From positions 1-64,000 of the forward strand of contig JBEKTZ010000009.1 of assembly GCA_049515535.1 (NCBI GenBank): a DNA stretch of 64,000 nt, in the 5' to 3' direction. This DNA is from Candidatus Aminicenantales bacterium. GTDB lineage: Bacteria; Acidobacteriota; Aminicenantia; Aminicenantales; UBA4085. Below, one piece after another: positions 1-64,000 of this stretch. A program made the translations under genes and the position numbers. Within the stretch, counting starts at the first letter, position 1, and every line of letters begins with the position of its first letter. The notes under the pieces were generated by a model. It was not told where the DNA came from and searched no databases. It was given only the letters and a program-made list of their open reading frames with translations.

Positions 1-395
<395 letters not shown>

Positions 396-433
396 CCCTT
401 ACCTCCTTTGGTTTCGGCGTCTTATGTCAACCA

Positions 434-506
<73 letters not shown>

Positions 507-528
507 GTCTCACAATAAATCCAATATA

Positions 529-601
529 AGCGGGAAACGGGATTCGAACCCGCGACAGACGGCTTGGAAGGCCGCCGCTCTACCAACTGAGCTATTCCCG
601 C
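529..601 (-). tRNA. tRNA-Gly(TCC)
   Basis: GCGGGAATAGCTCAGTTGGTAGAGC...CTTCCAA anticodon loop...GGTTCGAATCCC. Confidence 0.95.
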
Positions 602-607
602 ATCCGG

Positions 608-690
608 TGGGCAGGGAAGGATTCGAACCTCCGAAGCGTCTCCGCAGCGGGTTTACAGCCCGCCCCATTTAGCCACTTTGGTACCTGCCC
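608..690 (-). tRNA. tRNA-Tyr(GTA)
   Basis: GGGCAGGTACCAAAGTGGCTAAATGGG...CTGTAAA loop, long variable arm, GGTTCGAATCC. Confidence 0.95.
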
Positions 691-723
691 GAATTTATTC
701 ATGGAACCGTGGCAGCTCACCTA

Positions 724-796
724 AGCCAGCGAGAGGATTTGAACCCCCGACCCGCTGATTACAAATCAGCCGCTCTACCAACTGAGCTACGCTGGC
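724..796 (-). tRNA. tRNA-Thr(TGT)
   Basis: GCCAGCGTAGCTCAGTTGGTAGAGC...TTTGTAA loop...GGTTCAAATCC. Confidence 0.95.
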
Positions 797-947
797 ACAT
801 CTCCGTTCGCAAAAAATAAAAAGACGACCCTTCAGGAAGAGAAGCGCTCGAGAAAAGTTTATTGTTAAGAAACTTTTTCTCTACAACCTATTAATTTTAA
901 ATGTGTAACAGCTCAACCAGACAAAAAAATATGAAGCGGCACGAAAT

Positions 948-976
948 ATGCTACAGAAATCCGGAATATTTGTCAA
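948..976 (-). promoter_or_regulatory. Putative sigma70 promoter of the tRNA-tuf operon
   Basis: TTGACA-17 bp-TAGCAT on the minus strand upstream of tRNA-Thr(TGT). Confidence 0.6.
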
Positions 977-1044
977 GAAAATAGTTGATCATTCGCAGAT
1001 ATCGTCTTCACCCGCCGGCTCGATAAAAAACGCCCGGTTTTTCG

Positions 1045-1557
1045 CTATTTTTTAATCGGCGGAGAGGGAAGGTTGTTGTGCATCCCGCTCCGGGTCAAGC
1101 TCTGCTCCAGCATCCGGTAGAATTCGATCTCGAAAATGACGTATTTCCCCCGCTGGACCGTCGTCAGATTGGCTTCGAGGAAAGCTTCGAGCTCATCGTC
1201 CTTCTGCCGGATGAGACGCTGAGCGTCTTTGACGTTCTTGGTCTTGGCCGCGATCTCGGTTTCTTTCGGGGCCGGGTCCGCGATGAGCTGGCGCAGACTC
1301 TGGATATCGGCCGTCATATCCCGCTGGATGTTCAGTTTTTCCTTTTCGACCCTGTTGACCGTCGGAAAAATTTTGGCCGCCTGTTCTTCGTTCAGGTCTA
1401 AAGCCTTGGTCAGCCGGAGAAGCCTCAACGTGGCCAGGTTCTCGCGCACGGTCTGACGGTTTTGCGCTCCGTTCCCCTGGTTCCGCCCCTGGCCGAACGC
1501 CGCGACGCCGCAGAAAACGAGAAAAGCCAAAATCAGGCTGATGCGTTTTTTCGTCAT
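1045..1557 (-). CDS. Exported helical protein, Spy/CpxP-like
   Basis: Signal peptide and LDLNEEQ motif; third gene of the ECF sigma/anti-sigma operon. Confidence 0.6.
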   Translation of the reverse strand: MTKKRISLILAFLVFCGVAAFGQGRNQGNGAQNRQTVRENLATLRLLRLTKALDLNEEQAAKIFPTVNRVEKEKLNIQRDMTADIQSLRQLIADPAPKETEIAAKTKNVKDAQRLIRQKDDELEAFLEANLTTVQRGKYVIFEIEFYRMLEQSLTRSGMHNNLPSPPIKK

Positions 1558-1566
1558 GCTCCCCTC

Positions 1567-2193
1567 CTAAATCTTGATCTTTAATTCGCTCTTCAAATGC
1601 GAATCCAGAAGATTGATTTCTTCATCGGACAAGCTCTCGATGAAAAAGGAATTGCCGTAGAGCAGATGCTTGATTTCGACGGCGGATTCGTCGGCATGCT
1701 CGCTGATCGAAGCCTGGAGCATGGAGTTGAATTCATTTTCCAGGTCGGAGTTGTCGCCGATCGTCTCGTAAAGGCCGTTCACGGTTTCTTCGAACGTGAA
1801 ATGATAGATCTCCAAGGGCGTCTTGACGGCGAAGATCATGAAATACAGCCCGACGGCTACGGCCAGAACGGAAGCGGCGCCGGCCCACGCCCAGCGCATG
1901 GCGGGGAAAAACGCGGGCGCCTGGCGGGGACGGAGGTTGAACTCTTTTTGTTTTGCGGATGGCGCGGCTTCGAGGTTCGCCTTGAGCCGGTCGATCGAGG
2001 TTCGCCAGAATTCCGGAGAAAGGGCGGGCGCGGAAAGGGTTTTCGCGCCTTCATCGATTTTTCCGAGGCGAAGTCGATAGGCGCGGCAAGCGGCGCACTT
2101 CGTCAGATGAGCGGCGAGGGCCTCTTGTTTCTTGGGAGAAAGATTCCCGTCGATCTCGTCCGAAATCCATTTTTCCGTCTTTTTACATCTCAT
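1567..2193 (-). CDS. Zinc-finger (zf-HC2) transmembrane anti-sigma factor
   Basis: C...HLTKCAAC (HxxxCxxC) motif, one TM segment, overlaps the sigma gene. Confidence 0.85.
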   Translation of the reverse strand: MRCKKTEKWISDEIDGNLSPKKQEALAAHLTKCAACRAYRLRLGKIDEGAKTLSAPALSPEFWRTSIDRLKANLEAAPSAKQKEFNLRPRQAPAFFPAMRWAWAGAASVLAVAVGLYFMIFAVKTPLEIYHFTFEETVNGLYETIGDNSDLENEFNSMLQASISEHADESAVEIKHLLYGNSFFIESLSDEEINLLDSHLKSELKIKI

Positions 2194-2788
2194 GACGTTC
2201 CCCTTCCAGATAAGGCTGGAGCCTGGCCTGGAGCATTTTCCGGGCCTTGTGCATTCTCCAGGAGACCGTGTTCTCGGAGCAGCCGAGGAGCTCGGCCGCC
2301 CGGCCGTGCGACATCCCCTGGAAGACGACCAAATTGAAGGCCGTCCGGTATGTCAAAGGAAGCCTCTCGATGGCTTCCTCGAGCTTTTCTTTGAGCTCGT
2401 TCTTGAGCGAATCGCCTTCAGGCGACAAGGCCGCATATTCGGCCCTGTCGAAAATACGGGCGTTATCCTCAAAATCCTCGTGGCCTTTTTCCCGGCCTTT
2501 TTTCTTCAAGAAATTCAGCGTCAGGTTGATGGCGATACGATAAACCCAAGTATAGAAGCTCGATTTCTGTTTGAAGGTGCGGAGGGCTCTATACGCGTAC
2601 ATGAACGTTTCCTGGGTCAAGTCGTTGGCATCCTCATGGTTGCGTGTCATCCCGAAAATCGTATGGTAGATCTTCTCCTGCACTCGTCGGGCCAGCTCCG
2701 CATAAGCCTCGATCCGTCCGGATTTCGCTTCCTCGACCAGGACGTTGTCGGTCGGTGGCTGCCTTTTCTCATTCATAGAATTAGACAA
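2183..2788 (-). CDS. ECF RNA polymerase sigma factor (alternative start ATG 2776)
   Basis: DLTQETF, SSFYTWVYRIAIN, and region 4 LGCSENTVSWRMHKARK. Confidence 0.92.
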   Translation of the reverse strand: MSNSMNEKRQPPTDNVLVEEAKSGRIEAYAELARRVQEKIYHTIFGMTRNHEDANDLTQETFMYAYRALRTFKQKSSFYTWVYRIAINLTLNFLKKKGREKGHEDFEDNARIFDRAEYAALSPEGDSLKNELKEKLEEAIERLPLTYRTAFNLVVFQGMSHGRAAELLGCSENTVSWRMHKARKMLQARLQPYLEGERHEM

Positions 2789-2905
2789 GGATTATACCAA
2801 TTCCTTGGGACGAAGCCCATGTTTTCTCCTCCTTTTTTGGTTGACCGGCCTTTTGTTTGCTGCTATGATTTGATTTACCTCATTATATAAAGGATCGTCT
2901 CTCCC

Positions 2906-4207
2906 ATGATCGAACGATACACCAATCCCGAAATGGGCGCGGTCTGGACCGAAGGCAACAAATACCGCAGATGGCTGGACGTCGAGATCGCCGTCTGCGA
3001 GGCCTGGGCCAGGCTGGGCAAGATCCCGACCCCGGCCTTGAAGCGGATCAAAGCGAAGGCGGGCTTCGAGGTCAAACGCATCGAGGAAATCGAGAAGGTC
3101 GTCAAGCACGACATCATCGCCTTTCTCTCCTCCGTGGCGGAAAAAGTCGGCAAGGACAGCCGTTTCATCCACCTCGGGTTGACCTCCTACGACGTCGTCG
3201 ACACGGCGTTGTCGATGCTCCTCCTCGAATCGCTCGACCTCGTCCGCCGGCGCCTCGTCGAGCTTAAAAAAGTCCTCAAGAAAGAAGCGCTCAAGCACAA
3301 GAAAACGATCTGCATGGGCCGGACGCACGGCATCCACGCCGAACCGGTCACGTTCGGGTTCAAACTGCTCGTCTGGTACGAGGAAATCAAACGTCACCTC
3401 GGCCGCCTGGATCGGGCGATCGACGTCATCAGCGTCGGCCGTATTTCCGGCTCGGTCGGAACGTATATCCATCTTGATCCGCGGGTTGAAGTGAGCGCTT
3501 TGAAAAAGCTCGGCCTCGGGCCCGCGCCCGTCTCGACCCAGGTCCTCCAGCGCGACCGCCATGCCGAGGTCATGAGCGTCCTGGCCCTCATCGCCACGAC
3601 GCTCGAAAAGATCTCCATCGAGATCCGCCATCTGCAGAGAAGCGAGGTCTTCGAGCTCGAAGAACCGTTCACCAAGGGCCAGAAAGGCTCATCCTCGATG
3701 CCGCACAAGAAGAACCCGGTCCGCTGCGAGCGGATCTCGGGGCTGGCCCGGATCGTCCGCGGCAATCTCCAGATCGCCCTCGAAAACATCCCGCTTTGGC
3801 ATGAGCGCGACATCTCCCATTCCTCCGCCGAGCGCGTGATTTTTCCCGATTCTTTCATCCTGACGGACTTCATGCTGACCGAAGCCATCGACATCATCAA
3901 GAACTGGAAAGTCCGTCCGGACAACATGAAACGCAACATTCAGGCCACGCGCGGTCTCATCTTTTCGCAGCGCGTCCTCCTGGCCTTGACCCAGAAGGGC
4001 CTGCTCCGCGACGACGCATATCCCCTCGTCCAGAAAAACAGTCTCAAGGCCTGGGACGAAAATCTCGATTTCAAGGCCCTGATCCTGACCGACCCGGACA
4101 TCCGGAAGCGCCTGAACGCCGAAGAGATCGAAGCCTGCTTCTCCCTCAAGCCATATCTGGAAAAGATCGATTATATATTCGAAAGGGTTCTCGGCCATGA
4201 AAGTTAG
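2906..4207 (+). CDS. purB: Adenylosuccinate lyase
   Basis: MIERY start, GRTHGIHAEP, signature SSSMPHKKNP. Confidence 0.97.
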   Translation: MIERYTNPEMGAVWTEGNKYRRWLDVEIAVCEAWARLGKIPTPALKRIKAKAGFEVKRIEEIEKVVKHDIIAFLSSVAEKVGKDSRFIHLGLTSYDVVDTALSMLLLESLDLVRRRLVELKKVLKKEALKHKKTICMGRTHGIHAEPVTFGFKLLVWYEEIKRHLGRLDRAIDVISVGRISGSVGTYIHLDPRVEVSALKKLGLGPAPVSTQVLQRDRHAEVMSVLALIATTLEKISIEIRHLQRSEVFELEEPFTKGQKGSSSMPHKKNPVRCERISGLARIVRGNLQIALENIPLWHERDISHSSAERVIFPDSFILTDFMLTEAIDIIKNWKVRPDNMKRNIQATRGLIFSQRVLLALTQKGLLRDDAYPLVQKNSLKAWDENLDFKALILTDPDIRKRLNAEEIEACFSLKPYLEKIDYIFERVLGHES

Positions 4208-4442
4208 AATCCTCGTCTCCTTTAAAGACAGCGTCCTCGACCCTCAGGGACAGACCGTGAAAAACGCGCTCCACACCCTCGGTTATGGTTTTATCCGCGA
4301 TGTCCGGCAGGGCAAGGTCTTCGAGATCGATCTCGCCGGCCCCGGACGGACGGAAGTCGAGAAGCTCATCCCGGAGATCTCGGACAGGGTTCTGGCCAAT
4401 CCCATTATCGAAAAATTCACCTGGCAGATCATCGAGGACTGA
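4197..4442 (+). CDS. purS: FGAM synthase subunit PurS
   Basis: VLDPQG...VRQGK...LANPIIE. Confidence 0.95.
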
Positions 4443-4443
4443 C

Positions 4444-5130
4444 GTGAAATTCGGAGTCGTCGTTTTTCCGGGATCCAATTGCGATTTCGACGCGCTTTAC
4501 GCGCTGAAGGACGTTCTCCGCCAGCCGACGACCTTCCTCTGGCACAAAGATCACGACTTGCAAGGGGTGGACGGCGTCGTGCTGCCCGGAGGATTTTCCT
4601 ACGGCGATTACCTGAGGTCGGGCGCCATCGCCAGTTTTTCCCCTCTTATGCAGGAGGTGCGCGAGTTCGCCGATAAGGGCGGCCTCGTCCTCGGCATCTG
4701 CAACGGGTTTCAAGTCCTTCTCGAGCTCGGACTTCTGCCCGGGGCCATGCTCCGCAACAAGAACCTCAAATTCCTCTGCGAGTTCGTCACGATCCGCATC
4801 GAGAACGAGACGACGCGTTTCACGCATAAAGGACGGAAAGGACAGGTGCTGCGCATCCCCATCGCCCATTTCGACGGCAATTACTACGCCTCGCCGGAAA
4901 CGTTGAAAGCCCTCGAAGGGAACGGCCAGATCGTCTTTCGATATTCGGACCCTGACGGCCGGCTGACGGAGGAATCCAACGTCAACGGATCGCTCCACGG
5001 CATCGCCGGCCTGATGAACAAGGCCGGGAACGTCATGGGCATGATGCCCCATCCGGAACGCGCCTCGGAGCGGCTCCTCGGCAGCGAGGATGGTCGCCTG
5101 ATCTTCGAATCAATGATATCGAAATTGTGA
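4444..5130 (+). CDS. purQ: FGAM synthase glutaminase subunit PurQ (GTG start at 4444)
   Basis: [34 protein letters not shown]. Confidence 0.96.
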
Positions 5131-5215
5131 AAGCCCGCGGATTCCCCCTCGACGGTCCTTTGGAATAAGGGGAAGGGCGAAAGAAATCGGGCTTACGCAG
5201 GACGAGATAAAAGAC

Positions 5216-7426
<2,211 letters not shown>

Positions 7427-7444
7427 AATTCAAAGGAAGGCGCC

Positions 7445-8083
7445 ATGTCCGAAGAGATTTTCGTCAGTCCTAGAAAACGCGGACGCATCCTGGTCCTCCT
7501 CTCGGGTCGAGGATCGAACTTCATGAAGATCCACGACGCGATTCTGGCCGGCCGGATCGACGCGGACATCGCCCTCGTCTTCAGCAACAAGGAAGAGGCC
7601 CCGGGCCTCCAGATCGCGAAAGAGCGCGGGCTTGAGACCCTCTATCTCAATCCCAAGCTTTATGCCGAGAAGGAGGAGTACGACCGCGAGATCGTCCGCG
7701 AGGCCCGGAAGAGGAGCGTGGACCTCATCTGCCTCGCCGGCTATATGAAACTCCTGACGCCGGCGTTCTGCGTCGAATTCAAGAACAGGATCATGAATAT
7801 CCATCCGGCGCTGCTGCCCTCGTTCCCGGGCCTTCACGTCCAGCAGAAGGCGATCGAGTGGGGCGTGCGGTTTTCCGGCTGCACGGTCCATTTCGTCGCT
7901 GTGGAAGTCGACATGGGCCCTATCGTCCTCCAGGCCGCCGTCCCCGTTCTCCAGGAAGATACCGAGGAAACGTTGAGCGCGCGCATCCTCGTCGAGGAAC
8001 ACAAGATCTATCCCAAAGCCGTCCGGCTGTTTTTCGAAGGGAAAATCGAGGTCCGCGGCCGCCGCGTGTTCATCAGGGAATGA
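7445..8083 (+). CDS. purN: Phosphoribosylglycinamide formyltransferase
   Basis: SGRGSN, LAGYM, NIHPALLPSFPG, GCTVHFV. Confidence 0.96.
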   Translation: MSEEIFVSPRKRGRILVLLSGRGSNFMKIHDAILAGRIDADIALVFSNKEEAPGLQIAKERGLETLYLNPKLYAEKEEYDREIVREARKRSVDLICLAGYMKLLTPAFCVEFKNRIMNIHPALLPSFPGLHVQQKAIEWGVRFSGCTVHFVAVEVDMGPIVLQAAVPVLQEDTEETLSARILVEEHKIYPKAVRLFFEGKIEVRGRRVFIRE

Positions 8084-8195
8084 TCCGGGATCGCCAAGAA
8101 AAGGCCCGGCTTGATCCCCTCTCGTCACCGGAGCGATTTCTTCAAAAAAATCCGGATCCCCGGCTGTTCTCTATTTCTTCTCAGGCCTTGGGTTA

Positions 8196-8225
8196 TTGAC
8201 AGCGCTGTCCGGCAGGCGATATAGT
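8196..8225 (+). promoter_or_regulatory. Putative sigma70 promoter of the R-M gene
   Basis: TTGACA-18 bp-TATAGT. Confidence 0.5.
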
Positions 8226-8293
8226 TCCGGCATGGAAAAGAGGGGGAAATTCATAATCCGGCGACGCCGATTACGAGCAAGATGGAATAAAGA

Positions 8294-11200
8294 ATGTCTG
8301 AAAACCTGATAGAGCGTTACTTGTCCGATATGGGGGAAATCCGTAGGACAGGGGCCAACGTAGCGGAGACTTCGTTCTATCCGGCGTTGGAACGGCTGCT
8401 TTCGGACATCGGGAAGACCCTTTCGCCCAAGGTCCGCTGCGTCATCAATCTTGCAAACCGTGGCGCGGGACTCCCGGACGGCGGCCTTTTCTCGGCCGAT
8501 CAATTCCGCCGCAAAACAGGCGACGAAAACGACAAGGAGAATCCGTTTCTGGTTCAGAACCCGTCGCGCGGCGTGATCGAAGCTAAGTCTCCCGCGGAAG
8601 ACGTCCGTCGGATTTCCGAGACCGAGCAGGTGGAGCGATACTGGAAGCGGTATGGCCTGGTGCTCGTAACCAACTTCCGCGCCTTCGCCGTCGTCGGCCA
8701 AGGCCCGACAGGAAAACCGTGCGTTCTGGAATCCTTCGCTCTGGCCGAATCCGAGAGCGAATTCTGGCGCCTGACCGCTCATCCTCGCTCGACCGCGGCG
8801 GAGCACGGCGAACGCATGTTGGAGTATCTGAAGCGAGTGCTTCTGCTCAACGCACCGCTGGCCGCTCCCCAGGACGTTGCCGGAATTCTCGCCTCCTATG
8901 CGCATGACGCACGACTCCGTATCGAAAAACTGGACCTTCCAGCCCTGATGACCCTACGGCAAGCCCTCGAAGAAGCCCTCGGCCTGCGGTTCGAGGGCGA
9001 CAAGGGCGAGCATTTCTTCCGATCAACGCTCATTCAAACCCTCTTCTATGGCGTCTTCTCGGCTTGGGTCTTGTGGGCGCGGCGACACGACGCCATACCC
9101 GATAAAAAAACCGGATTTGCCGACGCCATCCGCGATTCCGCGGCGCCGTACGCCGTTGCCGGCGGCTTCGACTGGCGCTCCGCCCACTATCTATTACGCG
9201 TGCCCATGCTCCGCGCCCTATTCGTTCAAGTCGCCGATCCCGCCCGTCTCGGAGCGTTGGGTCTGATCGAAGTCCTCGATTGGGCCGCCGCCACCCTCAA
9301 TCGTGTGAATCGCGCCGATTTCTTCAAGTCCTTCGACGAAGGGCATGCCATCCAATATTTCTATGAGCCCTTCTTGCAAGCCTTCGATCCCGAACTCCGC
9401 AAGGAGCTCGGCGTCTGGTACACCCCCGAGGAGATCGTCCGCTATCAGGTTGAACGCGTGGATTCCGTCCTCCGTTCGGAACTCGGTTTGGCCGACGGCC
9501 TGGCCGATCCGAAAGTGATCGTCCTCGATCCCTGCTGCGGCACCGGCACTTACCTTCGGGCCGTCCTCCGCCGCATCGCCGCCACCCTGCATGACAAGGG
9601 CGGCGACGCCCTGGTCGCGAACGATCTCAAGAAAGCCGCCATGGAGCGCGTCTTCGGCTTCGAGATATTGCCCGCGCCATTCGTCATTTCGCATCTCCAA
9701 CTCGGACTGGAACTCGAAACTCTCGGCGCCCCGTTGAGCGACCGCAGCGAGCCGCCCGAGCGCGCTGGGGTCTATCTGACCAACGCCCTCACCGGTTGGG
9801 AGCCGCCTAAAGAAGTCCAGAAAAAAATCGCCTTCCCCGGTTTCGACGAAGAACGCGACGCCGCCGGTAACGTGAAGCAGGAAAAGCCCATCCTCGTCAT
9901 CCTCGGCAACCCACCTTACAACGCCTTTGCCGGCGTCAGTCCCGAAGAAGAGCAAGGCCTTGTCGAACCGTACAAGAAAGGCCTCATTTCCGAGTGGGGC
10001 ATCAAAAAGTTCAACCTCGATGACCTCTACATCCGTTTCTTCCGCCTCGCCGAAAAGCGCATCGCCGAACACGGCGGCCGGGGCGTCGTATCGTTTATTT
10101 CGAACCACTCCTGGGTCAGCGATCCGTCCTTCGTCGTTCTGCGGCAGCATTTGCTCGATTCCTTCGACCGATTTTGGATCGAGAACATGCACGGCAACCG
10201 GAAAATTTCGGAATATGCGCCGGATGGCCGCACCAGTGAAACCATTTTCGCTACCTCAGGATTCTCAGTTGGCATCCAACAAGGCGTTGCCATCTCGTTG
10301 TGGGTAAAACACCCCAAGCGCAAAGGCGATCCGATTGTCCGCTTCCGCGATGATCTCAACGACGCCAAAGCGGGCGAGCGCCGGGCGCATCTCCTCGCAA
10401 ACCTTGAAGACAAGCGCTTCGACGCACAGTACAAAACCTCCAATCCCCGGAAAGACAATCGTTGGAGTTTCCGGCCATCGGATGTGACAAGCGCATATCT
10501 AAAATGGCCGAAGGTAACGGAGCTTTGTGCTCTGCCGCCATACAATGGACCTATCGAGCGGCGCGGCAATTCCCTGATTGTCTTCCCGGACGAGCGGGGG
10601 CGACTGATGCGTGTAGCGGAATATCTTAATCCATCTGTGTCAGACGATGAAATCAGAAATCTTGTGCCCGAGTTCATGAACTCTTCTGGCGAGTTCAATG
10701 CGGTAAAGACCCGCATACAACTCAAGGGCGGAAGATTTAACGCGAACAACATCGTCAGTTATCCATTCAAACCTTTCGATATACGCAACGCATACCTTGA
10801 CCCCAATATTGCGCCTTTGTTCTCTCGTCCTGCGCCACAACTGTTAAAACAGCGGTTCTCAGGCAATCGTTTTTTTATCACCCGTGACACCGCCGATAAA
10901 GACCCGGAAGGCCCCCCCTTTTTCTTTTCCCCAGTTGTTTGCGATTACGACTGCATTTCCGGCCATGCGCGCCATTTTCCGATTCGACTCAAAACAAGGC
11001 CGAACCGCCGGGCAAGTCGAGGTTCGCTTGAAGATCGCGACTTACCCGGCGCGGAAAATGGCGCAGAGAAGATCGCCGCTAATATTTCCCCTTCCGCTCG
11101 TGTTTATCTGGCGTCACTCGGATTATCCAACCCGGACACCGATCAGAAGACCGCCGAACTGATCTGGTATCACGCGTTGGCCATCGGCTATTCGCCCGCG

Positions 11201-11785
11201 TATCTCACCAAGAATGCGGACGGAATTCGGCAGGACTGGCCGAGGATTCCGCTTCCGAAGGAAAAGGATTTGCTGCGCGCCTCCGCGGCTATTGGGCGGC
11301 AGGTGGTGGCTTTGCTGGACACGGAAGCGCCGATTTCCGGTGTGACCGCTGGAAAGATTCGTGATGACCTCAAAACTATCGCCGTTTTTCAGCACGTGGA
11401 TGGGAAACCGGCGAAACCCGAGTCCGGGGATCTTGACTTAACCGCCGGTTGGGGCCACGGCGGCAAGGGCGGCGTCACAATGCCGGGCAAAGGGAAAATC
11501 ATTCGCCGGGATGACAGAGCCTACGACATCTTCCTCAACGCCGTCTCGTGCTGGCGAAACGTGCCCGAGGCGGTGTGGGATTACACGATTGGCGGCTATC
11601 AAATCATCAAGAAGTGGTTGTCATACCGCGAAAAGCCGCTGCTTGGCCGCGGTCTAACCTCTGACGAAGTCCGCTACGTGACCGAAATCGCGCGCCGCCT
11701 GGCGGGACTGGTTTCTTTGGAGCCAGCCTTGGACGACAACTACCGGAAAGTCATCAAAGCAACATACTCCTGGCCCAAGAAATGA
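8294..11785 (+). CDS. Single-chain restriction-modification enzyme (Type IIG/IIL-like: nuclease + N6-adenine MTase + Type ISP-like C-terminal specificity domain)
   Basis: N-terminal PD...EAK nuclease-like motif, YFYEPFL..F, GVWYTP, LDPCCGTGTY (SAM binding), GNPPY (catalytic), C-terminal IGGYQIIKKWLSYR; no helicase motifs. Confidence 0.88.
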   Translation: MSENLIERYLSDMGEIRRTGANVAETSFYPALERLLSDIGKTLSPKVRCVINLANRGAGLPDGGLFSADQFRRKTGDENDKENPFLVQNPSRGVIEAKSPAEDVRRISETEQVERYWKRYGLVLVTNFRAFAVVGQGPTGKPCVLESFALAESESEFWRLTAHPRSTAAEHGERMLEYLKRVLLLNAPLAAPQDVAGILASYAHDARLRIEKLDLPALMTLRQALEEALGLRFEGDKGEHFFRSTLIQTLFYGVFSAWVLWARRHDAIPDKKTGFADAIRDSAAPYAVAGGFDWRSAHYLLRVPMLRALFVQVADPARLGALGLIEVLDWAAATLNRVNRADFFKSFDEGHAIQYFYEPFLQAFDPELRKELGVWYTPEEIVRYQVERVDSVLRSELGLADGLADPKVIVLDPCCGTGTYLRAVLRRIAATLHDKGGDALVANDLKKAAMERVFGFEILPAPFVISHLQLGLELETLGAPLSDRSEPPERAGVYLTNALTGWEPPKEVQKKIAFPGFDEERDAAGNVKQEKPILVILGNPPYNAFAGVSPEEEQGLVEPYKKGLISEWGIKKFNLDDLYIRFFRLAEKRIAEHGGRGVVSFISNHSWVSDPSFVVLRQHLLDSFDRFWIENMHGNRKISEYAPDGRTSETIFATSGFSVGIQQGVAISLWVKHPKRKGDPIVRFRDDLNDAKAGERRAHLLANLEDKRFDAQYKTSNPRKDNRWSFRPSDVTSAYLKWPKVTELCALPPYNGPIERRGNSLIVFPDERGRLMRVAEYLNPSVSDDEIRNLVPEFMNSSGEFNAVKTRIQLKGGRFNANNIVSYPFKPFDIRNAYLDPNIAPLFSRPAPQLLKQRFSGNRFFITRDTADKDPEGPPFFFSPVVCDYDCISGHARHFPIRLKTRPNRRASRGSLEDRDLPGAENGAEKIAANISPSARVYLASLGLSNPDTDQKTAELIWYHALAIGYSPAYLTKNADGIRQDWPRIPLPKEKDLLRASAAIGRQVVALLDTEAPISGVTAGKIRDDLKTIAVFQHVDGKPAKPESGDLDLTAGWGHGGKGGVTMPGKGKIIRRDDRAYDIFLNAVSCWRNVPEAVWDYTIGGYQIIKKWLSYREKPLLGRGLTSDEVRYVTEIARRLAGLVSLEPALDDNYRKVIKATYSWPKK

Positions 11786-11855
11786 TCATGGCGATCATTT
11801 AACAAAGCCTCATGTTCTGAGTACCATATAATACAACGATGACAGGAAATAGATT

Positions 11856-12074
11856 ATGACTATAGCAATATCCGTAAGGCTCCCCAAGGAACTCGTCAAA
11901 CAATTGGACGGCGTCGCCGAGGAAACGGAACGGCCGTGGTCTTTCATTATCCAGAAAGCGCTGGAATCCTATATCGCGGATATCGCCGATCTCAAGGTTG
12001 CTCTCGACCGGCTCCACGACAAGACCGATTCTCTCATTTCGAGTAAGGAACTGAGGAAGTCCCTTGGCTTATAA
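11856..12074 (+). CDS. Ribbon-helix-helix antitoxin (RelB/CopG-like)
   Basis: ISVRLP...LDGVAEETERP.SFII.KALE RHH pattern; overlaps a RelE-like start. Confidence 0.8.
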   Translation: MTIAISVRLPKELVKQLDGVAEETERPWSFIIQKALESYIADIADLKVALDRLHDKTDSLISSKELRKSLGL

Positions 12075-12141
12075 TGTCGTTTATAAAAAGTCTGTCCATC
12101 GCGATTTGAAGAAGCTTTCCAAAAGGGACGCCGGCCGTATG
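12064..12141 (+). pseudogene. RelE/ParE-family toxin truncated after about 26 codons by an IS91-type end
   Basis: MAYNVVYKKSVHRDLKKL is a RelE-like N-terminus; the frame then runs into the repeat starting at 12142. Confidence 0.75.
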
Positions 12142-12263
12142 GAGTGTAAGGATTTGCTTTTTCGCTCTGCACGACTCACGCTCCCATTAAGCGGGGAATC
12201 GACGCTCCCCATCACGAAAAAGAGGATAATCCCGGACGCGGATCGAGTCAAGAACAAGAAATT
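12142..12263 (-). repeat. IS91-type end/promoter module, variant A copy 1
   Basis: Near-identical to 14903-15014 and 18514-18622; TTGACT-17-TATCCT (12251-12223); ends ...AAAGCAAATCCTTACACTC. Confidence 0.85.
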
Positions 12264-12382
12264 GGTCATGATCAAATAGTTTATTCCCAATGATCGGCCG
12301 TTTTTTCCCTTTGATTTTATCTAGCTCTTTTAAAATGTATCGCGGTAACTACACATAAAGGACTTCGGAGAAAGATATTGCA

Positions 12383-12411
12383 TTGACATTGCACAGCAGT
12401 TCTTTTATATT
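12383..12411 (+). promoter_or_regulatory. Putative promoter of the AT-rich operon
   Basis: TTGACA-17 bp-TATATT. Confidence 0.5.
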
Positions 12412-12450
12412 TTTGAAATTCTCGATGACTTGAGTTCTGGGGGAAATTAG

Positions 12451-13248
12451 ATGAAAAAGAATTCAGAACCAACTCATATGTGGGAAACAATCCTATTGAT
12501 AATTGCATATGCAGCATCAATTCTTTTATTATTCTATTTTAAGGTCTTATCGGGCAATAATCTTGTTTTGACTTTCACAACGGCATTTGGGTGGCTGGTT
12601 GCCTTGTTAATCGCAATCATAAACTTAAATAGGGCGCGAAAAGATAACAAGAAAGCAAAAGACTATGAGACTAAAAAAAGATTGGAAATTGATGCTTTCA
12701 AAGAGATCAATGGAACGATAAACGTTCTATCTGATAAACTAACAAATTTGAGCACGTTCTTCCTCGCCACCTTGCCAAATCATCTCAAGAACCACCTTGA
12801 GAACCCAACATTGTTTAAATACGATCCTATAAAAAGAGATTTAGAAAGAGAAGCATTGCGTGTTGGCTTATACGAAGGGATGACTATATTCTTATTGACT
12901 ATTGAAGCCAACGAAATCGCAGTAATCGATTTCGATTATTTAAGGAAATATATAGGCATCCAAATGGAAGATCTTCACAAACTGCTAGATGAGTTTAATA
13001 CCTATTCATCAAAGCTATTCGACCTAACATATATAAAACAGCCACAATCATATTTGGAACTTAAGGATAAGTGTAATAAGATATGGAACTTCATCCTTCT
13101 TATAGAAGGCTACCTTTTTGATTATAGAATCATATTAATGAACTCAATTTTATCAGATATTTTTGCCAGGTCTGTCCCACCTCGAAAACCTAGAGACCCC
13201 AATATCAAAACATTAAAAGAGGTTGCCATCAAGGAAGAACCGGAATAA
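12451..13248 (+). CDS. Hypothetical membrane protein (two N-terminal TM helices + helical domain), AT-rich
   Basis: 265-aa ORF in low-GC DNA; no family recognised. Confidence 0.7.
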   Translation: MKKNSEPTHMWETILLIIAYAASILLLFYFKVLSGNNLVLTFTTAFGWLVALLIAIINLNRARKDNKKAKDYETKKRLEIDAFKEINGTINVLSDKLTNLSTFFLATLPNHLKNHLENPTLFKYDPIKRDLEREALRVGLYEGMTIFLLTIEANEIAVIDFDYLRKYIGIQMEDLHKLLDEFNTYSSKLFDLTYIKQPQSYLELKDKCNKIWNFILLIEGYLFDYRIILMNSILSDIFARSVPPRKPRDPNIKTLKEVAIKEEPE

Positions 13249-13277
13249 AATATTTAATCTTTATTAGGGGGTTATCT

Positions 13278-13778
13278 ATGTCTAATGTAATATTTATTTT
13301 ATTGCCTATGATTCCCTTTATAACTAGAAGCATATTATTCATAAAATATTTCTCTAAAATGGGGGGACAAATTACTAATGAAGAAAAAGATAGAGAGTCA
13401 CATAGATCTTACATTCTTCCCTTGGCTGGATTTAGTTTTGCTGGATTGATCGGCCTAATAGTCGTCGATGCCTCAAAACTCATTCACTATAGTTATCCAA
13501 TATATTATATTTTCTTAAGTTTTATTTTTTTTATTTTTTCAGCTAACTTACAAAGCTACAAATCAAGACTATGGGAAGACCAGATTGCAACGGGTTGCAT
13601 AGACATTGCGAACTTCTGCTTAATTTTATGCATAATAAGCCTATTATTTGCAGCTCATATCGACAAGACAATGACTTATACTCTCGCAGTGATTGCGTTT
13701 ATATTATGGCTATTTGATCATATAATGCGAATGATATTCGAATTTTCTTATTATCATGAAAAGGAAATACAAAAATGA
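13278..13778 (+). CDS. Hypothetical polytopic membrane protein, AT-rich
   Basis: About 5 hydrophobic segments; AGGGGG RBS. Confidence 0.7.
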   Translation: MSNVIFILLPMIPFITRSILFIKYFSKMGGQITNEEKDRESHRSYILPLAGFSFAGLIGLIVVDASKLIHYSYPIYYIFLSFIFFIFSANLQSYKSRLWEDQIATGCIDIANFCLILCIISLLFAAHIDKTMTYTLAVIAFILWLFDHIMRMIFEFSYYHEKEIQK

Positions 13779-13936
13779 GTACAAAAGACGAAAAGACGAA
13801 AGATGTCACTAAGGAGAGAATTATAACAGAGGGGATTGATTTCTGTCGTTGCCCAAAACATGGAATACGATATCCAAAGGGATCTTTTTGTCCGCGTTGC
13901 GAATCAGAAAGGAAGAATCCAAAACCCTCTAAATAA
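13775..13936 (+). CDS. Small putative zinc-binding protein (53 aa)
   Basis: ATGA overlap with the preceding gene; MSTKDEKTKDVTKERIITEGIDFCRCPKHGIRYPKGSFCPRCESERKNPKPSK; below the ORF-track cutoff. Confidence 0.6.
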   Translation: MSTKDEKTKDVTKERIITEGIDFCRCPKHGIRYPKGSFCPRCESERKNPKPSK

Positions 13937-14089
13937 ATGTAAGGCTTCTGATTCTCTTTCGTCTACTAAACGTACCATGACCCTTTTCCTTTTCGACGAC
14001 TTTCTCTAGCCGAAAAAGGTAATTTCAGAAGCACGATTTATCCTAAACTGTCGAATTTATAATAATCTCTAATATTATTAATATAAAGT

Positions 14090-14902
14090 GGTTCATCCGA
14101 CATTCTTGTGGGTAACAGGGTAAAGATCTAAAGCGCCGCAATGGAAATAGATCGCGACCTTGAAATTCTGGCGGTTCCGGTAGCCGTAGGCCATCTTCTT
14201 GATCGTCTGAATCTTGGAATTGAGCCCTTCGCTCACCGCGTTCGTGATCCGATGTCTGAAGTACGTCAGAATCTGAGCCAAGTATTTCCGAAACATTCGG
14301 GCCTTTTCAATCACCGGCTCCAGTCTCGAATGCGTCGCCCAGAAAAACCAGGCCTTAAAATGCCGCGCTGCCCAGGCCAAGCGCGTGTAGCCCCAAAGCT
14401 CGCGAAAACTCTCTTTGATCGCCCACGCCCGGGCCGTCTTCAACTTCTGCCGGCTCAGGCTCCTCAACCGGCTCTTATGCCTGTCGGGAACGTTCTCCTT
14501 CGAGTACAGCCAAAGATATTTGGAGCCGGTCAGCGTCTCGTCGGCCTCCCGCTGAAGTTCCCGATGTTCTTCCTTGCGGACCTCGTCCACCGCCTTGACC
14601 ATGTGCGTCATCAGATGGTAGCGGTCAAAGACGATCTTCTCCCCGGCGTCGGGAACATGATTCCGAATCGAGGCCAGGTATGGGTCCCAGATATCCACGG
14701 CGATGGCTTTGATCTTGGCTCTCTTTTTCTTGGAGAAACGGACAAAATAGCCGTCCAGACTCTCCTGCTTCCGGTCGTCCCCGATATAGTCAACCGCCGC
14801 CCGATCCAAATCGTTGACCAGGGTGATGTAATCGTGCCCTTTGCCCACCGACTTCTCATCGACACCGATCGTCTTGGGTATCCGTTTCTTTTTGCGCTTC
14901 AG
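14090..14902 (-). mobile_element. ISL3-family remnant: transposase C-terminal part plus terminal IR; 5' part replaced by an IS91 end
   Basis: IGVDEKS, IAVDIW, DRYH, TNAVSEGLNSKIQTIKKMAYGYRN; GGTTCATCCG end at 14090. Confidence 0.88.
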
Positions 14903-15862
14903 GGATTTGCTTTTTCGCTCTGCACGACTCACGCTCGCATTAAGCGGGGAATCGACACTCCCCATCACGAAAAAGGATAATCCCGGACGCGGATCGAGTC
15001 AAGAACAAGAAATTTACCACGAAAGCGGCCGGCGGGCCGGCTCAGCGAGCCGGATGACCACAAATGCGCCTAAAAGACAATAGACCCCCATCCCCCATCA
15101 AAACCACTCGTCCTAAAAATACTCCGCCCGCTCTTCGGCCGCCATCAGGGCGACCTCGGTCAAAACTCGCGACGGCGGCGGCTTCTCGGCCACGAACGTC
15201 AGCTTCAGGTGATCAATGATCCGGTCCACGGCGGCATAATCTGTGATGAAGGCCACGACCTTCATCGTCCCTCCACACTTGGGACAGACCATCGGATCGA
15301 CCTCATAGACCTTCCGGATCATGGCCGCCCAGCCCTTGGAAGGGACGGGTTTGAGTTCCTCCTCGACCATCCGTAGGGCGAAAGGATTCCGGCCCGCCTT
15401 CCGCACCTTCCCCCGGTGGGCGTTGGCGTACAGGCTATAGTACCGAACCATGACCTGGCCTTTGTCGGGGATGTGCGAGGTCACCCGGGCGATGAACTCC
15501 AGATAATCCATCGTCTCCCGCTCTGCGCCGTCCTGGCCGTGGCTATAGCCGACCTTACACTCGGGCTCTAAGAACGACAGTCGCTCCAAGGCCAGGACCG
15601 GCCGGATCATGTATTTCCCCACCCGCTCGGCCTCCGGCTTCGTCTTGGCCCGAACCATGCTGTGGACGTTGAAACCGGTGTGAGGCCAAGAGAGCAAGCG
15701 CTCCATCCATTCCGGGCTGAGAAGTTCCCGGCCAACGAGAAACGACAGGACCTCCCGGGCGAAGATCTCCGTTAGCCGCGTGTCGTTAATCCGAGAAATC
15801 TGATGGAAGACACCCGCCGCGTCCACTCCGCCTTCGGTCACCAGAAAATGGAGGTGGGGATG
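14903..15862 (-). mobile_element. IS91-family remnant: 5'-truncated Y2 transposase (15113-15862) and downstream oriIS-like end (variant A copy 2)
   Basis: HPHLHFLVTEGG (HUH) from 15862, GFNVH, YMIRP, RYYSLYAN, CPKCGG; N-terminal Zn domain missing. Confidence 0.88.
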
Positions 15863-15886
15863 CCCTCCCGCGCTCTCTCGCCGCCC

Positions 15887-15996
15887 TTGACAGATTCTGA
15901 GCCCCGATTTATGCTTCCGCCCGGTGGAAAAATGCGGCTATTGAGCCGAAACCGTGCCCGCAGGCGGGCGGAGCCGAAAAGCAAATTCTTATCCTC
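15887..15996 (+). mobile_element. IS91-type end/promoter module, variant B (solo, opposite orientation)
   Basis: TTGACA-17-TATGCT, then 81 nt ending AAAGCAAATTCTTATCCTC. Confidence 0.6.
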
Positions 15997-16123
15997 CCGG
16001 CGGCGCTCAATTCATTCAGCAGCGCAATCGCGAGCCAATTCCATTGGCCGGTGACGATCCCGTCCTACAAGCAATCGTTCGATTTGAATGCGTAGGGGCT
16101 TGTCGAAAAACCCCACTTCGAGG

Positions 16124-16147
16124 CTTCAGGGGTTAAAACCCCTGAAG
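16124..16147. repeat. Perfect palindrome, REP-like
   Basis: CTTCAGGGGTT-AA-AACCCCTGAAG. Confidence 0.55.
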
Positions 16148-16152
16148 AAACC

Positions 16153-16378
16153 TGTAGTGCTCCTCAAAATTCGGACAGGTCCCTAAGGTGTAAAATTCGC
16201 TGCCTCTGAGAGGAGGCGGCAGATGAAACGGCAGCGAAGGCAGTTCAGCGCAGATTGGAAGGCCAAGATTGCCTTGGAGGCGATCAAGGGGCAGCGAACG
16301 ATCCAAGAGATTGCCTCTCATTACGAAATTCATCCCAGCTTGGTGACGCACTGGAAAAAGCAGCTGCTGGAGGGAGCG
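16153..16378 (+). mobile_element. IS3-family left end with truncated OrfA
   Basis: TG-starting end TGTAGTGCTCCTCAAAATTCGGACA, GGAGG RBS, MKRQRRQFSADWKAKIALEAIKG...[11 protein letters not shown]. Confidence 0.8.
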
Positions 16379-16379
16379 T

Positions 16380-16508
16380 CTCTTCGCGTGGCTGCATATC
16401 TTCCGCCGTCTCGTCATCCGCTGGGAATACCACATCCAGAACTTCCTCGGCTTCGTCCACCTCGCCTGCCTGCAACTGCTGCTTAGGCGTCTATGAGACT
16501 GCTTTAGT
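16380..16508. mobile_element. Possible IS5-like end remnant
   Basis: Abrupt junction with IS3 OrfA; the minus-strand peptide [13 protein letters not shown] and the end TAAAGCAGTCTCATAG resemble IS5-group termini (from recall only). Confidence 0.3.
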
Positions 16509-16522
16509 GCCTGTACTGAATC

Positions 16523-16885
16523 TCAGCTCACTCGACGTGGGCGTGTCAGCCAGGCCAAGGTGGCGGCCAGCAATGTGAGCAAAAGGGCGGGCCATAGATC
16601 GGGCGGTCGTGTTAATGAAAGCACGGTCGCCAATCCAACTGTGCAGGTCAGCAGTAGCGCTCCGTAAAAAGTCCACCGCGGCACGAACACTAGCAGCGCT
16701 CCGGTGAGGTCGAGTAGACCCGTCAGGTAGCGGAACCACTGGCCCCACCCGAACGCTACGAATGTCTGCACCGTGTGCAGAGAGCCGGTAAGTTTGGCTG
16801 CCCCGGTGGTCAAGAATGCGAGGCCTAGAAGTACTCTGAGAACACGGATGGCGATCAGGCGTTTCCTGCTTGCTGTCTCTACCAT
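16523..16885 (-). CDS. DoxX-family membrane protein
   Basis: LRVLLGLAF...GAAKL...F..FGW..WFRYLTG..LD pattern, 4 TM; GGAG RBS. Confidence 0.8.
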   Translation of the reverse strand: MVETASRKRLIAIRVLRVLLGLAFLTTGAAKLTGSLHTVQTFVAFGWGQWFRYLTGLLDLTGALLVFVPRWTFYGALLLTCTVGLATVLSLTRPPDLWPALLLTLLAATLAWLTRPRRVS

Positions 16886-16925
16886 GGACTTCTCCTTCCC
16901 AAATCAAAGCGTGCTTACCGCTTAA

Positions 16926-16975
16926 TGCGGATTTTCACGATCTTTCACCCAGGGATTTTCATGATCATTCACCCA
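16926..16975 (+). mobile_element. IS21-like terminal remnant
   Basis: TG start followed by two 23-bp direct repeats GGATTTTCAyGATCwTTCACCCA (16929-16951, 16953-16975). Confidence 0.5.
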
Positions 16976-16987
16976 TCCCCGGGTTTT

Positions 16988-17381
16988 ATTGATAGAAAAT
17001 TCCTTTTCTGGCGCGGCGCAGGCCCCTTGCGTCAGGCTCAGGATTATCCCTTCCCCTCACAGGTTTATTGTATTCTCGGCCGAGTTCAGGTGTCAATTGT
17101 CCCAGCCGCCGACGGAAAAGGCTCCCGCCGGCCAGTTTTCGCGCGCGACGGCTGAGAAAGCGGCCAAACGCGGCCAGGCCGCTCCCCTCTCCTAATCACC
17201 CCCTATTCGTAGTCCCCGCTCTCCTCGGCCGCCATCAAGGCATCCTGCTCAAAGACATGAGACGGCGGCGGCTTCTCGGCCACGAATATCAACTTCAGGT
17301 GACCGATGATCCGGTCGACGACCGCAGGTTCGGTAAATGATGGAACAGCACCCGGTAGAGGACCGTGCGCTCCGGATGGCG
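16988..17381 (-). mobile_element. Internally deleted IS91-family element with end/promoter module (variant C)
   Basis: N-terminal RHPERTVLYRVLFHH joined out of frame to C-terminal TEPAVVDRIIGHLKLIFVAEKPPPSH...* (stop 17203), paralogous to the 15113 transposase end; TTGACA-18-TACAAT (17096-17067); end AAAGGAATTTTCTATCAAT. Confidence 0.75.
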
Positions 17382-17384
17382 AGC

Positions 17385-17612
17385 CTCACGGAGGCTAGGC
17401 GCACCGGCAGCGACGAGTTCTTCGGCGACGCGGAGCTCGCGCGCGTGGTGGGATCGACGCCTGCGTCAGACGACTTGATGCACGCGGTGCTGGACGCACA
17501 CCGCTGGATCGGCGAAGGCACACGCCTCTCCGACGACATCTCGCTCGTCGTGATCGAAAGCGTCGAGCAGGCCGCGCCCGCGGGCGACAGCGCCAGCAAG
17601 GCGACCGGTTGA
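17385..17612 (+). pseudogene. C-terminal fragment of a PP2C/SpoIIE-type phosphatase
   Basis: LTEA...EFFG...DDISLVVI motif; 5' part replaced by the IS91 remnant. Confidence 0.6.
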
Positions 17613-17621
17613 GCGGCAGTC

Positions 17622-18494
17622 TCAGGGCGCGTTCTGCAGTTGAAGCGTCACGTGTCTCCGGCGGGTCAGGTTCGGAGCGACGACACACTGTGACAACGTT
17701 TCGTCACCGCACACGCGAACGCGCCACACCAGCCGGTTGTCCATCTCGGCGTCGAGGATTCTGCCGGTGGCACGATCCACGGTACTTCGCACCGTGAACT
17801 CCTCGCATCCCCACAGGACGACGAACCGCGATCCGTCGGCGCGAACCATCTCGAAGTTGTTGCCGACGCTTCCGCAGACCGGCGCTTCCATCCACGGACG
17901 GTGCATCCGCCATGCGGCGCCGCTCGGGGGCAGGAACTGCGTGACGAACCTCGCACGTCGCGCATCCAGGGCTTCAAGACGCACGGTCACGACCAACCGG
18001 TCTCTCCCGACTCGAAAGCTCGCACCATTCGACCAGTCGCCGATCACGAATTCCGGTCGAGTATACGAGTCGCCGGGAACGTGGACTTTCCGGCTGCCCG
18101 CCAGCGGACTCACGGAAAAGAACAGCGTGTACAGATCCGTCACCAGCCCGAGAAGATCCGCGTCATCGGCCCCGGTGAGCGATGCGATGACCGTCCGCGG
18201 ATGCGCGAGTAGATCGTACGGCGCGAGCGCCATCGGTCGTTCCCCCGCCGCCGTGTCCCTGACCGAGAGCCACTCGACCTGTTCCTGGACCACGCCATCA
18301 CGCTCGACGACGTTCAGCCGGACGGTCGCCAACAGCTCGGCTGGATCACCTTCAGTGCTCGTGCGCATTTCGTACAGGAGATGGTCGCCGCGTGACAGTC
18401 GACGCTCGTACCGATAGGAGTCTTGCCGCGACAACCCTGCCTGAGTGCAGATGAGCAGCGCCCCTCCGACGAATAGCAGACTCGTTCGACGCAT
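17622..18494 (-). CDS. Exported hypothetical protein (start ATG 18494)
   Basis: Signal peptide MRRTSLLFVGGALLICTQAG; the ORF-track extension to 18587 only reads the repeat. Confidence 0.7.
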   Translation of the reverse strand: MRRTSLLFVGGALLICTQAGLSRQDSYRYERRLSRGDHLLYEMRTSTEGDPAELLATVRLNVVERDGVVQEQVEWLSVRDTAAGERPMALAPYDLLAHPRTVIASLTGADDADLLGLVTDLYTLFFSVSPLAGSRKVHVPGDSYTRPEFVIGDWSNGASFRVGRDRLVVTVRLEALDARRARFVTQFLPPSGAAWRMHRPWMEAPVCGSVGNNFEMVRADGSRFVVLWGCEEFTVRSTVDRATGRILDAEMDNRLVWRVRVCGDETLSQCVVAPNLTRRRHVTLQLQNAP

Positions 18495-18513
18495 CGGTCT
18501 CAAATTATAGGTA

Positions 18514-18622
18514 GAGTGTAAGGATTTGCTTTTTCGCTCTGCACGACTCACGCTCCCATTAAGCGGGGAATCGACACTCCCCATCACGAAAAAGGATAAT
18601 CCCGGACGCGGATCGAGTCAAG
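18514..18622 (-). repeat. IS91-type end/promoter module, variant A copy 3
   Basis: Matches 12142-12252; TTGACT-17-TATCCT (18621-18593). Confidence 0.85.
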
Positions 18623-18707
18623 CCGATGGGGAGGAAGCGCTCCCCATCCCCCTCGGCCATCCGCACGAGGGGCTTTGAGGATCCGCACGTTGTTTAAAAA
18701 GCGCAGC

Positions 18708-19160
18708 TTATCCCTTTCGGGATTCCGCGCTCAGCAGTTTTATTAAGAATTTCAGGTCTTCTCGGTCCTTGGGACGGCCGGCGGCCTTCTTCATGCGGAT
18801 CATATCCTCGAGCGAGGGAAAAAAGACTTCGGTTTTTCCAATCTTGCCGGAGATCTTATGCTTCCAGATATCCTTAAAGGAAACGCCCTTGACGAATGGG
18901 TGGATATCGGTTTCCAGGACGTATTGTCGGATGAGGACCTTGTGGGTCAAAAAGTCGGTCTCGTCGAAATCGGCCAGGTCATACCCGAATCGCCGGAGGG
19001 CTTTCATGACTCTTCGGATATTGGCCCGCGTCGGCTTAACAAAAAGATCGATGTCCAGCGTGGCTCGAGCATAACCGTACACGGGAAAGGCCGTCGCTCC
19101 GATAATGACGAAGATGGCCCTATTTTCTTTTAAATATTGAAGGAGTCGTTCCATACCCAT
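18708..19160 (-). CDS. Nucleotidyltransferase-fold protein (DUF6036-like)
   Basis: IIGATA...YG..RATLDIDL, KKAAGRPKDREDL. Confidence 0.8.
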   Translation of the reverse strand: MGMERLLQYLKENRAIFVIIGATAFPVYGYARATLDIDLFVKPTRANIRRVMKALRRFGYDLADFDETDFLTHKVLIRQYVLETDIHPFVKGVSFKDIWKHKISGKIGKTEVFFPSLEDMIRMKKAAGRPKDREDLKFLIKLLSAESRKG

Positions 19161-19323
19161 GGCGTCGGAGCATAGTCCGCATTTCCCGGTTTTTTCGTTC
19201 CATGAGAAGAAAGCGTTGGCCGGGGGTTAGCGATCGCAAATAGTCCAATTCGAATTCGATCTCGCGGTCATCGTTCGCGGTCTTGAGAAGGAGGATTCCT
19301 TTCGCGTTTTTCGTGCGATTCAC
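19120..19323 (-). CDS. Small partner protein of the nucleotidyltransferase (probable leaderless GTG start)
   Basis: E.ELDYLRSLTPGQRF motif; overlaps the NTase gene; TATAAT 6 nt upstream of the GTG. Confidence 0.6.
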   Translation of the reverse strand: MNRTKNAKGILLLKTANDDREIEFELDYLRSLTPGQRFLLMERKNREMRTMLRRHGYGTTPSIFKRK

Positions 19324-19376
19324 GCGAATATTATACCACAAAATCAGCGCGGTGACCGCGTTTAGAGACGTCCATA

Positions 19377-19515
19377 GCCAAGGAAACGGAACGGCCGCGG
19401 TCTTTCATTATCCAGAAAGCGCTGGAATCCTATATCGCGGATTTCGCCGATCTCCAGATCGCTCTCGACCGGCTCCGCGACAAGACCGATCCTCTCATTT
19501 CGGGTAAAGAACTGA
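19377..19515 (+). repeat. Partial second copy of the RHH antitoxin gene (direct repeat of 11916-12054)
   Basis: 139 bp aligned by eye with about 10 mismatches. Confidence 0.85.
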
Positions 19516-19656
19516 CGGGATGTCTGTAAAGGCGAAATATAACCAGGCATGTGACCAGGAGCAAAACTCCGATCTCGCCTGCTCCTTTTATTCCCGGCCC
19601 ATTCTTTATATAATGAATCGTTCTCCAAGCGCTCGGCAGAAAGGAACGAAGCCGCC

Positions 19657-20892
19657 ATGAAATCCGTTGAGGAGCAATTCGAACACCTGAGAAAGGGGTG
19701 CGTCGAGATCATCCAGGAAAACGAGCTCAAGGCCAAGCTCGCCCGCTCGATCAAGCAGAACAGGCCGCTCAAGGTCAAGGTCGGTTTCGATCCGACCGCG
19801 CCGGACCTCCACCTCGGCCATACCGTCATCCTGCGCAAAATGAAGCATTTCCAGGACATGGGCCACGACGTCGTATTCCTCATCGGCGATTTCACCGGAC
19901 TCATCGGCGATCCGTCGGGCCGCTCGGCCACCCGGCCCCCGATGACGCGGGAAGACATCGCCAGGAACGCCGAAACCTACAAGAAACAGGTTTTCAAGAT
20001 CCTCGATCCGCGGAAAACCATTATCGACTTCAACGCCCGGTGGCTCGGGGCTCTCACGAGCTTCGAGATCATCACCCTTGCCGCCAAGTACACCGTCGCC
20101 CGCATTCTCGAGCGCGACGATTTCACGAAAAGATATAAGGGCGGGCTTCCCATCTCGATCCATGAGCTGCTCTATCCGCTCTACCAGGCCTACGATTCCG
20201 TGGCCCTCCGCTGCGACGTCGAAATGGGAGGCACGGACCAGAAATTCAACCTGCTTGTCGGACGCGAGATCCAGCGTGAATACGGGCAGGAACCGCAGAT
20301 CGTGGTCACCCTGCCGCTCCTCGAAGGCCTGGACGGCGTCGAAAAAATGAGCAAATCCCTGGAGAATTACGTCGGCATCACCGAGCCGCCCGGAGAGATG
20401 TTCGGCAAGCTCATGTCGGTGAGCGACCCGCTGATGTTCAGATACTACGAGTTGCTGACGGACACGCCGGCGGCCCAAATCGAGAAATGGAAAAAAGAGA
20501 TCGAATCCGGCCGGCTCAATCCCCGCGACCTCAAAGTCGAGCTGGCCAAATCCATCATCGCGGACTTCTGGGGAACGGAGGAAGCGGGAAAGGCCGCCGG
20601 GGAATTCGATCGTATTTTCAAGAATAAAGAAATTCCCAAGGACATCGAAGAGATCGTCCTGACCTCGGCCGAGACCGCCGCGCCCCTGGAATTCCTGGCC
20701 CTGCTCGTCGGAAAAGGCTTATGCCCGTCGCGAGGGGAAGCCAAACGGTTGATCCAACAGGGGGGAATTTCGCTCGATGGCGCGCGCATCGAGGACATCG
20801 GGCTCAAGATCGAGATCAAGCCGGGACAGGAATATATTCTCAAAATCGGAAAAAGACGCTTTTATAAGATCCTCTCCGCCCAAAGATCTTAG
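19657..20892 (+). CDS. tyrS: Tyrosine--tRNA ligase
   Basis: [27 protein letters not shown]-terminal S4 domain. Confidence 0.97.
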
Positions 20893-20936
20893 AGCCCGCG
20901 GCGCGCCTTTTCCATTTGTCTCGATGTCATGAAGGG

Positions 20937-22358
20937 TTATCCTTTCATTACTCCGATAGGCACGACTCTCGCGACAAGCCGGCCGAGTCCGGCCTCGTGG
21001 GAAACCCGGACGACCTCGTCAACGTCTTTATAGGCCCCCGGCGCTTCCTCGGCGACGCCTTTCCAGCTCGCGGATAGTAGCTCGATCCCTTTTTTCGCCA
21101 GATCGTCGCGGATCTGCTCGCCCCGGTAGCGCCGCTGGGCCTCGTGCCGGGACATCAGCCGGCCGGCGCCGTGGGCGGTCGAGCTGAAGCTCCGCTCCTC
21201 GGCCTCGGCCGTGCCGGCCAGCACGTAGGACGCCGTCCCCATGCTGCCGGGAATGATCACGGGCTGGCCCACGGCGCGGTAGGCGGCGGGGATCTCCGGC
21301 CGCCCCGGGCCGAAGCTGCGCGTGGCGCCCTTGCGGTGGACACAGAGCTTTTTGCTCTCCCCCCCGACCGTATGATTTTCGATTTTAGCGACGTTATGGC
21401 AGACGTCATAGACCTGACGCATGCCCCGCGAGTCGCCGAGGACTTTCTGAAAGACGTTCCTCACCCAATGGGCGATCATCTGGCGGTTGGCGAACGCGTA
21501 ATTCACCGCCGCGCACATGGATCCGTAATATTGCCGACCGAGGGGTGACTTGATCGGCGCATGGATCAGCTCCCGGTCGGGCAAGCCCTCGATGCCGAAC
21601 GCGTCTTCCATGGACCGGATATAATCCGAGGCCACCTGGTGCCCCAGGCCGCGGCTGCCGCAGTGGATCATGACCAGGATTTGGCCTTTCGCGTCGATCC
21701 CAAAAGCCTTGGCCGCGCCGGGATCATAAATGACATCGACTTTCTGGAACTCGAGAAAATGGTTGCCCGCGCCGAGCGTGCCGAGCTGAGGGACGCCGCG
21801 CTCCAGGGCGCGAGGCGAAATGTGGGTCCATTCGGCGTCTTTCATCCGCCCTTGTTCCTCGGTCATCCGCAGGTCTTCGCCGGTCCCGTAGCCGTTCTCG
21901 ACGGCCCATTCGGCTCCCTTGGCCAGGATTTCTTTGAGCACCTTCACACTAAGCCGGGTCACGCCGGCCTTGCCGACGCCCGAAGGGACCTCCTTGAAAA
22001 TCTCGGCCAGGAGTTCCTTGCGCTTCGCCGTGACGTCCTTTTCCAGGAAATCCGTGCGGAGGAGCCGCACGCCGCAATTGATGTCGTAACCGACTCCGCC
22101 GGGCGAGATGACCCCCTCGTCCAGATCGAACGCGGCGACCCCTCCGATCGGGAAGCCGTAGCCTTGGTGGGCGTCGGGCATGACGTAGGACATGCGCTGG
22201 ATGCCGGGAAGGCAGGCCACGTTCCGGGCCTGCTCGAGGGTCAGGTCGCCCCGCACGGATTCAAGGAGGCGGCGGGAGGCATAGATCAGGGCGGGCACGT
22301 TCATCGCGCCCTGCTTCGGCATTTCCCAGGTATTGTCGTCGATTCGCTTTAAATCCAT
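20937..22358 (-). CDS. rtcB: RNA ligase RtcB
   Basis: MPDAHQGYGFPIGGV, DINCG, GNHF, HCGSRG, HRKGAT, HGAGR. Confidence 0.97.
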   Translation of the reverse strand: MDLKRIDDNTWEMPKQGAMNVPALIYASRRLLESVRGDLTLEQARNVACLPGIQRMSYVMPDAHQGYGFPIGGVAAFDLDEGVISPGGVGYDINCGVRLLRTDFLEKDVTAKRKELLAEIFKEVPSGVGKAGVTRLSVKVLKEILAKGAEWAVENGYGTGEDLRMTEEQGRMKDAEWTHISPRALERGVPQLGTLGAGNHFLEFQKVDVIYDPGAAKAFGIDAKGQILVMIHCGSRGLGHQVASDYIRSMEDAFGIEGLPDRELIHAPIKSPLGRQYYGSMCAAVNYAFANRQMIAHWVRNVFQKVLGDSRGMRQVYDVCHNVAKIENHTVGGESKKLCVHRKGATRSFGPGRPEIPAAYRAVGQPVIIPGSMGTASYVLAGTAEAEERSFSSTAHGAGRLMSRHEAQRRYRGEQIRDDLAKKGIELLSASWKGVAEEAPGAYKDVDEVVRVSHEAGLGRLVARVVPIGVMKG

Positions 22359-22367
22359 GGGCGTCCC

Positions 22368-22793
22368 TCACATATCGACCACGACCTGGATGGACCAGCC
22401 GCCGCAGTTTTGCTCGATTTTCATCTCGTTATACGTGATCGCTTTGACGACGCCGAAGATATCGACGGAATTTTTCGCGTCGTCGCCCCGGAAGACGGCC
22501 TGAAGGCGGAACCCGCTCTCGTCTTTTTCGATCTTCATGTCCTCGACCGAGGCCAAAAGAAAATTCTTGGTCTCGAAAAGAAAGAGGATCTCCTCAAGAA
22601 ATTGATAAAGAAGCTGCTCGAGGTCGCGGCCCCGCGCCCGGACCGGAAAAGAGGCCGCGCTCCTGATGGGCAACCAATCCCACATCAACGAGGCCGTGGC
22701 CAGCGCAGCGTTGACGAACGCCTCCTCGAGCGTCGCGCCGAACGCCCGGAACTTGCCGTCCGCGGGGTGAGGGAGGATCCGGTATTTTTCCAT
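22368..22793 (-). CDS. Archease (start ATG 22793)
   Basis: Y...HPAD...AFGATLEEAF, VKAITY, VVDM; adjacent to rtcB. Confidence 0.9.
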   Translation of the reverse strand: MEKYRILPHPADGKFRAFGATLEEAFVNAALATASLMWDWLPIRSAASFPVRARGRDLEQLLYQFLEEILFLFETKNFLLASVEDMKIEKDESGFRLQAVFRGDDAKNSVDIFGVVKAITYNEMKIEQNCGGWSIQVVVDM

Positions 22794-23803
22794 CAGAAGA
22801 CGCCGGCGATCAGGCTCCCGCAATACGGGCACTTTCCGCCCCGGACGATGTTCTCGTCGACCATGAATCCGTGCCGCCGGATGACCGGCCTCTGACACTG
22901 CGGGCAGAGCGTGGAATCCCCTTCGCCCATGACGTTGCCGATATAGACATAGCGAAGGCCCGCTCTTTTGCCGACAGCGAACGCCCGGCGCAGCGTTTCG
23001 ACCGGCGTCGGCCGCGCCTCCGTATATCGATAATCCGGATGAAACCGGCTGATATGCCAGGGGATATCGGGATCGACGCCAGCGACGAACCCGGCGATAT
23101 CCTCGAGTTCCCGGTCTCCGTCATTGAGGCCGGGCACGACGAGCGTCGTAATCTCCATCCAGATTCCCAGCTTCTTCATCAAGCGGATGGAATCTAAAAC
23201 GGGGGCGAGCCTCGCCCGGCAGATCGTTTTATAGGTCTCCTCGCGGAAGGCTTTGAGATCCACGTTGGCCGCGTCCAAATAGGGTTTGATCGCCTCGAGG
23301 GCCTCGGCCGTGATGTAGCCGTTGGTCACGAAATGATTGGCCAGCCCGGCTTGTTTGGCGAGCTTGGCCGTGTCATAGGCGTATTCGAAGAAAATCGTCG
23401 GCTCGGTGTACGTATAAGAGACGCTCCGGCAGCCCTGCTTCAGGGCGTTACGGACCACGTCTTCGGGAGACAGAGGCTGCCCTCCGGCGCCGGCTTCGTT
23501 TTTCGGCGAGGACTGAGAGATCTCCCAATTCTGGCAAAAGGCGCAGCGGAAATTGCAGCCGACCGTCGCGATGGAGAACGCGGTCGTCCCCGGAAGAAAG
23601 TGAAAGAAGGGCTTTTTCTCGATCGGGTCCACGTGCGCGGCGATCACCTCTCCGTAAACATGGGTCTCGAGCCTGCCGCCGCGGTTTTCCCGAACGCCGC
23701 AGACGCCATATTTTCCCGGGGCGATCACGCACCGGTGGGCGCAGAGGGCGCAGACGACCGTCCCGTCCTCCCGGCGTTCGTAAAACATGGCCTCTTTGAT
23801 CAT
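22793..23803 (-). CDS. amrS: AmmeMemoRadiSam system radical SAM enzyme
   Basis: CALCAHRC, DPIEKKPF.HF.PG, GCNFRCAFCQNW, YTYTEP, C-terminal Zn ribbon. Confidence 0.92.
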   Translation of the reverse strand: MIKEAMFYERREDGTVVCALCAHRCVIAPGKYGVCGVRENRGGRLETHVYGEVIAAHVDPIEKKPFFHFLPGTTAFSIATVGCNFRCAFCQNWEISQSSPKNEAGAGGQPLSPEDVVRNALKQGCRSVSYTYTEPTIFFEYAYDTAKLAKQAGLANHFVTNGYITAEALEAIKPYLDAANVDLKAFREETYKTICRARLAPVLDSIRLMKKLGIWMEITTLVVPGLNDGDRELEDIAGFVAGVDPDIPWHISRFHPDYRYTEARPTPVETLRRAFAVGKRAGLRYVYIGNVMGEGDSTLCPQCQRPVIRRHGFMVDENIVRGGKCPYCGSLIAGVF

Positions 23804-23868
23804 ATTCCCCTATCGATCCCTTGACTGATCACAATTCCCTCAACCATTCCGGAAAGAGAGAGCCGGAT

Positions 23869-24510
23869 TCAGGCCTCCACCATCGCCGATGGGCAGAGTT
23901 CGGCGAGACGGCATTCCGGGCACTTGGGCTTGCGCGCCTGACATATCTTGCGGCCGTGGTTGACCAGCAGATAATTGAAATCGAGCCAGTGCTTTTCCGG
24001 GACGAGGCGAAGGAGGTTGCGCTCGATCTTATCCGGGTCCTCCTGCCGGCTCAACCCCAGGCGCCCCGACAGCCTTTTGACGTGGACGTCCACGGCGATC
24101 CCCTCGGCCTTCCCAAACCCCGCTGACAGGACGATATTGGCCGTCTTCCGTCCGACGCCGGGAAGAGTGACGAGTTCGGCCATGGTCTCCGGCACGCGCC
24201 CCTCGAAGTCACGGACGATCTTCGCCGAGGCGCCGATGATGCTCTTGGCCTTGTTGCGGAAGAATCCCGTCGGCCGGATGTCCCGTTCGAGCTCCGCGCG
24301 GTCGGCCTTGGCGAAGGCCTCGACCGTGGGATATTTTCTGAACAGGGCCGGCGTCAGCTTGTTGACCCGGTCGTCCGTGCACTGGGCGCTGAGGATCGTG
24401 GCGACGAGGATCTGGAACGGCGTCTCGAATTCAAGAGCGGTGCGACTTTGCGGGTATTCCTTCTCGAGGATCGCGATGATCTTGACGACACGCGCCTTCA
24501 CCGGTTCCAT
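23869..24510 (-). CDS. nth: Endonuclease III
   Basis: LSAQCTD, HhH LPGVGRKTAN, C-terminal Cx6Cx2Cx5C. Confidence 0.96.
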   Translation of the reverse strand: MEPVKARVVKIIAILEKEYPQSRTALEFETPFQILVATILSAQCTDDRVNKLTPALFRKYPTVEAFAKADRAELERDIRPTGFFRNKAKSIIGASAKIVRDFEGRVPETMAELVTLPGVGRKTANIVLSAGFGKAEGIAVDVHVKRLSGRLGLSRQEDPDKIERNLLRLVPEKHWLDFNYLLVNHGRKICQARKPKCPECRLAELCPSAMVEA

Positions 24511-24547
24511 CTTGACCTCCGAAACACCGCTTTAAAACCCGGACCGA

Positions 24548-25465
24548 TTATCGCCGGATCATCTTTTCGATGGCTCCCCGCGCCCTGTCGGCGATCTCCG
24601 GCGGGACCTCGACACGATGGACCATCTGGTCCAAAGCGGCATAGACCTTTCTCAGCGTGATTTTTTTCATGTTGGTGCAAAAGGCCATATCGTGGGCCGG
24701 GTAAAAAGCCTTGGCCGGATTCTCCTTCTTCAGCCGGTAGATGATCCCCGCTTCGGTCGCGATGATGATTTCCCTGGCTTCGGTCGACCGCGCTTCCGTG
24801 ACCATCTTGCCGGTGGAGAGGACTTTATCGGCCAAATCAATGACCTCGGGCCGGCATTCGGGATGGGCCCAGACGACGGCCTCGGGATACGTCTTTTTCT
24901 TCTCCCGAATGTCCCGGGCCAGAATGTTGTTGTGGACATAGCAGGTGCCGTCCCAGGGGATGATGATCTTGCTCGCCCGGCGGGCGACATAGGCCGCCAG
25001 ATTCTTGTCCGGCGCGAACAGGACCTCCCGTCCCGGCAGGCTTTCGACCACCTCGACCGCATTCGACGAGGTGCAGCAAATATCGCATTCGGCTTTGACC
25101 TCGGCCGATGTGTTGACGTAGCAGACGACAGGCCGGCCGGGGAATTTTTTTTTCCATTCGACGAGCTCCGCGGCCGTGATCATATCGGCCATGGGACAGC
25201 CCGCGTGGAGGTCGGGAATGAGGACGATCTTGCGGGGAGAGAGGATGGCCGCGGTTTCAGCCATGAAATGGACACCGCAGAAGACGATGATCTCCTGCTC
25301 CACGGCCGCCGCCTTCCGGCTCAACTCCAGGGAATCGCCGATGATATCGGCGATGTCCTGGATCTCTCCGATCTGGTAGTTGTGAGCGAGGATGACGGCG
25401 TTCCGCGCTTTCTTGAGCTCACGGATCTTTCGAGTGAGCGCTTCTTTGTCGAGATCCTCGATCAT
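24548..25465 (-). CDS. nadA: Quinolinate synthase
   Basis: ILAHNYQ, FCGVHFMAE, GCPMA, HPEC. Confidence 0.96.
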   Translation of the reverse strand: MIEDLDKEALTRKIRELKKARNAVILAHNYQIGEIQDIADIIGDSLELSRKAAAVEQEIIVFCGVHFMAETAAILSPRKIVLIPDLHAGCPMADMITAAELVEWKKKFPGRPVVCYVNTSAEVKAECDICCTSSNAVEVVESLPGREVLFAPDKNLAAYVARRASKIIIPWDGTCYVHNNILARDIREKKKTYPEAVVWAHPECRPEVIDLADKVLSTGKMVTEARSTEAREIIIATEAGIIYRLKKENPAKAFYPAHDMAFCTNMKKITLRKVYAALDQMVHRVEVPPEIADRARGAIEKMIRR

Positions 25466-25471
25466 CGCCGT

Positions 25472-26062
25472 TTATTTCGCGATCTTGGCGCCGCAGGCGA
25501 CGCAGTTTTTCTCGGCCCGGTTCGTGTACTTCCCGCATTCCGGGCACTCGACGAAATCGATGTCGCAGTGACGGCAGGAACAAATCTCTTGCATCCCTTC
25601 GAGTGGGCCGTCACAGTACGGACAATTGCACTCCTCGTCGTGATCGACGTGCGGCTCCGCCGGAGCCGCGGCCTCCGCGTCCCCGGCGCCGGCGCGGGTT
25701 TTCTTCCGGTAATCCTCGATCGCCTTGTGCAGGGCGTCCGCGCCCAGGTTCGAGCAGTGGAGTTTATTCTTCGGCAGGCCGCCCAGCTCCTCGGCCACCT
25801 TGTCGTTGGTGATGGCCTCGGCCTCCTCGAGCGTCTTGCCCATAGCCATCTCCGAGACTATGCTCGACACGGCAATGGCCGCGCCGCAGCCGAAGGTCTG
25901 GAATTTGATATCGGCCAAACGGCCGTCTTTGACCTTGATATAGAACGACATCATGTCGCCGCAAACGGGATTGCCGACCTGCCCGACGCCGTCGGCGTCG
26001 GGGATCACACCCACGTTCCGCGGATTCGAAAAATGGTCCATGACTTTATCGGAGTAGATCAT
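25472..26062 (-). CDS. iscU: Fe-S scaffold IscU/NifU N-domain with a C-terminal Cys-rich double zinc ribbon
   Basis: HFSNPRNVG, GNPVCGD, FGCGAAIA, LHCS plus multiple CxxC pairs. Confidence 0.9.
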   Translation of the reverse strand: MIYSDKVMDHFSNPRNVGVIPDADGVGQVGNPVCGDMMSFYIKVKDGRLADIKFQTFGCGAAIAVSSIVSEMAMGKTLEEAEAITNDKVAEELGGLPKNKLHCSNLGADALHKAIEDYRKKTRAGAGDAEAAAPAEPHVDHDEECNCPYCDGPLEGMQEICSCRHCDIDFVECPECGKYTNRAEKNCVACGAKIAK

Positions 26063-27240
26063 TTTTGACTCTCCTTGAGATAGTCCGTGTAAAGCGGAGA
26101 CATCTTCCGCAGCCGGTCGATGATCGGCGGGAAGACATCCAGCAGGTATTCGATGTCCTCGGCCGCCGTGCTTTCCAGCAGGCTGAAAACGAGCGAACCC
26201 TGGGCCAGGGCGTGATCCAGGCCCATAGCCAGGAGGACGTGGGAGGCCTTGAGCGTCTTGGACGTGCAGGCCGATCCACTCGACGCGGCGACGCCCTTCA
26301 TATCGAGGCTGAGGAGCATGGCTTCCCCCTCGACGAATTCGACGCAGAAGCTGGCCTGGTGAGGAAGCCGGTTCAGGGGGTGCCCGGTCAACACGACATG
26401 GCCGATTTTCCGAGGCAGCCCGTCGATGAGCCGGTCCCGCAGGCCGCGCGACGTCTCCGCCCGCTCGGTCAACCGGGCCGCGGCGATATCGGCGGCCTTG
26501 CCCAGGCCGACGATGGCAGGGACATTTTCCGTGCCGCCCCGGCGTCCGCCTTCTTGGACGCCGCCGTCGATCAAAGGCAGGACGCGCGTTCCTTTTTTCA
26601 GGAAAAGGGCGGCGCCGCCTTTCGGACCGTAGAATTGGTCGCCGGCCAGGCTCAGCGCGTCCACGCCCAGCGCTTTGACGTCAATGGGAATCTGGCCGGC
26701 GGCGGCGACGGCGTCGGTATGGACGGGCACACCGCGCGCTTTGGCGATCCGGGCGATCTCAGCCACGGGCTCGATCGTTCCGACCTCGGCGTTGGCCAGC
26801 ATGACCGAAACGAGGATCGTTTCCTTGGTCAGGACCTTAGCCACGTCGCCGGGATCGACGGTCCCGGTCTTGTCGACCGGAACGAGCGTTACGGCAAACC
26901 CCATTTTTTCCAGGCTCTTGGCCGCGTTGAGGACGGAATTGTGCTCGACCGCGGACAGGACGAGGTGCGTCCCTTTGTTCCGGCCGGCGAGGGCCAACCC
27001 CTTAACGGCCAGGTTGTTCGCTTCCGAACCGCTCGCCGTGAAAACGATCTCGGCGGCGGACGCGTTGACCAGGCGGGCCACGCTCTCCCGCGCCTCTTCG
27101 ACGGCTCCGAGAGCGACTTGGCCGGCCTCATGAAGGCTCTGCGGATTCCCGAAACGCTCTTTCAAAAAAGGCAGCATGGCCTCGAGGGCTTCAGGGAGGA
27201 GGGGCGTCCCCGCAATGTGATCGAGATAAACGCGTTTCAT
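26059..27240 (-). CDS. iscS: Cysteine desulfurase (start ATG 27240)
   Basis: YLDHIAGTP, FTASGSEAN, HTDAV, QFYGPKG, SSGSACTS. Confidence 0.93.
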   Translation of the reverse strand: MKRVYLDHIAGTPLLPEALEAMLPFLKERFGNPQSLHEAGQVALGAVEEARESVARLVNASAAEIVFTASGSEANNLAVKGLALAGRNKGTHLVLSAVEHNSVLNAAKSLEKMGFAVTLVPVDKTGTVDPGDVAKVLTKETILVSVMLANAEVGTIEPVAEIARIAKARGVPVHTDAVAAAGQIPIDVKALGVDALSLAGDQFYGPKGGAALFLKKGTRVLPLIDGGVQEGGRRGGTENVPAIVGLGKAADIAAARLTERAETSRGLRDRLIDGLPRKIGHVVLTGHPLNRLPHQASFCVEFVEGEAMLLSLDMKGVAASSGSACTSKTLKASHVLLAMGLDHALAQGSLVFSLLESTAAEDIEYLLDVFPPIIDRLRKMSPLYTDYLKESQK

Positions 27241-27302
27241 TTCCGCTCCCGAAAAACGGGGACGCGGCCCGAATTCTCGAATTCGGACATGTCCCCCTTG
27301 AA

Positions 27303-27524
27303 TTACAGGGCGATGACTTCCTTGACTTCGGGGACTTCTTTCTTCAGGATCCGTTCGATCCCCATCTTGAGCGTCAGCTGGGACATCGGGCACCCGCCGC
27401 AGGCGCCGGTCAGTCTCACTTTCACGACGCCGTTCTTATCCACCTCGACAAGCTCGACGTTTCCGCCGTCGGCGATGAGCGCCGGCCGGACTTTATTCAA
27501 AGCGGCTTCAACTTTTTCCTTCAT
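27303..27524 (-). CDS. Nfu-type Fe-S carrier
   Basis: [14 protein letters not shown]...GACGGCPMS. Confidence 0.92.
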
Positions 27525-27630
27525 GGGCGACTCCTTCAGGTCGATCTTAAAAGACCATTATATAGGAAACTCCGGCCGTTTTCCAGGCTTTACTATATTA
27601 TTCCTATAATGTTAGTGTAATCTGCCCGTG

Positions 27631-29718
27631 TCAAGAGCATTTGTTCCAACCGCAGTTCGGGCACGTCGGGCACTTCTCGTCCGGGAGCGTCGCCCCGCAC
27701 TGCCGGCAGGCGGACTGGTAGAGGTCCTTGATATTGTTCTTGACCTCTCCGAAATGGCGCTCCAGGACCTTGGCGATCGCGTCCGGGATCGAGGTCACCA
27801 GCCCCCCTTCCGTGAAAATCGGTTCGGAGCCGCCGATCCCCTTCAGTTGATTGACGAGCTCCTTCGGATCCACGCCGCTCCTCAGGGCCAGGGACACGAG
27901 CCGCCCGATCGCTTCGGCGTCGGCCATCGTGGTGTAGCCGCTCTTGCCGATGCTGGCGAACACCTCGAACGGCTTCTGATTAAAGTAGGAAATGGTCACA
28001 TACAGGTTCCCGAATCCCGTCTTGATCTTGTCCGTGACCGAGGTCAGCGTGTCCGGCCGTTCCTGCGGCAGTCGTTTTTCGGCCGGGGCCGTCTTGGTCA
28101 GGACCTGGTCCTCGCGGCAACCGTCCCGATAGATCGTGATGCCTTTGGTGCCCAGGTCGTAGGCCATCAGGTACGCTTTTTCCACGTCTTTGAGCGTGGC
28201 TTCGTGCGGCAGGTTGATGGTCTTGGATACCGCGTTGTCCACATTTTTCTGGAGGGCCGCCTGTATCCGGATGTGCCCTTCGGGCGCGATATCGTGGGCC
28301 GTGACGAAATAGGCCGGGGGCTTTTTCCCCGGGTTCCGGCCTTTCCATTCCTCGTAGAGCGGATGGAAATCCTTGATCTCCGCGTCGATGATATGGGACG
28401 TGAATTCGAAGGCGAAGACGGGCTCGATGCTCGATGAACATCCGGCGATCCGGGAGATCGTCCCTGTCGGGGCGATCGTGATGACCGTGGCGTTCCTCAT
28501 CTTCGAGCCCTTGTACACGGATCGGCCGATGTTTGGAAAGTTCCCGCGAACCGCGGCCAGCTTCCGCGACTCGGCCGCGGCCGTTGTCCTCAAAAAGGAC
28601 GACAGCTTTTCGGCGAAGGCCAGGGCTTCGGGCGCGTCGTAAGAGAGCTTCATCCTGATCAGGAGGTCGGCCCAGCCCATGATGCCGAGCCCGATCCGGC
28701 GATTGCCCATCGACATGGCCTCGATCTCGGGCAGCGGATATTTATTGACGTCGATGACATCGTCGAGGAAGCGGACCGCGATTCCGATCACGGCCCCGAA
28801 CCGGTCCCAATCGAACGCATCTTTCTGTCCCGCCGTGAAGAAATTCGCGACGTTGATCGAGCCGAGATTGCACGATTCATAGGCATGGAGCGGCTGTTCG
28901 CCGCAGGGATTCGTCGCGTCGATCGTTCCCAGGCCCTTGGTCGGGTTGTCCCGATTGATGCGGTCGATGAAGATGAGGCCGGGGTCTCCTCCGGCCCAGG
29001 CCGATTCGACGATCATCCGGAAGATCTTGCGGGCATCCTTCCGGTCGACGACTTTCTTCTTGTACGGATTATAAACGGCATAGAAGGTCCCTTTCTTGAC
29101 GGCTTCCATGAAAGCGTCCGTGGCGGCGACCGAGATGTTAAAATTTCCCAGGGTCTTGCCGTCCTTCTTCATCAGGATGAACTCCTCGATGTCGGGATGG
29201 TCGGCCCGGAGGATACCCATGTTGGCTCCCCGGCGCGTTCCGCCCTGCTTCACGGCCTCCGTCGCGGCGTCGATGACCTTTAAAAACGAGATCGGACCGG
29301 AGGCGACGCCCTGTGTCCGCTGAACGAAGCTTCCTTTCGGCCGGAGCCGGCTGAAATCGAAGCCTGTCCCGCCCCCTTCCTTATGGACGAGCGCGGCGTT
29401 CTTGACCGTTCCGAAAATGGACTCCATCGAATCTTCGATCGGGAGGACGAAACAGGCGCTCAGGCACATCCCCCGCCCGGCGCCGGTGAGAGTGGGACTG
29501 TTCGGCAAGAAGTCGCGGGCCATCATGACGTCGAAAAACTTCCGGGTCCACGTCTGCCTGTCCTTGGCGCTTTTTTCGGCCCCGGCGACGATCGTGGCCA
29601 CTCTCCGGAACAGGTCGGACGGCGATTTGTCCAGGAAATCGCCTTTCTCGTTCTTCAAAAAGTAGCGGGCCTTCAGAATCCGCATCGCGTTCGGGGAGAA
29701 ACCCTGGGAATCGCTCAT
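27631..29718 (-). CDS. nrdJ: Class II (B12-dependent) ribonucleotide reductase (start ATG 29718)
   Basis: PNSPTL, SACFV, NPCGEQPL, IAPTGTIS, C-terminal TSIPD domain and Zn ribbon. Confidence 0.95.
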   Translation of the reverse strand: MSDSQGFSPNAMRILKARYFLKNEKGDFLDKSPSDLFRRVATIVAGAEKSAKDRQTWTRKFFDVMMARDFLPNSPTLTGAGRGMCLSACFVLPIEDSMESIFGTVKNAALVHKEGGGTGFDFSRLRPKGSFVQRTQGVASGPISFLKVIDAATEAVKQGGTRRGANMGILRADHPDIEEFILMKKDGKTLGNFNISVAATDAFMEAVKKGTFYAVYNPYKKKVVDRKDARKIFRMIVESAWAGGDPGLIFIDRINRDNPTKGLGTIDATNPCGEQPLHAYESCNLGSINVANFFTAGQKDAFDWDRFGAVIGIAVRFLDDVIDVNKYPLPEIEAMSMGNRRIGLGIMGWADLLIRMKLSYDAPEALAFAEKLSSFLRTTAAAESRKLAAVRGNFPNIGRSVYKGSKMRNATVITIAPTGTISRIAGCSSSIEPVFAFEFTSHIIDAEIKDFHPLYEEWKGRNPGKKPPAYFVTAHDIAPEGHIRIQAALQKNVDNAVSKTINLPHEATLKDVEKAYLMAYDLGTKGITIYRDGCREDQVLTKTAPAEKRLPQERPDTLTSVTDKIKTGFGNLYVTISYFNQKPFEVFASIGKSGYTTMADAEAIGRLVSLALRSGVDPKELVNQLKGIGGSEPIFTEGGLVTSIPDAIAKVLERHFGEVKNNIKDLYQSACRQCGATLPDEKCPTCPNCGWNKCS

Positions 29719-29845
29719 GTCCGGTCCTTTCGTCTCTTCCTGTCTTATCGAATTTATAGTAATAGTATGATATAACAAAGGACGCTTTTTTAAAAGGGGT
29801 TTTTCGGATTTTAGGCCGTGGCTTTCCCGTCCGAACTCGGGCTTA

Positions 29846-31000
29846 TCAAACGACGATCCTGGGGATTTCCGGGTTGATCCTGGCCAGAATCTCATAGCTG
29901 ATCGTGCCGGCCAGCGAGGCCAGGTTTTCCGCGGTGATGACCTCCCGGCCGTCCCTTCCGATGAGCGTCACTTCGTCCTCGAGCCTGACGCCCGGGATGT
30001 CCGTGACGTCGGCCATGAAGAAATCCATCGCCACCCGACCCCGCACCGCGGCCCGCTTTCCACGGACGAGGACATAGGCCGCGTTGGACAGACTCCGGCC
30101 GTAGCCGTCGTAATAGCCGACGGGAACGACCGCCAGGCGCGCGGGCCGGGTCGTCCGGTACGTGCAGCCGTATCCGACGAACACCCCTTTCGGGACCGGT
30201 TTGATTTGGGCGATCCTGGCCCGCCAGGATAAGACGGGCCGCAGCTCGAGCGGCTCGCGCTTCTGGAGCCGGCAGGAGAGAAACGTCTCCTTCGACGGCC
30301 ACAACCCGTACATCCCGATGCCGACGCGGATCATGTCGAAATACGTCGCGGGGAACAGGATCGAAGAGGCCGTGCAGGACATGTGCTTGAACGGGATTTC
30401 GATCCCGTTCCGCCGCAGCCGTTCGATCGCCGCGACGAAATTCTTCAACTGAAATTCAGGATAGGCGGACGACGTGGTGTCCTCGATATTGGCGAAATGC
30501 GAGGACAATCCTTCGAGGACCAGACCCGGTTGTCTCTGGATCCCCCGGACGAAACGCGGCAGGTCATCGGCCCAGACCCCCTGGCGGTGGGTTCCGGTTT
30601 CGACTTTGAGATGGACGTAGGCGGTGACTTTCATTTTGCGCGCGAGCCGGCCGAGGGCCTCGACCGTTTCCCGATTATAGACCGTGAGGCGAAGGTCAAG
30701 ACGGAGGGCCTCTTCAAGCTCGTAGGACAGCGAGGCCCCGAGGACGAGGATGGGGACGCCGAGACCTAGTCGGCGAAGACGTTTCCCTTCTTCGATCGTG
30801 TTCACGCCGAGCCAATCCGCGCCGGCGCGCACGATAATGGGTGAAACCTCGCGAAGGCCGTGGCCGTAGGCATTGGCCTTGACGACGGCCATGAGTTTCC
30901 CGTCCCGCCCGATGAGTTTCCGGAACTGGCGGAGATTGTGGACGAGCGCCCGGCGCTCAATCTCGATCCACTGCGTGAAATTTCCGCTCTTCGTTGTCAT
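29846..31000 (-). CDS. alr: Alanine racemase
   Basis: AVVKANAYGHG, VGYYDG, GRVAMD. Confidence 0.96.
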   Translation of the reverse strand: MTTKSGNFTQWIEIERRALVHNLRQFRKLIGRDGKLMAVVKANAYGHGLREVSPIIVRAGADWLGVNTIEEGKRLRRLGLGVPILVLGASLSYELEEALRLDLRLTVYNRETVEALGRLARKMKVTAYVHLKVETGTHRQGVWADDLPRFVRGIQRQPGLVLEGLSSHFANIEDTTSSAYPEFQLKNFVAAIERLRRNGIEIPFKHMSCTASSILFPATYFDMIRVGIGMYGLWPSKETFLSCRLQKREPLELRPVLSWRARIAQIKPVPKGVFVGYGCTYRTTRPARLAVVPVGYYDGYGRSLSNAAYVLVRGKRAAVRGRVAMDFFMADVTDIPGVRLEDEVTLIGRDGREVITAENLASLAGTISYEILARINPEIPRIVV

Positions 31001-31027
31001 GATGGTCGGCGAGAATCCGATCTCGGC

Positions 31028-33383
<2,356 letters not shown>

Positions 33384-33387
<4 letters not shown>

Positions 33388-34586
33388 AAGAGGGAAAAAT
33401 CGAACGTTTCTTCAAAAATATCGCGTTTCCATTTTTCGACGTTCATCTTCTGGGCGACCGCGCGGGAAATGCCGTTGACGCCGTTCTTCGTTCCCATCCA
33501 GATCGCTCCGACCAACGTGTCGTCCTTGAGGACGATCTTTTTATAAATTCCTTCCTCCGGTTTCTCGAATCGGACCTCCTCATACCCGCCGCCCTCGGGG
33601 TTCGCGAGCCCGATCGACGTCAGATGGATCCCCATGACCTTGAGGGTGCTGGAAGGGATCGTGCCCTGGTATTTCGTTTTTTGGCCGAGAATGTTGGCCG
33701 CGACGATCCGGGCCTGATCGAACGAAGCGGGGATGATTCCGTAGACGCGGCCGGCGTGCTGGACGCCGTCGCCGGCGGCATAGATACCGGGCTTGTCCGT
33801 CTCCAGAAAATCATTGACGAGGACGCCGCGATCCGTCTGGAGACCCGCTTCGCGGGCGAGATTCAAGCTCGGCCGGACTCCGGCCGCGACGACGGCCAGA
33901 TCGGCCGGGATTTCTTCGCCGCCCTTGAACCGGAGCCCGCGAATGTCGGCCTCGCCGATGATCTCTTCGGTGACGACGCCGAGGCGGACGCGGATCCCCA
34001 ACTTCGCGATTTCGCTCTTGAGAATCGCACCGCCCTGCGGATCGAGCTGCCGCGGCAGGAGCTGAGGGAAGACCTCGGCGACTTCGACGTCCGCGCCCCG
34101 CGACTTCAAGGCGCGCGCGGTCTCCAGGCCCAGGAGCCCGCCCCCCAGGACCGTCGCCCGCGGATGGTCTTTCAGATGCTCGATGATCCGCAGAGCGTCG
34201 TCGAGCGTCCGGAGGGTGAACACGCCGTTCTTGTCGGCGCCCTTGATCGGCGGGACGAACGACGACGCGCCGCCGGCTAAAAGCAAAATGTCATAGGCGA
34301 CGCGGAGGCCGCCTTGAATTTCGATCTCCCGCGAGTCGGGAAGGATACGCTTCGCCGGCGTGGCGAGCCGGAGGCCGATCCGCTGCTGCCCGTACCACCG
34401 CTCGGTAAACGCGAACAGCCGCGCCAGCGGCAGGTTCCCGGCTATGAATTCGATCAGGTTGGGCCGGGGGTAGTAGATATATTTCTCCTCGGCGTAAATC
34501 TCGATCGCCGACGCATTGTCCATCTCGCGCAGAGTCTTGGCCGCAATCGTTCCGGCGAGGCCGTTTCCGATAATGACGATCTTCAT
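33384..34586 (-). CDS. FAD-dependent NAD(P)H:rubredoxin oxidoreductase-like protein
   Basis: GNGLAG, GGGLLGLE, YAAGD; downstream of rubredoxin. Confidence 0.85.
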
Positions 34587-34630
34587 GGTCCATCATCCGG
34601 CGTCGGTCCGAGATCCGACGCCGATCTTGA

Positions 34631-34789
34631 TCATATCTTCTGGAAAAACTCTTTTCCGACGCCGCACTGCGGGCAGACCCAATCGTCCGGCAGATCCTCG
34701 AAGGCGATGCCGGGGGCGATCCCGTTTTCCTGGTCGCCGACCGCGGGGTCGTATACGTATCCGCAGGCTGTGCATTCATATTTTTCCAT
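34631..34789 (-). CDS. Rubredoxin (52 aa)
   Basis: [19 protein letters not shown]...[26 protein letters not shown]; not in the ORF track. Confidence 0.95.
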
Positions 34790-34809
34790 GACGGGCTCCT
34801 TTCCCAAAT

Positions 34810-35286
34810 TCAGTTTTCCTGAAGGACGTATTTTTCATATTCCTGTTCGAGCTTCAGCTTATGCGCTTTCTCCTGCTGGCTCAGGAACTGGAACAGCCGC
34901 TTGTGTTCGGCGGCTGTCGATCGGCTCAGGAGAAGCGCATAGAGCTCGGCCGCCTTGGCTTCTTTCCTGGCCGCGAAAATCAGGACGTCCTGGGCCCGGC
35001 TCGACGCGGTCATGGGCTCCTCGACTAGATAGTCGCTGAGCTTGAGGTCCGTCACCGCGCGGCCCAGGAGAGGCAGCCGTTTCCCTTCGGCGGTCTCCTG
35101 GAGAAGCTTTTTATGACCGAATTCTTCAGCCTGGAGCTCGAGGAAGAGCGCCCTCAAACCGGTGTCGGCCGCTTGACCGGCCCATTCGCCGTAAGCACGG
35201 GCGGCATCCTCTTCGCGCCGGATGGCGAAGGCGATGACATCCGCCAGTGTCCGGAACGTCGAGCCTTTGACCCGTTTTTCAGCCAC
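34810..35286 (-). CDS. Rubrerythrin-like ferritin-fold protein
   Basis: AIRREE, E.EE.GH and QEKAH diiron-type motifs. Confidence 0.85.
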
Positions 35287-35340
35287 GATATTTCTTCCTT
35301 CGATCGTTTCTTTGTTGAAGAATTCCCGTTCGCATCAAGG

Positions 35341-35522
35341 GACGAGCCTTCGGCTCGCCACTCGCCCGTGGCTTATATCCACGGGCGAGTACGGCAGAAC
35401 TGGACCCCCGGCAAAGCCCGGGGTCCCGGCCGCCGTCGAGCGGCCTCCCAAAGGATATGAACCGCTCGCGCAACTTTTCGGCAGTTGAATATTCATTATA
35501 ATTAAAGCCGGGGGGAAGTCAA
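35341..35522 (-). promoter_or_regulatory. Promoter and highly structured 5' leader (or IS200/605-like palindromic remnant)
   Basis: TTGACT-16-TATAAT (35522-35495) followed by five consecutive hairpins. Confidence 0.55.
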
Positions 35523-35528
35523 TTTATC

Positions 35529-36356
35529 TCAGGCTTTCTTTCTTTGGCAGCAGGGGCAGAAAAAGCTGCCGCGGCCGCCGATGACGCGGCGGACGACCCT
35601 CGCTCCGCAGCGCGGGCAGGGCAGGCCCCGTCGGCCATAGACTCGATGCTCTTCCTGGAAAAGGCCGTCCACGCCGTCGGCGTCTTTATAGTCGCGAATG
35701 GATGAGCCGCCGGCCGCGATCGCCTTTTTCAAGATGTCCCTGATGCCCGTCCAAAGCCGCGCGATCTCGACGGCCTTGAGGGAAGCAGCCGGCGTCAAGG
35801 GGTGCAGACGGGACGCGAACAAGATCTCGTCGGCGTAGATGTTCCCGATTCCCGCGAGAAATGACTGATCGAGGAGCAGACTTTTCAGCCTCCCCTTCCG
35901 GCGCGCGATCCGCTCGCCAAAATCGCGGATGTCAAGTTCCAAGGGCTCGGGCCCAAGGGCTCGAAGCTCGGCGCTTTCGTCCGGAAACGGAGTGTCCAGG
36001 AGCCGCAGAAACCCGAACTTGCGGACATCCCGGAAGCGAAGTTCGCGGTCCCGGTTTCTGAAGGACATCCGCAGGTGCGTGTGAGCATCGCGCCCGGCGC
36101 TCTTCCGCGCCCAATAAAACTGGCCCGTCATTTTAAGATGGAAGAGGAGATGAAGATCACCGGAGCAGGCGAGGAGGAGCATTTTTCCGCGGCGCTTGAC
36201 GCCGGTGACCGCCGCCCCCCGGAATTTCCGGAGCGCGGTCGCGTCGTCGTTTCTCAGGAGCTTCGGCAGAAACAGCTCGATTTCCGCGATCGTCAGGCCG
36301 ACGATCTTTTTGCGCAGGCTCGCCGCGATCGTCTCGACTTCGGGCAATTCCGGCAT
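35529..36356 (-). CDS. mutM: Formamidopyrimidine-DNA glycosylase
   Basis: MPELPEVE, HLKMTG, GIGNIYADE, C-terminal Zn finger. Confidence 0.97.
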   Translation of the reverse strand: MPELPEVETIAASLRKKIVGLTIAEIELFLPKLLRNDDATALRKFRGAAVTGVKRRGKMLLLACSGDLHLLFHLKMTGQFYWARKSAGRDAHTHLRMSFRNRDRELRFRDVRKFGFLRLLDTPFPDESAELRALGPEPLELDIRDFGERIARRKGRLKSLLLDQSFLAGIGNIYADEILFASRLHPLTPAASLKAVEIARLWTGIRDILKKAIAAGGSSIRDYKDADGVDGLFQEEHRVYGRRGLPCPRCGARVVRRVIGGRGSFFCPCCQRKKA

Positions 36357-36484
36357 GCCGCTATTCTACGTTCCGCGACGCCTTTTGAAAAGGGGACAGG
36401 GAATCATGTCCCCGAAACTGTACTACGGTCAGGCGTTTTAGTTCTTGATTTACGGCGGCGATTATTTTAATATCTTGACTTACC

Positions 36485-36862
36485 ATGAACATCCATAGCC
36501 TCCTGTTGTTCGTCGCGGGATGGATCGTCCCGGGACTGGGCCACGTCCTCCAGAAGAAATATTGGAGGGGGGGGATCTTTTTCGTCTCCATCCTGGCCAT
36601 GACGTTGATCGGCCTGTTCATGGGCGGCAAAATCTACGGCTTCCAGACCGAGAATCCCCTGACCATCCTCGCCTTTTTCGCCGACCTCGGCAACGGCCTC
36701 ATTTATCTCCTCGCCCGCCTGGCCCGATTCGGCCAGGGCCAAATGAAGGACATGCTCCGGATCACCTTCGAATACGGGACGGCCTATCTCGCCGGCGCCG
36801 GCCTGCTCAATTTCCTCATCGCCCTGGACGCTCTCGACATCGCCATAGGAAAAAAGAAATGA
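36485..36862 (+). CDS. Membrane protein (DUF6677-like)
   Basis: WIVPGLGH...AGLLN pattern. Confidence 0.7.
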   Translation: MNIHSLLLFVAGWIVPGLGHVLQKKYWRGGIFFVSILAMTLIGLFMGGKIYGFQTENPLTILAFFADLGNGLIYLLARLARFGQGQMKDMLRITFEYGTAYLAGAGLLNFLIALDALDIAIGKKK

Positions 36863-37038
36863 TCTTCGAAAGCCATCTTTTTTCCATGATCCTCTATGCC
36901 TTCTTCGTGGCCGTCGTGCTGGCCCTGCTCCGCCGTGAGGGGAATAAAGCGCGGATTCGATACGGGATTTTCCTTTTCCTCATCATGATCGGCGGCGCCT
37001 TCATCTTCGGCTGGATCATGTACCTCTTCACCCTGTGA
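36859..37038 (+). CDS. Small two-TM membrane protein
   Basis: ATGA overlap; MIFESHLFSMILYAFF...WIMYLFTL. Confidence 0.7.
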   Translation: MIFESHLFSMILYAFFVAVVLALLRREGNKARIRYGIFLFLIMIGGAFIFGWIMYLFTL

Positions 37039-37118
37039 TGGGCGGGGGCGCATCGCTTCGTCCTTCTTTTCCTCATAATCATCGCGATCGGCCGGATTAT
37101 TTGTTATAATTTCTCCGG

Positions 37119-37784
37119 ATGATCGAGCTTTATCACGTCTGGAAGCAGTATCAAAAGCCCCACTGGGCTCTCGCGGACGTCACCCTCTCGGTGAAAAAAG
37201 GGGAATTCTGCTTCATCACGGGCCAGAGCGGCTCGGGCAAGACGACGCTCCTCAAGACCATCTATCGCGAGGTCATCCCCACGGAAGGGCAGATCATCAT
37301 CGGCGGGAAGAACATCCTTCGGATACCCGACCACAAGATCTATTCCATCCGGCGGCATATGGGCATCGTCTTTCAGGACTTCCGCCTCCTCTTTCACAAA
37401 CGCGTCTTCGACAACGTGACGATCGCGTTGCGGGTTCTCGGCGCCGCGCCCCGGGACATGAAAAGAAAGGCGTTCATCGCCCTGCGCATGGTCAACCTTC
37501 ATCATAAAATCTGGGACTATCCGTCCCAGCTGTCCTACGGCGAACAGCAGAGGGTGGCCATCGCCCGGGCCGTCGTCAACAATCCCCGGATCCTCCTGGC
37601 CGATGAACCGACCGGCAACCTCGACCCGGCGCTGGCCCACGAGATCTTCGGCCTCTTCCGGGAAATCAATAAGCAGGGGACCACGGTCGTCATCTGCTCG
37701 CACGACAAGGAATTGATCCGCCGCTTCGGCGGCCGCGTCCTCTCCCTTCACGAGGGAAAACTTCACGGAAAGGATTCCCGTTGA
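37119..37784 (+). CDS. ftsE: Cell division ATP-binding protein FtsE
   Basis: GQSGSGKTT, VFQDFRLL, LSYGEQQR, ADEPTGNLD. Confidence 0.93.
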   Translation: MIELYHVWKQYQKPHWALADVTLSVKKGEFCFITGQSGSGKTTLLKTIYREVIPTEGQIIIGGKNILRIPDHKIYSIRRHMGIVFQDFRLLFHKRVFDNVTIALRVLGAAPRDMKRKAFIALRMVNLHHKIWDYPSQLSYGEQQRVAIARAVVNNPRILLADEPTGNLDPALAHEIFGLFREINKQGTTVVICSHDKELIRRFGGRVLSLHEGKLHGKDSR

Positions 37785-38680
37785 TTCTCCAAAAAGTGAA
37801 ATATTATACAAGGGAAGCGCTGCACAATCTGTGGCAATTCAAGACGCGCCATTTTTTTTCCCTGACCATCATCGGCCTGTCCTTCGTCATCATCGGCGTC
37901 TTTCTCTCCCTATCGAACAACCTGCGTTTCAGGGCCGGCGAGCTGTCGAAAAACTTGACCGTCGTTTTTTATCTCCATAAGAACGTGACGGCGTCCGAGC
38001 GCGGCCTGATCGAGGACGAGGTCCGTCGATCCCCTCTCGTCGGGGCCGTGCGCGCGGTCGGCCCGGAGGAGGCCTCGGATAAATTCGTCAAGGACTTTCC
38101 AGAGCTCAAGGACATCCTCCTCAACTTGAACGGCAGCCCCTTTCCCGCTTCGATCGAAGCCTCGCTCAAAGACCCCGGCCTATCCACCGAAAAAATCCTC
38201 CAGTTCATCGCCGAAGTGAGAAAGAACGCGAGCGTGGAAGACGTTCAGTTCAACCGGGATTGGGCCGATAAGATCCGCTCCCTCGGCCGCCTGGCCGAGG
38301 CCGTCGGGCTTTTCCTGGGAGGGATTCTCGTTCTCGCCTCGTTCTTCATCATTTCGAACGTCATCAAGCTCAACGTCCTCGCCCGGAAGTCCGAGATCGA
38401 AATCCTCCGCTTCGTGGGCGCCACCAACACGTTCATCCGGATTCCCTTTTTTCTCGAGGGCGTGATGTTGGGCGTCGCCGGCAGCGTGCTCTCGCTTCTG
38501 ATCGTTTTTATCCTCATCAAGATCTTTCCGTTCTATTTAGGCTCTTCGCTCGGGGCGCTCAAGGAGATCGTCGGCTTCCGTTATTTGACGCCGGCCCAGG
38601 CCCTCGCGCTTGTCTTCGGAGGCGGGAGCGTCGGCTTCCTGGGCGGCCTGAGTTCTCTCGCCCGCTTCCTGCGCATTTGA
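37781..38680 (+). CDS. ftsX: Cell division permease FtsX
   Basis: ISNVIKL...EIEILRFVGAT..FIRIPF; follows ftsE. Confidence 0.92.
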   Translation: MILQKVKYYTREALHNLWQFKTRHFFSLTIIGLSFVIIGVFLSLSNNLRFRAGELSKNLTVVFYLHKNVTASERGLIEDEVRRSPLVGAVRAVGPEEASDKFVKDFPELKDILLNLNGSPFPASIEASLKDPGLSTEKILQFIAEVRKNASVEDVQFNRDWADKIRSLGRLAEAVGLFLGGILVLASFFIISNVIKLNVLARKSEIEILRFVGATNTFIRIPFFLEGVMLGVAGSVLSLLIVFILIKIFPFYLGSSLGALKEIVGFRYLTPAQALALVFGGGSVGFLGGLSSLARFLRI

Positions 38681-38849
38681 GCACGAACAACATGAAAAGA
38701 AAGAAAGGGCCCATGTTCAAGGATTTGGCCCGCTGGAAAGGAAAAAGGCAGGGGGCGAAATTGCCTTATCCGGCGAAAGATCTGCCCGCGGCTGGGGGAA
38801 AAGCTCCGGAGTCGCCTCGACGAGATTGACAGTCCCGGGCCGCCTTCCG

Positions 38850-38878
38850 TTGACATAGCCTCCCCGTTAGCCTACAAT
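38850..38878 (+). promoter_or_regulatory. Putative sigma70 promoter
   Basis: TTGACA-17-TACAAT, 9 nt before ATG 38888. Confidence 0.6.
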
Positions 38879-38887
38879 TTTATAAAA

Positions 38888-39406
38888 ATGGCATCCCTCG
38901 GACAGGAACTTAAAAGAGAGCGCGAACTCCGCGCGGTTTCGCTCAAAGATATTTCGGGCCAGACCAGGATCAACGTCCGCTACCTCCAGGCCCTGGAAGA
39001 CGACAAGCTGGATCAACTGCCCGGCACGTTCTTCATCAAAAGCGTCCTCCGCTCCTATTCTAAATGCATCGGCGTCGATGAGAACTACTTCGTGAACAAA
39101 TACCACGAAGACGTCCTCATCCAGGAGGACGCTCAGGAGAAGGAACGCCGGAGAAACGAATTCGTTCCCTCCGAGCCAAAAAAAAAGAAAATCTGGCCCT
39201 GGATCCTGGCGCTCCTTCTGGCGATCATCGTGACGGCCTGCGCCGCGGCGTATGTCTTCATCATCAAACCGCAAAAGGACAACCGACCCGTCCTTCGGAA
39301 ACCGTCCGCCCCGGCGCTCGAACAAAAGATCACGCCGCCCGAACAACTCCGCATCGTCGATCCCGCCCCGCGGGAGAAGACCGCGGACAAGAAAGCCGGC
39401 CGCTGA
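38888..39406 (+). CDS. RodZ-like HTH membrane protein (short periplasmic part)
   Basis: LGQELKRERE...TRINVRYLQALE...LPG.FF..S HTH, single TM. Confidence 0.8.
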   Translation: MASLGQELKRERELRAVSLKDISGQTRINVRYLQALEDDKLDQLPGTFFIKSVLRSYSKCIGVDENYFVNKYHEDVLIQEDAQEKERRRNEFVPSEPKKKKIWPWILALLLAIIVTACAAAYVFIIKPQKDNRPVLRKPSAPALEQKITPPEQLRIVDPAPREKTADKKAGR

Positions 39407-39415
39407 CGACGAACC

Positions 39416-41578
39416 ATGGACAACCCGAAAAAGACAGGCTCTCGCGCGATCGGGGGCATCATCCTCATCCTCATCGTTCTTTTCCTGATCATCGATTTCT
39501 TCCTCCGCCGATCCACGATATTCTCGCCGACTAACGTCACCGATATCCTGCTCGTCCTGCTCCAGATCGTCGTTCTCCTTCTGGCCCTGATCCTCTTCTT
39601 CGTCCTCGGGCGGAACTTGATCAAGCTCTATCTCGAGCGCAAGCGGAAGGTCGCCGGTTCGCATTTCAAGACCAAGCTCGTGATTTTCTTCACCGCCCTG
39701 TCCTTCATCCCCACGCTCCTGCTCTTCCTCTTCACGAGCGACCTGATCAAGCGCAACATCGAGCAGTGGTTCAATCCCGACATCAACCGGATCCTCGACG
39801 ACGCCAAGAACGTGGCCGACGGATTCTATATCACGACCTCCGATCTCACGCTGCACTACGCCAAGCAGTTGAGCGCGGAGATCAAGCGCCAGAACCTGGT
39901 CGCGCCCGAGAATCGAGCGAAGCTCGAGGCCTTCATCCGGGCCAAGCTCGGCGAATACAACCTCGACGAGATCGGGATCTTTGTCGAGGACGAGGAGCTC
40001 TTTACCTATTTGAACCCCAACCTGCCTCTCCAGGATTACCAGGATCTCAAGGCCAACGCCATCAAGCTGGCCCATCTCGGCGAGACGGTCAACGATATCC
40101 GGCCCATGGGGACCGGCGAATTCGTGCGGAGGGGCGTCTCGGCCGGCCTCCCGAACATCGGGAACGTCCTGGTGACCACCGGCAAGTTCCTCCCTCAGAA
40201 TTACGCCCAGAAGATCAACACTCTGTCGGCCTTCGTCCAGAGATACCGCCAGCGCAGCCAGAAGGACATGTTCAAGACGGTCTATCTCATGACGCTCGTC
40301 TTCGTCACGATGCTGATTGTCTTCGCCGCGACCTGGATCGGCTTCCACATCGCCCGGAGCATCACCGTGCCGATCGAGAAGCTGGCCCAGGCGACGAAAG
40401 AAGTCTCCAAGGGCAACCTGACGGTCAGGGTCGAAGACCCGGCCTCGGACGAGATCGGGACGCTCATCGATTCTTTCAACCAAATGATCTTCGACCTCAA
40501 AGAAGGGCAGCAAAGCATCGCCCAGAAAACGGCCGAGCAGGAGGCCCGTAAACAGTACATCGAGACGATCCTTAACACCATCAACACGGGTGTCATCGCC
40601 CTGGACGCACAAGGGGCCATCACCACGATCAACCCCGCGGCGCACGATATGCTGGCGCTTCCGGATAAGTCCGTGGAGGGCCGTCATTTTAAGGACGTGC
40701 TGAGCCTCGACCTCTACAAAGACTTCATCAAGAACATCGACTCGGCCATGAAGGCCAAATACCGCCTCTCGGACAAAGAGATCCGGCTCGTGCTCAACGG
40801 CCAGCAGACGACCATTTCCCTGACTGTCTCGCCTCTCAAGCAACCGGGTCGGGAATTCTCCGGCATGATCATCGTCCTCGACGACCTGAGTCAGCTCATC
40901 AACGCCCAAAAAATCGCCGCGTGGAAGGAAGTGGCCCAGCGCGTCGCTCACGAAATCAAGAACCCGCTGACGCCCATCCAGCTCAACGCCGAGCGGATCA
41001 TCAAGAACCTCAAAAAAGCGGATCCCTCTTGCGGCGAGATCGTCGAGCAGGGCGCCCGGGTCATCATCCAGGAGGCCCAGACGATCAAGGCCCTTGTCGA
41101 CGAATTCTCGGATTTCGCCCGCCTGCCCAAGATCAACTTCCAGCCGGCCTCCCTTCACGACATCATCGGCCAGGTCGTGACGATGTTCCGCGGCATTTTC
41201 GCCGACGTCCAGTTCGAAGTGGCGTTCTCCGAGGCCGTGCCGGCCTCTCTCCAACTCGATACGGAGCAGATGAAGCGGGTTTTTATCAATCTGATCGACA
41301 ATGCTATTGACGCCATGAATAAAAAAGGTAAAATCTCCATTCACACATTTTACGTTCACGAGGCCCATCAGGTGAAAATCGAAGTTGCGGACACGGGACC
41401 CGGCATCCCGATCGAGGACAAGGACAGGCTTTTCCTCCCCCATTTCTCGACGAAGAAGAAGGGGACCGGGCTGGGGCTGGCCATCGTCAGCCAGATCATC
41501 AAGGAGCATAACGGATCCGTCCAGGCGCAGAACAACCGGCCGAACGGAGCCAAATTCATTATCGAGCTGCCCGCATGA
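39416..41578 (+). CDS. NtrY-like sensor histidine kinase (HAMP-PAS-HisKA-HATPase)
   Basis: AWKEVAQRVAHEIKNPLTPIQL, NLIDNA, GTGLGL. Confidence 0.9.
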   Translation: MDNPKKTGSRAIGGIILILIVLFLIIDFFLRRSTIFSPTNVTDILLVLLQIVVLLLALILFFVLGRNLIKLYLERKRKVAGSHFKTKLVIFFTALSFIPTLLLFLFTSDLIKRNIEQWFNPDINRILDDAKNVADGFYITTSDLTLHYAKQLSAEIKRQNLVAPENRAKLEAFIRAKLGEYNLDEIGIFVEDEELFTYLNPNLPLQDYQDLKANAIKLAHLGETVNDIRPMGTGEFVRRGVSAGLPNIGNVLVTTGKFLPQNYAQKINTLSAFVQRYRQRSQKDMFKTVYLMTLVFVTMLIVFAATWIGFHIARSITVPIEKLAQATKEVSKGNLTVRVEDPASDEIGTLIDSFNQMIFDLKEGQQSIAQKTAEQEARKQYIETILNTINTGVIALDAQGAITTINPAAHDMLALPDKSVEGRHFKDVLSLDLYKDFIKNIDSAMKAKYRLSDKEIRLVLNGQQTTISLTVSPLKQPGREFSGMIIVLDDLSQLINAQKIAAWKEVAQRVAHEIKNPLTPIQLNAERIIKNLKKADPSCGEIVEQGARVIIQEAQTIKALVDEFSDFARLPKINFQPASLHDIIGQVVTMFRGIFADVQFEVAFSEAVPASLQLDTEQMKRVFINLIDNAIDAMNKKGKISIHTFYVHEAHQVKIEVADTGPGIPIEDKDRLFLPHFSTKKKGTGLGLAIVSQIIKEHNGSVQAQNNRPNGAKFIIELPA

Positions 41579-42936
41579 ACCAGGAACACATCCTCGTTAT
41601 CGACGACGAAACCAGCATCCGCTCCTCGCTCCAGGGAATCCTGGAGGACGAGGGGTTTTCCGTCCAGACCGCCAGAACTGGCGAGGACGGGCTGGCCCTT
41701 CTCAAGACCCGGAATTTCGGCCTCGTCCTTCTCGACATCTGGCTCCCGGAAATGAACGGCATCGACGTTCTCCGCCAGATCCGCTTGCTCGAAGAGCACC
41801 CCAAGGTCGTCGTCATCTCGGGTCACGGCACCGTGGAGACGGCGGTCAAAGCGACGAAGCTCGGCGCGTTCGACTTCCTCGAGAAGCCGCTCTCGCTCGA
41901 AAAGGTCGTCCTGACCGTCAAGAACGCGCTGCGGCAGTACAAGCTCGAGCAGGAGAATATCCAGCTCCGTGAGCGCGTCAAGGCCCGTTATCACCTCGTC
42001 GGCAAGAGCGCCCCGATCCAGAAGCTTCGGGCCGAAGTCAAAAAAGCCGCCCCGACGAACGGCCGCGTCCTCATCTGGGGCGAGAACGGCTCGGGGAAGG
42101 AGCTCGTCGCGCATCTCATCCACCAGCTGAGCAAGAGGAAGGAGAAGCGGTTTATCGAGATCAACTGCGCGGCCATTCCCGACGACCTCATCGAAAGCGA
42201 GCTCTTCGGCTACCTCAAAGGTCATACCGCCCACGCCGCCAAGGACAAGCGCGGGAAACTCCTTCTCGCCGACGGCGGAACGCTCTTCCTCGACGAGATC
42301 GGCGACATGAGCCTGAAGACGCAGGCCAAGCTGGTCAAAGCCGTGATCGAACAGAAATTCGAGCCCCTCGGGTCGAACGACACCGTGAAATTCGACGCGC
42401 GTATCATCGCCGCCACGAGCAAGAACCCGAAGGACCTGATCTCTCAAGGCAAATTCCGGGAGGACCTGTTTTTCAAGCTCAACGTCATCCCGATGCATAT
42501 CCCCCCCCTCAGGGAGCGGACCGAGGACATCCCCCTGTTGATTCACTATTTCCTGAAATATTATTCGCTCGAATACGGCAAGAAGCCGAAGACGATGACC
42601 AAAGAGGCGCAGAAGGCCTTCCTCAACTACGCCTGGCCCGGCAACGTCAGCGAGCTCATGAACGTCATCGAACGCTTCGTGATCATGGTCGAGGACGAGG
42701 CGATCGATGTCGCCCATCTCAACCTTCTCGTCGAAACGCGGGAGCAGGAGCAGACCCCCGGCCTCCAGCCGTTTCCGTCCCTCGGGCAGGCCACCCGGAG
42801 CTTCGAGCGGAAATTCATCCTGCGGACGCTCCTCAAGAACAACTGGGACATGCCCAAGACCGCGGCCGAGCTCGACATCCGGCCCGACGCGCTCAAAGAC
42901 AAGATCAAAGCCTATCAGATCACTTTTCTCGATTGA
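41575..42936 (+). CDS. NtrX-like response regulator (REC-AAA+-HTH)
   Basis: LDIWLP, GENGSGKE, LFLDEIGD, WPGNV. Confidence 0.9.
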   Translation: MNQEHILVIDDETSIRSSLQGILEDEGFSVQTARTGEDGLALLKTRNFGLVLLDIWLPEMNGIDVLRQIRLLEEHPKVVVISGHGTVETAVKATKLGAFDFLEKPLSLEKVVLTVKNALRQYKLEQENIQLRERVKARYHLVGKSAPIQKLRAEVKKAAPTNGRVLIWGENGSGKELVAHLIHQLSKRKEKRFIEINCAAIPDDLIESELFGYLKGHTAHAAKDKRGKLLLADGGTLFLDEIGDMSLKTQAKLVKAVIEQKFEPLGSNDTVKFDARIIAATSKNPKDLISQGKFREDLFFKLNVIPMHIPPLRERTEDIPLLIHYFLKYYSLEYGKKPKTMTKEAQKAFLNYAWPGNVSELMNVIERFVIMVEDEAIDVAHLNLLVETREQEQTPGLQPFPSLGQATRSFERKFILRTLLKNNWDMPKTAAELDIRPDALKDKIKAYQITFLD

Positions 42937-42946
42937 CCACGGCGCC

Positions 42947-43684
42947 ATGCCCATCGACCGAGCGGAAGCCATCGTCCTACGGACGTACAACATCGGGGAC
43001 CAGGACAAGATCGTCCTCTTTCTCAGCCGGGACAAAGGCGTAATCCGGGGCGTGGCCAAGGGCGCCCGCAAGTTCGGGAACCGTTTCGGGAGCGCCCTCG
43101 AACCCATGTCCCACGTGACCGTCTTCTTTTACGAGAAGGAGCGCCGGGAGCTGGTCACGGTGAGCAACTGCGACCTCATCGAATCCTTTTTCGAGATCCA
43201 ATCGGACCTGAAGGCCGCTCTGGCGGTTTCTTATTTCGCCGAGCTCATCGAGGAGTTCGTGCCGGGGCGCGTGCGGGAGGATGTCATCTTCCGCCTCCTG
43301 CATTCCATCTTGCAGGCGCTTGCCCGGAAAGGCGACATCGGCCTGCTGACCCGGTACTTCGAGGCCTGGGTCCTCCAGGTCAACGGTTACCTGCCGGATG
43401 TCCATCGCTGCAAGAAATGCCGGAGGGCGCTCGGAGAAACCGGCTGGCTTTCGCCGAAAAGGGACGGCATCTATTGCGACGCCTGCGCGCCGGCGCGGAA
43501 GGACGAGATCGGAGGGGAGCTGCCGCGCTTTCTCGACTGGGCCCGGAAAAACCCGCCTTCAAAATCCGGGGAAAGCCCCTTCACTCCGGCCGAGCTCAGG
43601 GCCGTCCAGAAAAGCCTGCAGGCGATGATCGTCTATCACCTGGAGCGGGAGCCGAAGAGCCTCCGCTACATCAAAGACGGATGA
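42947..43684 (+). CDS. recO: DNA repair protein RecO (start ATG 42947)
   Basis: AIVLR...DKIV...GVAKGAR..GNRFGSALEP; Zn finger. Confidence 0.92.
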   Translation: MPIDRAEAIVLRTYNIGDQDKIVLFLSRDKGVIRGVAKGARKFGNRFGSALEPMSHVTVFFYEKERRELVTVSNCDLIESFFEIQSDLKAALAVSYFAELIEEFVPGRVREDVIFRLLHSILQALARKGDIGLLTRYFEAWVLQVNGYLPDVHRCKKCRRALGETGWLSPKRDGIYCDACAPARKDEIGGELPRFLDWARKNPPSKSGESPFTPAELRAVQKSLQAMIVYHLEREPKSLRYIKDG

Positions 43685-43699
43685 GCTGAACAGGGACGA

Positions 43700-44578
43700 T
43701 CACTTAAAAAAATACAGAATGCCGACCGCGGTCGCGATCCACAGGACGATCGCGGCGGCCAGCGGCTTGTCCTTCAAGATCAACTCCTCGGGGCTTCCGC
43801 CCAGTCCTTTCTTGTGAACCAGGTAAAGATAGCGGAAGATCCCGTAGAGGACGAAGGGCGTCGTGTAGATGAGGTGCGAGGTCCCGAATTTTTTGATCGT
43901 GTCCTCGGAAATCGTGTACAGACAATAGGCGATGACCGTCGAGGCCGTCACGACGGAAATCATCTGGTCGAGAAGGTAGGCGTTGTATTCCTTGAGAATG
44001 GGCCTGTGGCTCGCGGCGTTCTCTTCGAGGAGCACGAGCTCGTGCCGCCTCTTGCTCAGAGCGATGAAGAGAGCCAGCAGCGTCGTGCAGATCAGGAGCC
44101 AGGACGACAGCGGCACGTCGATGACCAGGCCGCCCGCGACGACGCGGATGACGAAACCCGAAGCGACCAGGAAGACGTCCAGGATCACGACATGTTTGAG
44201 CTTGAGCGAATAAGCGATCTGAAGGGAAAAATAGACCGCCGCCGCGGCGAAAAATCCCGTGTTCAAGACATACGCGCAGCCCAGGCTGGCCACGGCGAAA
44301 ACGACGGCCAAGGCGATCGCCGGCGGCCGTCCGACCCGGCCGGCCGCGATCGGGCGCCGCGATTTGTTGGGATGGAGACGGTCCTCCTTGAAATCGAGGA
44401 CGTCGTTGACGAGGTAGAGCGCCCCCGAAAGGAAACAGAAGATCGCGAACGCGGCCGCCGTCCGCATCAAGAGGGGAACGTCGGTTATTTTCCGGGAAAA
44501 GATCAGCGCGGCGAAGACGAAAAAGTTTTTGGTCCACTGGGCCGGCCGAATGGAATGGATGACGTCCCTGATGTTCAA
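43700..44578 (-). CDS. UbiA-family prenyltransferase (decaprenyl-phosphate phosphoribosyltransferase-like)
   Basis: RPAQWTKN, YLVND..D..EDRLHP.K..RPIAAG, KRRHE. Confidence 0.88.
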   Translation of the reverse strand: MNIRDVIHSIRPAQWTKNFFVFAALIFSRKITDVPLLMRTAAAFAIFCFLSGALYLVNDVLDFKEDRLHPNKSRRPIAAGRVGRPPAIALAVVFAVASLGCAYVLNTGFFAAAAVYFSLQIAYSLKLKHVVILDVFLVASGFVIRVVAGGLVIDVPLSSWLLICTTLLALFIALSKRRHELVLLEENAASHRPILKEYNAYLLDQMISVVTASTVIAYCLYTISEDTIKKFGTSHLIYTTPFVLYGIFRYLYLVHKKGLGGSPEELILKDKPLAAAIVLWIATAVGILYFFK

Positions 44579-44704
44579 TCGTTCCTCTCTTGCCTTTTCA
44601 TTCTATTCAAAACGCCGTTTTTCTGCAAAGAAAAATTCTCCGGAGGACGCGAAATAAAGGGATGAACGAATCGGGCGACCCGAGGAATTTCGGAGCGCTC
44701 TTCG

Positions 44705-45073
44705 TCAGAAGTCCGTAGTCGGAGTGAAGCTCGAAGAGTTCTTGTTGATATAGAGGAGCAGGATCCGGATGGCTATAAAGATGATGCCGCCGGCCATGGC
44801 GATGGAATAGAACGTCAGAAACGAGACGTACAAGATGGATTTTCTCCGGCTCAGATCCTGGGAGAAGAGCAGGTCGGTGACAGTTTTACCGAAGAGAATG
44901 ATCATGATGACGACGGCCCCGGCCGCCCGGTAAAAATACTCCATGGACTTGAGGAGATCGACTTCTTTGAGGGTGATCAAGGGCATGATGAGCCAGGCCG
45001 TGAAGACCCAGACGAGAAATATATAGAGGGTCCTCATTTCCTTCTTGCTCAGGATGGTCTTGATATCTTCCAT
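44705..45073 (-). CDS. Hypothetical membrane protein
   Basis: Three hydrophobic segments; host-like codon usage. Confidence 0.65.
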   Translation of the reverse strand: MEDIKTILSKKEMRTLYIFLVWVFTAWLIMPLITLKEVDLLKSMEYFYRAAGAVVIMIILFGKTVTDLLFSQDLSRRKSILYVSFLTFYSIAMAGGIIFIAIRILLLYINKNSSSFTPTTDF

Positions 45074-45247
45074 TTGATAGAAGCATATTCCTCATGGAGA
45101 CCGGAGTCAAATGAATTCATCCGGATCGGGCCGCGGGCCCCCCTCCATCCGGGAGGAGAATCAAGGGATGATGTCCCAAAAACATCCGGCAATCGGAGGA
45201 TGTCCCCATTCCCATGAAAATAGAGTAAAATAGAGCGCTGTTCGATC

Positions 45248-46627
45248 ATGAAAAAAGGCACGAACCACATCTCGGGCATCGCGGGCGGGCTCGCCTTTGT
45301 CTTTTTCCTGCTCATTCTCGTCTTCGATTTCGCCGACCAGGGCCTGTTCAGCCCCCTCGTCAACCCCCTCCTCGAGGACTTCTTCCGGGTGACGACGAAC
45401 GTCGTGCCGCTCGGCTGGATCACCTTCGTCTTCACTCTTCTCTCAGCCGCATCCATGATCGTCGCCGGCCTTTCCGCCGACCGGAAATCCCGGGTGAAAA
45501 TGTGCGCGGTTGGAGGCTTGATCTACGGTCTCTTCTCGCTGCTGACCATTCTGACGCCGCACGGGCGGGCCGGCTACGTCTTCTTTTTTCTGACCCGGGC
45601 GATGAACGGGATCGGCATCGGCGTCGTCGTGCCTGCCGTTTTTTCGCTCGTCGGGGACATGGCCAAGCCGGCCCGGCGCGCGACGGCGTTCGGGTTCATG
45701 TCCGTGGCCATGCTCGTCGGGCGGATGGCTGGCTTTGCCATCGCCGGCGCTCTGGGACGCGACTGGCGGGCGGCTTATTTCATCGTCGGCCTCATCAATC
45801 TCGGCCTGGCCGCGGCCCTCCTCGCCGTGAGGGAGCCCAAGCGCGGCTCCCGGGAAACCGAGCTCGAAGAGGTCATCGGCAAAGGCGCCGAATACCGGTT
45901 CCGCATTTCGATAAGCGACGTCCGCCTCATCCGGTCCGCCCGGAGCAACTTCTGGCTGATCGCGAATTTCATCGACGTCTTCCCCGGCTCGATCATCCTT
46001 TTCCTCATCTTCAAATACATGAAAGACACGCATAACATGGAAGCCGCAACCGTGAATTTCACGATCCTGATCGTCTTCCTGGCCGGCGCGCTGGGAGCCG
46101 TCGTTTTCGGCCGGCTCGGCGACTGGGGCTTCCAAAAGGACCGGCGGGCCAAAGTCATCGTCGCGCTGTTCTGCAACAGCTTCCCGATCGTTTTCATGAT
46201 CTTCTTCATCGCCTCGAAAGTCTGGATTCCGTCGAACGCGACGCTCTCCCAAGCGCTCGCCGCCCCCGGGATGTGGCCGCTCGTCCTGGCCATTGCCGCG
46301 GCCATGTTCATCAATCAGGGCGTGAACCCCAACTGGTACGGCTCACTCACGGACATCAACCTGCCCGAGCACCGGGCCGCAATGATCTCGCTCGCGTCCG
46401 TGATGGACATGATCGGCGGCGCGCTCGGCCCGCTCGCGGCCTCCTATATCGCCACGCTCTGGGGTCTGAAAGCGGCGATGGCCTCGGTCCTTGCCTTTTG
46501 GGCCCTGAACGTTCTATTCTGGCTTCCGGTCCTGGCCCACATCCGCGGCGACCTGGAGCGCGTCCACGGCATCCTGGGCGAACGGGCCGCCGAAATGAGA
46601 AGGAGCCTGACGCGAAATGGCGCCTGA
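45248..46627 (+). CDS. MFS transporter
   Basis: About 12 TM; G.SADRKSR and GRLGD motif-A-like loops. Confidence 0.88.
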   Translation: MKKGTNHISGIAGGLAFVFFLLILVFDFADQGLFSPLVNPLLEDFFRVTTNVVPLGWITFVFTLLSAASMIVAGLSADRKSRVKMCAVGGLIYGLFSLLTILTPHGRAGYVFFFLTRAMNGIGIGVVVPAVFSLVGDMAKPARRATAFGFMSVAMLVGRMAGFAIAGALGRDWRAAYFIVGLINLGLAAALLAVREPKRGSRETELEEVIGKGAEYRFRISISDVRLIRSARSNFWLIANFIDVFPGSIILFLIFKYMKDTHNMEAATVNFTILIVFLAGALGAVVFGRLGDWGFQKDRRAKVIVALFCNSFPIVFMIFFIASKVWIPSNATLSQALAAPGMWPLVLAIAAAMFINQGVNPNWYGSLTDINLPEHRAAMISLASVMDMIGGALGPLAASYIATLWGLKAAMASVLAFWALNVLFWLPVLAHIRGDLERVHGILGERAAEMRRSLTRNGA

Positions 46628-47552
46628 AAGAATCTCGATCCTTTATAACCCCTCGGCCGGGATGGGCCGGGCCCTCAAGAGAAAGCTCGAGCTCGAGCAT
46701 CTGCTCCGTCATTTCGAGGTCCGCTATGATTTGATCATGACCCGGAGCGAAGAGCATCTCCGGAAACTGACGCGCGACCACGCGCGGACCTACCGGACCG
46801 TGGTCGGGGCCGGCGGCGACTCGACCTTTCACATCATGATCAACGAGATCATGAAAGCGGGAACGGAAGTGAACTTCGGCCTGATCGGCGTCGGCTCCTC
46901 GAACGACATCCCCATCGAATTCGGCGTCGATTCCTTTGAAAAGGCCTGCCGGGCTTTAAAGACCGGACACACGCGGAGGATCGATCTGGGCTGCGTCCGC
47001 GAAGGCCAGGCGCCTCTCGCCTATTTCATAGGCCAGGCGAACACCGGCCTCGGGGTATTCGTCAACATGCGGGTGGCGGAACTGGCCGTCCGAAGGCCCT
47101 GGCTGGCCAGGAGACAGACCCTGGCGGGCATTATGGGAGTCTGGAAAGCCTTTCGTTCGAAGACGATACCCATGCCCCTGCGGGTGGATTCGGAGGCCGG
47201 GCGGGCGGACGGCGATTTCGTCGCGGCGATCTTCAGCAACATCAAATTCTGGGCGACCGGCAAAATCATCAACCCGGAGGCCGTTCCCGATGACGGGCTC
47301 CTGAACGCCTGCTTGATCGAGCCCTGCTCTTTTCTCCGGCTTGCCCGCATCTCTTCGCTGGCGGGCAAGGGTCGTCACCTCGAAGCCAAGGAGGTAAGAA
47401 CTCTGCGGGCGGCAAGCTTCGAAATCACCTCGGAAAAACCGTTCGAGATCCAATCGGACGGTGAAATCATAAAAGCTCCCGATGGGCGTTCCGCGTTCAA
47501 AAAAATCTCCCTATCCGTCGTTCCCCGAGCGCTGAACCTGGTCTGCCCCTAG
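46617..47552 (+). CDS. Diacylglycerol/lipid kinase family protein
   Basis: NPSAG, GGDST, GSSND, DDGLL, QSDGE. Confidence 0.88.
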   Translation: MAPERISILYNPSAGMGRALKRKLELEHLLRHFEVRYDLIMTRSEEHLRKLTRDHARTYRTVVGAGGDSTFHIMINEIMKAGTEVNFGLIGVGSSNDIPIEFGVDSFEKACRALKTGHTRRIDLGCVREGQAPLAYFIGQANTGLGVFVNMRVAELAVRRPWLARRQTLAGIMGVWKAFRSKTIPMPLRVDSEAGRADGDFVAAIFSNIKFWATGKIINPEAVPDDGLLNACLIEPCSFLRLARISSLAGKGRHLEAKEVRTLRAASFEITSEKPFEIQSDGEIIKAPDGRSAFKKISLSVVPRALNLVCP

Positions 47553-47608
47553 GCCGGAGATCCTCGCCACGATTCCCTCTCGCCCGCCTTCGACCTCGGG
47601 CGGTTTTG

Positions 47609-48118
47609 TCACCACTTATCCCGGCGGACAATTTCGTCCATCGATTTCCGCGAAAACGGCAGCGGCGCCTCGCCGGGATAGCCGATCGGCGTCATGGCGA
47701 TGGGCTCGATGCTTTCAGGCAGACCGAGGACTCGCCTGACCGCCGCCGGATCGAAGGCGCCGATCCAGCACGTCCCCAGTCCTTCGGCCGTCGCGGCCAG
47801 GACCAGGTGTTCGAAGGCGATCGATACATCCACGTCCAAATAGCTCTTCCCGTCACGCCTGACCCAGGCCTTCGCGGGCTCGCCGCAGGCGCAGACGATG
47901 ACGGGCGCCGCGGTGAACCACTCCCGGCCGTAAGCGTCTTTCAGCGCTTGTTTGACTTCCCCGTCCTTCACGACGATGAAGTGCCAGGGCTGAAAGTTCG
48001 CGGCCGAAGGAGCGATCCGGACGGCTTCTAGGATCCGGTCGAGCTTTTCCTGTTCCACGGGAATTCGTTTATACTTGCGGATGCTCCGCCGCGTCCTTAA
48101 GACTTCATAAAAATCCAT
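47609..48118 (-). CDS. Nitroreductase family protein (start ATG 48118)
   Basis: RRSIRKY, APSAANFQPW, GLGTCWIG. Confidence 0.9.
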   Translation of the reverse strand: MDFYEVLRTRRSIRKYKRIPVEQEKLDRILEAVRIAPSAANFQPWHFIVVKDGEVKQALKDAYGREWFTAAPVIVCACGEPAKAWVRRDGKSYLDVDVSIAFEHLVLAATAEGLGTCWIGAFDPAAVRRVLGLPESIEPIAMTPIGYPGEAPLPFSRKSMDEIVRRDKW

Positions 48119-48404
48119 GGTCCTTACCTCCTTCCGTCCCGCGCCGGGCATCGCGGACCAGCTGCTCTTTGATCCACATTCTCAGGAGGGTCGTATAGTT
48201 CATCCCTTTGCGTTTGGCGATTCTTTCGACGGTTTTGACGTCTTCCGGGTCGAGCCGGATGGCGACCGTTTTTTTCACCCTTTTAACGAGAACGATCTCG
48301 TCGTTTTTTATGTCCGTGGTGTAATCCTGAAACGTATGCGACTTCCAGTATGTCGCGGCCTGTTCCTGCGTTTTAAAACGAGGGATCTTTTTCATCTTAC
48401 CCAC
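48105..48404 (-). CDS. BrnA/CopG-type antitoxin, apparently orphan
   Basis: KKIPRFK...YW..H...IRL....IAKRKGM.Y.TL.RMWI.E pattern. Confidence 0.75.
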   Translation of the reverse strand: MGKMKKIPRFKTQEQAATYWKSHTFQDYTTDIKNDEIVLVKRVKKTVAIRLDPEDVKTVERIAKRKGMNYTTLLRMWIKEQLVRDARRGTEGGKDHGFL

Positions 48405-48493
48405 CTCATTTCAAAGAAGCTTCGAATACTCTATCCATACCGAAAAAGATCCGCCATGGCAAGTCTTTTGGAGACGGAACGCTCGCGCCTCTT

Positions 48494-49936
48494 TCACTTC
48501 GCGAAGAACATCTTCATCGCGCCGAAATCGATCGTCCAGGCGTAGTTCCGTAAAAACTGGTGACTGATGAGCCCGTCGTTGATGAACCCGTTTCGCCAGT
48601 AGCTCTCGGGCGGAGTGAGGCCGTATTCTCCCTTCATGTTCTCCAGGACGAGCGGCCCCAATCCCAGCCGCTTCACCGGAAACTGCCCCGTGGCGAATCC
48701 GGCGCCGCCTCCTCCCCCGATGCTCCCATCCTGGACCTTCGTCTCGGGAACGGGAATGCCCGCGTATTTCAGCGTCTGGATCGGGGCCGCGAAGGCCGCT
48801 TCGCTTGCCAGCCCGGAATCCACGAAAAAGACGAGCCCATCCTTCCCGTCGAGACTCCCTCGGGCCATCATGAAGTGGGTCACCGCCAGGGCGAACGGAA
48901 TTGCGACGACCGTTTTGCCCGCATCATCCGCCGCCTTCAGCGCGTCCTTTCGCCCTTCATCATCCGCCCGCCGGAGCACCAGCTGCTCGCCCGGATAATC
49001 CAGGGTCGCCAGAAATTGTTTCAGGACGCCCGTTCCCAAGATCCCTCCGATCGTGTACCTGCCGCCCGCGAATCCCTTGGAGAACCTCTGCGTGGGAAGG
49101 ATCGAGATCGGGACGGACTTGAGCGTCACGTCGCCGATCTTCAGCGAATCCGCCCGGCCGAACCCGACCTCCGCCTGCTTCCCCCCGGCGAACGTCCCGG
49201 TCATCGAGGAGATGGGCTTGATGCCCATGGCGGCGGCAATCTCGTTGTCCAGCACGAACATGTCGGCGCCCGTGTCAATGAGCGCGAAGATCTTCTGACC
49301 CTGGAGTTCGACCAAGATGACCGGCAGGGGATCGGTCACGAGGAACGGCGCCTTCGACAGCCCAAAATCTCCGGGCCAGACGACCTGATAAGGCCGAGTC
49401 TCGCCGAACGCCCGCATCAGATCCCAGTGCGGCAGTTTGATCTTGCCTTCCAGTCCTTTGAAAAAGTCCGCCGTCTTCGCGTATTGGTTCGTCTGATAAT
49501 AGACGAACGCCAGCTTCGATTCGGCCTTGGCCCTGGTCCCCAGGTCGCCGGGATTCAGATCGATGATCTTTTTGCAGGCGCTTTCCGCTTGATCATAATG
49601 ACCGAGGAGATAATCCAGGTCCGCGGCCAAAAAGAGCGCGTCGTTCGACGGTTTCACGGCCTCGAGGAGCGGAAGGAGGAGGGATTTCGCTTGATCGAAC
49701 TCGCCCGATTGATAGAGAAGGCGGGCAAGCCGAAAGCGTGAGTCGGCACAGCTCAGATCTTTATGGAATTGGTCCTGGGCGGAAGCGATTTCGGTCAGTA
49801 TCTGTCCGCGATCTTGCTCCGGCGGCGGAGTCGGCTTGTTCTGCGGCGCCGGCGCTTGCTCGAAGCTCGGGGCCAAAAGGAGTGAAAGAAAAATCCATGT
49901 CAAAATCGCGCGGTTCAAACTGAATTTTGGAATCAT
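48494..49936 (-). CDS. Exported TPR protein with two retropepsin-like aspartyl protease domains
   Basis: Signal peptide, TPR helices, IDTGA...GILG and VDSG...GLIS. Confidence 0.8.
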   Translation of the reverse strand: MIPKFSLNRAILTWIFLSLLLAPSFEQAPAPQNKPTPPPEQDRGQILTEIASAQDQFHKDLSCADSRFRLARLLYQSGEFDQAKSLLLPLLEAVKPSNDALFLAADLDYLLGHYDQAESACKKIIDLNPGDLGTRAKAESKLAFVYYQTNQYAKTADFFKGLEGKIKLPHWDLMRAFGETRPYQVVWPGDFGLSKAPFLVTDPLPVILVELQGQKIFALIDTGADMFVLDNEIAAAMGIKPISSMTGTFAGGKQAEVGFGRADSLKIGDVTLKSVPISILPTQRFSKGFAGGRYTIGGILGTGVLKQFLATLDYPGEQLVLRRADDEGRKDALKAADDAGKTVVAIPFALAVTHFMMARGSLDGKDGLVFFVDSGLASEAAFAAPIQTLKYAGIPVPETKVQDGSIGGGGGAGFATGQFPVKRLGLGPLVLENMKGEYGLTPPESYWRNGFINDGLISHQFLRNYAWTIDFGAMKMFFAK

Positions 49937-50275
49937 CGGCTCATTCCTCTCTCTGGAATAAGAACTATTATAGTGCTTTTATCGTTTCAAAAGGTACTGA
50001 CACCTTAGGACCTTACTATGATCCCACCGAGACGGAAGCTCAGGATAATCCCGCTCTTGTTCTGAAAACGGAGAAACCTGGATTTGGATTCTTTGAGAGA
50101 GGAGGAGGCCTTATTATCGCAGTCCGAAATGCGTGTTCCAAAAGATAAATCTGCCGAAGCTTCGACAAAATGACACGAATCGACGGAGCCGTCCGTCATT
50201 TGATTTGAATAGAAGGAAACCCACAAGATGTTTCATGAATTGTGAAAATTCCATAAGGATTAAGACGAGCCGAGT

Positions 50276-50314
50276 TTGACAATTAGTGTGTAATTATGTA
50301 TATGTGTAATTATG
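50276..50314 (+). promoter_or_regulatory. Promoter/operator of the TA pair
   Basis: TTGACA at 50276; direct repeat TGTGTAATTATG at 50287-50298 and 50303-50314. Confidence 0.55.
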
Positions 50315-50569
50315 GAACGAACAAAGATGAAACGCGTCAACGTCATTATTGAAAGCGAGATCTATGAAAAAGCCCGGGCCGTCGCCTTCGTCAGGAAAGT
50401 GAGCATATCCGAGATCTTCCGCAAGGCGATCAAGGAATGGATGCAATCTCACTTGGATAAAAGAGCTGTGCTTCTTCTCTCGGAATCCGATGAAGAAAAA
50501 CTACTGAAAATTCTCGGGTCGGACGAATTCGTTTCCTCCGAAAAAGCAAAAAAAACCCTCAGTCAATGA
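50312..50569 (+). CDS. Putative RHH antitoxin
   Basis: KRVNV...SISEIFRKAI; acidic C-terminus; ATGA overlap with the toxin. Confidence 0.7.
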   Translation: MERTKMKRVNVIIESEIYEKARAVAFVRKVSISEIFRKAIKEWMQSHLDKRAVLLLSESDEEKLLKILGSDEFVSSEKAKKTLSQ

Positions 50570-50805
50570 ATCTGTTCTATAGCAAAACGAGTCTTTCCCG
50601 CCTCAACCGCCTGGATCGAAAGACTCGAGAAAGGATCATGGCGGCGATCGACGATCTTCCTCAAGGAAGCGATATTAAGAAAATGCGCGCCAGGAAGATC
50701 GAGAATCTCTACAGGCTGAGAATCGGAAAATACCGCGTTCTCTTCATCCGACAAAGCGATTGTATTAGAATCCTCGAGGTCGATACTCGGGGAGATATCT
50801 ATTAA
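50566..50805 (+). CDS. RelE/ParE-family toxin
   Basis: DIKKM...YRLRIGKYRVLF...RGDIY. Confidence 0.88.
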   Translation: MNLFYSKTSLSRLNRLDRKTRERIMAAIDDLPQGSDIKKMRARKIENLYRLRIGKYRVLFIRQSDCIRILEVDTRGDIY

Positions 50806-50940
50806 TATTCCCGCCGGTTCATGCAAGTCCGCCATGGGCTGAGCTTTGTGCTTGACAATCGCCTCGTTCAAAAAATAAAGTCATAAGCGGAATCATGGGG
50901 ACGCGCGACGCGCGCAAGTCCCCTTTTTGGAGGGCATGCC

Positions 50941-52662
50941 ATGAAAAAATCCGCGATCGCCGCATCCGGGCTTCTCCTCTTCAGCCTGCTCGGCGCCGCG
51001 CTCCCTTCGGCCCCGGCCGCGACCTCTTTCGCCGCCCCGGCCCAAAAAATCTACTGGGGCGATTCCGTTCCCAAGGGCTGGAACGGGAGTTGGCCGGCCA
51101 AGTTCCTGACCGTCCCCGAAAAGACAAAATACGAGCGGACTGCGTCAACCACCGAGATTCTCGAGTTCATCGACATGCTCAAATGGAACAGCGACAAGGT
51201 CTTTGCGATCAACATGTTCACGACCACGCTGCGGCGGAACTGCCCGGTTGTCGTTCTGGCCGCCCCGCGCCTCACGTCCCCCGAGGAGGCCGTGAAATCC
51301 GGAAAGACGGTCGTGTATCTCCAGGGGAACATCCACCCCTATGAGCCGGAAGCCAAAGAAGCGCTTCTGATGATCACCCGCGAAATTCTCTTCGGCAGGA
51401 TGAAACGCCTTCTCGACAATCTGATCATCATCGTCTGCCCGGATTTCAACGTGGACGGCAACGATACCCTGAGCCTGAACGACGGCACACCTCACCTCCT
51501 CGGGACGGGCAACAACGCCCAGAATTTGAATCTCAACCGCGACGCGATCAAACTCGAGACGATCGAGGTCAACGGGCTCTATCGGACGATCTTCAACCGC
51601 TGGGACCCGACCCTGGTTTATGACGGGCACATGATGGGCCGCGTCCAGCACGGCTATGCCATCGGCTACGCGACATGCACCGTGCCGGCCGCCCACCCCG
51701 GGCCGCGCGGCTATGTCTTCGACAAGCTGTTCCCGGCCGTTAGGGAAGCGACGAGGAAAGACTTCGGCCTCGAGGTCTTCACCCACGGCGACATCGACAA
51801 CAAATGGCCGCCGACGACCTGGAGCCACGACGCGGCCCTCTGGACGAACGAGGCGAAGTTCGTGGCCAACGCGTACGGGCTGCGGAATCGGATGGCCATC
51901 CTGGCCGAGACGCCGGGTCACGAGTCCTTCGAGCGCCGGATCTATGCCCATTACGCGCTCATTGCCGAGATCTTGGAATACGCCGCCGCGCACGGCAAAG
52001 AGATGCAGGAGATCTGCCGGGCCGCGGACCGGGAGGTCGTCGAGGCCGTGAAGGCGAAAGCCGAGAGCGGAGAATTGAAAAATTGGGTGGCGGGCCGATA
52101 TGAATCATGGGGCAAGATCGATATCCTGGCCTATCAGAAACGGAATGTCTCCGAGCTCATTCCCGGGACGAGCGTTCGGGCCAAGATCGCGCCGCACATG
52201 CTCGAGGCTCCCGAACTCGTGCGTGGAGTCGAGAACCTGACCAAGCCGGTCGGCACGGCGGAAGCGACAATGCCGCGCGGCTATTTGATTCCGGCGGAGC
52301 TGGATTACCTGGCCGAAAAGCTGCGGACGCACAACGTCAGGGTCGAGGTCCTCACGAGGCCGATCAAGGTCACCGGCGAAGAATTCGTCATCGACAAGAT
52401 CGGCCAGGCCAGGGGCGGCGGCTATGCCATGATCAAGCTCGAGGGCGGGTTCGCCAAGTCGCCGCTCAAGGAATTCCCGGCCGGGACGTTCAGGGTCGAC
52501 ATGGCCCAGCCGACGGCCAACGTGGCTTTTTATTGTCTGGAGCCGCAGGCCGCGGACGGCTTTGTCGGCTGGGGTGTGCTGGACGGGTATTTCAAGGCGG
52601 CGGGCGCCGATAAAAAAAGCGTCGTGTATCCGATTTATAAGTATTTCAAGATCATAGAGTGA
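50941..52662 (+). CDS. Exported M14-family zinc carboxypeptidase-like protein
   Basis: Signal peptide, IHPYE (HxxE), NLNRD, DGH. Confidence 0.82.
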   Translation: MKKSAIAASGLLLFSLLGAALPSAPAATSFAAPAQKIYWGDSVPKGWNGSWPAKFLTVPEKTKYERTASTTEILEFIDMLKWNSDKVFAINMFTTTLRRNCPVVVLAAPRLTSPEEAVKSGKTVVYLQGNIHPYEPEAKEALLMITREILFGRMKRLLDNLIIIVCPDFNVDGNDTLSLNDGTPHLLGTGNNAQNLNLNRDAIKLETIEVNGLYRTIFNRWDPTLVYDGHMMGRVQHGYAIGYATCTVPAAHPGPRGYVFDKLFPAVREATRKDFGLEVFTHGDIDNKWPPTTWSHDAALWTNEAKFVANAYGLRNRMAILAETPGHESFERRIYAHYALIAEILEYAAAHGKEMQEICRAADREVVEAVKAKAESGELKNWVAGRYESWGKIDILAYQKRNVSELIPGTSVRAKIAPHMLEAPELVRGVENLTKPVGTAEATMPRGYLIPAELDYLAEKLRTHNVRVEVLTRPIKVTGEEFVIDKIGQARGGGYAMIKLEGGFAKSPLKEFPAGTFRVDMAQPTANVAFYCLEPQAADGFVGWGVLDGYFKAAGADKKSVVYPIYKYFKIIE

Positions 52663-52777
52663 GAAGACGGAGCTTTCTCATTCCCGTATCCCGGCAAGAG
52701 AAAGAACCAGCTCAGGATTGCATCGCCCGGGCAAAGTCCAAGACATTCTGTCTCAGGCGACAGGGAATCCCGGCGGA

Positions 52778-53242
52778 CTAAACCTGGGTCGTCAGGAAAA
52801 TCGCGAGGGTCATCTGCTTGATCTGGTCGAGCAGTTCCTCGATCTTGTCGATGTGGCCGTCTTCATCCTGTAAGATCTTCTCCAAGATTTCCCGTGTGGC
52901 GAAATCTTTCACGTCGCCGGCGAGCTTGATCGCCTCGTTATAGGACTTGACCGCGCCGCTTTCCGAAGCGTGGTCGTTCTGCAGCTGCTTTTCGATGACG
53001 GCGCCGATGTTGATTTTCTTGAGATTGCTGACGACGGGAATTCCTTCCAGGAACAGGATCCGGCCGATGAGTTTTTCGGCGTGCTTCATTTCGTCGACGG
53101 CGCGCTTCTCGAAATGCCCATGGAGTTTCGTGTAACCCCAGTTGGCGCTCATCTCCGAATGCACCATATACTGGCTGATGGCGGTCAGCTCGTCGGCCAG
53201 CAGCGCATTGAGGGTCGCGATCAATTTGTCGTTGCCTTTCAT
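52778..53242 (-). CDS. bfr: Bacterioferritin (start ATG 53242)
   Basis: MKGN...ELTAISQY.VH, DEMKHA, DEDGH. Confidence 0.95.
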   Translation of the reverse strand: MKGNDKLIATLNALLADELTAISQYMVHSEMSANWGYTKLHGHFEKRAVDEMKHAEKLIGRILFLEGIPVVSNLKKINIGAVIEKQLQNDHASESGAVKSYNEAIKLAGDVKDFATREILEKILQDEDGHIDKIEELLDQIKQMTLAIFLTTQV

Positions 53243-53486
53243 ATGGTTCTCCTTACCGGATACGGGAATTTTAGTCCTATGAAGGGAAATAAGCAATAAC
53301 CGAGACGAGAAAAGGGGAAAAGATCGCCGGAATGAACGACGGAGGATCGCTTTCGCGCCTGCCGCCGTTGTTGAAATTGACAGCGGAGACGCGTTCTGTT
53401 GTATAATGTCCGGTCGACCGCGGCGCTTCGATCCCGCGGCCGAGGACAGACAGCCCATACAGGATACACAATAGAGGAGCCGGACG

Positions 53487-54716
53487 ATGAACATGCTTAG
53501 AATCATCAGGGTTTCGTTCAACGCCCTGGGCCGGAACAAGATGCGCACGTTCCTGACGGCGTTGGGGATCATTATCGGCGTCGGATCGGTGATCGCCATG
53601 GTGAGCATAGGAACGGGAGCCAAATTGGCGATCGCGGACCGCTTCAACAGCATGGGAACGAACCTGCTGATCGTCCGTCCCGGGAGCATGAATATGTCGG
53701 GCGTCAGGACCGGTTTCGGCGCCCGGAACACGCTTAAGCTGGCCGACGTCGACGCGATCGAAAAGTATTGCCCTTCGGTCAAAGGGACGTCTCCGAACGT
53801 CAACACTCAATTGCAGGTCATCAACGGCAACAAGAACTGGCGGACCCAGATCTATGGGGTCAGCGAACAATATCCCGAGATCCGGAATTGGGAAATCGCG
53901 CAGGGGACTTTCTTCGACGAAGAGATGGTCCAGTCCGACGCCAAGGTCTGCGTCCTGGGGAACGAGGTCAAGAACAACCTTTTCGACGATAATGAGGATC
54001 CCATCGGAAAGATCATCCGCCTCCGGCGCGTGCCGTTCACGATCATCGGGATCCTGAAATCCAAAGGCGAGACCGGCGGGTTCGGCAGCCGCGACGATCT
54101 CGTCTGCGTCCCTTACACGACGGCATCGAAACGGCTGGTCCGCTACACGTTCATCCAGTCAATCGACATCTCGGCCGTCACCGCGGAGGCGATGCCGGCC
54201 GCCCAGCAGGAAATCGAGCTTCTCCTCCGCGACCGGCACCACATCGAACCCGGCTTTGACGACGATTTCAATGTCCGCAACATGGCGGATATCCTGGAAA
54301 GCCTGCAGAGCTCAATGGGCGTCCTGCAGCTTCTCCTGGGAAGCATCGCCGCAATCTCGCTGCTCGTCGGCGGGATCGGCATCATGAACATCATGCTGGT
54401 CTCCGTCACGGAGCGGATCCGGGAGATCGGGATCCGGATGGCGATCGGCGCCCGGGAATGGGACATTCTCGTCCAATTCCTGGCCGAAGCGATCGTCCTG
54501 AGCATGATGGGCGGCCTCTTGGGCATCGCCCTCGGCATCGGCGCGTCCAAGGCTCTGAAATTTATCCCGATCTTCAGCACCTTCCGCGCGGTCGTTTCGT
54601 CCGGATCGATCATCCTGTCCTTCCTTTTCGCGGCTTCCGTCGGGATCTTCTTCGGATTTTATCCCGCCCGCAAGGCATCCAAGCTTAATCCGATCGAAGC
54701 CCTGAGATACGAATAA
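53487..54716 (+). CDS. MacB-like ABC transporter permease
   Basis: RTFLTALGIIIGV, GGIGIMNIMLVSVTER.REIG, PIEALRYE. Confidence 0.92.
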   Translation: MNMLRIIRVSFNALGRNKMRTFLTALGIIIGVGSVIAMVSIGTGAKLAIADRFNSMGTNLLIVRPGSMNMSGVRTGFGARNTLKLADVDAIEKYCPSVKGTSPNVNTQLQVINGNKNWRTQIYGVSEQYPEIRNWEIAQGTFFDEEMVQSDAKVCVLGNEVKNNLFDDNEDPIGKIIRLRRVPFTIIGILKSKGETGGFGSRDDLVCVPYTTASKRLVRYTFIQSIDISAVTAEAMPAAQQEIELLLRDRHHIEPGFDDDFNVRNMADILESLQSSMGVLQLLLGSIAAISLLVGGIGIMNIMLVSVTERIREIGIRMAIGAREWDILVQFLAEAIVLSMMGGLLGIALGIGASKALKFIPIFSTFRAVVSSGSIILSFLFAASVGIFFGFYPARKASKLNPIEALRYE

Positions 54717-54838
54717 GGAATTTCTTCGAGCCGTTTTCTCTCCGCGATATCTCGGTTTCGTCATCCGGGCCACCGGCAAAACCCGCCGATCCAGAACGAG
54801 GATAAGCTCTTTGATTTTTTTGGGGGGGGGGGATTCGA

Positions 54839-54914
54839 TGGTGGAGCTGACCAGGTTCGAACTGGCGACCTCTTGACTGCCAGTCAAGCGCTCTCCCAAC
54901 TGAGCTACAGCCCC
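54839..54914 (-). tRNA. tRNA-Ala(GGC)
   Basis: GGGGCTGTAGCTCAGTTGGGAGAGC...CTGGCAG loop...CTCCACCA; TTGACG-17-TAATAT promoter upstream. Confidence 0.96.
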
Positions 54915-55005
54915 ACGAAGGCGCGGATATATTACAAGAAGAGGGAGCTGTCGTCAAGGTTACCGACGACTGACCGTAATGTGCTACGGTCGGTCTCGCC
55001 GCCGG

Positions 55006-56250
55006 TCAACGGTACTTTTTGACCGCGTCGAACATGGCCGCGATATTCGCCGGCGGGACGTTGGGCATGATGTTGTGGATCTGGGTGAACACGAACCCGC
55101 CGCCCGGGGCGAACGTTGCGATCCGCTCCTTGACGTGCTCGTCGATCTCGGCGGGAGCGCCGAGCGGCAGGATCCTCTGCGTATCGCAGCCGCCGCCCCA
55201 GAACGTGAGATCCCGGCCGAACTCCCGTTTGAGCCGCGCCGGGTCCATTCCCCGCGCGCTTGTCTGCACGGGATTGACGATCTCGACGCCCACCTCGATG
55301 AGGTCGGGCAGGATATCGACGATCGATCCGCAGGAATGAAGGAAGAGATGGAGATCCGAGCGTTTTTTCACGGTCTCGAAAATCATTTTTTGTCGCGGCT
55401 TGAAGACCTCGCGGTACAACCGGGGAGAAATTTCGAGGGCCTGTTGCGTTCCCAGGTCATCGCCCATCTGGATGATCTGAACGTATCCGTCGACCGCGTC
55501 CAGGATTTTCGCGAGATTATCCAAATGCATCTCGACGAGTTTGTCGAGCAGGGCTTCCGCTTTTTTGCGGTTCTCCACGAGGTCGATCAGGAACTGATCC
55601 ATGCGGCAAAGATATTGTCCCCACTCCAGCAGATTCCCGCCGAAGGCGACCATGACGGCGTAATCCGTGGTTTCGTAAAGATGTTTCGCCCGGCGCCGGA
55701 TCTCCGCGAGATGCTCGGGAGTCAACGGTTTGTGATACGGCGCGCAGGGAAGCGCCGACCAGGTGACTTTTTCCATCAGCGCGGGCAGGTCATCGAGGAC
55801 GGACAAATCCGCGCCGTCCCAATCCTGGAGCGGAAAGCGCGTTTGGCTCAGATAATAGGCGCCCTGGGGCATGGTCCCGATGGCCGTGTCGTCGGCGCCG
55901 AGCGCCAGCCAGCCGCCTTCGCGCGGGACGAACTGCGCATAGGCCGGGATCTTCGCCGCCATTCCGTTCGGGAGCGTGAAATCTTTCCAATCGCGATCGT
56001 CTCGGAGAAAGACGCGCCCCAGGTCCACGACGTCGGACTGGACATAATTCAAAATTCTGTCTTCGGGAAGAGCAAGCTGTTGGACGACGTCGTAGACGTA
56101 GATCCGGCCCTCGTCGATGCCCAGGTATTCTTTCAACCGGCCATAGGCCACGGCAGTGATTCCGGTCGAGCGCATCGCGCCCAGATCGACGGGCACCCGG
56201 TCCGGTTCCTTGTGCCGGATTGCCGCAAGAACGCGTTCGCGCCTGGTCAT
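55006..56250 (-). CDS. Uroporphyrinogen decarboxylase/MtaA-CmuA family protein
   Basis: MTRRERV...PDRVP, GDDLG, LHSCG, NPVQ, FWGG, GGGFVF..IHNI. Confidence 0.88.
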   Translation of the reverse strand: MTRRERVLAAIRHKEPDRVPVDLGAMRSTGITAVAYGRLKEYLGIDEGRIYVYDVVQQLALPEDRILNYVQSDVVDLGRVFLRDDRDWKDFTLPNGMAAKIPAYAQFVPREGGWLALGADDTAIGTMPQGAYYLSQTRFPLQDWDGADLSVLDDLPALMEKVTWSALPCAPYHKPLTPEHLAEIRRRAKHLYETTDYAVMVAFGGNLLEWGQYLCRMDQFLIDLVENRKKAEALLDKLVEMHLDNLAKILDAVDGYVQIIQMGDDLGTQQALEISPRLYREVFKPRQKMIFETVKKRSDLHLFLHSCGSIVDILPDLIEVGVEIVNPVQTSARGMDPARLKREFGRDLTFWGGGCDTQRILPLGAPAEIDEHVKERIATFAPGGGFVFTQIHNIMPNVPPANIAAMFDAVKKYR

Positions 56251-56435
56251 GGTCATATTCTATGATATCAAATGATAGGGATTCAATATCCAATTTCTCA
56301 TTGAAGCTCCGGGGCAAAGCAAGATACGCCTGAATTCCAGGATTTTTCAGCAAAAAATCAAAAAATCTTAAAAATCGTCGAAAAAATCGAAATAAATGCG
56401 ACTTTTTATTAACAATATGGCAAATAAATGGTAAT

Positions 56436-58331
56436 ATGTCAAGGAAGAAGGAAAAATCCATGCCCGCAAAAAAACCTGCTCCGGTTAGAAATATCGTTTT
56501 TTGGGTGGCCGCCGGGGCCATTATTATTCTCCTCTGGAGCCTGCTCCAGACGCCGAACCTGGCCAAGACCGACGTCAAATTCAGCCAGTTTTTGAACGAT
56601 GTCGAGACGCAAAAAATACAGAGCGTCACGATCACCGGGACAGAAATCAAGGGGACCTACAAAAACGGGTCGGAGTTCAAAACCAACCTGCCTCAGCAAT
56701 ATAACGACCTCGTCAAGGTCCTCCGCGACAATAAGGTCGACATCGATATCAAGGACGCGAACCGGAGCCCCTGGCTCTCCTATCTTTTCACCTGGTTTCC
56801 GATCATTCTCCTGATTCTCTTCTGGGTCTTTTTCATGCGCCAGATGCAATCCGGCGGAAACAAAGCGCTGTCATTCGGCAAAAGCCGGGCCAAGCTCTTC
56901 TCCGCCGTGCAGAAAAAAGCGACGTTCAAGGACGTCGCCGGCGTCGAGGAGGCGAAAGAAGAGCTTCTGGAAATCGTCGGCTTTCTCAAGGAGCCGCAAA
57001 AATTTCAGAAGCTCGGCGGCCGGATTCCCAAGGGCGTCATCCTGGTCGGAGCCCCGGGCACGGGCAAGACCCTCCTCGCCCGGGCGGTGGCCGGCGAGGC
57101 CGACGTTCCGTTCTTTTCGATCAGCGGCTCGGATTTCGTCGAGATGTTCGTCGGCGTGGGCGCGTCCCGCGTCCGCGATCTTTTCGACCAGGGCAAAAAG
57201 CACGCGCCCTGCCTGATCTTCATCGACGAGATCGACGCCGTCGGCCGGCAGCGGGGCGCGGGCCTCGGCGGCGGCCACGACGAACGCGAACAAACCCTCA
57301 ACCAGCTCCTTGTCGAAATGGACGGCTTCGACTCGAACGAAGGGATCATCCTCATCGCCGCCACAAACAGGCCCGACATCCTCGACAGCGCGCTTCTCCG
57401 GCCCGGCCGTTTCGACCGCCGCGTCGTCGTGAACATGCCCGACGTAAAAGGCCGCGAGGAGATCCTCAAAGTGCATATCCGGAAGATCCCCCTCGACAAA
57501 GACGTGAACCTCAAGGTCCTCGCCCGCTCGACTCCCGGATTTTCCGGAGCGGACCTGGCCAACATGGTGAACGAAGCGGCTCTCAACGGAGCTCGGAACG
57601 CCCAAAGCACGGTGACCATGAAAGACATGGAATTCGCCAAGGACAAGGTCCTGATGGGCGTCGAACGCAAGAGCATGATCGTCAGCGAGGAAGAGAAGAG
57701 AAGCACGGCCTTCCACGAGGCCGGTCACGCGCTGATCGCGGCGCTCATCCCCGAAGCCGACCCGATCCACAAAGTCACGATCATTCCGAGAGGGCTGGCC
57801 ATGGGCGTCACGCAGCAGCTCCCTCTCGACGACCGCTACACCTACAACAAGGATTATCTTGAAGCCCAGCTTTCGGTGCTTCTCGCGGGGCGCATCGCGG
57901 AGACCATTTTCCTCGGCCAGACGACGACGGGCGCGGCCAACGATTTCGAAAAAGCGACCGAGATCGCCCGGAAGATGGTCTGCCAGTGGGGAATGTCCGA
58001 CCTCGGCCCCCTCACGTACGGCGAGACCGACGACCTCATCTTCCTCGGACGCGACCTGACGATGCACAAGAATTTCAGCGAAAAGACCTCCGAGATGATC
58101 GACGCGGAGGTCAAAAAGATCATCACCCGGAATTTCGGGCGGTCACAGGAGTTGATTGAGAAGAACAAGGCCAAGCTCAAAAAGATCGCCAAGCTCCTCC
58201 TCGAAAAGGAAAGCATCTCATCGGACGAAATCAACGCCATCGTCAAGATCAAGAAGCCTAAATCGATCAGAGAAAAAGCGGAGGCCAAAAACCTGCCGCC
58301 TTTGGATAAGCCCGAACCGGCCAAAGCGTAG
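56436..58331 (+). CDS. ftsH: ATP-dependent zinc metalloprotease FtsH
   Basis: [14 protein letters not shown], second region of homology, HEAGH. Confidence 0.97.
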
Positions 58332-58338
58332 AGGCGAG

Positions 58339-59229
58339 GTGAGGAAAGAATTCATCTTCCGGGTCAACGGAACGGCCCATCATCTCGGCATCCGGACCTG
58401 GCTCATGGGCATCACCAACGTCACGCCGGACTCGTTTTACGATGGCGGGGTCTATTTTGATCCGGCCAAAGCCGTCGACCGCGGCCTGGAAATGGCCGCG
58501 GGGGGAGCGGACATCATCGATGTCGGCGGCGAAAGCACGAAGCCCGGCTCCGACCCCGTCCCCGCGGACGAGGAACGCCGGCGCATCGTGCCGGTCGTGG
58601 CCGGCCTGCGGAAAAGAACGAAAGCCCTGATTTCCATCGATACCTCGAAACTCGAAGTGGCCGAGGCCGCCCTGGACGCCGGCGCGGACATCATCAACGA
58701 TATCAACGCCTTCAGCCTCGATCCCCGGATTCTCGACCTCGCCGCTCGAAAAGACGCGGGCTTCATCCTGATGCACATGAAAGGGACTCCGAAAACCATG
58801 CAGGCCCGGCCCTCTTACGGCAATGTGATCCAGGAAATCCGGGCCTTCCTTGCCGATAAAATCGAGATCGCCCGGGCTTACGGCCTCGCCGGAGAAAACA
58901 TCATCATTGACCCGGGCATCGGGTTCGGGAAACGCCTCGAGGACAACCTCGTCCTGCTGAACGGCCTCGACGCGTTCGCCGGGCTCGGGCGTCCCATCCT
59001 TGTCGGCGTGTCGCGCAAGTCGTTCATCGGCAAAATCCTCGATGCCCCGCCGCAGGAAAGGCTGGAGGGAACGATCGCGGCCGCGATCGTCAGCGTCGTC
59101 CGCGGAGCCCACATCCTCCGCGTCCACGACATCGACGCCGTCAAGCGGGCCGTCCTCGTCGCCGAAGCGATCCTGAGCGCCCGGACGGACGACCACTCGG
59201 GAACAGAGAAAATCGGATATGCTCACTAA
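58339..59229 (+). CDS. folP: Dihydropteroate synthase (GTG start 58339)
   Basis: NVTPDSF.DGG, GGEST, DPGIGFGK, SRKSF, LRVHD. Confidence 0.95.
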   Translation: MRKEFIFRVNGTAHHLGIRTWLMGITNVTPDSFYDGGVYFDPAKAVDRGLEMAAGGADIIDVGGESTKPGSDPVPADEERRRIVPVVAGLRKRTKALISIDTSKLEVAEAALDAGADIINDINAFSLDPRILDLAARKDAGFILMHMKGTPKTMQARPSYGNVIQEIRAFLADKIEIARAYGLAGENIIIDPGIGFGKRLEDNLVLLNGLDAFAGLGRPILVGVSRKSFIGKILDAPPQERLEGTIAAAIVSVVRGAHILRVHDIDAVKRAVLVAEAILSARTDDHSGTEKIGYAH

Positions 59230-59989
59230 TCTTTCCACCGCCCTGCCGCGGTTCACGCTCGCCGACCTGGCCGACATCCTGATCGTCGCCCTTATTCTCT
59301 ATTCGCTTTTTCTCCTGATCAAGGAAACCAAAGCCTACCAGATGGCCATCGGCTTGGGCCTGGTGGGAGTCCTCTTCCTCATCACGCAGTGGGGCAAGCT
59401 GGTCGTCTCCAACTGGTTAATCAAGAATTTCGTGACGTACCTGATCATCGCCGTCATCATCCTCTTCCAGGGCGAGATCCGGAGGTTTTTAACGGTCATC
59501 GGTTCCCGCTCGTTCCGCCGCCCCATCGTCTTGCGGTCGTTCCAGGAAAAAATCGAGGAACTGTTTTTGGCCGTGGACTATATGTCCCAAAAGAAGATCG
59601 GGGCCCTGATCGCCATCGAGAAGGAGATCTCGCTCGAAAATTATGCCGACCGGGGCACGAAGATCGACGCCGTCATCTCGTCGGACCTGCTCGTCTGCCT
59701 CTTCTTCCCGCATTCCCCGCTCCATGACGGCGCCGTGATCATCCGGGGCAGCAACATCAGGGCCGCCGGCTGCCTCCTTCCCCTCCCGGCCTCGCATAAC
59801 CTGCGGGCGGGATTCGTGACGCGGACGCGGCACCTGGCCGCGATGGGCCTCTCCCATGAGACGGACGCCGCGATCATCGTCGTGTCCGAGGAAACGGGAG
59901 GCATTTCCCTGGCCGTTCACGGCGTTCTCCAGGGCCTCCAAGGAAAAGATGAACTTCAGGATCGTCTGATGGACTATCTCAAACAATGA
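59219..59989 (+). CDS. cdaA: Diadenylate cyclase CdaA
   Basis: Three TM, PLHDGAVII, RHLAA, VSEETG; in cdaA-cdaR-glmM synteny. Confidence 0.92.
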   Translation: MLTNLSTALPRFTLADLADILIVALILYSLFLLIKETKAYQMAIGLGLVGVLFLITQWGKLVVSNWLIKNFVTYLIIAVIILFQGEIRRFLTVIGSRSFRRPIVLRSFQEKIEELFLAVDYMSQKKIGALIAIEKEISLENYADRGTKIDAVISSDLLVCLFFPHSPLHDGAVIIRGSNIRAAGCLLPLPASHNLRAGFVTRTRHLAAMGLSHETDAAIIVVSEETGGISLAVHGVLQGLQGKDELQDRLMDYLKQ

Positions 59990-60651
59990 TCCACCATATC
60001 AAAGACTTAATCGTCCGGAACTGGGCTTGGAAATTGCTCTCTCTCGTCCTGGCTTTTTTCCTCTGGCTGACGCTCATCCCCGAGGAGAAAACCATTTCCG
60101 AAAAAACGTTCGTGGTGGCCTTGGAGACTCGGAACCTGCCGGCCGATTTCGAAATCATCGAAAAACCCCAGGCGACGCTCGATGTCACGGTCCGAGCGCC
60201 GAACCGGCTCTTAAGCCAGATCACGTCGGTCAACATCCAGGCTGTCTTGAGACTGGACAAGGCGACCATCAAACAGGAAGACTACCCGTTGAACCCGGAA
60301 ATGATCACGGCCCCGGCCGGGGCCAAGGTCGTCCTGGTCATGCCGAACAAGGTCCACATGAAGCTCGACCGAAGCGTCGAGGTCATGATGGAGATCTCAC
60401 CGGTCGTCATCGGGAAGGTCAAAGCGGGGTTGAAAATCGACAAGATCGAGCTCATCCCCTCCAAAGTCTTCGTCAGGGGGCCGGAGACAAAGATCAAGCC
60501 GAAGGATAGAATCCAGACGAGCCCCGTGGATATCACCGACCTGGCCCAATCCGCGGAATTCGAGGCCGACCTCATTCTGCCCAAGCCGGACCTCCGGTTC
60601 ACGACCGCCCAGACAAAGGCCAAGGTCAAGATCGTCCTCGTCCAGAAATAG
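59986..60651 (+). CDS. cdaR: CdaR/YbbR-like protein
   Basis: NWAWKLLSLVLAFFLW N-terminal TM; synteny. Confidence 0.8.
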   Translation: MIHHIKDLIVRNWAWKLLSLVLAFFLWLTLIPEEKTISEKTFVVALETRNLPADFEIIEKPQATLDVTVRAPNRLLSQITSVNIQAVLRLDKATIKQEDYPLNPEMITAPAGAKVVLVMPNKVHMKLDRSVEVMMEISPVVIGKVKAGLKIDKIELIPSKVFVRGPETKIKPKDRIQTSPVDITDLAQSAEFEADLILPKPDLRFTTAQTKAKVKIVLVQK

Positions 60652-60655
60652 CCCC

Positions 60656-61999
60656 ATGAAGAAACTGTTCGGGACGGACGGAATCCGGGCGGTCGCCGGT
60701 CAATTTCCTCTCGATTACCCTTCGATTCACGCGCTGGGAACCGCTTTGGTCGGCCTCTTGAGGGAAGAAGGGCTCGCGGCCAAGGCGCTGATCGGCCGCG
60801 ATACGCGGGAATCGGGAACTTGGATGGAGCAAGCCCTGGCCCACGGCATCCGGGACGGCGGAGGGCGCGCGGTTTCTGCCGGCGTCATCCCGACGTCGAG
60901 CATCTCCTATTTGACCCAAAAGCACATCTTCTCGGCGGGCATCGTCATCTCCGCCTCGCACAATCCTTACCAGGACAACGGCATCAAGATTTTCTCCTCC
61001 CGGGGAACCAAGATCTCCGACGCCTGGGAAGCCCGGCTCGAAAAAGCGGTTCTTGCCGGGAAAAAACCGATCGAGGAAAAAAAGACGAAGGTCAGGCTCG
61101 AGACCAAATATCTGGCCGATTACAAAAGGTTTCTCCTGAGCCGGTTCGCTCATGTCCGGGTTCCGAGAGGAATGAAAGTCGTCCTGGACTGCTCCAACGG
61201 CGCGAGCTTTGAGGTCGCTCCCACGATCATGAAGGAGCTCGGATTCGACGTGGTCGCCATCGGAAACAAGCCCAACGGCAAAAACATCAACGCCGGATGC
61301 GGCTCGCTCCATCCTCACGCACTGGCGAAGACCGTCGCCGAGGTCCGCGCCGCCGTCGGGATCGCCTATGACGGCGACGCCGACCGGGCGCTCTGGGTCG
61401 ACGAGAACGGGCGCATCCTGAACGGCGACCATACGCTCTACATCCTGGCCAGGTTCATGAAGGAAAAAGGCCACCTCAAATCGCGGACTGTCGTCGCGAC
61501 GAGCATGACCAACATGGGGCTCGAGACCGCGCTCCGAAAAATGGGCCTCGCTCTTGTCCGGACCAAGGTGGGTGACAAATATGTCCTCGAGAAGATGATC
61601 GAGATCCGGTCCAATCTCGGCGGTGAACAGTCCGGCCACACCATCCTCCTCGACGAATGTCCGACGGGCGACGGCATCCTGACGAGCCTCAGGATGCTCG
61701 AAGTCATGATCGAGAAAAAAAGGCCCCTATCCAGCCTTGTTCGAGGCCTCGTCGAATACCCCCAGATCCTGCTGAACGTCCCCGTCGCCAAAAAACTCGA
61801 TTTCAAAGACGTGCCCGAGATCGCCAAAGCCATGGCCAATGTCCAGCGGCGCTTAAAAGGCCGAGGCCGCCTCGACGTGCGGTACTCGGGAACGGAACCG
61901 CTGGCCCGCGTCATGGTCGAGGGCGAGGAGCTGAAGTTCATCCAGAAATGCGCGCAGGGGATCGCCGAGGCCATCAAGAGAAATTTGGGGACATCATAA
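60656..61999 (+). CDS. glmM: Phosphoglucosamine mutase
   Basis: FGTDGIR, SASHNP, DGDADR, GGEQSGH, RYSGTE. Confidence 0.96.
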   Translation: MKKLFGTDGIRAVAGQFPLDYPSIHALGTALVGLLREEGLAAKALIGRDTRESGTWMEQALAHGIRDGGGRAVSAGVIPTSSISYLTQKHIFSAGIVISASHNPYQDNGIKIFSSRGTKISDAWEARLEKAVLAGKKPIEEKKTKVRLETKYLADYKRFLLSRFAHVRVPRGMKVVLDCSNGASFEVAPTIMKELGFDVVAIGNKPNGKNINAGCGSLHPHALAKTVAEVRAAVGIAYDGDADRALWVDENGRILNGDHTLYILARFMKEKGHLKSRTVVATSMTNMGLETALRKMGLALVRTKVGDKYVLEKMIEIRSNLGGEQSGHTILLDECPTGDGILTSLRMLEVMIEKKRPLSSLVRGLVEYPQILLNVPVAKKLDFKDVPEIAKAMANVQRRLKGRGRLDVRYSGTEPLARVMVEGEELKFIQKCAQGIAEAIKRNLGTS

Positions 62000-62014
62000 A
62001 AGAAGGAGATCGCT

Positions 62015-62731
62015 ATGAGACTCTCTGTCAATGTCGATCATTTCGCCTCGCTGCGCGAAGCGCGGCGGGCCGCGGAACCCGAACCCGTGCTGACGGCTCT
62101 GCTCGCCGAACAGGCCGGGGCGGATGGGATCACGGCCCACCTGCGGAGCGACCGCCGGCATATCAAAGAACGCGACCTGCGGATCATCCGGGACGTCATC
62201 AAGACCAGGCTGACGCTCGAAATGGCCGCGACCGACGACATGAAAAAGGTCGCCCTCGAGATCAAGCCGGACACCGTCTGCCTCGTCCCCGAGCGGCCCG
62301 AGGAATTGACGACGACGGGAGGTCTGGATGTCATCGCCCAGCGGAAACCCCTGACCGCGTTCATCAAAGAGCTGAATCAGGGGAAGATCCGGGTCAGCAT
62401 CTTCGTCGATCCGGACCTCGAACAGATCGACGCCTGCGGTAAGCTCGGCGTTCCGCAGATCGAGATCCATTCGGGCATCTACGCCGACCTGAAGCCGGGC
62501 CCGGCGCGGGATAAGGCTCTGTCCGACATCGTGAAGGCCGCCGAGTTCGGGCACAAGCTGGGCATCGAGGTCACGGCCGGCCACGGGCTCGATTACCACA
62601 ACGTCCGGCCGATCGTCGCGATTCCCGAGATCACCGAATTGAGCATTGGATTTTCGATCGTAGCCCGTTCGGCCGTGGTCGGAATTTCGCGGGCCGTCCG
62701 CGAGATGATCGCATTATTGGCAGGGCCATGA
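62015..62731 (+). CDS. pdxJ: Pyridoxine 5'-phosphate synthase
   Basis: VNVDH, HLRSDRRHI, LVPE..EELTT.GG, AGHGL. Confidence 0.95.
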   Translation: MRLSVNVDHFASLREARRAAEPEPVLTALLAEQAGADGITAHLRSDRRHIKERDLRIIRDVIKTRLTLEMAATDDMKKVALEIKPDTVCLVPERPEELTTTGGLDVIAQRKPLTAFIKELNQGKIRVSIFVDPDLEQIDACGKLGVPQIEIHSGIYADLKPGPARDKALSDIVKAAEFGHKLGIEVTAGHGLDYHNVRPIVAIPEITELSIGFSIVARSAVVGISRAVREMIALLAGP

Positions 62732-63954
62732 ATCTCAAAATCGACATCGATCGTCTGAGAGGCGACCTCGAAGATCTCGGCCGGATCGGCCGCGATCCGG
62801 ACGGCGGCATCACGAGGCCGTCCTTCAGCCGGGCTGACCTCGAGGCGCGCGACTGGCTCGCGGAGAAAATTCACGAGGCCGGGCTCGACTACCGCCTCGA
62901 CGGGGCGGGAAATATCTTCGGGCGGATGGGAGGGCCGGGTAAAACCGTCATGGTCGGCTCCCATATCGACACCGTGGTCGGCGGAGGAATGTTCGACGGC
63001 TCCATCGGCGTTCTTTCCGGGCTGGAATGCCTGCGGACGATCAAGGAAAGCGGGCTCAAATTATCCCGGCCGCTGGAATTGGCCTCATTCACCGACGAAG
63101 AAGGCAACCTGGTCGGCGACTTTCTCGGAAGCCGGGCCTTCATCGGCGGGCTGAACGCCGAGGCCCTGGAAAAAGGGCTGACCCAATTCGGCCGACCGCT
63201 CAAAGACGTCTTGAAGGGCACGGCCTTCACGATTGAGAGCATCCTCGAAGCCCACGGGTCCGCGTCCGAAATCGCGACCTATCTCGAGCTCCATATCGAG
63301 CAGGGGCCGGTGCTCGAAACCGAGGAGATTCCCATCGGCATCGTCAGCGGCATCGCCGGCAAGTATTACCGCTGGTGCTCGTTTCTCGGCACCGCCGGTC
63401 ACGCGGGGACGACGCCCATCGAGCTGCGACAGGACGCGTTTCTCGGACTGGCCGATTTCGCCCTCCGGAGCACGCAGCACGTCGCCACGCACCATTATGG
63501 GAGCATGGTCACGATCGGCAAGGTCCGGGTGATGCCGGGCGCGTTCAGCATCGTGCCCGGGCAGGCCGATTTCTCATTCGAATTCCGGAGCCATTCCAGG
63601 GAAACGCTGGAAGCCTTGGAGAGGGAGTTGTTCGATCTCGCCGGGGACGTCGCCGCCACGCGTGGGCTGGCCTTCGCCTCGAAGATCATCGACCGGACCG
63701 AGCCGGTGAGCATTGCGCCTTGGTTAACGGACCTCCTCAAGGAGGAGAGCGAGAGACTCGGTTATCCCTATCTTCTTCTCCCGAGCGGGGCGGGCCACGA
63801 CGCGCAGATTCTCGCGGCGAAGACGGATGTGGCCATGATCTTCATCCCCAGCCCGGACGGGATCAGCCATTCTCCCAGGGAAAGCGTGCGTTGGGAGGAT
63901 TTGGAAAAAGGCGCGAACCTCTTGCTCCAGGCGCTGGTCAGGCTGGCCGAATAG
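62728..63954 (+). CDS. M20 Zn-dependent amidohydrolase (allantoate amidohydrolase/carbamoylase family)
   Basis: GSHIDT, DEEG, ELHIEQG, HAGTTP, GAGHDA. Confidence 0.9.
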   Translation: MNLKIDIDRLRGDLEDLGRIGRDPDGGITRPSFSRADLEARDWLAEKIHEAGLDYRLDGAGNIFGRMGGPGKTVMVGSHIDTVVGGGMFDGSIGVLSGLECLRTIKESGLKLSRPLELASFTDEEGNLVGDFLGSRAFIGGLNAEALEKGLTQFGRPLKDVLKGTAFTIESILEAHGSASEIATYLELHIEQGPVLETEEIPIGIVSGIAGKYYRWCSFLGTAGHAGTTPIELRQDAFLGLADFALRSTQHVATHHYGSMVTIGKVRVMPGAFSIVPGQADFSFEFRSHSRETLEALERELFDLAGDVAATRGLAFASKIIDRTEPVSIAPWLTDLLKEESERLGYPYLLLPSGAGHDAQILAAKTDVAMIFIPSPDGISHSPRESVRWEDLEKGANLLLQALVRLAE

Positions 63955-64000
63955 AAAACGCGGACCTGTCGTTTATTCGCAAGAGGAATCCCCTTCCTAA

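Follow-up and report, generated by a model that had tools for sequence, protein, structure and literature searches.

Five IS91-family transposon ends with a conserved outward-facing sigma70-like promoter motif in an Aminicenantes-type genome

Five short units within the window, that is the whole analysed stretch of 64,000 nucleotides, are ends of IS91-family elements and most probably represent the oriIS (origin-side, 3') ends left by degenerate copies of a hitherto undescribed IS91-family rolling-circle clade common in Aminicenantes-type genomes. The units thus belong to an established type of element, met in this case in a little-studied group of bacteria, and constitute neither a gene-cassette system nor a new RNA. 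Of the original prediction, the IS91-type ends, the conserved promoter with its constant spacing and the persistence of the units are upheld, but not the cassette array and the structured RNA.

All five units were recovered where predicted, each with sigma70-like hexamers and a conserved terminus, and a promoter scan retrieved all the hexamers initially proposed. Units A1 (12142..12263), A2 (14903..15014) and A3 (18514..18622) run from promoter to end on the minus strand, show 96-99% pairwise identity and carry TTGACT-17-TATCCT in the promoter scan. A1, a solo oriIS end, is located within a possible toxin gene, 3' of the RHH antitoxin gene 11856-12074; its -35 TTGACT is found at 12251-12246 and its -10 TATCCT at 12228-12223, while the terminus …AAATCCTTAC has its last base at 12146, with ACTC onward to 12142, and the inner boundary lies 11 nt upstream of CTTGAC. 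A2, with the -35 at 15002 and the -10 ending at 14974, is an oriIS end still attached to its own transposase fragment. Its similarity stops at …AAATCC (14903), abutting an N-terminally truncated ISL3 transposase gene, and it departs from A1 and A3 8 nt early, as …AAATCC is followed by CTGAAG versus …AAATCCTTACACTC in the sister copies. The 8 nt beyond the A2 breakpoint in A1 and A3 can be either element or target sequence. A3, another solo oriIS end, is cut one base upstream of TTGACT, and 16 nt separate its end from the ATG (18497) of gene 17622-18497, the product of which has a signal-peptide-like N-terminus. The diverged oriIS ends B (15887..15996, plus strand; TTGACA-17-TATGCT; terminus …AAAAGCAAATTCTTAT) and C (16988..17096, minus strand; TTGACA-18-TACAAT; terminus …AAAAGGAATTTTCTAT) have the layout in common with the A copies, with a mostly different middle sequence. 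Unit B has a single relative in the source genome, at C14:101163-101270, and unit C is directed at the DoxX gene 16523-16885.

The IS91-type identity of the units follows from a Y2_Tnp match in the window, the position of units after transposase C-termini and a terminal motif of the TTCCTAT type. In agreement with the prediction, two units, A2 and C, reside just downstream of IS91 transposase 3' ends, each about 110 nt on. The first is an IS91-family (Y2 HUH) transposase fragment (15116..15877, minus strand) comprising the C-terminal 254 of about 423 aa, which lacks the zinc-binding N-terminal domain and is interrupted at about 15880 by the inverted unit B; its stop codon (15113-15115) precedes the -35 of A2. 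The Pfam Y2_Tnp profile PF04986 matches at 15113-15841 with 45.2 bits (cut-off 20.9), and on NF033538 the fragment reaches 87.6 bits, under the cut-off of 125. Within its translation, HPHLHFLV and RYYSLYANAH are, by eye, what we take to be the HUH and Y-x3-Y motifs. The second remnant (17209..17346, minus strand) retains the C-terminal 46 aa and ends at 17209, 113 nt upstream of the -35 of unit C (17096). Among full-length relatives, L020 and L047 possess PF14319 (Zn_Tnp_IS91) plus PF04986, and L020 scores 207.9 bits on NF033538 (NCBIfam transpos_IS91), above the cut-off. The terminus …AAATTCYTAT is located 200-235 nt downstream of the transposase stop, and the bases after …YTAT follow a weak pattern, with C/A at +1 in 52/66 and T at +4 in 40/66. 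In the relatives, left and right ends show no sequence relationship and do not form terminal inverted repeats, and some 140 nt ahead of the start codon the left ends harbour a subterminal palindrome, CGTCAAC-N4-GTTGACG. The TTCCTAT core is present 3' of the transposase gene in 7/10 fetched family records, namely those of IS91, ISCR1, ISCR2, Rhizobium, Shigella, E. coli and Trichlorobacter.

Both hexamers, the 17-18 nt length of the spacer between them and the distance to the end are conserved throughout the clade. A survey of 64 transposase 3' flanks of relatives, mostly Aminicenantes MAGs, retrieved the strict motif TTGAY-N17-19-TAnnnT at the same place, 94-130 nt downstream of the transposase stop, in 49/64 cases, with the remaining 15/64 flanks devoid of it; the predicted fixed distance is likewise borne out, as 70-73 nt separate the end of the -10 from AAATYC in 67/67 aligned units. 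Based on these two counts, promoter and spacing are genuine clade features. Besides the hexamers, which match 9-11 of 12 consensus positions, the last 16 nt are conserved in the 67 aligned units and the remaining sequence is not. Among 40 representatives chosen at <80% identity, the information content is 1.4-2.0 bits for TTGAC and 1.5, 1.5 and 1.4 bits for T, A and the final T of the -10, and averages 0.4 bits in the spacer. At longer evolutionary range, judged from the sequences compared, promoter and spacing are not maintained: no site of at least 8/12 occurs at a comparable place in IS91, ISCR2 or four further family members carried on plasmids, and a Trichlorobacter element (39% identical) displays TTGACG-18-TATACA only 10 nt before its terminal A-run.

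The ~110-nt modules are scattered over Aminicenantes-type genomes, with about 25 in the source genome and 47 strict matches in five complete relatives. BLAST of the source genome identified 28 places with a unit, the five window units not being special to the window; 25 of the 28 were aligned, 3 short ones being left aside, and 22/25 aligned units possess both promoter and terminus. Alongside these ~25 ends, the source genome holds 5 left-end remnants and 0 intact copies, consistent with the predicted persistence of units without an intact transposase. In the five complete related chromosomes, the combined promoter-plus-terminus pattern has its 47 matches versus 0 for the reversed control, well in excess of chance, and these 47 modules compare with 2 intact copies in total. 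Solo modules account for 31/47, 11/47 are situated 100-165 nt past transposase C-termini, as are some source-genome units, and of the 24 transposase C-termini in these complete genomes, 15 lack a strict module at a distance of up to 300 nt. Solo ends are accordingly commoner than intact copies.

The cluster in the window is an IS graveyard of nested insertions and deletions and no organised array. Besides fragments of ISL3, IS3-type HTH and IS91 origin, the region contains AT-rich DNA from a foreign source and a toxin-antitoxin locus that has been split; its GC content is 31-35% at 12400-14000 versus 64-66% at 17200-18400, and a partial antitoxin duplicate lies at 19377-19515. The ISL3-family DDE transposase gene (14093..14902, minus strand), truncated at its 5' end by unit A2, exemplifies the nested IS insertions; the source genome has no intact ISL3 copy, and the window no IS91-type left end. 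The integron-free cassette array of the original prediction dissolves into IS debris and unrelated fragments between the units; the A1 promoter points into a disrupted toxin-antitoxin locus and that of A2 into a truncated ISL3 transposase. An integron-like arrangement is rejected, the borders being IS ends that differ in orientation and enclose IS fragments; no integrase is found among 14 ORFs scanned. With respect to assembly, an independent contig set, likely from the source run, breaks inside every A copy (12171-12234, 14932-15135 and 18543-18593), and the block order between the A copies is therefore without independent confirmation, while units B and C are enclosed in one unbroken independent contig (15742-17383). 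The depth in this set amounts to 37-38 at the flanks and the AT-rich block and to 22-28 at 15135-18543; the population is probably heterogeneous.

A full element is predicted to span about 1.6 kb, with a left (terIS-side) end with a subterminal hairpin followed by tnpA (~423 aa), a spacer of about 100 nt 3' of tnpA, a host-type sigma70 promoter facing out of the element and, as the last part, an origin module of about 70 nt finishing in …AAAAGSAAATTCYTAT. Transcription from the promoter would run through the origin and leave the element for the adjacent DNA. The constant spacing would represent the invariant length of an origin module needed for recognition by the transposase; in IS91, 82 bp of the right end are enough according to the accessible part of a preprint (bioRxiv 10.1101/2025.01.24.634351). 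As it is conserved amid unconserved sequence and tnpA is without a visible promoter of its own, the promoter is presumably maintained for the benefit of the element itself, where it may help to open or prime the origin or read over the ori-ter junction into tnpA. In solo copies it would be a leftover, able incidentally to drive downstream DNA, with the exported-protein gene beside A3 and DoxX beside C as candidate driven genes. Quite tentatively, the outward promoter can be regarded as the only promoter of the element and part of its transposition machinery, serving tnpA expression at the ori-ter join or origin opening and priming, with the short solo ends, which break off directly ahead of the promoter, as products of prematurely terminated rolling-circle transfer from ori, comparable to 5'-truncated LINEs.

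A transcript of ~70 nt over the origin as a functional product, be it a small RNA, a leader or a second-strand primer, could account for the constant length from promoter to end although the sequence varies and for the short conserved GATGG-like box at the predicted transcript start, and RNAs have been described at the ends of other IS families (IS110/ISPpu9, in the accessible portion of the source). However, RNAalifold returns 0 pairs for 67 local sequences on both strands and for 36 representatives on the top strand, and folding energies equal those of shuffles, with mean z-scores of -0.26 (top strand) and 0.02 (bottom strand) as RNA, -0.54 and -0.32, respectively, as DNA, and values below -1.64 in only 4/42 sequences. 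No Rfam family matches at E up to 1, and the GGGGA-N8-TCCCC hairpin, correctly predicted for A1-A3, loses its pairing in C3 and C11, the closest other copies, which have TCCAC and no compensating change. The units thus have no conserved RNA or DNA fold, which leaves the predicted functional ~75-nt structured RNA unsupported, and the transcript as functional product is very unlikely; the fixed spacing would be better read as an origin module of constant length than as RNA. No structure found accounts for why the variable 50 nt keep a constant length, and fold tests are blind to an unstructured primer RNA. It is highly improbable that the hexamers are bound at the origin by the transposase or by a host factor and are promoter-like only by accident. 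Their position directly inside the origin module at fixed spacing would suit such sites, as would an additional conserved G 4 nt before the -10, which is absent from the standard consensus. Yet both hexamers resemble the tRNA promoters of the host, where 10/49 genes have a match of at least 10/12 upstream versus 1/49 antisense and 17/2000 random 120-mers; the spacer length of 17-18 nt is constant despite sequence drift; by-eye reading of the flanks of relatives reveals TGn ahead of the -10 where the -35 is weak; and promoters at the equivalent place in ISCR1 are functional, as far as the accessible text describes them (PMC6218425).

As in IS911-type elements, the outward promoter could be the transposase promoter, productive only after a circle or tandem has brought ori and ter together. 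In 10/11 full-length relatives no site of at least 9/12 is found in the 200 nt upstream of tnpA, a threshold below which a weak, non-consensus tnpA promoter would fall, and the sole strong site is the outward one, present with at least 9/12 at the homologous downstream place in 8/10 assessable full-length relatives; IS91 moreover produces single- and double-stranded circles with juxtaposed ori and ter, as stated in the accessible part of a preprint (bioRxiv 10.1101/2025.01.24.634351). The transcript would, however, have to traverse ~70 nt of ori plus ~170 nt belonging to the left end, where transcripts crossing a junction could be terminated by a 7-bp hairpin with a T-run behind it and the start codon is buried in a palindrome. 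As a ter-like hairpin follows in 0/68 ori ends, no tandem form is seen, and the double-stranded circle of IS91 is, according to the same part of the preprint, not a substrate for insertion, all of which makes a junction promoter rather doubtful. Host selection of solo modules as portable promoters, kept for driving adjacent cargo in a cassette-like manner, is unlikely. The proximity of A3 to the start of the exported-protein gene, the orientation of C towards DoxX and the high proportion of solo copies in the complete genomes are compatible with it, as are six solo A-subfamily copies in the source genome, all of which end 0-46 nt upstream of the -35 and always retain the promoter, a retention that is partly an ascertainment effect because copies are detected via the unit itself. 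Against it, A1 is antisense into the toxin-antitoxin locus, A2 faces the truncated ISL3 transposase and B an IS3 fragment. The blocks between the units bear no relation to one another in GC or content, and neither a recombinase nor recombination sites nor regular cassette boundaries are found. Genome-wide, a crude ORF call places 13 units co-directional with and 8 opposite to the next long ORF, with 1 at a contig end, which is not significant.

With respect to annotation, the modules look like new RNAs or the signature of a regulon; being transposon ends, they should be masked or labelled as such. By its sequence, the module promoter would be comparable in strength to those before host tRNA genes, and solo copies may therefore rewire neighbouring expression in unculturable organisms. 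The outward promoter found clade-wide, the spacer of constant length and free sequence and the tnpA gene without visible promoter provide three testable handles on IS91-type expression and origin activation, both still poorly known.

Among known systems, the junction promoters of IS911-type elements (IS3, IS30, IS21 and IS256 families) likewise involve an outward right-end element, which could act on the transposase gene after end joining, as described in the accessible text of PMC9330008. These are DDE elements of the copy-out/paste-in type with -35 and -10 on different ends, whereas the clade carries the whole promoter on one end of an HUH rolling-circle element and a junction form is not observed among its 68 ori ends. 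With canonical IS91, IS801 and IS1294 the clade shares transposase family, domain order and two unlike ends, and the terminal …AAATTCCTAT motif, found in IS91 itself, an origin module of about 80 bp and a left-end subterminal palindrome are common to the clade and the canonical family. Transposase identity is, however, only 25-32%, IS91 has no site of at least 8/12 in the 130 nt before its end and, in the accessible part of its description, carries orf121 with the P_orf121 promoter upstream, and nothing conserved in the units corresponds to the pair of subterminal ori palindromes known from IS91 and IS801. The closest precedent are the outward POUT promoters of ISCR1, of which PCR1-1 and PCR1-2 are complete promoters just inside the oriIS end that raise downstream expression, as far as the accessible text reports (PMC6218425). 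ISCR1 and the units have in common a rolling-circle Y2 transposase, an oriIS 3' of the gene, a TTCCTAT-type end and a predicted outward-reading sigma70 promoter within the oriIS side; by eye, ISCR1 also resembles the units in a GATGAGG box soon after the PCR1-1 -10 and an AAAAAGG run before the terminus. Membership in ISCR was nevertheless rejected, since the clade transposase obtains 139.8 bits on the ISCR clade Ia model NF052416 with its cut-off of 925. ISCR1 also differs in its poor hexamers (TAAACG-N17-TAAGAT and TTCGGA-N18-TTTATA, versus 9-11/12 in the units), in the about 44 nt from -10 to end as compared to 70-73 nt with a constant-length, variable-sequence insert in the units, and in its own Prcr1 promoter, an equivalent of which is not seen before tnpA of clade relatives. 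Canonical IS91, ISCR1 and ISCR2 thus have the terminal TTCCTAT in common with the units, while promoter strength and spacing set the units apart.

The five IS91-type ends of the original prediction are present in the window, as a sequence reading of 11800-19000 and a repeat finder agree. Three near-identical copies, A1 (12142-12263), A2 (14903-15014) and A3 (18514-18622), and the diverged unit C (16988-17096) lie on the minus strand and the diverged unit B (15887-15996) on the plus strand, with A2 and A3 being direct repeats of 99% identity. A promoter scan reproduced the claimed hexamers exactly: the minus strand has three occurrences of TTGACT-17-TATCCT and one of TTGACA-18-TACAAT, and the plus strand one of TTGACA-17-TATGCT. 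Each unit is closed about 75-80 nt beyond the promoter by the terminus …AAAAG(C/G)AA(A/T)T(C/T)(C/T)YTA(T/C). A Y2_Tnp (IS91-family) transposase fragment (15113-15841, minus strand; Pfam) and a C-terminal transposase remnant of 46 aa (17209-17346) place A2 and C 111 and 113 nt past transposase C-termini. Unit B, inverted in orientation, adjoins the transposase fragment 15116-15877 where its N-terminal side is broken, and this marks a rearrangement. A perfect 9-bp hairpin at 18623-18640, GATGGGGAG-N6-CTCCCCATC in minus-strand reading, lies two bases away from A3's inner boundary. The interval that separates unit C's end from the start of DoxX contains a 23-nt direct repeat in tandem (GGATTTTCACGATCTTTCACCCA twice, 91% identical; 16929-16975), which may be an operator or the remnant of another element.

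Membership of the transposase in the IS91 family is secure, since the relatives L020 and L047 possess Zn_Tnp_IS91 plus Y2_Tnp domains and L020 reaches 207.9 bits with the NCBIfam model transpos_IS91 (cut-off 125). The 77 related loci, mostly from Candidatus Aminicenantes metagenome-assembled genomes (MAGs), display 47-81% identity over a 242-aa fragment, and 11 of them contain open frames of 422-436 aa. That homologous 3' flanks carry the promoter was borne out among 64 transposase C-termini followed by at least 200 nt: TTGA[CT]-N17-19-TAnnnT starts 94-130 nt past the stop codon in 49, and the other 15 harbour mostly near variants (CTGAC; TTTACT or TTGAAC with a TGn before the -10), some lacking the region.

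Conservation was assessed on 82 units aligned from the -35 onward, 67 of which remained after removal of 15 truncated or badly aligned ones, with information content computed on 40 representatives less than 80% identical. High values are found for TTGAC of the -35 (1.4-2.0 bits), for the -10 (1.5, 1.5, 0.7, 0.1, 0.2 and 1.4 bits at its six positions in order), for one G that precedes the -10 by 4 nt (1.55 bits) and for the terminal AAAAGSAAATTCYTAT (mostly 1.8-2.0 bits); the promoter spacer has a mean of about 0.4 bits, and values of 0.0-0.9 bits apply to the approximately 50 nt that follow the start region. The fixed spacing also holds, as all 67 units have a spacer of 17-18 nt and 70-73 nt separating the -10 from the end of AAATYC. 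This promoter type is used by the host itself, with a correctly placed upstream match of at least 10/12 at 10 of 49 host tRNA genes (antisense control, 1/49; random 120-mers, 17/2000). From the conserved hexamers, the constant lengths and the tRNA promoter matches we conclude that the predicted promoter is genuine and under selection in the clade and that its spacing is constrained. The simplest reading of the fixed distance would be an origin module of set length with the promoter immediately inside it; the module is conserved at both ends, on one side in a GATGG-like box where the transcript is predicted to start and on the other in the terminal 16 nt. For IS91, a preprint describes the right end's final 82 bp, together with the tetranucleotide that flanks them, as sufficient for transposition (bioRxiv 10.1101/2025.01.24.634351). 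The middle of the module is free in sequence and constant in length; palindromes in the promoter spacer, which relate to an sso-like folding idea, occur in some subfamilies only.

The proposal that the transcript over the origin is a functional structured RNA finds no support. An Rfam scan of 11500-19500 gave no match at E up to 1, and RNAalifold returned no consensus pairs for the 67-sequence alignment on both strands or for a 36-sequence alignment on the top strand. In 42 representatives, folding energies of the 75-nt segment are indistinguishable from those of mononucleotide shuffles, with mean z-scores, for the top and bottom strand respectively, of -0.26 and 0.02 as RNA and of -0.54 and -0.32 as DNA, and z below -1.64 in only four. 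The GGGGA-N8-TCCCC hairpin ascribed to variant A is disrupted in sister copies and not compensated. An unstructured run-off or primer RNA over the origin is compatible with these results. A short open reading frame (ORF) beginning at the ATG that is conserved in the GATGG box was considered and rejected, as several subfamilies stop after two codons or lack the ATG.

With respect to the role of the promoter, the arrangement around the transposase gene tnpA is instructive. A sigma70-like site (at least 9/12) within 200 nt before tnpA is absent in 10 of 11 full-length relatives, and a site of this quality is found at the homologous place after the gene in 8 of 10 assessable ones (L042, without flank, is left out; L030 and L048 fall below the threshold); L020 has, on either strand of the whole element, no such site besides the outward promoter. 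That tnpA has no visible promoter of its own and that the outward site stands alone in L020 would fit an outward promoter serving the element by reading across an ori-ter junction. This junction version is nevertheless unlikely, as a search for tandem or junction forms found a ter-like hairpin after the ori end in 0 of 68 cases and as the left-end hairpin looks terminator-like: about 140 nt before tnpA, the left ends of L024, L083 and L052 carry the hairpin CGTCAAC-N4-GTTGACG followed by a T-run (TTTTCT), which is probably the terIS palindrome and also resembles an intrinsic terminator, a weak one, that incoming transcripts would meet. A second idea is that tnpA may be transcribed only weakly or from outside. 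Ranked first is that the outward promoter would be kept for some role at the level of the element.

At the left end the tnpA start codon is located within the palindrome CTCCCGCCATGGCGGGAG, and no Shine-Dalgarno sequence is visible before tnpA in the full-length relatives, an arrangement that may lock transposase translation. A perfect palindrome of the CTCCCGCC ATGG CGGGAG type with the start codon in its loop is seen at L020:2453-2470 and in aligned relatives.

The window belongs to contig C9 of a 32-contig, 3.45-Mb assembly, in which the five units as BLAST queries found 28 places; 3 short ones were set aside, and promoter and terminus are both present in 22 of the 25 aligned copies. Several modules are situated about 100 nt past transposase C-terminal remnants (C12:73294, 48357, 61653; C10:140513; C14:101064). 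With full-length query proteins, the transposase fragments detected number about 19 and none of the genes is intact in this draft MAG, whose assembly could have lost an active element present in several identical copies; left-end remnants number only five. In an internally deleted element at C12:22288-22792, the first 93 tnpA codons precede a complete promoter-plus-ori module by about 110 nt; it is possibly a non-autonomous (MITE-like) derivative that keeps both ends.

Solo modules, which the original prediction proposed to count genome-wide, were sought in five complete chromosomes of relatives, where only 2 of 71 transposase matches are full-length. The strict module occurs 47 times (reversed control, 0), in 31 cases without a transposase piece within 300 nt upstream, in 11 cases 100-165 nt past a C-terminus and in five past other pieces. 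Compared with close references, the six solo copies of subfamily A in the genome of the window have inner ends that lie upstream of the -35 by 0, 11, 31, 34, 35 and 46 nt; in three, the end coincides with a small GGCCCGCCGGCC palindrome. Among the 31 solos of the complete genomes, 23 were alignable, to references 68-93% (most 68-80%) identical, and 14 of these 23 have their inner boundary within 50 nt of the -35, a pile-up which may be an alignment-end effect. At least eight of these "solos" in fact keep undetected C-terminal coding sequence. Boundaries are less reliable there than in the genome of the window. The excess of short ori-proximal pieces could reflect premature rolling-circle termination, a surrogate ter site, or deletion combined with detection bias. 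The suggested cassette array finds no support: the exported-protein gene has its ATG 16 nt beyond the A3 terminus and DoxX lies in the direction of C, A1, A2 and B face fragments of genes, and the next ORF is co-directional for 13, opposite for 8 and at a contig end for 1 of 22 units, which is no significant bias and shows no cassette logic. This orientation test is a crude longest-ORF call, in which A2 was mis-called, the downstream ISL3 gene being co-directional by Pfam.

The surroundings of the units are a mosaic of IS remnants and foreign pieces, with a GC content of 31-35% at 12400-14000 and 64-66% at 17200-18400 in a genome of about 57%. Pfam recognizes an ISL3 transposase with its N-terminus cut by unit A2 (14093-14968, minus strand), for which no intact copy to fix the exact A2 boundary was found in the genome, an IS3-type HTH fragment (16223-16486, plus strand), DoxX (16523-16885, minus strand) and a ribbon-helix-helix antitoxin (11856-12074, plus strand). 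By eye, A1 breaks the apparent start of a RelE/ParE-type toxin gene, which has no Pfam match. A 139-nt stretch of the antitoxin gene (11916-12054) is duplicated with 93% identity at 19377-19515, flanking the IS-rich 7.3 kb; this copy is partial, its 5' part missing, and is directly followed by a tyrosyl-tRNA synthetase-like gene (by eye). Between A1 and the ISL3 remnant, three co-directional ORFs of 265, 166 and 53 aa (12451-13936; 31-35% GC) without Pfam match are foreign DNA, the 166-aa product being membrane-embedded in appearance, by eye. Immediately upstream of the IS-rich patch, the 1163-aa ORF at 8294-11785 encodes a restriction-modification enzyme of Type ISP/IIG, its domains being N6_Mtase, Eco57I-like and Type ISP C-terminal.

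In the best DNA run (97% of sampled words), the contigs covering the stretch break inside every A copy, and B and C lie within one unbroken 1642-nt contig of this independent set. Because the repeat is identical, contigs of four runs could not span the A copies or reveal an A2-A3 deletion. Contig depth is 37-38 on 11952-12171 and 12234-14932, 22-28 on 15135-18543 and 34.5 on 18593-19200, the drop between A2 and A3 suggesting a sub-population without the intervening 3.6 kb, or a strain join or mixture; neither affects what the units are.

The openly accessible literature yielded nothing on IS91-family elements of Aminicenantes, nor on an outward promoter that is conserved at a set distance in the IS91 family. 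A tblastn search against plasmids gave only 25-39% identity. Eleven reference records were fetched and ten assessed, the remaining one ending 123 nt after the gene. A TTCCTAT-type motif is located 160-235 nt after the gene in 7 of the 10, including IS91, ISCR1 and ISCR2, whereas for Pediococcus the match is doubtful; none has a site of at least 9/12 about 70 nt ahead of it. ISCR1 possesses the outward promoter PCR1-1 (TAAACG-N17-TAAGAT), reported as experimentally validated (PMC6218425), about 44 nt from its end. In its 3' flank (L099), the PCR1-1 -10 is followed by 6 nt, GATGAGG, AAAAAGG and the terminus, which is the box order of the Aminicenantes clade minus an insert of about 45 nt and hints that an outward promoter could be ancestral to both. 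A Trichlorobacter element (39% identical) shares the terminal GAAAAAGCAAATTCCTAT, but has TTGACG-18-TATACA only 10 nt ahead of the A-run. As complete outward promoters are also described for ISCR-like elements in a review (PMC9330008), the principle is known; what is particular to the Aminicenantes clade, on comparison of the sequences, is the promoter strength, the spacing and the clade-wide conservation.
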